Below are positions 1-42,001 of a stretch of DNA of 42,001 nt, piece by piece. The stretch's first letter is position 1. Each line of letters starts with the position of its first letter. The notes under the pieces are model-generated. The model ran no database searches. It saw nothing but the letters and a program-made list of their open reading frames with translations, and was not told the origin of the DNA. The position numbers were made by a program, and so were the translations under genes. The stretch spans positions 1 to 42,001 of the forward strand of contig JAQGDQ010001415.1 in assembly GCA_030141605.1 (NCBI GenBank), in the 5' to 3' direction. The stretch comes from Tubiluchus corallicola (taxonomy: Eukaryota; Animalia; Priapulida).

Positions 1-665
1 ATCTAATAGACAAAAAATTGATTTATACGTAAGATTCAAGAAGTGCCTTAGTGTACTGTTTATTTAGTGAATGCAGAGGTAAAGAAGTTATATGAGCAGG
101 TAGGGAGTTCCATAATACTGATCCCTGATATTTTAACGACCTTCAACCCTTAGATGTATTAAATCATTCGATGAAGAAAGAACTGCTAGTAGAAAACCTA
201 GTGTTGTAACTGTGAATGTCAGATGCTGGTGTTTAGTGATTTAGAAACAATTTTGGTAGTAAGTTATTCTTAAATTCGTTTACAAGTTTTGCAAGCTCGA
301 GTTTGTAGATATCATTCAGTTTTAAGAGGCCCAATTTAACGTAGGATGAAGTTGCATGTTCCCTTCTACTAGAAAATGTCATCAGCTTAACTATAATGTT
401 TTGATGAGTTTGTATTGGTTTTAAAATATTTGAAGACGCAGTGCCCCAGGCAAGAATCCCATAGTGAAGATAAGAATAAACCAAAGCATGGTATATTAGT
501 TTTAGTACATCTGTATTTACGTAGTGTCTTATCGTCGCAATTATGCCCTTGATTTTGCTAATTTTGTAGGTTATTTGTTTTATTTGTGTAGAAAATGTTA
601 AGTTATCATCAATGAACAAACTGAGGTATTTAAATTCTTTACATCTCGTTAATATTTGATCTAAT
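1..665 (-). mobile_element. Decayed CR1-group (L2/Crack-like) LINE, ORF2 C-terminal fragment (LINE A)
   Basis: ORF 233..619 (YLSLFIDDNLTF..QI..I..KISK..GII..IRHYV...L..IY..LVYSYLHYGILAWG) is the post-RT region of CR1/L2-group ORF2; translation continues SLKYQGSVLWNSLP...LLESYV* with the stop at 23-25. Confidence 0.85.
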
Positions 666-1862
666 ATCCTATTTAGGAAATAGGAAAATTTGCAATAAAA
701 CCTGCATTTGAAACTACATGTATAGGATTATTAGGATATAATTTACTTTAGTGTCACATTAGCTACTCAACTCTGGCTACTGTTCTTGTCAAATAACCTT
801 AACATTGACTAAATTCTGCAAGTATCGGGAAAATGTTTATTTGGCAACTTCAATGCTGATTAACTGATTAACATCCGTGATGGATTAAGTTGGATTTGTT
901 GGCTTCAGTCGCATTGTCATTAAAAAGAGCTGAACTTTCCACTAACTAATTTAATGAAATAGGGTTGAAGTCAATGCAAAGAAAATTCTGTACAGACTTA
1001 CAACTTTCAGAAAACTTGTGCCTAATCACGCCAGAGGGCCTTTTAGTGCTTTTCAATTTATATGCAGATCGTATTATACGAACAGTAATCCCTGAGGTTA
1101 CCTGGGACCATAACCAGGGTATTTCAAAATTGGTGCAAATTACTGTGCGACAAGAGGTAAGACTATATAAATCTTTCAACGCATTTCAAGTGAGAAATAG
1201 CACTTTAACCACAGTGTAACCATGAATTTAGAAGGAAAATTGAGTATTGATCCGTTATCTAATACAGCCGGTCCTTCCGATTAAGAAGTAAAGACTATAG
1301 GATATTTTTAGCAGTAAATGTCACGTTACAAATCAACCCACACATACACTATCAAATTAACAGAATAACATATATATAGAGGCAGTTTATTCATACTAAT
1401 TTAGTTGAAATGGGTTTCTGGACACATCCCGGTGCTAAAGTGGGAGGAATAGCTGAATTATAGTGGTGAGAGATCACTCTTGAACACCTCTACCAATTAA
1501 TTGTTTCATCTTAGAGAATTATCCCAGATAATTAGCTAGATTCTGGTACGTCCACAATACTAACGTAACTAGTAACACTTGGTTTGAAGTGTTGGATGCT
1601 GGCTTGCAGCTGTAGAATTGCACAAAAAGGTATTCAGTGAGGATTTAATCACACAAATACTTGACGCGTTTCCTTCAGTTCCCATAACAGGATTATTATT
1701 TTGCCTTATTATTGTGACAACAAAAAAATGGTTATTAGAAACATCAGGCAAAGAAGAGAGTGAGTACTAATAGACACTGACATTGGGCCATCGCAGAACA
1801 ATTAAATTTTCTGCTGCATATGTACGTCTTACCATTTTATACTTTTATCAAAACAATGTTTT

Positions 1863-4800
1863 TTATGCTGATACGTACTCATTTGTGACGCGTTTTGAGT
1901 GTGAAACCTGCAGCATTGAATAAAGGTTGCCACGTGGCAGCTGACGGCAAAAATGCCACAACCCAACTCCTTCTCTTTAACTCTGAATTTTGGATGTTAT
2001 CTTTTGCACTTACTTGCTTGCACCTAGGTGTCTTCTTTGGCATAAAAATGTGGATGTAGTGCTGAATTGGGCATGTCTGGCTATTTGCTTACAAAGACAA
2101 TAGTGCTTTTGTAAAAATGCATGGCGCCATCTTTAAATTCAAGATGGATACCACGCTTTAATATATTCAGATTGGCATTATGTTGTAACGAGTCCGGTGT
2201 CCAGCACAGATCCGTCTCGGGATGGCATACAAGCTATGAAATATTACAGCAGACGAGAAAAGTTGAAAGATCCAGAATACGAGTATAAAATAAACTTTAC
2301 AGCATAAACAGTAGCGCCAAATCTTCAAAAAGAAGGACATGTGAACAGACTTATGTATAAGAATTAGCAAGCATACATCATTTACCCTTACAGACAGAAA
2401 TGTCAGGTGGGAATCGTCAAATTACGGCATGTATTCTGCTATACAGGTACAGTTGTATTACTGACATTAAGGGGTTGGTCAAAATCCATCTTCGTAACAC
2501 TATCATAAATTGAAGTATATATACTATATATACGGTATACACATACTGTATAAGGATTTTAGCAGAATAATATGTACATATATATAAAAAATGCACAGTA
2601 TTTTGAAGTTAATCTGCCCTTCAAAAAGATTAACCTATCTAGAAAGAAGGGCATACTTACATTTGTTCTTTCTTTTAGGCTCCAAAGGTCGCATTCCCAT
2701 TCGTTAAGTTGGTCCAAAACAGCTTCAATGCGATTCCAAAGTTTCTCGGTTCTACAGGTCGGTTCATTAAGTTTAATTTTATCATAAAGAACAGACAGCT
2801 GATACATATCTCGGATTTTTGAATCAAGCATCTGCTGATTTTCCTGTGAGTTTAAATTAAATCTTAAATTGTAATTTAAAATAAAAAAATTGTAGTTTGG
2901 TCAACTAAACAATAAATTATAAATTGACAAAAGCGCTCATTACATTTAAGGGTTTCTCAGAGAAACCATAACTAAAAGAGTTATTCATACAAAAACAACT
3001 ACTTTGACTTTATGTGCTATGATGGTTTTAAACATTTTTATATGAGAAAAAAGACTGCATTTCACTATTAACAGGTTTTGACGCAAGCATTAAAGTTTCT
3101 ATAATTACATTTATTAAAAATCAAATGGCAAGATACCCACATATCTCAAAATAATTTCCCTTCAAAGTCTTTCTAATCTGTTTTTTCTTTTTTAAATAGG
3201 TCAGATCGTCCAAAGTCAACACCGGTAAACAGCCTCAAGAAAGGTAACAGAAAATTGACCAAGCTGACAAAATGATCAGTTTGCTAAATATAGTAGTCAA
3301 TGCATATGAATAATGTTGTTTTACCTTGCGGATTACTCATATATTATCATCGAAAAAACTTTGTTATTACATTTAAACTGCACAATGTAATTGCACTAGT
3401 AATAAAATGTTGAACTATTTGCTGCTGCATTTTACACTGTGAATTTAACAGGTTATAGACAGCAGTCCAAGTAAAGGTTTATTTTTTACATCCAAAGGTT
3501 TTCCTAAATCACTGCACACAAGTTGTAGTATAAAAATAATAAGTAACATGAAATATTGCAGACTATATGTTCTAATATTACATTATGTCATAATAATACA
3601 TTATAACGTTATATTCTTCTTGGTCACTATATGTAAAATATGAACTCAAAGCTTCAGAAAAGTACTGGAACACTTAGTGTATTTTAGTAGCTTGTTAAGC
3701 CTCACAGTGCTACTACCCAACATTTTTATAAGAACAAACAAAACAGTGCACATTGTTTTTACTTATATTTTTGCCCACTTAAAGTTCAACGTACTCTCAC
3801 CTGAATTTCTTGGAGAAGTTCAAACGGATCTTCGTAGCGAAAAGGTAGGTCCAGAATTGTTTGATGAACATGTGTTCCCCATACTTCTGTGACCGCTACT
3901 CGGTGAATGATTCGCTGTACCAACTCTTCACGATAACTTCTGTATGTATTCTGAACCTGCAGGTTTACAAAACAGTGAACATCTGTTTATCCAGAGTATG
4001 AAATTATACATGATAAATGAGATTTTTAATGATAAATAATGAATAATTGGTTAAAGACGTTGCTATAAACTTTATCAAATTGCACCTTGGACTGTATTTA
4101 ATAATGTTATATTACTGTCATCTACTACCTTATTTCCATGACGTGCAAGTTCAAGGATTTTTGCAGCTTCTTTCTGCTGATCCTCCGGGTCTAAGTTAGA
4201 TGACATTTTGTCCAAAAGAGACTGCAACTGATCTAATAATGTATTCACATCGTCTGGATTGGAGAAATATGCCTATAACAAAAAGCAAAATTATATGTAG
4301 AACAGACAAGACTTTATAAGCGTCCACAAATTGAGATATTTAACTAACTTGAATTTTTAGGTATATTACACTTTTTAAAATCATCTAAAAAACTAAGATT
4401 TTGAAGGTATCAGACCTGAATTTGTACCACTTTTTCACGAAAAGTCTCATGACCTTTGAAATCGGTTAGCAACTCATCTGCTTCAGCCGAGCATAGCAAC
4501 TCATCTAGTTCACTCAACCAAGCTGCAATAGTCTCGAATTTATATGCGTAGAATTGACGGTCGAACTTAGTGGTGGCAAGATGCTGTTCTCTAGAACCTA
4601 ATAGTTCCTAGAGAAAAAAGTCATACATATAAATGTAGAGTCTGAAAAGTGATAATATCAGATACTGCATGAAACAAATAAACAAACAAAGAAACAAACA
4701 ATTACTTTAAAACATACTAAGTAATCTTATAACATATGCCTCTATATTTTTCCAGGGAATTTTTTCACAAAAACTACATTCTTTTTAAAGTTCCACTAAT

Positions 4801-5696
4801 TAGAAAAACTAGAAAACCTATTAGAAGAACAAGCACTCTCACCTGCAATTGTTGATAAGCAGATTCAGCAGTATCAGTCAGGGATTTCAGTTCAGCTGAA
4901 ACGGTGGCACCATCTGCAGACATCTGAGACATTAAACTAGCCAGTTCAGCTTTAAACTGGTTGTGTTTCTGCACAACAAGATCTCTATTGGCCTAAAAAG
5001 TTTTCAATAACAGAATAAAACACTCTGTTGCTTATAATTTTACTTTACTTGAAAACTTTGTCTAAATAACTTTAATGCTGACGAAACATTTACAAACAGT
5101 GAATGGTTTGAAGAAACCAAAAAACTTGAAATTTAGTTTTAAGATTTTGTTCTGAAATGTCTACATAAACAGTGAAGTAGTGTCCTATTGAAAAGCAGAA
5201 AACCAAGTGACCAGAACTACAGGTGAAATCATTTAGGTGTGACAACAGGTTTAGAGATTATGCATTCATAAAGACTGTAGAAGCCAATGCAAATTTAAAC
5301 AGTAAAGATAAAGCTTTAACTAATTTAACAAGAACACCTGAAGGTGGCAGCACTATTCAAAACTAAAGAAAGTATGATGACAATACAACATAAATTTAAA
5401 TTTAATGTAATTAAAATTATTTTCTTCTGTCCAGTGAACACTTGTCAGCACTAACAACAGACAAAAATTTAATTTTAAGAACAAACAATGTGTTAATGCA
5501 TAATTGTAGACTTAGGCTACTATACCTTCAAATTTGAGAAGTGTTTGTCCGCATCTTCAGGTTGTATACCAAATCTAACAGGTTCACTAAGTTCTCTTAT
5601 AATATTTTTTATCCAAGTCATCTCTCCAGTCACTAAAGCTCTTATTAGTTCAATGGGTGAAACTTGAGAATCCGAGTCAGCATGAATTTGCTGCAT
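1863..5696 (-). CDS. Spliced spectrin-repeat-like protein, paralog 1 (about 346 aa; nesprin/dystrophin/plakin-like helical repeats)
   Basis: Stop-free phase-0 exons with AG/GT ends: 5711-5526 (ATG 5696), 4992-4843, 4607-4416 (ELLGSREQHL...FETIAAWLSELDELL, spectrin-type Trp helix), 4272-4129, 3956-3801, 2843-2661, and a probable last coding exon 1907-1863 (VSHSKRVTNEYVSA*). Start and terminal exon are uncertain; could be part of a longer gene. Confidence 0.7.
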
Positions 5697-5972
5697 TTTT
5701 TCCAAAACAATCTACAAAGTTTAAAAAACCATCAAACAGCCACAAAATATTTCAATACTCAATGTAGCACATATAACACTACAACACAACAATAAACATC
5801 AAAACAAAGAAAATTATTTAACAAACTTTACGTGCATTTAGCACTCAAACAAGGCAATTTTCTCTCGAGAGTTCTTGCTATGAATAGAGCTTGTCTGCTT
5901 CCCTGCTTGTATGCGAGGGAACTCTCGGCAATTAATAACATTTTTTGGTATATTGTATATTAACATGGTTAA

Positions 5973-6371
5973 CCCTTTCACTACAGAAGGTGGAACACTG
6001 CCGCCTATGTTTTTCATGCAAGGGACAGAAGGCGGTAGACTGCTGCCCAAGCTGAGCACTAAGCACAGTCAAGCAGGGGTGTTTATATCACTGCTACTGC
6101 CATGCAAAACTTTGAAAAAAAGTTTAACAGCCATGGGATTAAGATTGCTTTGCAGCAACTAATGCTAACCAGCCAACCAGCGTCTGAAGCCAGGTGCATT
6201 TCACAATACTGCACTGTATAGTGTGTTCTCATGCAAAATTGAATTGCTTGTTGATAGTTGCTGAAACCTGTTTAGTCACTTGACCTGCATTCTTCTAAAA
6301 TAATTGTGTATTATGAATTAGTAGTATGAGTTTTGTGAAAACTGGTTTCTAAATATAAGTACATGCTTATT

Positions 6372-6467
<96 letters not shown>

Positions 6468-6640
6468 TGAATGTACGTGCATGTGTAGACGAAAGCTAAT
6501 ATTTAATATCAGTACTCAATAACGAACAACTATTTTGTTTATTTACAAGATTCTGTTTTAGTAACACACCAAAAGAAATTATAGTCAAATGTGCAAAAGT
6601 CAATGTGGCTCAGTTAAAAAGCAACTACGTACTGAAAGGG
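5973..6640. mobile_element. piggyBac-type non-autonomous element (MITE), copy 1
   Basis: TTAA|CCCTTTCACTAC ... GTACTGAAAGGG|TAAA: 12-bp TIR with 1 mismatch and a degenerate TTAA target duplication. Confidence 0.7.
6375..6464. repeat. (GT)n microsatellite
   Basis: About 45 perfect GT units; the paralogous site at 14885-14946 is shorter and interrupted (GTGC). Confidence 0.98.
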
Positions 6641-7099
6641 TAAAGTTAGCTACCTAATTAAAACGTAATACAGTGACACAAGAATCACAGTCAAATATTT
6701 TTCTTCAGCAATGATATAACCCGTAAGAGTAGCGTATGTTCCAGTTATTTAAATAAAAGTACATAAATAATGAACTACTCTTTCACTAGTTCTAAGGATG
6801 ATAGACTTCATAATATCAAAAACAGGACCTTACAATTACATCGGTAAGTTAACAACCATTAAACAAACAAACAAACTTCTACTGACTAGAAGTGCCAATA
6901 TATGGCACCTAATAATTAGCTAAATTAGCTAAAGTTAAATTAAACTTAAATTTTAAATCTAAAGATTTTTTAAATATGAAACATAACGTCTAAATATAAA
7001 AGTTTTGCAGCGTGATGTGTTTTTAATTACAAAAATTATTGTGTGGAAATATCCATATAAGAAATGTGGAGAATGGAAATAGTAAGTAATTTTTCATAT

Positions 7100-8089
7100 T
7101 TTTCTCCATAAATCTACAATAATTTGACAATAAAATACACAAAAATACAAACGAACATGGGAGAAAGGGAGGCTTTAAACCAAAGGTTATCGAGTCAACC
7201 ACCCTTCTCAGAAAGACAGTAAACAAAAAGATGCTAATGACAGCAGAACACAACAATTAAAAAATACATAAACATCTATAAATACAAAAAGACAAAAAAT
7301 ACAACAACAGCAAAAAAACAACAAAAACCAGTCGTTCCTAAATATAGTCAAACATTAAACATAATTATATATGGTTCAAAACACAAAAAAGAAAAGAGAA
7401 TATTTTAATGTTCATAAAAACAACATTTGCAAGATAAAATTTCAAATAGTAAAAAGAAAAAAAAGGTAAAAAAGCAAAATAAATTGCCCTGACAATTGCA
7501 ATACATTAATCAAAAAATTTTTGTATTTGAAAAATAAGAAATTAATGATCCAGATTTAATTATCATAACAGCAGAAAACAAATAACTGTCTGACTTAACA
7601 AATAAGCAATATTTTAAGTTTTTAGGCAGTACAAAAAAGGGGCCAAAAAATATATAAATGCACAATAAATTATCAAGTGCCTGTATTAGCAATCAAGCTG
7701 ATAAGCATTAAAATAAAGCAAATTGGACATTATGCAGGCAGTGCATAGCTGAACATGCAAGCAATAAAGTAAGTACAGCTGGTAAGGCATGCGTATTGCA
7801 TAGCTAAGTGACAAATTTACGAACTACTAAGCAACTCATTGAAAATACCTCACAACTGTTTCTGCACCAAATTATTGTCCATTTTGCTATCTCTGCTGCC
7901 TGTAATATAAGAAGCATGTTCATTATTGGACATCTAGCATTATAGAAGGTGAGTTTGCACCTTATAAAAAAAGTGTTTTTCAGCAAAAATTACCACAAGA
8001 ATGTACATCTAATAGACAAAAAATTGATTCGTACGTAAGATTCAAGAAGTGCCTTAGTGTACTGTTTATTTAGAGAATGCAGAAGTAAA
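7100..8089 (-). mobile_element. 3' end/3'UTR remnant of LINE A in duplication copy 2
   Basis: 8007-8089 matches 1-83 (last codons of LINE A ORF2); 7159-7210 resembles the near-terminal segment of LINE B at 8178-8221. Left boundary approximate. Confidence 0.55.
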
Positions 8090-11000
8090 TCAAAATCAAA
8101 TCAAATCAAATAATTTATTTTTTATCCCAATAACAATACAAAGAAAAACAAATATAAATAAAAAAAGCCAAAGAAATGGGAAGGGGTGGCGAAAAACATT
8201 TGTTATCGAATCAGCCACCCCAAACAGAGTATTAAATTAGTATTATGCAGTGCTGTAATTACATATTAATACATAAAGCATAAAATACATTCTATACATA
8301 AAATTTTCTAATTTTTAACTAAGAAAACGAAAATAAAATTACCAGAAACTAACAAAATTGTTACTATAATATTGACTTAAATATTAATATTTCATTCAAG
8401 TTGAAATAAAAATATGAAAATATAACTGTTTATGATATCATGCAAATCATGCTACAGATCAACGTTAATTAATGACTCAATGAACTTGGGAAAATAATAT
8501 AACATGCAATTTAATTTCATGCTCAAATGATCATAAAAGAAAAGGTCATGCATAATCAGTATCCCAATGTGTGGATACAGTCAGTAACTAAATATATATA
8601 TATAGACATTTCTTATGAAACATACATTTCTTTTTAAAAACAAAAATATCGAAAACATTCCATCATGTAGTTATAAATTATCAGTTTTCAATAATTATGT
8701 AAAAAAATCAAACAACATGCACAATCCTAACAAAAAATTGCAAATACATTAATCAACTAAATTGTATAATTTTATAAGATACTTTAAACCAATTTTAGCC
8801 TTTGCATGCAGTATAAATCATGCAGTGTATTGTATAAATTTACCTGTAGTGTGTCTAGCATCAAGTCAGAGAAATTTACCTATTTTATGGCACTTTCAAA
8901 AACATTTCATAGACTTCAAGCAGAATATACTGGAAAGGAACAGTTGCATTAAAAAGAAATACTCAAAACAATAAACATTTATCATGTGAAAGGGAGTTTT
9001 CAGTTTTCTCTAAACCAAGACAGGCGGAGGCAAATATAATTCACAATCTTAATCATATTTCGTTAGTAGTTGTTTTTTGTTCTTTTTGAAAAGTAAACAA
9101 TGTGCCTGCTAATATGTCTGGTGAAAGAGAGTTCCACACTACAACACCTTTGTATTTAAGCGAACATTGGCCTCTACTGGTTGCAAACCTGTTTACATAA
9201 AAAGCATTTCTCTTTGCAGATCTTGCATTATAACGATGTATATCAGAGGTGTATATGTAATAATCAGAAAATATTTCAGGAAGTAGATTGTGTTTAAATT
9301 TGAAAACAAATCTAGCTAGTTCACGATTAGAGATATCATGAAGCTTTAGAATGTGAAAGTTTTTGTAACCAGGAGTTGTGTGATCTCTAATTTGGGAAAA
9401 ATTCATTATTTTGACAATTTTATTTTGAGCAGTTATGAGAGGTCGGAGAGTAGTTGTTGGTGCAATAGCAAAAGTAAGAATACATTATTGGAGCTGAGAA
9501 TAAACTAGAACATAATATACCTCTTTTAAGTGTGTCTCTATCAACATAGTGCCTAATCTTAGATATTATACCAACAACTTTATTGATTTTGTACGAGATG
9601 TGGCTTACATGCGGGTTCCATGACATTTTGTTATCAATGTACAAACCTAAATATTTTATTTGATCAGTTTGCTGTATGATGTTATTACCCATTTTAATTT
9701 CAAAATTGTCTAGGTCAGTTTTAGGCTGATGATTAGTGATAAGCATAAATTTGATTTTACTGTAGTTGACACTTAACTGATTTGCCTTCATCCAAATATC
9801 AATTTTTTAAATTTCAGCATTAGCATTATGTTCGCAGATTTTTAAGACTTTGATCAGCCATAAACAGGTTTGTGTCATCTGCAAACGATCTGGTATGAAA
9901 ATTGTATGATAAAGGTAGGTCGTTAACATATACCAGGAATAATAATGACCCAAGCGTTGAGTGGTACTCCACAAGTAATATTTATTCTCTGTGATTCATT
10001 ATCATCAATTGCAGTAAAGTGTTTCCGATTTTCTAAATACAACGTGAAGAGTGACAGCGCATTACCCCGAATACCATAATGAGCAAGCTTATGAGTCAAT
10101 ATATTGTGCTGGACAGTATCAAATGCCTTAGATAAATGCAGAAAAATACCACATATGTGCTTTTTTGATCTAAGTCCTCATTAATTCTGTCACACAATTC
10201 AGATACAGCAACAGAAGTGGAATAGCTTTTTCTGAAGCCAAATTGGTAGATGTTTAATATATTATGTTTGTTTAAAAAATTTTCTAGACGAATATATAAA
10301 ATTTTTTCGAATATTTTTGCAACAGTTGAAAGAAAGGAGATTGGTCTGTAATTTGAAGTATTAACAACAGGCCAGGGCCATTTTTGTGTACTGGAACAAT
10401 CTTAGATATTTTTAAAATATCTGGAAATATACCGGTGGAAATAGATTTATTGAATAATGTAGTTTACAGTGGACATAATAATTCCTTCGCAATTTTGTAG
10501 TAATATACTGGGATTTTTTCAGGTCCAGGTGATTTCTGTTCATTTAATCTATTAATTAACAATTCAATTTCAGGTGCTGTAACAGGGTCAAGAAAAAGAG
10601 AGTGTGGATTTTCTAGCCCAAGATATGATTAGAAATAATTTAAAACTTGTGGGATTTTATTTTTCATATTTGAACCTATAGAAGCAAAATATTCATTAAA
10701 AGTCTCTGCTATACTACCTTGGTCAGTTATTTCAAGGCCATTAACTGTAACTTTATTTATTGTATTCCAGTTGCATTTGGTCTTGTTTCAGATATCATTG
10801 AAAATGGACCACATTTTTTTCGTATTACTTTTATTATTTTGAATTATTTGAGAATAATACTTTTTTAGAAGCCTCTTTAATACTATTCAAATTGTTTGAA
10901 TATATTTTATAATAATTTCTGTTAAATAAACTATCGGATAATTTATGTGTTTTGTATAATTTACTTTTGGTTTTAATAGATATTAAAATAGTAGGAGTTT

Positions 11001-11348
11001 TCCAAGGTTTGGCACATGTTAACCTTTCTCTACGTGACAGAATTTTGATTAGTGCATGAATATTAAGAACATGACTGTAAATGTGCACAAAGACAGAGAA
11101 AGAGTCATGAGTTGAGAGCTGAGTTATATCAGTTTCCATAAATTTATTTTTTAGGTCTTCAATAAAATTATCTTTATTAAATTTACATTGGTGACGTATT
11201 TTGTAGGTAAGTTTCTTTTTGTGTAATAGTGAAGATTTGACAATACAAAAAATTGGCAGATGATCGGCCACTTCATACAGAATAATAATAGGCACAATAT
11301 ATTGACTCATATCATCGGTGTAAACATGATTGATAAGAGTTTTTGTGA
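8090..11348 (-). mobile_element. 5'-truncated, frameshifted CR1-group (L2/Crack-like) LINE (LINE B)
   Basis: Endonuclease end (TKTLINHVYT...ADHLPIF, ORF 10834..11400), RT motifs (KAFDTV near 10115-10132, FADD 9874-9885), C-terminal ORFs 9420..9791 and 9053..9406; minus-strand AATAAA plus (TTTGA)n tail at 8090-8120. Confidence 0.92.
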
Positions 11349-11380
11349 ACCATTTTATACTTTTATCAAAACAATATTTT

Positions 11381-14200
11381 TTATGCTGGTACGTACTCAT
11401 TTGTTACGCGTTTTGAGTGTGAAACCTGCACCATTAATAGAACTGGCCACGTGGCAGCTGACGGCGAAAATGCCACAACCCAAATCCTTCTCTTTAACTC
11501 TGAATTTTGGATGTTATCTTTTGCACTTGCTTGCTTGCATCTAGGTGTCTTCTTTGGCATTAAAACGTAGATGTAGTGCTGAATTGGGCATGTCTGGCTA
11601 TTTGCTTACAAAGACATAAAAGCTTTTGGAAAAATGCATGGTGCCATCTTTAAATTCAAGATGCATGCCACAGTTTTATATATTCAGATTGGCATTAAGT
11701 TGTAACGAGTCCGGTGTCCAGCGCAGATCCGTCTCGGAATGTATAAAGCGGCATACAAGCTATGAAATATTACAGCAGACGAGAAAAGTTGAAAGATCCA
11801 GAATACGAGTATAAAATAAACTTTACAGCATAAACAGTAGCGCCAAATCTTCAGAAGGACATGTGAACAGACTTATGTATAAGAATTAGCAAGCATACAT
11901 CATTCATCCGTACAGACAGAAATGTCAGGTGGGAATCGTCAAATCACGGCATGCATTCTGCTATACAGGTACAGTTGTATTACTGACATTAAGGGGTTGG
12001 TCAAAATCCGTCTTCCTAACACTATCATAAATTGAAGTATATATACTATATATATGTATATAAATGCTGTATATAGATTTTAGCAGAATAATAAGTACAC
12101 ATATATAAAAAATTGCACAGTAATTTGAAGTGAATCTGCCCCTTAAAAAGATTAACCTATCTAGAAAGAAGGACATACTTACATCCATTATTCGTTTTAG
12201 GTACCGATCTTGTTTGCGAAGTTCCCTCATAACAGCATCAATGCGAGCCTGAAGGATCTCGGTTCTACAGGTCGGTTCATTAAGTTTAATTTTATGATAA
12301 AGAACAGACAGCTCACACATATCTTCTTCTTTTGAATCAAGCACCTGCTGAGTTTCCTGTGAGTTTAAGTTAAATCTTAACTTGTAATTTAAAATAAAAA
12401 AATTGTAGTTTGGTCAACTAAACAATAAATTATAAATTGACAAAAGCGCTCATTACATTCAAAAGTTTCTCAGAGAAACCATAACTAAAAGAGTCATTCA
12501 TATAAAAACAGCTACTTTGACTTTTTGTGCTATGATGGTACTAAACATTTTTAATGAGAAAAAAACTGCATTTCACTATTAACAGGTTTTGACACAAGCA
12601 TTAAAGTTTCTATGATTACATTTATTAAAAATCAAAAACAAATAGCAAGATCCCCACATATCTCAAAATAATTTTTTTCTTTTTTAAATAGGTCAGATCA
12701 TCCAAAGTCAACACAAGTAAACAGCCTCAAGAAAGGTAACAGAAAATTGACCAAGCTGACAAAATGATCAGTTTGCTTAATATAGTAGTCAATGCATATG
12801 AATAACGTTGTTTTACCTTGCACATTACTCATATATTATCATTAAAAAAACTTTGTTATTACATTTAAACTGCACAATGTAATTGCACTAGCGATAAACT
12901 GTTGAACTATTTGCTGCTGCATTTTACACTGTGAATTTAACAGGTTATAGACAGCAGTCCAAGTAAAGGTTTATTTTTTTACATACAACAAAACAGTGCA
13001 CATTTTTTTACTTATATTTTAGCTTACTTAAACGTACTCTCACCTGAGTTTGTTGGAGAAGTGCAAACGGATCTTCGTAGCGAAGAGGTAGGTCCATAAC
13101 CGTTTCAGCAACATGCGTTACCCATACTTCTGTGTCCGCTACTCGGCGAATGGTGTGCTGTACCAACTCTTCATGATAACTTCTGTATGTATCCTGCACC
13201 TGCAAGTTTACAAAACAGTGAACATCTGTTTATCCAGAGTATGAAGTTATACACGATAAATCAGATTTTTAATGATAAATAATGAATAATTAGTCCAATA
13301 CGTTGCTATAAACTTTATCAAATTGCTCCTTGGACTGCATTTATTAAAAAAATAGCCTACTTTTGAACTTACAAAATAATTTAATTAAAAAAACCTTACT
13401 TCTTTAGTTGGCAGTTCTGTGGGATGAGGATCAGGCAATTCTGGTTCTTCCTCACTCACATGCAGCTTTCTAATAAAAAGCTTGAACATTTCAGTATATG
13501 TCATTGTCGACAAATCATGTCCGTAAAGACGGTCAAAAACCGCATCTTCTTCCCACCGTGTACCAACAGGAATGATGTAATCTTGCCCAACATGACTGTT
13601 TCTACATTTTAAAGACAAAATAATCAACATAAAGGTGTTATAAAAGCAATAAAAGATCTTTGGGTCTTATTTTAAGTGAAGGAAAAGTATTGAGTCAATT
13701 CCGCGAAATCATTTGAGTCAATTACCGACAGTTTTTATATATATTTGGATAGGAGCGGCCCATTCCAGATGCACATAACAGAACAAACAGAAAAAATAAA
13801 CAATCAATTTTGATTTAACACAAAAAATGTATTAGCAACAGGTTTTAAAAGAAAGTTAACTACAACATACTAACAGGGAAGAACTACTTCTTTAAAGGCT
13901 TGCATCTGTTTACTAGAAATAATACAGAAATTCAGTTATTTTTCTTTAAAAATATTAATTTAATTAGTTTGCAATAACAAAAGTAATAATTAGGCATCTT
14001 TTTTGCAAAGCTACGTAGTTCGTCATCAAACTATTAATACCAAAGCAGGTTATATTGTAACTAACAAACCTTGCTGTGTTTTGTACTTGCTGCGCATCTG
14101 CAGGATTTAACAGTGGCATACATTCAGAAGCAGTGGAGTCAAAAGAATCCGAGTCAAAAGAATCCGACTTAAAATAATCCGAGTCAGGATCTTGCGGCAT
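11381..14200 (-). CDS. Spliced spectrin-repeat-like protein, paralog 2 with alternative N-terminal exons (about 235 aa)
   Basis: Exons 14215-14070 (ATG 14200, ends phase 2), 13601-13400 (phase 2 to 0), 13199-13044, 12356-12183, probable last exon 11425-11381 (VSHSKRVTNEYVPA*); all AG/GT-bounded, frame-compatible and stop-free. Confidence 0.65.
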
Positions 14201-14488
14201 TTTTTCCAAAACAATCTACAAAGTTTAAAAAACATCAAACAGCCACAAAATATTTCAATACTCAATGTATCACATATAACACTACAACACAACAATAAAC
14301 ATCAAAACAAAGAAAATTATTTAACAAACTTTATGTGCATTTAGCACTCAAACAAGGCAATTTTCTCTCTCGAGTTCTCTCTGAGAGTTCTTGCTATGAA
14401 TAGAGCTTGTCTGCTTCCCTGCTTGTATGCGAGGGAACTCTCGGCAATTAATAACATTTTTTGGTATATTGTACATTAACATGGTTAA

Positions 14489-15100
14489 CCCTTTCACTAC
14501 AGAAGGCGGAACACTGCCGCCTATGTTTTTCATGCAAGGGACAGAAGGCGGTAGACTGCTGCCCAAGCTCAGCACTAAGCACAGTCAAGCAGGGGTGTTT
14601 ATATCACTGCTACGGCCATGCAAAACAAACATTATAGAAAAGCTTAACAGCCAAGGGATTGGGATTGCTTTGCAGCAACTAACGCTAACCAGCATCTGAA
14701 GCCAGGTGCATTTCACAATACTGCACTGTATAGTGTGTTCTCTGCAAAATTGCTTGTTAATAGTTGCTGAAACCTGTTTAGTCACTTGTTCTGCATTCTT
14801 CTAAAATAATTGTGTATTATGAATTAGTAGTATGAGTTTTGTGAAAACTGGTTTCTAAATATAAGTACATGCTTATTTATGAGAGTGTGTGTGTGTGTGT
14901 GTGCGTGCGTGTGTGCGTGCATATGTGGGTGCGTGCGTGCGTGTGTCGAAGAAAGCTAATATTTAATATCAGTACTCAATAACGAACAACTATTTTGTTT
15001 ATTTACAAGATTCTGTTTTAGTAACACACCAAAAGAAGTTATTGTCAAATGTGCAAAAGTCAATGTGGCTCAGTTAAAAAGCAACTATGTACTGAAAGGG
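14489..15100. mobile_element. piggyBac-type MITE, copy 2
   Basis: Same TTAA|CCCTTTCACTAC...GTACTGAAAGGG|TAAA ends as 5973-6640, so it inserted before the duplication. Confidence 0.7.
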
Positions 15101-15689
15101 TAAAGTTAGCTACCTAATTAAAATGTAATACAGTGACACAAGAATCACAGTCAAATATTGTTGTTCAGCAATGTTATAACCCGTAAGAGTAGCATATTTT
15201 CCAGTTATTTAAATAAAAGTACATAAATAATGAACTACTCTTTCAGTAGTTCTAAGGATGATGGACTTCAGAATATCAAAAACAGGACCTTACAATTACA
15301 TCCATTTAACAACCATTAAACGAACAATTTAAGCGGCATTGACACTCAAGTCCTAGGTGGCAAACTCCAAGATGCTCTATGGTTATATTTCAAAGGGTGT
15401 TCAAAGTAATCATGATCAAGCAAGTTTTCAAACTCCATGAAGTGCAGAAAAAAACAAAAAGTACAGTGTAATAGCTGTAAAAAAATTAATGTAACCAGTG
15501 TGATGAACAGTTCCTGGTTTCACCAATAATTTGGACCGTCTCTACCTATTCCAGTAGCCATCAACTTCAGAGTATTCAGAGCTGATGGATAATATTGTGG
15601 AAACTGTGCTGCACTTGTGCAAATTGTGTTTCTCTATAACTCAGAATTATGGACAATTAAAGCACAACACGAATCAGAAATTAATGCAT

Positions 15690-16040
15690 TTCAAAGAAGA
15701 AACTATTCTAGAAATAAAATGGCCAAAGAAAATATCAAACCAGGATCTGTACAATAAAGTCAAAGCAGAGGAATGGACAATTGAAAGGAGAAGATTAAGA
15801 TGGACAAGACATGCTATACGACTACCAGATGACAGTCCAGTAAAGTTAGCTTTCAAAGAAGCAGTGCAGAAAGAAAAGAAACCACAAGGAGGACAGCTGC
15901 TGACATATCAATTTCATCCAAAAAGATCTTATCAACACACCACTAGATATCAAAAATAGAGAAACATGGAAGATTGCAGGTGACAGGGCAGCATGGAGTA
16001 AAGTGATCAGGAAAGTCATGTCAAACGACATGTGACTCTA
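15690..16040 (+). mobile_element. RTE-like LINE 3' fragment (decayed)
   Basis: ILEIKWPKKISNQDLY...IERRRLRWTRHAIRLPDDSPVK matches the RTE ORF C-terminal pattern (RRLRWxGH); frameshifted tail ...AGDRAAWSKVI. Confidence 0.75.
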
Positions 16041-17211
16041 TAGATGAGGTTAATATTGTGGACAAGCTTATATGCATTAATAAGTTGACCTCTAAGGCAT
16101 TTAAAACACAGAGCAATTACTGCAAAAAGGAATGAGTTCACATTCAGTGAATTTATGTGGAAATGCTCAGAACTGTCTAGACCCTCAAAAGATATTTAAT
16201 AATAGCCTATACCATAGTCCTCAAGGAGGACAAGGACTAGAAGTGTCTATGTTCAATGAAAAATGATTACGATGAGGCAGCTTCAGCACAATTCAATTCA
16301 ATTTTCAATTTCAATTTATTGCTCAAATGCATAATTATAGTGTATATTGGCAAAGTACAATACAGCACATACATGTCAAATAATGCATACATGAAAAGTT
16401 AATTCGTAAAAGCTCTATGCAAAAGGTTAGTTTCAGTGTTAGTAATAACAATAATTAACATTTTTGGTAGAATTTGTTTTAAATAGATAAGTTAGCTAAC
16501 TAATTAAATAGAAGTACACTGACATAAAATCACAGTTAAATGTTGTATTTTTCAGCAATGAAAGAAAAGGAAAAAGTGACTTGAGTTTCATTTGTTTCAG
16601 CTATTTGAATAAAAGTTTATAAAGAAAAAAAAATAATGAACGAGTTATAAACGAATAATGATCAAAGTTTGCTGCTGTAATGCTGATTTCTTCTTCTGTG
16701 GAGATCGGAGAAGTTGTTGCTGACGTTAAGTTTCTTGAACTAATGTAGACTACGATTCAAACTTATAAATACGTGAAGCACAGAATCAGCAGGGTGCTAA
16801 AAAATCAAAATATCTTATCTAATGAAATAAGGACCTAAATGATAAGGATTAAACTGAATGCATTTAACAATAGAAACTGTAGAATCTTTAATTATCACTG
16901 AAGTGCTAACCTCGCCTAACTATCTAAGTTTTCTCATACCCAGGCTACAGTACAAATTTGAGTATTTGAAATCACTAGAAACTTAGCTACATAATCAAAG
17001 TGATAATGATTATCACCTATGGACGATTACCTACCTACCTCCTGTTCCAGTTTCAGTTCCTTTTTTGAGACGTTTGCACGTATTTTTTGTGCTAACACGT
17101 TTCTGCGGCTTATGCAACAGCGATTGCGATTGCGATACTCGACTCTCTCCACCTATCAGAGGCGGGCACCTTTATAGGGTGCAAAGTCTATTCTTCTTTA
17201 ACGCTGATCTT

Positions 17212-20200
17212 TTATTTGTCTTTTCCAAGTTTAATGTCTTTATTTGTCTTTATCCTGTATTCCATACATTCGTTCACTAGATTTCTAATTTCTAGCAATC
17301 CTTCCTTTTCACTGTTCATTAATACTTCCGAGTTCAAAATTTTTTTCCATTCTCCATATCTGTAACATCTAAGCATATGTTCAGTAGTGTCATCATCTTC
17401 CTCACACACTGGGCATAATAACTGATCCTTAAACTCATTCTTGTAGTTCCCCTTAACTTTAATCATATTCAGTCTTATTTTCAATATATCTTTAACCTCT
17501 TCTGGCTTGCATGTGTCTATGTAATTTTGTCGTTTCCACTCGGTATGCCTTAAAAATCTTAATTTAGTGCTGCTCCTGCATTTTTCTGCACATTCGCTCT
17601 TTATACAACGTTCAATCTTATTCTTTATTTCTTTCTTCCATTCAGACTTTTTCATGACCTTCACCCTTTCTTTATTAGCATCTATGGTATATATTTTTGC
17701 AGTCTCAAATACTTCATTATACCATGACCTTTTGTGTACACTGTTTATTTGCATTTCGAGTATCTCTGATGCTAATCTCTTTGGTTTACTAATCAATAAA
17801 TTCCGATAGAACATCAATCTCTATAGTTTACTTTATGTTTTAGAGGCCATATGCCTATTTCAGTTACTAATCCCCAGTATGGCGTTGATTCACTAAGGTT
17901 AAATAATGTTTTTAAAGCATTTGCTTGAATCATTTCTAATTTCTCCCAATCAGTTGTTGTCAAATTTGACCATGTCTCAGAACTATTTAGCACTGCACTC
18001 ACTGAAAGAAGCTCGTACAGCATTAGTTTTACCCCTATTGAGCAATCTCCCACTTTCAGCTCACCTCCTATTGTATTGATGTAACTAATTATCATTTTGT
18101 TTTTCCCGGTTCGTTTTCCAAACATTATTTCATAACTACCTTTTGTATTTATCCAATCTCCCAAATATTGGTATTCCTCTACTTCCTTAACCTCTCCGTT
18201 CCTTAGTGACTCACATAATTCTGGGATCCTTTTCTTTCGTGTCATGTTAGTTCTCATATATTGTGTTTTCTGTATATTGAATGATAATCTTTTGGTTCTT
18301 TCAATTTCTTGACAGTTTTTAATCATCTGCTTGATTATAGTTTCTTGTCCTATTCCGACAATATCGTCAATGAATAATAACATACCCACATGTATATTTC
18401 TGCCCATTACAGTCCCTGTTGTCACCATCTCATTAATCCGGTTTATTGCAGCACAACATAGTAATGGTCCCAACACTGTTCCCTGTCGGACTATTTCATT
18501 TATTTCTATCTGGTCTGTTTTTCCCAATGGTGTTTCTATAACTATTTCTGCAATTTCATTCAGTTTATATATCATAAATATTTCTCCTGGTGATATGCCC
18601 ATCCTCCATAATTCTGTCAATGCATCTTTCAACCACAACTTATCAAAACACTTTTCTATGTCACAAAAAATTATGTACACTTCATTTTTATAAAACCTGT
18701 TGTACTCTAACATTGCCCTCAAGGTGTACAGATGGTCATAGACCCCTCTGTTTTTTCTTCCGCCACATTGATGTACTCCTATGTTTTCTTCAAATTTAAC
18801 TATTATTCTATTTTTGATCACTTTTTCCATTAGTTTACTGAAAATATTTGTTATGAACAGCCCCCGTCTATTTTTCATCTCTTTCTTGTCGCCTTTTCCC
18901 TTATAAATTGACTTTATTTTCATTTGGGCCCATTGTTTCGGTATTTTCTTTTGCTTCATTATTTCATTCAGCATTGCTGCTATACTATCAATAAATCCCT
19001 TCCCTGCTTGTTTGATCATTTCATTCTTCCATCCTTGCATGTCTGGAGCCTTTTTATTTTTTAGTGATCGAACTGCTTCATTCACTTCACTGTTAGTACT
19101 TTCTTTTACTTCCTCCTCACTTGCCATTTGTTCAACATGTTTGAAAATTTGTTCAACCCTTGATTCTATCATTTGCTCATATTCATCCTCTGTCTGAGTA
19201 GGAGTTAGCAATTCTTCATAATATTTTTTAAAAATCAACTTAATTTTTCCTGGATCCTCTTGGATCTCACCTTGTTTATCTCTCATTGCTATAGCTTCTT
19301 CCATTTTAGGTTTATCGATGCCCTTTTTGAATTCCCAAAACAACTGCTGGTTAAGTTTTCCATTTACTGTAATTGTCCTAACAGTTTTATTTATTCTATT
19401 TATTTGTTCCTTCCTTTGCACAACCCTCATCATGTTTTCTATTAGTTCAATTTTTATTTTTATCATTCTTTTCCTTTCCGAGTCTTCTTCATCGCTCATT
19501 TCCCGTTTTAACTTACGTCTTTCTTTATTTAGCTTCCTTGACATTTTACTTCCATATTTTTGTTTCCTTTTTCCTTTTACTGAAAGGCACCTGTCTCTTA
19601 CTACTGCAGCTTGATTTATCCAGCCATCATATTTGCTCTGAATTGATCTGTTACTGCTCCATACTTTACTAAATATTTGATCATCAGTTTCTTTTTTGTA
19701 TCTGTTCATTTTATTTTTATTAGACACTACTAATTTTTTTATCTCATCACTTTTATCTCTTTTCATTTTACTAATCTCAACCCAATCAAATTCACTATAT
19801 ATTGTGTTATGGTCTGTATATACAATTTTTTTCTCGCCACTACTAGTCACTCTGTACACTCCATACAGTTTTTGTTCATCAACAAGTGTGAACTTATGTG
19901 CATTTACATCATTTGCACTTATTATTATATAATCAATAACAGATTTTTTCCCAGCTTCTTTTCTTGTCCAAATTCCTGAGCATTCTTCAGTTGCATTTAA
20001 TATTACTAGTTTTTCTTTTTTAACCAGATTTAGTAACATTTTCCCTGCCCAAGTTATTTCATCACTATTACCTTCGATAATATTTCCTACTTTTGCATTG
20101 AAGTCCCCTATAAGCAAGCACTTCTGGTTTTCATTTTTTGCTTTTTGTACTTGCTTACGTATTTGTTCATACATTTTCTTCATTTCTTCTTTATCTGTCC

Positions 20201-20630
20201 TACTTTCCTGAGGTGCATACAATAATCCTACTCTCAATTTTACTTTTGAATTATCCATTACAACCCATAATTGTTCACCTACTTCATTATACTGATCAGC
20301 TTTTATTGTTACATTTTTTAAGTCATTTTTAATTGCCAATAATATCCCCCCTCCGTATTTATTTCTATTCAGTTGGAACACTTTGTAACCCTCAATTTGC
20401 ACTGATTCTTCTTCCCCCAAATGAGTTTCAACAATTCCTATTACACTAGGCTTTTTTTCCCTTATCACTCCATACAATGACTCTAGCTTATTATTTAGCC
20501 CTCGACAATTTGTATATACTACATTAAAATTTTTAAACTTCTTTTTCTTTTTCTGAGATCTTTTCACTCTTACTTTTTTTTCTAATTCCACAGTTTTTCT
20601 TTTATTGCATTGATTTCTCTCACTAAAAAA
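17212..20630 (-). CDS. LINE ORF2: AP endonuclease + reverse transcriptase + C-terminal CCHC-type finger; one frameshift at about 17818
   Basis: APE motifs (YTNCRGL, ETH, GDFN, SVIDY, TDHN); RT motifs (DIEKCFD, VRQGTVLGPLL, FIDD, YLG); C-terminal CPVC-x8-H-x3-C in ORF 17212..17817. The frame is open from 20630; the listed start at 20591 is GTG. Confidence 0.93.
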
Positions 20631-21895
20631 TTAATCTGCTCAACTAAACTTTCATTTTGTGTCTTTTGTTCATTTTTATTTGTTTCTAGAGTTGTCTGCT
20701 GTCCTTCTCGTTCTTGTGTTCGTAGGTATCTCTTTTCATCATCGTTAAAAAAATGTCTGTATCTGCACCTACTACCATATTTGCATTCACCATCATACTT
20801 GTAATTCCAACACAAATTTGTCTTTTCCTTATCCTCCCCAGGTTTCAAATAATGTCTAAACCTACACTTGCTTTCAAATTTGCAATATTTATTCCTTCCA
20901 AAATAGGAACACAACTTTTGTTCATATTCTCCTTGTTTGGCTCTATGTGCACTTTCACTGAGCTCTTGACACTCCTTTTTTGTTTTGTAGTGTCTAAACT
21001 TGCATCTGTTTTCAAATTTACACCACACATTTTTTGCAACATATCTGCATAGTGGCGTATCAGGCTCTGCCTCCTCTCTTTGACTCTGTGTTTCTTTTCT
21101 GGAATCATCTTCCTTCTTATTAGATTCATTGTTTTCTTTTTCCTCTTCATATGTTCCTCCCATACCCATTTTGCTCATCAACAATTCTTCATTTATCTTT
21201 TGTAGATCACTTATGTGCCTGTTTAGGCTATTTACTGTAGTTCTATTTTCCGCTGCCTCACTTATCAATTTTTCTAGTTGTTGTCTGAGTTGCACTGCTT
21301 CTTCTTTCAACTTTTTTATTTCACTTTCATATTTCTTTCTCTTTAAGTCAAACTCAGCCAATTGATCCGTTTTCTTATTCACTTCTTGCCTCATTTTCTC
21401 TAAGTCATCTTTCAAATTTTCTACTTCTCTTTCTTTGCATTTCATTTCCTCCTCTAGATTTCCTAATTGTACTTCATTCAACAGCTGTGTATTTTTTTGC
21501 ATTCCCATGCCTTCCTTTATCTTCTTGACTTCTTCTTCGCACTTATCGCAAAACCAGTGCAAAGTGTCATTTATAACTAATGCACTTGCTGTGCCTACCG
21601 CTTTATACGCTTTCTTTGACATGCCAATGCACTCTCTGTGCAGCCATTTCTCGCACCAGAAACAATACATTCCATCTTCCCCAATCTCCACTCTTTTTAC
21701 ACATTTACTGCACACTTCAGCCCCACTTATTTTCCTTTCCTTTCTTCCCTCTCCTTCATTCTCCTTTTGAGTTTTACTTTCTGACTTTTCTCCATTTTTC
21801 TCAGTTAAAGCTTCATCCACCACTTGCACAAAATCACACAATGCTCTTTCTATCCTGGTGCTCTGTATCATTTCTTCATCACGCTCCACTTCCAT
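20582..21895 (-). CDS. LINE ORF1: PHD finger, coiled coil, three C-x8-C-x5-C-x3-H zinc fingers (437 aa)
   Basis: CSKC...CFWCEKWLHREC...WFCDKC (PHD); E/K-rich heptads; CRYVAKNVWCKFENRCKFRH, CSYFGRNKYCKFESKCRFRH, CWNYKYDGECKYGSRCRYRH. Confidence 0.92.
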   Translation of the reverse strand: MEVERDEEMIQSTRIERALCDFVQVVDEALTEKNGEKSESKTQKENEGEGRKERKISGAEVCSKCVKRVEIGEDGMYCFWCEKWLHRECIGMSKKAYKAVGTASALVINDTLHWFCDKCEEEVKKIKEGMGMQKNTQLLNEVQLGNLEEEMKCKEREVENLKDDLEKMRQEVNKKTDQLAEFDLKRKKYESEIKKLKEEAVQLRQQLEKLISEAAENRTTVNSLNRHISDLQKINEELLMSKMGMGGTYEEEKENNESNKKEDDSRKETQSQREEAEPDTPLCRYVAKNVWCKFENRCKFRHYKTKKECQELSESAHRAKQGEYEQKLCSYFGRNKYCKFESKCRFRHYLKPGEDKEKTNLCWNYKYDGECKYGSRCRYRHFFNDDEKRYLRTQEREGQQTTLETNKNEQKTQNESLVEQINFLVREINAIKEKLWN

Positions 21896-23432
21896 TTTAT
21901 TACGTTGTTTAGTATGTTTAGTGAATTAGTGCACTATTATAGAGATGTTTGGGTAAATCCTTATATTGACTGTTTTTTATTATTTTTGTCTATTTTGTTT
22001 CATGCATGCAAACTAGTTTTACTTGACTACTTACCCCCCCTAAGAAAAAAAAAAATTAGTATATGATCTATGCTGCCTTTTGTCACCAAGCCACCGTGAC
22101 TCCTAAGTGTACTTCTTATTAGCTACTGCTGCATCCCTTTCACCAGTAGCACGGCTTGTCATTTTAGTCTTAAAAAACCTTAAGTTAGTAATTGTAATTA
22201 ATTTAACTGGTTCTATGAATTTGTAATAGTACTAATAGAATTGATTATACCTCAACTACTCTGATACTTTCCCTATCTCAAATTTGCCATGTTATACTTT
22301 TATGCGGTTAATAGGAAATTATTTCCAGTTTCTGTCTTTTAAAAAAGATCAGTTATATAAGACGAAGTTTCAGCTGTTATGCTGTTAGCTTCCCATTAAC
22401 GCCATCTTGATTTTTCAAATTCCACTTTTATTTTCAACTGTTCTCTAACAGAAGTTTGCACTTCCCAGACGTAATTATTTTTCACGCTATTTTTTTTCAC
22501 AAACACTCATATACACAATTTGAAAGTATTTAGTGGTATTTTAAATTCCTAAATCTCCGGATCACAAAAAACACGTCTTCACGATTTCCGCGCCAAACTT
22601 TGCTACGCTTACTTTTAACAAAAACGCAGACAAAAAGCTATTATTATACAAAAATTTTATAATAATATTTGGGCCTTATCTGTACTGAACATTCAGCGAC
22701 AAATCGCTATGAAGCTAACTGTCCCATATAATATTATAACAGGCAATATGGGCTATCTTGATTTGATAAAACTTTGCGAAGATTGCCTATGTTACAGCGG
22801 CATTTGGTCAACAACTGTTAGCTGCAGATAGGAGTGGCTCGAACTCTAATAAATGTTTAAACCCGGCGAATGTGCTTTGCCTAAAATACAGTCTAAATCT
22901 GTCACATCCTGCTTTCTAAATAATGCATAGAATTTTTAATATTGATAAAGTAAACAAGGAAGAGTGGAGAGGTTTATAAGCTATGTACGCTTAACCTCTA
23001 TCCTTCGACGGTAACGGTACCGGTAACATAGATAGCTGAGAAAACCTCCAACTTTTCTCGAATCAGCGAATATGAGATGCTTCGACTTGTTCAACGAAAG
23101 TTTGGAGTTGATCCAGTAAAGGAAAACTTTCAACTCGTAGAGCTTCCATCTCTGTCTGTTATTACTTGTCTCTGTTAATTCTTTGTAATGCTTCTTTAGC
23201 TCAGAGTTGTAAGTTTGTCCTTAAAGAACTTTGTATTTTTTCTACAGCTGCTGTATGTTTTACTGTTACTGAAAAGAGTTTAGAAAATTCATAAAATAAA
23301 CTCATTAGAAACTGTAGTATCACTTGCTTTACTGTTACTGAAAAGAGTTTAGAAAATTCATAAAATAAACTCATAAGTGCTTCATCAGCTGACGTTATGT
23401 ACCGTTATGTACCGCCTTGCCCTGCATTGTAA

Positions 23433-24022
23433 TGTAACGCGGCTAGGGGTTCACGTAACAGAATGGCTTGGGTTCATCTGACTGTTAAGCCTAAGGCACA
23501 CTTCAGCACATTAGTTCTTGAAGTTTATAACAGGAAAACTGACATTGGAGAAATGTTGGCTTTGATAGACAATTTTGAATTATTTATTTAATTGCTTTAC
23601 TATGGTTCAGGGCTTATAATTAGCAGCTCTTGAGATTAGCAGAGTTTGTCAGCAACTCTTGTGTTAGCAGAGTTTGTTAGCAACTCTTGTGGTAGCAGAG
23701 TTTGTTATCAGGCCTTGTGGTAGCAGACCTTGTCAGCAGCGAATGTCTCTTCCTCTGGATCTGTCCTCCTTAAATACTACTCTGACATGACCCGCCTACA
23801 CACTGCTGATTGGTTATTTCTTGTTAACACGGGCGGATCACGTGCATAGATCTTAATAGGCAATATACTGAATCACGCGCTCAGATTTGCAGGCTCTTGA
23901 TTGATTGTTGGCGTAGTTGTTTTCACATCCGGGTCCTTACATCGCCGGTAAAGTATAGTGTAATTATTGTCAATTAGTTTAATTTAATGTTTTTATTATA
24001 GGCACCGCATACCTATGCCACA
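23433..24022 (-). mobile_element. Solo LTR (590 bp, Gypsy-like)
   Basis: TGT...ACA termini, 4-bp TSD GTAA (23429-32 and 24023-26), empty site in the paralog (GCATTGTAACACAGC near 36506-36520); minus-strand TATTTAA near 23770-23778 and AATAAA near 23583-23588; internal 28-bp repeat at 23622-23720. Confidence 0.88.
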
Positions 24023-25849
24023 GTAACACAACACTGTGTGTACTATCTCGTTGCACACTAAACCGCCATGTACTGCAGAACGATATTTTGCCTCACTACA
24101 TATCACTCTGCCATGTACTGCAGAGAGGTATACTGCGCATTACATACCACTTTGCTATGTAGCTCACAGTGTGCATATGCAAAGGTAAGACAATCGTTCA
24201 ACCTCGCAACAAGTAAACAAACAAAACAATGTAATCACTCGATTGTTGTGTTACCTAGTAGCTGCAATAGACAGATTTTTTTTCCACATTTTAACTTTCG
24301 TCCGAAAGTCCTCAGCGTTTTGCTGTCATGGCAGTTTTCAGTTTTGGCGAATCGACTATAGAGTCCACCTACTTAAAAAATTTTTGTCCGCATAAATGTA
24401 CACTACAGCTCCACCCACATAAATACGCATACTACAAAAAGAACTTAGCAAATCAACAAGAGATGTGAGCACCTGCTCGACATCCCCGCCTACTGCCTCG
24501 GCTTGCACCATATGTGTTAGTGCCTTTCTGTGTAGTGCAGCACCATGACAGACCTCTACGCCATGTAACATCTGCCCTGCTGTTTGCAGTACACAGTGCA
24601 GTAGCACGTTGCGATATGGTACAAGGCGCGACATTCGCCAAAATGTCAAGCAAGCACTAGTGTTCCACTTACAGTTTTTGTTAAATAATATTCTTTTGTG
24701 TAACTGCTAATATAATAAAATTTGACATTTCATTATCATGTACTACTGCTGCTATTGCGAAAACAATAAGTTTTATAATTTTAACTCAAGTTGTCCATTT
24801 TTCTTTTAACATTGTTTAATAATAAACCTAATGACAAACAACAATTTAAACTTGGCATAAACAAAAATAGATAGATAGGTGGTAGACAAACATAATCTTT
24901 ATTTACAAATAAAGTGTATTACACCACGCACTCGACAAGTGTGAAAACAATAACATGTTAATTCTAATGTAAACTATGGATATCAGGATTATTTTACTTA
25001 ACAGCATCATTGAAGTAAATTAATGTTTAAAATAATGAAAGAGAAATCTGATGTTAAAAACAAGTCGATGTTAAGAAGTGTAAAATAGTAAAATACAGCA
25101 TGTAGAATGTTACACACGCACAAAAAACAAACAGACACACTTTGCTGCAAAAATAACATTAAAATGTAAATAAAAACATAATAAAAAGGCATGAGTTAAA
25201 AGTAGAAAAATATTAAGCTGCAAGTACTTCAAATGTTTCGATAGTCAAATAATAATCACACTTTGCTTCTTTCTGCCCAGACTATAATAAATTATATTTA
25301 ACAATACAGAATTACCTTTTACTACAATAGTATTACAACATACATAATAGTAAGTTTTCGTATACATATATAAGGCAATATATTAATTTATCTATGAAAC
25401 CTAAAAATATGCGGCTGTAAATATTGTAAACAATGACATAAATATAAAACATCACAAAACTATCTTCTTGCGTCTAATAACTTAATTTGAAATACTAATT
25501 GCTCTTATCAAATATACAGCAGTCTACTAAATAACAAAAAAGATATCGCATATCACAAAATCAATAGTTTCAATTATGTTCATATTCATCAACAGACAAG
25601 TACTAGTAGATATATTATCACCATTACACAGATTTTTGTAGTACCTTCTGAGGTAGTTATAATTATCTGTCAGACCTAAAAATTTTAACCCCCATTTCTG
25701 CAGTTTAGTTAACAACATTCTTACTCCAAAACGCAGACCTGTCAACTCTCATTACACATGTGTCACACGCATTTGAAATCTTTCATACACATCAAATGTT
25801 CAATTCTCACTCATTCCACAGCTTCACTCGCAAGTTAACAAATTAAACT

Positions 25850-25958
25850 GACTTCTTTTGCCACCAGTAGAAACCCACACAATTACTAATGACAACATAA
25901 ATAAACCACTTCCTTTGCCACCAGTAGAAACCCAAACACAATTACTAAGCACAACACA
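25850..25958. repeat. Short direct repeat (two copies, about 60-bp period)
   Basis: ACTTCYTTTGCCACCAGTAGAAACCCA...CAATTACTAA occurs twice. Confidence 0.8.
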
Positions 25959-26507
25959 AATAGAAGAACTATTCTCAATAATACAGTAACATCAATGCAT
26001 CCGACGATTTATATAGTAAATGAACCTTATAAATTTTTGTTAAGTGTGCAGTGTACACATTACAAAAATCTTTGGCTTTAATTGGCAGTGACTTGTGTGC
26101 CTGAATGGCGGGTTTACGTGTAAATTTTTGTCGTGCATGGAACGGTGAAAACAATTGTAAATGTAACGTATGATTTAATGGTAAACATGTCACATTAATA
26201 AATATTTTTTCACTGGGACTCATTCACTCTATATATAGTAGTAAAGGGTATCAAAATTGAAGATTAAACATTTCTGAGTGCTACTGAGCTTTCTTTCTAA
26301 TGTATACAAAAGAATGTATTTATGCATACGTAAAGTATTGTGAACTGCAACAACAGGATAAGAAAGCTCAGTAATATCCAAAAATCATCTTAATTTTTTT
26401 TAAATTTTTTGCCTTAATTTTTTATTTCAATTTTGATGCTCAAAAATGCAAACATTTCTGGGGCATTAATTTTCCCCCTAGGGAAAAGTTTTCTACATTT
26501 TGCATTC

Positions 26508-26631
26508 AGAGAGAGAGAGAGGGGGGAGAGATGGAGAGAGAGACAGAAGAAGGGAAAGAGAGAAAGAGAGAGAGAGGGGAGAGATGGAGAGAAAGAGACA
26601 GAAGGAGGGAGAGAGAGAGAGAGAGAGAGAC
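26508..26631. repeat. GA-rich microsatellite
   Basis: Imperfect (GA)n purine tract; explains ORFs 26433..26636 and 26531..26815. Confidence 0.95.
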
Positions 26632-27216
26632 AGTAGAAAATCTTTGTCAGTACATTTTACACATAAATCCTTTTATTAGTGACTATGAAGTCACCAATTT
26701 ATACGCACTGTTCCTACATATGTACAGTTCAGGGCCATACTGGGATAGCCAGGCTCTAAAGTTAAGGGAGGAAGAACTTGAAAAAGGCACGGTGACACAT
26801 ACCAAACAATTTTAACGCATTGATTACACACTTTAATTTTGTGGTTTAAAATAAAACACAAAGAAGAAACAGTTTTAAACGAAGTACATAAATAAACTAA
26901 CAACTGCAGAAAATTCTTCCTAGGCTGTGCAATAAAAAAAATAAAACATTCGACTTTTATTGCACTAGTGAAAAAGAGAGTTTAAAAAGTTGTTGAAAAG
27001 GTGTCACTTTTGAAAAAATGTGCTTGGAGGAGTGGTTGCTTCACTTGCTTCCCCTATTGAGAAACTGGTAAAGTTAAAGTTGCTATGGAGATTAGACATT
27101 TACTGAAGAGGAACACTATATGCAACGACACTAGCCATTCGTTCGGATTGAGGTGGGTTATTATGCCTTCAATGAGTCACAAAAAATAATTTTAAGTGAA
27201 GGTCTGTAATCATATC

Positions 27217-27588
27217 CAGGGCCTATTTCAGGGGGAGGGGGAAGTGGGGATACTTCCCCGGGGCCTCACCCTCCAGGGGGCCTCGCGCGACGGTAACATT
27301 TTTTTGGTTTATGCGAACATACTGCCTCCTCTCTCCCTCTCTTGCCGCACGCGCGCTGTTTGCAAGTATTGACAAGTATTAAGGACTGGTCTTGAGAATA
27401 AAGCAGTTTTTCTTCCAATTGTTCTTTCCTTTAACAACTGTATAACTCCATATTTTCTCTTCGAAAATGCTTCCCCGGCATTCTAGCAGTTCAAAAATCT
27501 TCTGGGCGCCAACCATGCCCCCCCGGCGCTTTTCCCCCCCTCCGAGGGGGCCTCACACACCCCACTTCCCCGGGCCTCGCTTAGGCTG
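27217..27588. mobile_element. hAT-type MITE (372 bp)
   Basis: 8-bp TSD ATCATATC (27209-16 and 27589-96); ends CAGGGCCTA ... TAGGCTG; GC-rich subterminal GGGCCTC repeats. Confidence 0.85.
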
Positions 27589-27933
27589 ATCATATCACCA
27601 TACAAATGTCCCGTAATACAGGATTCACCATATTTATTACACGGATTCACTGTGTTACTAATGTATTCACCGTAAAGGCAGGTGACTTGAACACCTCCGA
27701 CCAATCTGCTCAGAACAATGCCAGGGAAACTACGCATGCGGAAACGAAGGTGGCAGCACCTTCCAATGAGATATAAGCAAAGTTAGGCAATGATGCATGG
27801 ACAGCAGTTACACTACAGAATTATTAAAGTTTCAGCAAAATCACAATCCCTCCCAGCGAGGAGTAGACATTAGTTTGCATTGTTAAAATCACAAGTGAGC
27901 ATCACACGTGAAAAGTTATCGAAGTTATCACGA

Positions 27934-30900
27934 TTACTGAGCGTAATATGGGTAGACCGGCGCATAGTTGAGATTCCCCATTGTGTAGTCATTGTCATCG
28001 TCACCTTTTATATTCACAGGTCCAGAGAACAATTGTGAGTACTGTGGAGGAGCTGCAAAAATGAAAGAATTTCCGTTAGTAAAGAAAAATTCATGTTTTA
28101 AATTTTTCAAACTTAAAAGAATAGATCTACAGCAACATATTAAGCTAACTTACTCCTAATGAAATGGGCCTAGTTATTTTTAGTATTTTACAATGTAATA
28201 AACACTAAACAGAACGGAGTTGAAGGGCCTGCTCTTAAGCCAGCTCGATGCAAGTCTAACATAAACACGATTTGTTGAAGGGGTAGTTTGCTTCAGAAGG
28301 CATTCCCACAGTAACTACAGAATTGCTCGGCGGCCATCTTGACTGTTTCCGATGAACTAGTGACATCTAAAAACATGCTGAGCTTTCCTCTCAAAATTCG
28401 GAACACATGTGAATATGTTAGCCATATTTGACGCCTAGCCTCTGGAATAGAACTTTTTTTGTATTCTTGATGTCAATCTTAAATAAAAATAAGATTATTC
28501 AAACAGCCTTAGAAATAACTATTGTTTAAAGGAAAACTGGATAATTGTTTAGACTCAATCTCATTTGAATATACTGTCTAAAATATACGTTTTCTTGCCT
28601 AAAAAGTTCGCAACTGTTTCTTATATTTGAATAATTAGCATGGAAAGCTAGTTAACGGAAACCGAACACAGATATTGCTTACGTCAAAAACTAGCCACAA
28701 TTTGTGCAATGGCTGGTGTTTTCACTTGAGCGTCAAGCACGTTTAAACGCATGATGTCACGAAAATGGGCTTTACATCATATGACGTTAGACACTAACAC
28801 TGCAGTTCATGATCACGGTTATTACGGTACCACCTTCTATTTGTCAGCCACGCGCATGTGACAAAAAGGCGCCACTGCCAATCTTAGTAGATTCACAGAG
28901 CCGCGTGTAGCTTTGAAAGTTTAACAAAATTTGAGTATCCGAGGTAATTATTATTTAATCTAAGCTTTGATTTAAAAAAAGCTATTCTAGTTTTCAATAT
29001 TTTAGAACATTCTTTATTCTGAACTAATGTTTACACAATCATCCGGTTTTCTTTTAGCTTTCCTGCATAAATGAATAACTGCAACGATCTTATAAATGTG
29101 AGCAATAAGCAGTGATATGTACCAAATACAATACAATAGCGATATTGCTAGAATAATATAATATCTGTGCGATAATGATAAAAACAAATTTTGCAAATTG
29201 ATACAACAATCAGTAATTATCGACACAATAACTATTGATACATATCGTTATCATTAACATCACTACCTGAGAATGCAGATTCATTGTTTTTGTATAGGTC
29301 GTTGACTGAGCATTTTAAATTGACTAACCAACCATCATCACAGTACAAGTAATTGCTTTTGAATAATTAAAACTTCTACACTTACGAGCATCCGGGTAAT
29401 TCTCAAAACCAGGTGGTAACGGTGCAGTCGGTTCAGTTCCCATTCCGCTTGCTTGAAATCCCATTGCTTGAGCTTGTTGCGGTGGAAATGCGGAGTTCGG
29501 TTGAGTTTGGTTTCTGTCTTCTTGAAATCCCATTGGCTGTGGTGGAAACGAGGAGGTGAAACAAGAGAACGCCTCTCGGAGGGGAATCGTACCAATCACA
29601 ATCGGAATTTTTACCGTGAGATCTAAGGCCGGACCAGAAGGACTAACATCCACCTGTAAATGAGAGTTTTTTCCTGTTTTACCTGTTAGCATAAGCAATC
29701 GTACTACCTTGTACTTCTAACAATTTGATCAAACTTAAAATTGGAACAGAATGTTACAAGCAATGCCCGTTGTAATAAGCCCTTTCACAGTTCCAGCGAT
29801 TGATTGTGAAAAGGTCAAAGGTTAAGTGTACCAGACATTTGGCATTATAACAAGACTGACCTAGGCTCCGCAAAAAATTTTGCGTATAAATACACTTACA
29901 ATCAATAATACGCAAACATGCTACATAGTCCTTATTTATAGCGCAAAGCAAGCTGCAGCTTTTACTGGATTAAAGTTATAGACAGAGTATAATGGATGAC
30001 GTCTAATTAACTCGTCGGCACTCTTCTCGGTGGACGTGTACTAAAATATAGCCCACATCATCGTGTAGCTCTGTTCTTCCTCTTTCTAAAGAGCTATATA
30101 TCTCCTTCCGAGAGTCCCACCAGGCGCCGCTATAACGTTTTTTCCACATGCTGTTTGATAAAAATTTCGAAAAAATCAGGAGTTGGGTCCAGGAAAACAC
30201 CCGTTGCGGGACGCCGTGGCCCTGTCGCAAATTCTAAATATGCCTACTACACCCACCGCTGAACGGGCTATATATCCATAGCCAGCACCGCACCTGCCCA
30301 TTCCCGTTCTCCAGAAATAAGAGGTATAAGTTTTGCAAACAACGGCCATTTTTGGAGGGTTTTTGTCCCCCGTTCGTCCATACATTTACAATACGAAACA
30401 CTGATATTTGTGGCAAGATTGGAACCTAACTCATTATCAAAGACAACCCTCTAAGATGAGCCACTAAATGGCCGCAGGTGTTTTAGTCATGTTCGGATGG
30501 TATATATCATCCAGGAACAAGATAAACAGCCAAAATCGGTACTGCGAAAGAAAGTGTCTACCACGAGATTTGAACCCATCTAGTCACCAATCACGCACTA
30601 ACCAGAGTCACCAATCAGCGAGTCAATTCATTTCAAAGTTAGTACTGTATGTCAATTCATTTCAAAGTTAGTACTATATAACAAGCAAAGTTTAATGCTT
30701 TTAGTAGTAATTACACAAAGTACAGTAGGCACTACTTAATAGACTTACTTTGCGATGGAAATGTTTTAATCTAATTAACCGACTAATTCAATTAAGGGTG
30801 TAGCATATTATTACTATAAGACATTAATCACTCATCACCTTATTATGCATTGCAAAAGCTTTAAATGAATTATAGAAATGAATTAATGTCAAAATTTCCA

Positions 30901-33900
30901 TGTGCGATTATTAACTGAGAATTATAATTTGTAAAAGTGAATTGATAAAAAAAGAAAATGAAAAATTCTCACAAATCTGATTATGACCACTGAAAATTAC
31001 AAAAAATCATGCACAGCTGCTTCATTTCAAAAGTAAAAGCTTTTTAGGCATGCACAAATATCTTATTTTAAGTAAGTGAAAGAAAAACATTGAGCCAATT
31101 ATGTGGAGTTAATTGAATCAATTATTAACACATTTTCTATACATTTGAATAGCAATGGCTTGCACCAGATGTTTCTTTGAGTCTGTTAAGTGAGTGCGTC
31201 TATTAACAGCGAGTCTAATAAATGGCGTTTACTTTATTGGAAACTGAAAGATCATTTTTAAATCAACTTACGTCGAGACTGTAGTCAACGTCAATAATAC
31301 TACAATGTATCAGTTCCGACGGGGGTGTGGGAGGAATCAAAAGCTCCAATGTCCAAAATTCGTAACAATGTCCACGTATCTCACCCTTGCGCAGAGAACA
31401 GAGTTCTTTGGTACACTCTTTTGTCTTTGTGGTGGCTTTAAACTTGGTTGTCTGAAATAGATTCGCATATGTTTTAATGAAAGTCACAATTAAACAGCAT
31501 TTATGCTACGTTGATAGAAGTCTTCTCCATACTATTTTCTTAATCAGCTTGCGCATCTGTTACTTCTTTTCCTCTGTTTCTCTCTCAAGAAAGAGGAGAA
31601 ATTCTTTAAGGTGAGCTTACTGCACTCTAAACTTACAGCTCTCAGGACTGCTTGGCTGTACTTGCAATTTCTACTAGTATCATTCTGTATTTCAGCAGTG
31701 ATGGGAATCGGTTGTCCGGGAACATATCCCGTTTGGGGTATTTTAACCCTGCAGTGGAGTGGTCCAGATTTGCAACATAAACAGCAAACAAACTTCTGCT
31801 CAGAAGCATCGGCACCGATCTGGAAAATACAAGTTGAGGTTTTCAGATCATAATAAATGCTTATGATTAAATGTACATAACTATTAGACTTGATATGCAA
31901 ATTTTTCTAGCCAAAAACAGAAATTTTTAAACATGTTTATATATAAACGAAATGTTGTAACAAAGTGACGGGCAAGTGCTGCAACGACTCAGGCAGCACG
32001 CCTCTCCCAGACTGACACAATTGTTCAATGACTCAGGCAGCACGCCTCTCCCAGACTGACACAATTGTTCAATGACTCAGGCAGCACACCTCTCCCAGAC
32101 TGACACAATTGTTCAACTTACTGCACAATCCTGCCTCGACTCAGGCAGCACACCTCTCCCAGACTGACACAATTGTTCAACTTACTGCACAATCCTGCCT
32201 CGACTCAGGCAGCACGCCTCTCCCAGACTGACACAATTGTTCAACTTACTGCACAATCCTGCCTCGACTCAGGCAGCACGCCTCTCCCAGACTGACACAA
32301 TTGTTCAACTTACTGCACAATCCCGCCTTGTGTTTAGATCTAGATTACTGAGCACTGTGAATGCAGATTTGACGGTGTGATTGAATTTCCATGGCCTGAA
32401 ACAAAATAATAACAACTAAATCCTCGACAGTCATTTGTTATCAGTAATTTTAGTAGTAAAAAAACAACAAACTATTACTTAATTTTAATTCAGGCACATA
32501 AAACAATTTATAGTTAAAAACAACACAACTTTATTAAAAGTTAAAACTTAAAATCATGCCAAATGTTTCGACTAGCTGCTGCTGTCATCATCAGTGGTAA
32601 ATTTACAAACATACAACCAGTTTATATAGGCAGAGCCTACTATGCACTAATTAAGTAGTTAACGGAAACCAAATAAGTAATGAATAAACAGACCAGTACA
32701 GAAATTGATAGTTAGTGCTTAAGTTGCTGTATCAATTTCTTTACTGGTCTGTTTATTCATTACCTATTTGGCTTCTGTTAAATACTTAATTACTGCATAA
32801 CGGGTTTTGCCTTTATAAACTGGTTGTATGTTTTTAGATTTACCTCTGATGATGACAGCAGTAGTCTGTTTGGCATGACTTTAACTTTTTAATGTAAAAG
32901 TTTTTAAAAAAGTTGTGTCGTTTTAACTAAATTTTGTTAGTTGTTTTTACGTGTATTACCTGTCGATTACACTTTTTACAGTATACCTGACGTAACCGTC
33001 ACCACCTTCAAAACTGGAGGGCAAATCTTGGGGAAGTGTGTATTGGAATTTCAAACTGTGTAGTCCAGACTCGAGCGTGGTATAATCACCTGACTCCCCT
33101 TCCTCTAGATAATGACAAAAACAATAATTTAATTTTGTTAATTAGTATATGAAAGTAAACGATACAACATTCTTAAACCACTGTTGTTTATTTCACAAAT
33201 ATTACCATTATTTTCATAGAATCCAACAGCGCCACCTGTAACCAAGACACAATAGGGGGATATACTTATGGTATCAAATTCTTCTAATACAAGCAGAAAA
33301 TCTCATGGCTGCTCTGTCATGTTGTACTAGTAGCTCAGCTGCCAGAGCTAGGAAGTATTCCATGTCTATGGTTCAAATCGTGACTAGTCAACAATTTTTC
33401 ATCATCTCATATCTTTCTTTAACTCGTTATCTGCAACGGGTAATAATTGTTGCAAAACAAACCACAATTGTTGCGAAATAAACCACAATTGTTTATGAAC
33501 ATTCTGGCATTCGCAGTCATAATCTACTTATTAATTAATCATGTCGTCAATTGCCAACTAATTTAAAAAAAATAATACCATAACTTAATACATGAAAATC
33601 ATATGTAACAAGTGTATCTGGAAAAAAGTCCTTACTAAAACATTTGCAGTTGACATTTGACAAGGTTACATAAAAAATATTTAAGCACGGGTTTAAACTC
33701 AATACTCTTTCATATTCAAAGCCTGTGACACCTAAATTACTTGAATCAACATCAAGATGCTTAAATTTTCTTGGTTTAAGAACAATAGCTTCATTATATC
33801 AAGTTCGTTATTTTTTATACACCGTTTTTATATGCCAATAGGCCTTAGTAATTTACGTAAAACACAAATTAAAAACACGCTTTTGCAACGTGAAAACACA

Positions 33901-35243
33901 GATACAGATAAACTGTCATTTTTCTGACCAGCACTTTAATAACACAGATCCTAATGTGTACAAGCTTTTCATGAAACAGAAGCCTTTCACATGAAGCATG
34001 AAACTCACTATATGGTGGTTAATAAAACCTAAAAACAACAAAAAAACTTGGCTGTGGCTAAAATTTTGGCAAAACAATGAGAGGGCAAGCTGGCCCTGCA
34101 GGGGAAACTTACGCCTGCCAAATAATGTAATCTTTTCGTGAAAGTAGCTCTCACTGCTGTCATACGAGTCCGAAGAGTCGTCATTCGTCTCGGTCCAGTG
34201 AACTTTTGCCGAACCGTCAAACGTAACACGAATAGCTGAAATCACAAACTACAATTTGGGTGCTTGCAAATCAAAACCGCCCATAAGTCGGCATAGTTAA
34301 AACTATGTTATGATGCTTCAAAGTAAAATACATCAAAGATTTTGTGAAATGTCAATTTTTTGCTTTTTTTACAAAAAGAAATGCTAATATATTGGACTTT
34401 TTATATTCTAGCTTACAGTTATCAAGAAAATGTAAAAAAATACTAAAAATCTGATTTTATAACTCCATACCCATTTTTCTGGCTAGACACTAGTACTACA
34501 ATTGTAAAAAACTCATATTTCCAAACTTCCATAGTAGCTCATGAAAGCAGTCATTTTGCTTTGGGTTTTTTCTTTTGACAAGCATAGATCTTTGCCAGGA
34601 AGAGCCATCTACTGGATTTAAACAAACTTGCGTGGAAACGTCACAGAAACAATGGCTGACTTTTACAGCAATTTTCTCAAGATTTTTTCAGTGTGCAGCC
34701 TGCACCTCAACTTCAACGTGGATTATCTCAGCTTAGAAATAACATAGAGCAATGAGCTTGATATAAAAATAATTCTCAGAAATTCGATACGTAAATCACT
34801 AGAAAAGCTTAATTGCCAACTTGTAGACAATTTTGTTACGCAAGTACATATTTTCCATTTTTAACACGTCACTTAATTTTTTTGTAGCAGTAAGTCACAG
34901 CATTTGCAGAAGTTATCGAATTAAAGCATGTTTTACTGGCCATATCTTGTGACACGCTAACAAAATTTATCCCTCAGGTATTAATAGTTACATTGAATGG
35001 AGTCACAGAGAGTTAATAATCAGTATGACTGATGCTAACGAGTTAAAGCACGTTTATGAGTTTAATGATGCGCAAGTAATTATTATTACGAAAAGCAAAA
35101 ACTGATTGCAATTTACCTCGCATCTCCATTGGTTTGTCCAGCTCTAAAACTATTTGTCCAGACACGATCTGCCCAGCATAAAAAACCGGAGATGACTGAT
35201 TGCTGTTCAAGAAATGGATTTCCAGTCTTTGTAATTTTACCAT
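27934..35243 (-). CDS. Alpha-arrestin (arrestin domain-containing, ARRDC-like) protein, complete, 408 aa
   Basis: Eight frame-consistent GT-AG exons: 35243-35117, 34235-34113, 33104-32960, 32395-32314, 31819-31637, 31451-31272, 29653-29386, 28052-27934 (1227 nt). Motifs VFYAGQIVSG, AKVHW, LPSSFEG..GYVRY, RPWKF, GYVPGQ.I.I.AEI.N, IIDVDY.L, IGTIPL, C-terminal PPQY (PPxY). Confidence 0.95.
30420..30622 (-). mobile_element. tRNA-derived SINE remnant (intron 6)
   Basis: Minus-strand A-box-like TGGTGACTCTGG and B-box-like GGTTCAAATCT near 30566-30576; extent approximate. Confidence 0.5.
31986..32328. repeat. Tandem repeat (2 x 44 bp + 4 x about 64 bp) containing the exon-4 splice donor
   Basis: Units start at 31986, 32030, 32074, 32138, 32202 and 32266; the long units contain CTTACTGCACAATC (minus strand GATTGTGCA|GTAAG). 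Confidence 0.95.
32500..32945. repeat. Long fold-back inverted repeat, probably Penelope-like-element-derived, filling intron 3
   Basis: Arms of about 210 bp around a short spacer near 32712-32728 (e.g. AATGAATAAACAGACCAGTA / TACTGGTCTGTTTATTCATT); CTGATGA core in both arms. Confidence 0.85.
32558..32598 (-). ncRNA. Minimal hammerhead-ribozyme-like remnant (Penelope type)
   Basis: Minus strand CCA-CTGATGA-T-GAC(N11)GTC-GAAA-CATT-TGG: core boxes, stem II and short stem I present; stem III degenerate. Confidence 0.5.
33328..33390 (+). mobile_element. tRNA-derived SINE head remnant
   Basis: A-box TAGCTCAGCTG and B-box GGTTCAAATC with tRNA-like spacing, no intact cloverleaf. Confidence 0.5.
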
Positions 35244-35527
35244 TGTTATAGCCAGGCATTAGCAACTTGTAAAGCAAAGGTGTTTCCTGAAAAAACAGTC
35301 AATTGGTGGTCAAGACTGAAAAAGCTATTCTAATTTATAAGCCAATTTTAAACGCCTTCAGTACTGTAAGTGTTTGCTACATTTTGCATGGGCTTATGAA
35401 AACTGCTCTTTTATATTTCATATTATAGCTCATATTCACTAAGCTCATATTATATTTCATAATTTTTGTAGGCTTCTGTACACTGGCAAAACACGTGACA
35501 CAATACATACATATCAAATAATGGATA

Positions 35528-36972
35528 CATTAGAAATTGTAGAATCTTTAATTATCACTGAATCTGAAGTGCAAACCTCGCCCAACTATCTAAGTTCTTT
35601 TATACCCAGGCTACAGCACAAATGTAAGTATTTGAAATCACTAGAAACTCAGCTACATAACCAAAGTTATAATGATTATCACCTATGGACAATTACCTAC
35701 CTACATCCTGTTCTAGTTTCAGTTCCTGTTTTGAAGTGTTTGCATATAGTTTATATGTTTTCACGTTTCTGCCGCCTCTGCAACAGGCAATATGGGCTAT
35801 CTAGAGATGTTTTTCTTGAATTTCATAAAACTTTGCGAAGATTGCCTTGGTCAACAACTTTAACCCTATCGAGTGTTAGGAGTAGATGAATTTATGCTGT
35901 TAGCTGCAGATAGGAATGAGTAGAACTCTAATAAATGTTGATGCATCATTGTTTACAACAGATGGAGTAGAATTTTCCTAGAAATGTAAATCAGCTCTCC
36001 AGACAGGTAAACACCTTTCGTCAAATTTGGGACGATCTTGACCATTATATTTTACAACATAACTTGAATGAAATTTTAGACTGGTGCAGCAAATTGTTGA
36101 TGGCCTTTAAACCCGGCAAATGTGCTTTGCCTGGCATACATTCTAAATCTGTCACATCCTGCTTTCTAAATAACGCATAGATATCTGAGAAAAGCTACAA
36201 CTTCTCTTGTATCAGCGAATATGAGATGCATCGGCTTGTTCAACGAAAGTTTGGAGTTGATCCAGTAAAGAAAAGCTTTCAACTCGTAGAGCTTCCTTCT
36301 CTATCTATTATTACTTGTCTCTGTTAATTCTTCGTAATGCTTCTTTAGCTCACAGTTGTAAGTTTGTCCTTAAAGAACTTTGTATTTTTTCTACAGCTGC
36401 TGTATGTTTTACTGTTACTGAAAAGAGTTTAGAAAATTCATAAAATAAACTCATAAGTGCTTCATCAGCTGACAGTGTTAACGCCGTTATGTACCGCCTT
36501 GCCCTGCATTGTAACACAGCACTGTGTGTACTACCTTGTTGCGCATTAAACCACCATGTACCGCAGAACGATATTCTGCCTCACTACATATCACTCTGCC
36601 ATGTACTGCAGAGAGGTATACTGCGCATTACATACCACTTTGCTATGTACCTCAGAGTGTGCATATGCAAAGGTAAGACAATCGTTCAACCTCGCAACAA
36701 GTAAACAAACAAAACACGGTAATCACTCGATTGATGTGTTACCTAGTAGCTGCAATAGACAGATTTTTTTCCACATTTTAACTTTCGTCCGAAAGTCCTC
36801 AGCGTTTTGCTGCCATGGCAGTTTTCAGTTTTGGCGAATCGACTATAGAGTCCCCACCTTTCGTTATCATGTACTACTGCTGCTATTGCGAAAACAATAA
36901 GTTTTATAATTTTAACTCATGTTGTCCATTTTTTTTAACATGTTTTGATAATAAACCTAATGACAAACAACA
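35528..36972. repeat. Arrestin-upstream block (paralog of the interrupted copy 16870-24843), containing a CR1 RT remnant
   Basis: Direct similarity; 36040-36130 (+) reads DHYILQHNLNEILDWCSKLLMAFKPGKC, the CR1 LQxDL..L..W...M.FN..KC pattern. Confidence 0.85.
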
Positions 36973-37639
36973 AAGAGCAGCTATGATCTTTATCTCTGCT
37001 ATTTAACAAAAAAGAATTAAGCAAATTACATACAAGTATTTCAAGTTTTGTCAGATTCCGTTATAAAGTGCAGCAATATTTAGGATAGATTTGACTGCAG
37101 TTTTCGTGCTTCTGGGACCTGGGGTACCCTCGTTATGACAGGGCTTTCGTTACTTCTAGATCGGGTTTTTTATATAAAATCACCCTAAACTGCAAGTGAG
37201 CCAAAATTTTGGTGTCTGACAGACAATGTCTATCCTTGCTGGTATCCTGTCTCGGAAGACAATGGAGTGTGCGCCAAGAGAGTCAGTTAGTAATCAAATT
37301 GATGGAGCGGCAGCGTCGACTGTGGCTGAGCCGTCCGATCCTTGAACAGCAGTTAGACAGTCGATAGCGCCCGAGCTCACGCGAATTTGCTCTAGGCTTA
37401 TAACTTGTAACTGCTGCCTTCCGTGTTGTTTCTGTCACTGGAGGAGTGCTACTGGAGTGGCCTCTGAAGAGCACACACCTGGGCAAGGTGTATGGAGATC
37501 CTGAGTTGCCCAGACAACAGGAACTCCCTCTTTTCCTCCCTGGTGTAGTCCAAAGGAAATCGGAGCGATACGTTTGGCACCAGGTTGACAAAGTCTATAT
37601 GAGCTAGATAATTATGTAGAATTATATTATGTGTAATTA

Positions 37640-37714
37640 TAACCTAGCCACTGGGGGGGGAGCAAGCCAGCCCAACTCAGTGCCGGTCCCAAGCCCGGAT
37701 AAATAGGGAGGGTT
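37640..37714 (+). ncRNA. Twister ribozyme (type P1 layout with P3) at the 5' end of an RTE element
   Basis: U37640-AA; P2 CCTA(37643-46)/TAGG(37704-07); GC(37647-48) pseudoknot with GC(37693-94); P3 ACTGGG/CTCAGT; P4 CCGG/CCGG around loop TCCCAAGC; ATAAA; GAGGG(37708-12) pairing with loop CCC. Core GCCGGTCCCAAGCCCGGATAAA matches the twister core as I recall it. Confidence 0.88.
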
Positions 37715-38202
37715 AGGGTCAGGAAGGGCATCCGCCTGTAAAAACTGCGCCAAAACCTTCTATGAATGAGATATCCACAAAGAAGTGGTCAGACCTGCTC
37801 TAATCTATGGGCTGGAAGCAGCTTCTCTAAAGAAGACCGAAGAGAAGAAAATGGATGTGGTGGAGACGAGGATGTTGAGATGGATGCTGGGAATAACGAG
37901 AAGAGATAAAATTAGAAATAATAATATCAGAGGAACAGTGAAAGTAGTGGAAGCCTCGCAAGATTGCGATGGTATGGACACTTGAAAAGAAGAGTCGGTG
38001 AAGATCATGTGGGAAGGGAGGTCATGGAAATGGAAGTGCTGGAAAATAGAAGAAGAGGACGACCCAAGCGGAGATGGCTTGAATGTATTAATGGAGACCG
38101 TAGAGAGAAGAACATAAATGAAGAGATGGTCAACAATAGGAATGGAGAAGACTCATTCACAACGGCGACCCCGCATAGGGAAAAGCTGGGAAGAAGAAGA
38201 AG
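37641..38202 (+). mobile_element. Bipartite (internally deleted) non-autonomous RTE element
   Basis: 17-bp TSD ATATTATGTGTAATTAT (37624-40 and 38203-19), (AAG)n tail, RTE-type 5'UTR (GTCAGGAAGGGCATCC) joined at about 37780 to the ORF C-terminus (VRPALIYGLE...RMLRWMLG...RWYGHLKRR...RGRPKRRW). Confidence 0.92.
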
Positions 38203-38416
38203 ATATTATGTGTAATTATCCAGCTAATTTGGTCTTTGTCAGTCGAACACAACCAGGATAAAGATAATATCTGGCCACTGGCATTGGCTGTGAATTGTTT
38301 TTCGTCATTTTTATCAAGTTTCTTACTTTAAACCACGGGGGCTGGCAGTAGATTTTGAACATCTCTAGTCTAGTATCACGAAACGGATAATCGGTTAATT
38401 TGTTAGTTTATATGAG

Positions 38417-39028
38417 TAGTGGCGGCTTGTAGCTAAAGTTAGTGTGGGTGTGCTGCTTCAGAAAATGTTTTGCCATTGTTTCAACACCATGTAAAACGTA
38501 ACAAACATACGTAATTTTAATAATGTAGTTATATTTGAAGATTGGGTGTTGAATGGCCACTTTTCTTAACTGCAACTTTCTTATGGAGAGACAACTGTGA
38601 AAAATTAAGCTGTTGTTACTTCACCTACAGTCACAGAACTTATTTCTTGGGGATGCGAGGCGTCCATTATTAATAATTTATGCTTTAAGCACACACGCTA
38701 AGTTTACACTTTATCACATCCAAGAATATGATGGTACACGGTAAACAAGTACAGAGGCAGTACTTTTCAATCTAGCAGCAGATATCGGCATACAGCACGT
38801 TGTCTCAGACACGTGCGCATAGCCGCTTGCACACAACAGTCATGCACCACCGTTGCTTGGGCTGTGAAGCAAATTGTACTTCCCTCACGTGCTCTGTAGC
38901 TCCAGTTCCGCGCAAGTATAAAAAATAGAACTAAAGAAAAAAGACTCATTATATTGAATATTATCAATAAAAATAAGTGAAAACAGGGGTGCTGCAGTAT
39001 CACAGTACCTATACATGAGCCGCCACTG
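38417..39028. mobile_element. hAT-type MITE (612 bp)
   Basis: TIRs TAGTGGCGGCTTGT / ATGAGCCGCCACTG; 8-bp TSD TATATGAG / TATATAAG (1 mismatch). Confidence 0.85.
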
Positions 39029-39046
39029 TATATAAGCATTGTAAGC

Positions 39047-39860
39047 TAGAAGTATTTGGTTCATAGTTCAGGAAAACTTTTCCTCATTAGAAGTATTTGG
39101 TTCACATTTCAGGAAAACTTTTCCTCATTAGAAGTATTTGGTTCATATTTCAGGAAACCTTTTCCTCATTAGAAGTATTTGGTTCACATTTCAGGAAAAC
39201 TTTTCCTCGTTAGAAGCATTTGGTTCATATTTCAGGAAAACTTTTCCTCATTAGAAGTATTTGGTTCACATTTCAGGAAAACTTTTCCTCATTAGAAGTA
39301 TTTGGTTCATATTTCAGGAAAACTTTTCTTCATCAGAAGCATTTGGTTCATATTTCAGGAAAACTTTTCCTCATTAGAAGTGTTTGGTTCACATTTCAGG
39401 AAACCTTTCCTCATTAGAAGTATTTGGTTCATATTTCAGGAAAACTTTTCCTCATTAGAAGCATTTGGTTCACATTTCAGGAAAACTTTTCCTCATTAGA
39501 AGCATTTGGTTCACATTTCAGGAAAACTTTTCCTCATTAGAAGCATTTGGTTCAAATTTCAGGAAAACTTTTCCTCATTAGAACTATTTGGTTCATATTT
39601 CAGGAAAACTTTTCTTCATTAGAAGCATTTAGTTCACATTTCAGGAAAACTTTTCCTCATTAGAAGCATTTGGTTCAAATTTCAGGAAAACTTTTCCTCA
39701 TTAGAAGTATTTAGTTCATATTTCAGAAAAACTTTTCTCATTAGAAGCATTTGGTTCATATTTCAGGAAAACTTTTCCTCATTAGAAGCATTTGGCTCAT
39801 ATTTCCGGAAAACTTTTCCTCATTAGAAGCATTTGGTTCATATTTCAGGAAAACTTTTTC
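39047..39860. repeat. 41-bp minisatellite, about 20 copies
   Basis: Unit TAGAAGYATTTGGTTCAYATTTCAGGAAAACTTTTCCTCAT head-to-tail with no spacers. Confidence 0.98.
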
Positions 39861-40041
39861 TGACTTTTTTCTTATATAAACTAATTTTTAGTGAGGTTGG
39901 TAATGCACATTAAGAAATTGGAATGAATTTTAAAAGGTAAAATATGATATGAAATTATATCATTGTGATTTTGGTTTTTATAGTCAGAATTAGAAAAGAG
40001 AACCATTTAACACTTTTTCGACTACTGCTCACAACAGCAAT

Positions 40042-41868
40042 ATGGGAAAGCTTAGAAACTTGGAAATTCATTTCTTAAACTGTGCTCAGCCAGCCCCGGT
40101 GTTTTATGCCGGGCAGACAATATCCGGGCAAATGGTGGTGGAACTCAGTGAACCAATGAAAATGAGAGGTAAGTAGTAGGGATACAATATCTCTGTGTCA
40201 TAGGGTTGCCATCTTTTCACAAATCAATACCAAGAATAAAGAAGCAGCCAGGGCTTCTGCTGGCAGCACTGTAAGCTTCCAAAAGTGGGCTATTCCACGG
40301 AGCACCGCACAGTGACGCATTTCCTGTATTTCAGACATTTTACGAGGTCTGTTTTGGAAATGAAAATCTTGATTTCAGACTCTTAAAAGTGTAAAACTTT
40401 CTTGAATTTTCTGTTACTGAGACCTGTAACCCTTGTGCACTCAAATAAGCTCAAGCAAAGTCTGCAAATCACCGAAGATTACTTGCACTACACTTGCTAC
40501 TGCAACTAAAATTGGCAAAAAGTGTAGGCGGGGTGAAAAGATGAAACTTTATAGCAGAATTAAACTTAATTTAATAAGTTTGCTGTTTTCTTAACAGAGA
40601 TTCTGCCATTTTTAACTTAACCTTGTGCAAAGTTACAATAGCATGAACATGCATATTTGTATTTTTCACTTAAACTTCTACTCGATGGTAAAAACCTGTA
40701 AATTTTGGAATTTTCCAAAAGTCCAAGCGAACTATGGATATATGGCTGAATTTCAGGAGACTCTGGAGTAATAGCAACCCTGCTGTGTCACTCCCTCATG
40801 CACACTTTCAATTTCAAGACTTGGTTCAGGAGGCGGAAGTCGATTTTTGAATCTCTTCAATGAATAGGCCCAGTTGGCCTGCAGAGCAGCTTACCAGTAA
40901 ATTTTCAATCAATGCAAGAATGATTCACACTTCACGTCCAACTTTTACATTTTTAACCACTTTTGGTCAAACAACGTAGATTTGAATTCCTGTTAAATTC
41001 GCTTTCCAATTACTGAAAATGCACTGTAAATTACATTCACATGCCAAGATTTTAGTTGCAAATACCTCTTTGCTAGACAAGGTCTTTGGTTTCTAAAATG
41101 AACTGTACATTTGTTGCAAGCAAATTTGCTCATTTTTTGGCAAATTGCCAACTATGAATAGGAAATTGGAATTGCAAACACAAAATGATTCAGCGCAAAC
41201 AGTATAACATCCGCTAGGAGGGTACATAATGATGCAAATAGCATTTCATATAAAACTGGTGTTTATCACCAGTTTATCGGTTTTGTTCAAATTTCAATTA
41301 CAATGCAAAAATTTTCAAATATTTATCTCTTAATTTTAATTTGAACATAATTTTATTATGCGATTTATGCCAGAAAGTTTTAACAACTTATACCCGCGCA
41401 CGCCTCGCTTAGTAAATTCAATAACTGTTAGTAAATTGATATAAACACAATATTTGCAGAATTATTAGTTACATTATGTGAGTAAAAATAAAATAAAAAC
41501 TTAATGGTACATAGTTATATGATTAGCCTGTAAAAATATCACTAAACATGAATCTTCGCTACATACATAAAATAGTTTCAATTATCATTATTTAAAGCGT
41601 TTAAATTCAGTTACAAATGTCTGCAGACAATCAAATATTTTACAATTATTTACGTAACTTAATTTTGAACTCTATATCTTTATCACTTATTTTAGTACTT
41701 GCATGACATTCTAATGTATAGGTATTCGAGTGAAATTTGAAGGATCGGCAAATGTAAGTTGGTCAGAGAGTCGATCTCGCACTCGCGATGGAAAAACTGA
41801 GCACTATACTGTTCACTACAGCAACCACGAAACATACTTTAAGCATGCAGTTACTGTGTATGGAAAAC
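40042..41868 (+). CDS. Alpha-arrestin (ARRDC-like) paralog 2, first two coding exons (continues beyond the window)
   Basis: Exon 40042-40168 MGKLRNLEIHFLNCAQPAPVFYAGQTISGQMVVELSEPMKMR (28/42 identical to paralog 1, same 127-nt length and phase); exon 41722-41868 GIRVKFEGSANVSWSE...YSNHETYF; GTAAGT donors. Confidence 0.93.
40201..40782. mobile_element. hAT (Tip100-like) MITE in intron 1 of arrestin 2
   Basis: TIRs TAGGGTTGCCA / TAGCAACCCTG; perfect 8-bp TSD CTGTGTCA (40193-200 and 40783-90). Confidence 0.88.
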
Positions 41869-42001
41869 GTAAGTTTTTTTCCGTTTTTCTTTTGCACTTA
41901 CGAGTTGTGAAGTTTAATCACGCATTCGTGAGAGAGCATACAAAGTGTGATCAAGATTTTCGTAATTTAGCATAGGGTTTTTTTTGGTTTTCATTACATA
42001 G

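What the first reader, a model, noticed from the sequence alone, without database searches (positions are those of the whole stretch)
37640..37714. Twister ribozyme whose cleavage site is exactly the 5' end of a retro-insertion
All twister elements (P2, P3, P4, both pseudoknots, GAGGG) are present. Twister cleaves U|A in the UAA of loop 1, and the insertion defined independently by the 17-bp TSD starts at that A (37641). The copied RNA was therefore apparently the 3' self-cleavage product, fully reverse transcribed. The TSD restores the U but gives only a poor 5' P1 strand, so activity of this copy depends on the flank. Twister association with RTE-clade elements is known (Schistosoma); I cannot tell whether this lineage's case is described.
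Basis: partly seen in the sequence, partly recalled or inferred. Interest (0 to 1): 0.88.

Follow-up and report, generated by a model that had tools for sequence, protein, structure and literature searches.

The report
Twister-headed mini retrotransposon copy
This 562-base insert is one copy of an abundant, shortened jumping element whose copies begin at the predicted cut site of a self-cutting "twister" RNA, which likely frees the element's RNA from host transcripts; the same trick is already published for a blood-fluke element, so this is a well-supported further example, not a new principle.

Summary
Rfam twister-P1 matches 37636-37716 (61.5 bits, E 1.2e-11, below the 67.2 curated cut-off); P2, P3, P4 and both pseudoknots pair fully, P1 only in 2 of 4 positions. 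An exact 17-bp duplication (37624-37640, 38203-38219) brackets a 562-bp insert that starts at A37641, the scissile A. The decisive check passed: contigs of other copies leave the element for unrelated flanks at 37640/37641 in two studies of this organism and in a second organism, and summed depth falls about 80-fold within ten bases upstream. The insert is not a full retrotransposon: a 121-nt 5' UTR and start codon are joined to the last ~135 codons of an RTE-like reverse-transcriptase ORF, a junction many contigs share, so it is a bipartite non-autonomous element. Unrelated twister-headed RTE-like families in metagenome contigs show the same 5' end. The mechanism is published for Schistosoma Perere-3 (Liu 2021) and announced for RTEs generally (de la Peña 2020); bipartite RTE derivatives are known (Kojima 2018). 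The restored U is not needed for cleavage according to Liu. Cleavage and transcription were not shown here. New member of a known kind; interest modest.

The parts
37624..37640 (+). left target-site duplication (17 bp); its last 5 bases supply the 5' P1 strand and the U before the cut
   Evidence: exact repeat of 38203-38219, twice only in the window
37641..38202 (+). whole 562-bp insertion: bipartite, non-autonomous RTE-like retroelement copy
   Evidence: TSD; high summed contig depth across it against single-copy flank
37636..37716 (+). type-P1 twister ribozyme; predicted cut between U37640 and A37641; G37708 predicted general base
   Evidence: Rfam RF03160, 61.5 bits, E 1.2e-11; pairs listed; core letters 37641-37700 equal the family majority apart from G-run length
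37717..37761 (+). rest of the RTE-like 5' UTR
   Evidence: 90% identical over insert positions 40-116 to the 5' UTR of the autonomous-type element in L044, whose ORF ATGs lie at +121/+126
37762..37773 (+). start codon (+122) and internal-deletion junction; this copy has 3 letters (37771-73) where many family contigs have 22
   Evidence: loose ends behind 37770 in 24, 12 and 14 contigs of X1, X2, X4, agreement 0.86-0.98; frame count
37773..38178 (+). frameshifted remnant of the C-terminal ~135 codons of an APE-RT ORF, stop at 38176-78
   Evidence: tblastn to P0009 residues 846-976, 70% and 53% identity, E 5e-30; alignment A1; three-frame translation
38179..38202 (+). short 3' UTR ending in a (GAA)4 tail (38190-38202)
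   Evidence: sequence
38203..38219 (+). right target-site duplication

Best explanation
The insert is a copy of an abundant, internally deleted RTE-like retroelement whose copies start at the twister's predicted cut site, most likely because the ribozyme cuts the element's RNA out of longer host transcripts and that cut RNA is then copied back into the genome by the enzymes of an autonomous partner. Steps: (1) a copy is transcribed by read-through from a host promoter (inferred; no RNA data); (2) the twister folds, with P1's 5' strand borrowed from whatever flank the copy landed in, and cuts before the AA (inferred from fold and from Perere-3 assays); (3) the 5'-AA RNA keeps the 5' UTR and the 3' end that an RTE protein would recognise (anatomy shown, recognition inferred); (4) target-primed reverse transcription runs to the very 5' end and leaves a TSD abutting the AA (shown: TSD here, pile-up across copies); (5) each new copy gets a new, unselected P1 strand, so only some copies would be good sources. 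This copy has an intact core, a weak P1 and private frameshifts; whether it still cuts is unknown.
For: Rfam hit and full pairing of P2-P4 and both pseudoknots. TSD ends at the base before the scissile A; contigs with unrelated upstream sequence leave the element before 37641 (X1 29, X3 8, X5 60) or before 37640 (13, 3, 58), consensus agreement 0.43-0.66, and X1 summed depth goes 177.5 (37596-37631), 234, 878, 13,940 (37640-43); no shared family sequence lies upstream. X3 is another study and X5 another organism. Family-level junction of 5' UTR to RT C-terminus. Independent lineages: of 108 twister-core matches in fetched loci, 21 have an RTE-like ORF starting within 500 nt downstream and 0 have one in the mirror position upstream; in one metagenome family 23 of 29 copies begin at the AA with 23 different flanks, 2 at one A, 1 with no A, 3 truncated further in, and none shares upstream sequence; L067 is a 166-bp bipartite copy with a 20-bp TSD reaching into the AA and L015 a 160-bp copy with a 15-bp TSD ending at the AA. 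8 of 9 loci tested hit twister-P1 at 54-66 bits, the ninth more weakly. P1 pairing over 41 junctions (80 of 164) is no better than slid flanks (65-90), as expected if P1's 5' strand is random target DNA. Liu et al. show cleavage, TSD position and P1 borrowing for Perere-3.
Against: No cleavage assay and no RNA evidence. The Rfam score is below the curated cut-off. Nested folding models never predict the twister fold (5.8 kcal/mol above the minimum even without flank, 7.8 with 40 nt of flank, where a flank hairpin takes the P2 5' strand), though they ignore pseudoknots. In organism B (X5) the largest loose-end groups lie at 37662/37663 (282 and 47 contigs) and their low-agreement consensus shows other letters instead of the AA before P2: possibly a sister subfamily with a different 5' end, unresolved. 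One search shows only the best rows (75 loose-end rows hidden). X1 may be the sample the window came from. RTE clade membership rests on anatomy, not on a tree with named references. No exact or near-exact TSD was found for 9 longer loci checked, perhaps because repeat contigs are collapsed or incomplete. 18 of 40 matches with 1 kb or more downstream have neither an RTE-like ORF nor the bacterial-looking P2.
Confidence: 0.85

Rival explanations
1. The family's 5' end is a transcription start site from an internal promoter that happens to coincide with the AA; the twister is an inherited relic that no longer cuts.
For: The element never carries its own 5' P1 strand; nested folding disfavours the twister fold; a possible sister subfamily in X5 lacks the AA.
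Against: The same end, at the AA, is seen in families with different P2 and P3 sequences; the catalytic core is unchanged across them; Perere-3 variants with random P1 and any base before the AA do cut.
Confidence: 0.08
2. This copy was a full-length RTE insertion that lost its middle afterwards, so no short RNA was ever mobilised; the ribozyme-made 5' end would still hold.
For: The exact junction of this copy (37771-73) is rare: summed depth about 350 against hundreds of thousands beside it.
Against: Dozens of contigs run from the 5' part through 37770 straight into the RT C-terminal motif, so the bipartite form is the amplified one and this copy's junction is a further 19-nt loss; no top loose end leads into an endonuclease start (583 rows hidden).
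Confidence: 0.05
3. The common 5' end is a reverse-transcription stop at a strong RNA structure (ordinary 5' truncation), not a cut.
For: 5' truncation is the rule for LINEs (established knowledge); 3 of 29 copies of the metagenome family are truncated inside P3.
Against: Stalling would leave ends on the 3' side of the structure and longer copies with shared upstream sequence; instead ends fall on the 5' side, at one base, and nothing shared lies upstream.
Confidence: 0.02

Closest known systems
Twister 'T-variant' ribozymes at the 5' end of Perere-3 (RTE clade), Schistosoma mansoni (Liu et al. 2021, PMC8501958)
   Same: Type-P1 twister, element starts with the AA after the cut, TSD abuts the cut site and forms the 5' P1 strand, short tandem tail, non-specific targets.
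   Different: Perere-3 is autonomous (single APE-RT ORF); this element keeps only the 5' UTR and the ORF's last ~135 codons. Tail GAA, not GTAA. A text search of that paper's main text found 'internal deletion' 0 times and 'non-autonomous' once, in the general introduction.
Truncated twisters at the 5' end of RTE-superfamily retrotransposons (one sentence in de la Peña et al. 2020, PMC7761336, cited there as in preparation)
   Same: States that truncated but active twisters are conserved at RTE 5' ends and likely process the RNA from upstream transcripts.
   Different: No data in the passages read; non-autonomous derivatives are not mentioned there.
R2 SIDEs, short internally deleted elements (Eickbush and Eickbush 2012, PMC3414825)
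   Same: 5' ribozyme joined to the 3' end of the parent element, mobilised in trans, no promoter head of its own.
   Different: R2 clade, site-specific in 28S rDNA; its ribozyme is HDV-like (PMC6765202), not twister.
Bipartite non-autonomous RTE elements such as Bov-A, RTESINE2, WALLSI3 (Kojima 2018, PMC5786205)
   Same: 5' and 3' parts of an RTE joined by internal deletion, keeping the parent's 5' end; the paper links this to 5' ribozymes.
   Different: The ribozyme work cited there is on HDV-like motifs; 'twister' occurs 0 times in its main text.

Membership tests
Type-P1 twister ribozyme (RF03160) | Covariance-model match over the whole model | tested here: met
   positions 1-68 of 68, E 1.2e-11
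Type-P1 twister ribozyme (RF03160) | Score at or above Rfam's gathering cut-off | tested here: not met
   61.5 against 67.2 bits; all 8 full RTE-borne relatives tested also fall short, 54-66 bits, as expected when P1 is flank-derived
Type-P1 twister ribozyme (RF03160) | P2, P3, P4, two pseudoknots, UAA and GAGGG | tested here: met
   pseudoknot register recalled
Type-P1 twister ribozyme (RF03160) | P1 helix of at least two pairs (Liu et al.) | tested here: inconclusive
   2 standard pairs of 4, not adjacent
Type-P1 twister ribozyme (RF03160) | Self-cleavage before the AA | not testable with these tools
   needs an assay
Perere-3-like twister-processed retroelements | TSD directly beside the cut site | tested here: met
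Perere-3-like twister-processed retroelements | Different flanks among copies, starting at the AA | tested here: met
   (X1, X3, X5); a possible sister subfamily in X5 is unresolved
Perere-3-like twister-processed retroelements | Intact single APE-RT ORF downstream | tested here: not met
   only the C-terminal ~135 codons, frameshifted; so it works like Perere-3 but is a non-autonomous derivative
RTE clade (parent element) | Single ORF with APE and RT, no ORF1 | tested here: met
   nearest full-length relatives P0009, P0012, P0017 are 987-1008 aa with PF03372 + PF00078 on 3.2-3.6 kb contigs; in twister-bearing loci the ORF follows the ribozyme directly
RTE clade (parent element) | Short tandem-repeat 3' tail | tested here: met
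   (GAA)4 at 38190-38202
RTE clade (parent element) | RT phylogeny groups with named RTE elements | not tested
   no hit named as an RTE element among the 120 listed or the cluster members, so no tree with references was built
Bipartite non-autonomous LINE (SIDE-like) | Parent's 5' end joined to parent's 3' end by internal deletion | tested here: met
Bipartite non-autonomous LINE (SIDE-like) | Amplified as such (junction shared by many copies, each with its own TSD) | tested here: inconclusive
   junction shared by 24/12/14 contigs of one sample; whole copies with TSDs could not be counted without a genome

The most novel reading that the evidence does not exclude
Twister-headed, promoterless mini-RTEs form an undescribed, widespread class of non-autonomous retroelements (a twister counterpart of R2 SIDEs) that arose separately in several eukaryote lineages: this family, its relative in organism B and the 166-bp L067 element. 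Their success would depend on landing where the flank rebuilds a working P1. As a bolder extra (about 0.1 on its own), the family form here keeps the start codon in frame with the RT C-terminal domain and could make a ~150-residue mini-protein.
Probability: 0.4. Interest if true: 0.5.

Novelty: new member of a known kind. Interest (0 to 1): 0.3.

Why it matters
It extends a mechanism shown experimentally in one parasite to another animal lineage and to a non-autonomous family, with genome-wide support that 5' ends sit at the cut site. Such families are natural libraries of one ribozyme with thousands of different P1 strands, useful for asking how the insertion site decides which copies stay mobile. 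It does not open a new principle.

Tried and rejected
No whole genome is held, so copies could not be counted or aligned one by one. No second copy in the window. No RNA holder listed; the one guessed RNA run X7 laid nothing, which says nothing on expression. Pattern scans that found nothing: viral contigs twice, metagenome contigs with the long pattern, protein scan of viral contigs. Pfam does not recognise the C-terminal remnants. Nested folding is uninformative for this pseudoknotted RNA; the P4 constraint was misplaced and was redone. 'Insertion restores the U on purpose': T before the AA is 15 of 23 in one family (local background 53%, p 0.16), 29 of 41 over all distinct junctions (background 47%, p 0.002, but related loci are included), at least 13 of 42 in X1 (no excess) and 58 of 118 in X5 (p 0.0002-0.03 depending on the assumed background): mixed, and not needed for cleavage, so not claimed. 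Host lineage could not be placed: the arrestin-like exon found no homologue. A sigma-70 scan is irrelevant for a eukaryote. Searches for earlier notes by sequence and by genome were empty. Literature: full-text searches listed no paper on twister-headed non-autonomous RTE derivatives; subscription papers, Repbase and Dfam entries, the original twister paper and all supplements were not seen, so this is weak evidence of absence.

Full report
Observation. A scan of the whole window against Rfam gave one strong hit, twister-P1 at 37636-37716 (61.5 bits, E 1.2e-11, gathering score 67.2). Read by coordinates, P2 (4 of 4), P3 (6 of 6), P4 (3 of 3) and the two pseudoknots (3 of 3, 2 of 2) pair, UAA lies at 37640-42 and GAGGG at 37708-12, while P1 has two standard pairs of four. 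The pseudoknot register and the role of G37708 are recalled from the structural literature; the cut before the AA is stated in PMC8501958. An exact 17-bp duplication (37624-37640, 38203-38219) brackets 562 bp that begin at A37641 and end in (GAA)4.

What the insert is. After the ribozyme come about 45 more bases of 5' UTR, 90% like the UTR of the autonomous-type element in L044, and an ATG at +122, where L044 has its ATGs at +121 and +126. Within a dozen bases the sequence jumps to the end of a reverse-transcriptase ORF: 37773-38146 aligns with residues 846-976 of the 987-residue P0009 (70% and 53%, E 5e-30), in three frames. The nearest full-length relatives are single ORFs of about 1000 residues with APE and RT domains on contigs of 3.2-3.6 kb; named relatives come from crustaceans, fish and plants. 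This is RTE-clade anatomy as Liu et al. describe it for Perere-3; no tree with named RTE references was made.

Family evidence in this organism. No genome is held, so public contigs were laid on the locus. Summed depth in X1 is hundreds of thousands across the insert against 174 in the right flank (the tool warns that this is no copy number). In X1, X2 and X4, which are one sample, 24, 12 and 14 contigs go on from 37770 with one 22-letter stretch that leads into the same RT motif, so the junction of 5' UTR to RT C-terminus is a family trait, and this copy has lost a further 19 bases there. By count, the family form puts the ATG in frame with the RT remnant and this copy does not. On the narrow stretch 37596-37700, loose ends with unrelated sequence lie before 37641 in 29 (X1), 8 (X3) and 60 (X5) contigs and before 37640 in 13, 3 and 58, with consensus agreement 0.43-0.66; 3 more in X3 lie before 37639. 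X1 depth is 177.5 up to 37631, then 234, 878 and 13,940 at 37640-43. X3 is a second study and X5 a second organism. Groups at 37653/54 (X1 17 and 5, X3 5) sit at the G run, whose length varies. Against a clean picture: in X5, 282 and 47 contigs are loose before 37662/63, with a low-agreement consensus that shows other letters in place of the AA; and 75 loose-end rows were not shown. From 37641 to 37700 this copy equals the family majority in X1 and X3 apart from G-run length.

Other lineages. A pattern for the twister core found 102 stretches in metagenome contigs and 4 in bacterial assemblies, 108 matches in all. 21 have an RTE-like ORF starting within 500 nt downstream, none in the mirror position; among the 40 with 1 kb or more downstream, 15 have one, 7 are of a bacterial-looking type and 18 are neither. 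In one family of 29 loci, 23 start at the AA with 23 different flanks whose pairwise identity (0.25-0.45 by position) matches chance (0.37); 2 keep one A, 1 none, 3 are truncated inside P3. L067 is a 166-bp element of 5' UTR plus 3' end and (GTT)n tail with a 20-bp TSD that includes the AA; L015 (160 bp, 15-bp TSD) and L099 (119 bp, 18-bp TSD, no AA) are 5' pieces. No TSD was found for 9 longer loci checked. Rfam confirms the twister at 54-66 bits in 8 of 9 loci tested. P1 pairing over 41 distinct junctions is at chance (80 of 164; slid controls 65-90).

Mechanism. Shown: fold, TSD, exact family 5' end, bipartite anatomy, random P1 strand. Inferred: read-through transcription, self-cleavage, mobilisation in trans by an RTE protein. 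The rivals (internal promoter with a relic ribozyme, deletion after insertion, RT stalling) together get about 0.15. For this copy, nested folding puts the twister arrangement 5.8 kcal/mol above the minimum without flank and 7.8 with it, but the model ignores pseudoknots, so activity stays open. Liu et al. report cleavage with any base before the AA, no cleavage for variants with fewer than two As, and rates that depend on P1; this copy has two As.

What is known. PMC8501958 (read: abstract, introduction, passages, section 18 part 1 of 2, sections 19 and 22) shows the same arrangement in Perere-3, TSD-derived P1 included. PMC7761336 (passages) announces truncated active twisters at RTE 5' ends in general. 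PMC3414825 (abstract) defines R2 SIDEs. PMC5786205 (passages) describes bipartite non-autonomous RTEs and links them to 5' ribozymes without naming twister. PMC6765202 (passages) reviews ribozymes in retrotransposons. PMC6007223 (abstract) describes RTE target-site preferences, not tested here. Searches listed no paper on a twister-headed non-autonomous RTE family; supplements, repeat databases and subscription papers were not seen. Two earlier notes of this scan report the same kind of element in other genomes; they are unchecked and add no support.

Verdict. Interest 0.3.

Noticed in passing
window 37234-37586: A second high-copy repeat 37 bases upstream of the left TSD, bracketed by a 12-bp duplication with one mismatch (37222-33, 37587-98). 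Family contigs continue past 37587 with shared sequence, so this copy is cut short at that end; likely a 5'-truncated retroelement on the minus strand. A likeness to Vingi/RTE-type short elements is recalled, not tested.
   Followed up: partly
run X5 laid on window 37662-37663: In organism B, 282 + 47 contigs diverge in P3 and their consensus shows a G-rich stretch instead of the AA before P2: possibly an amplified subfamily with a dead ribozyme or another 5' end.
   Followed up: no
window 17820-21925, minus strand: An apparently complete two-ORF LINE: ORF1 of 447 aa with CCCH zinc fingers and a weak PHD match, ORF2 of 937 aa with APE and RT.
   Followed up: partly
window 40042-40170: First coding exon of an arrestin-domain-like gene (weak Arrestin_N match), 1.8 kb downstream of the insert on the same strand.
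   Followed up: partly
window 39047-39858: Tandem array of a 41-bp unit, 19.9 copies, 93% matches.
   Followed up: no
L001, L002, L003: Short contigs in three bacterial genome assemblies carry a twister core, in L001 and L002 with RTE-like ORF pieces downstream: probably eukaryotic contamination.
   Followed up: partly
L015 and L099: Copies made of only the 5' 119-160 bases of an RTE-like element, yet with 15- and 18-bp TSDs: 3'-truncated insertions, perhaps from internal priming.
   Followed up: partly
junction sets: A possible excess of T just before the AA in X5 (58 of 118) and in the pooled metagenome junctions (29 of 41), not seen in X1 (13 of 42, a lower bound).
   Followed up: partly
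L004, L013, L021, L054 and related loci: Twisters with RTE-like 5' ends but no RTE-like ORF in 1-4 kb downstream: other non-autonomous families or settled solitary ribozymes.
   Followed up: no
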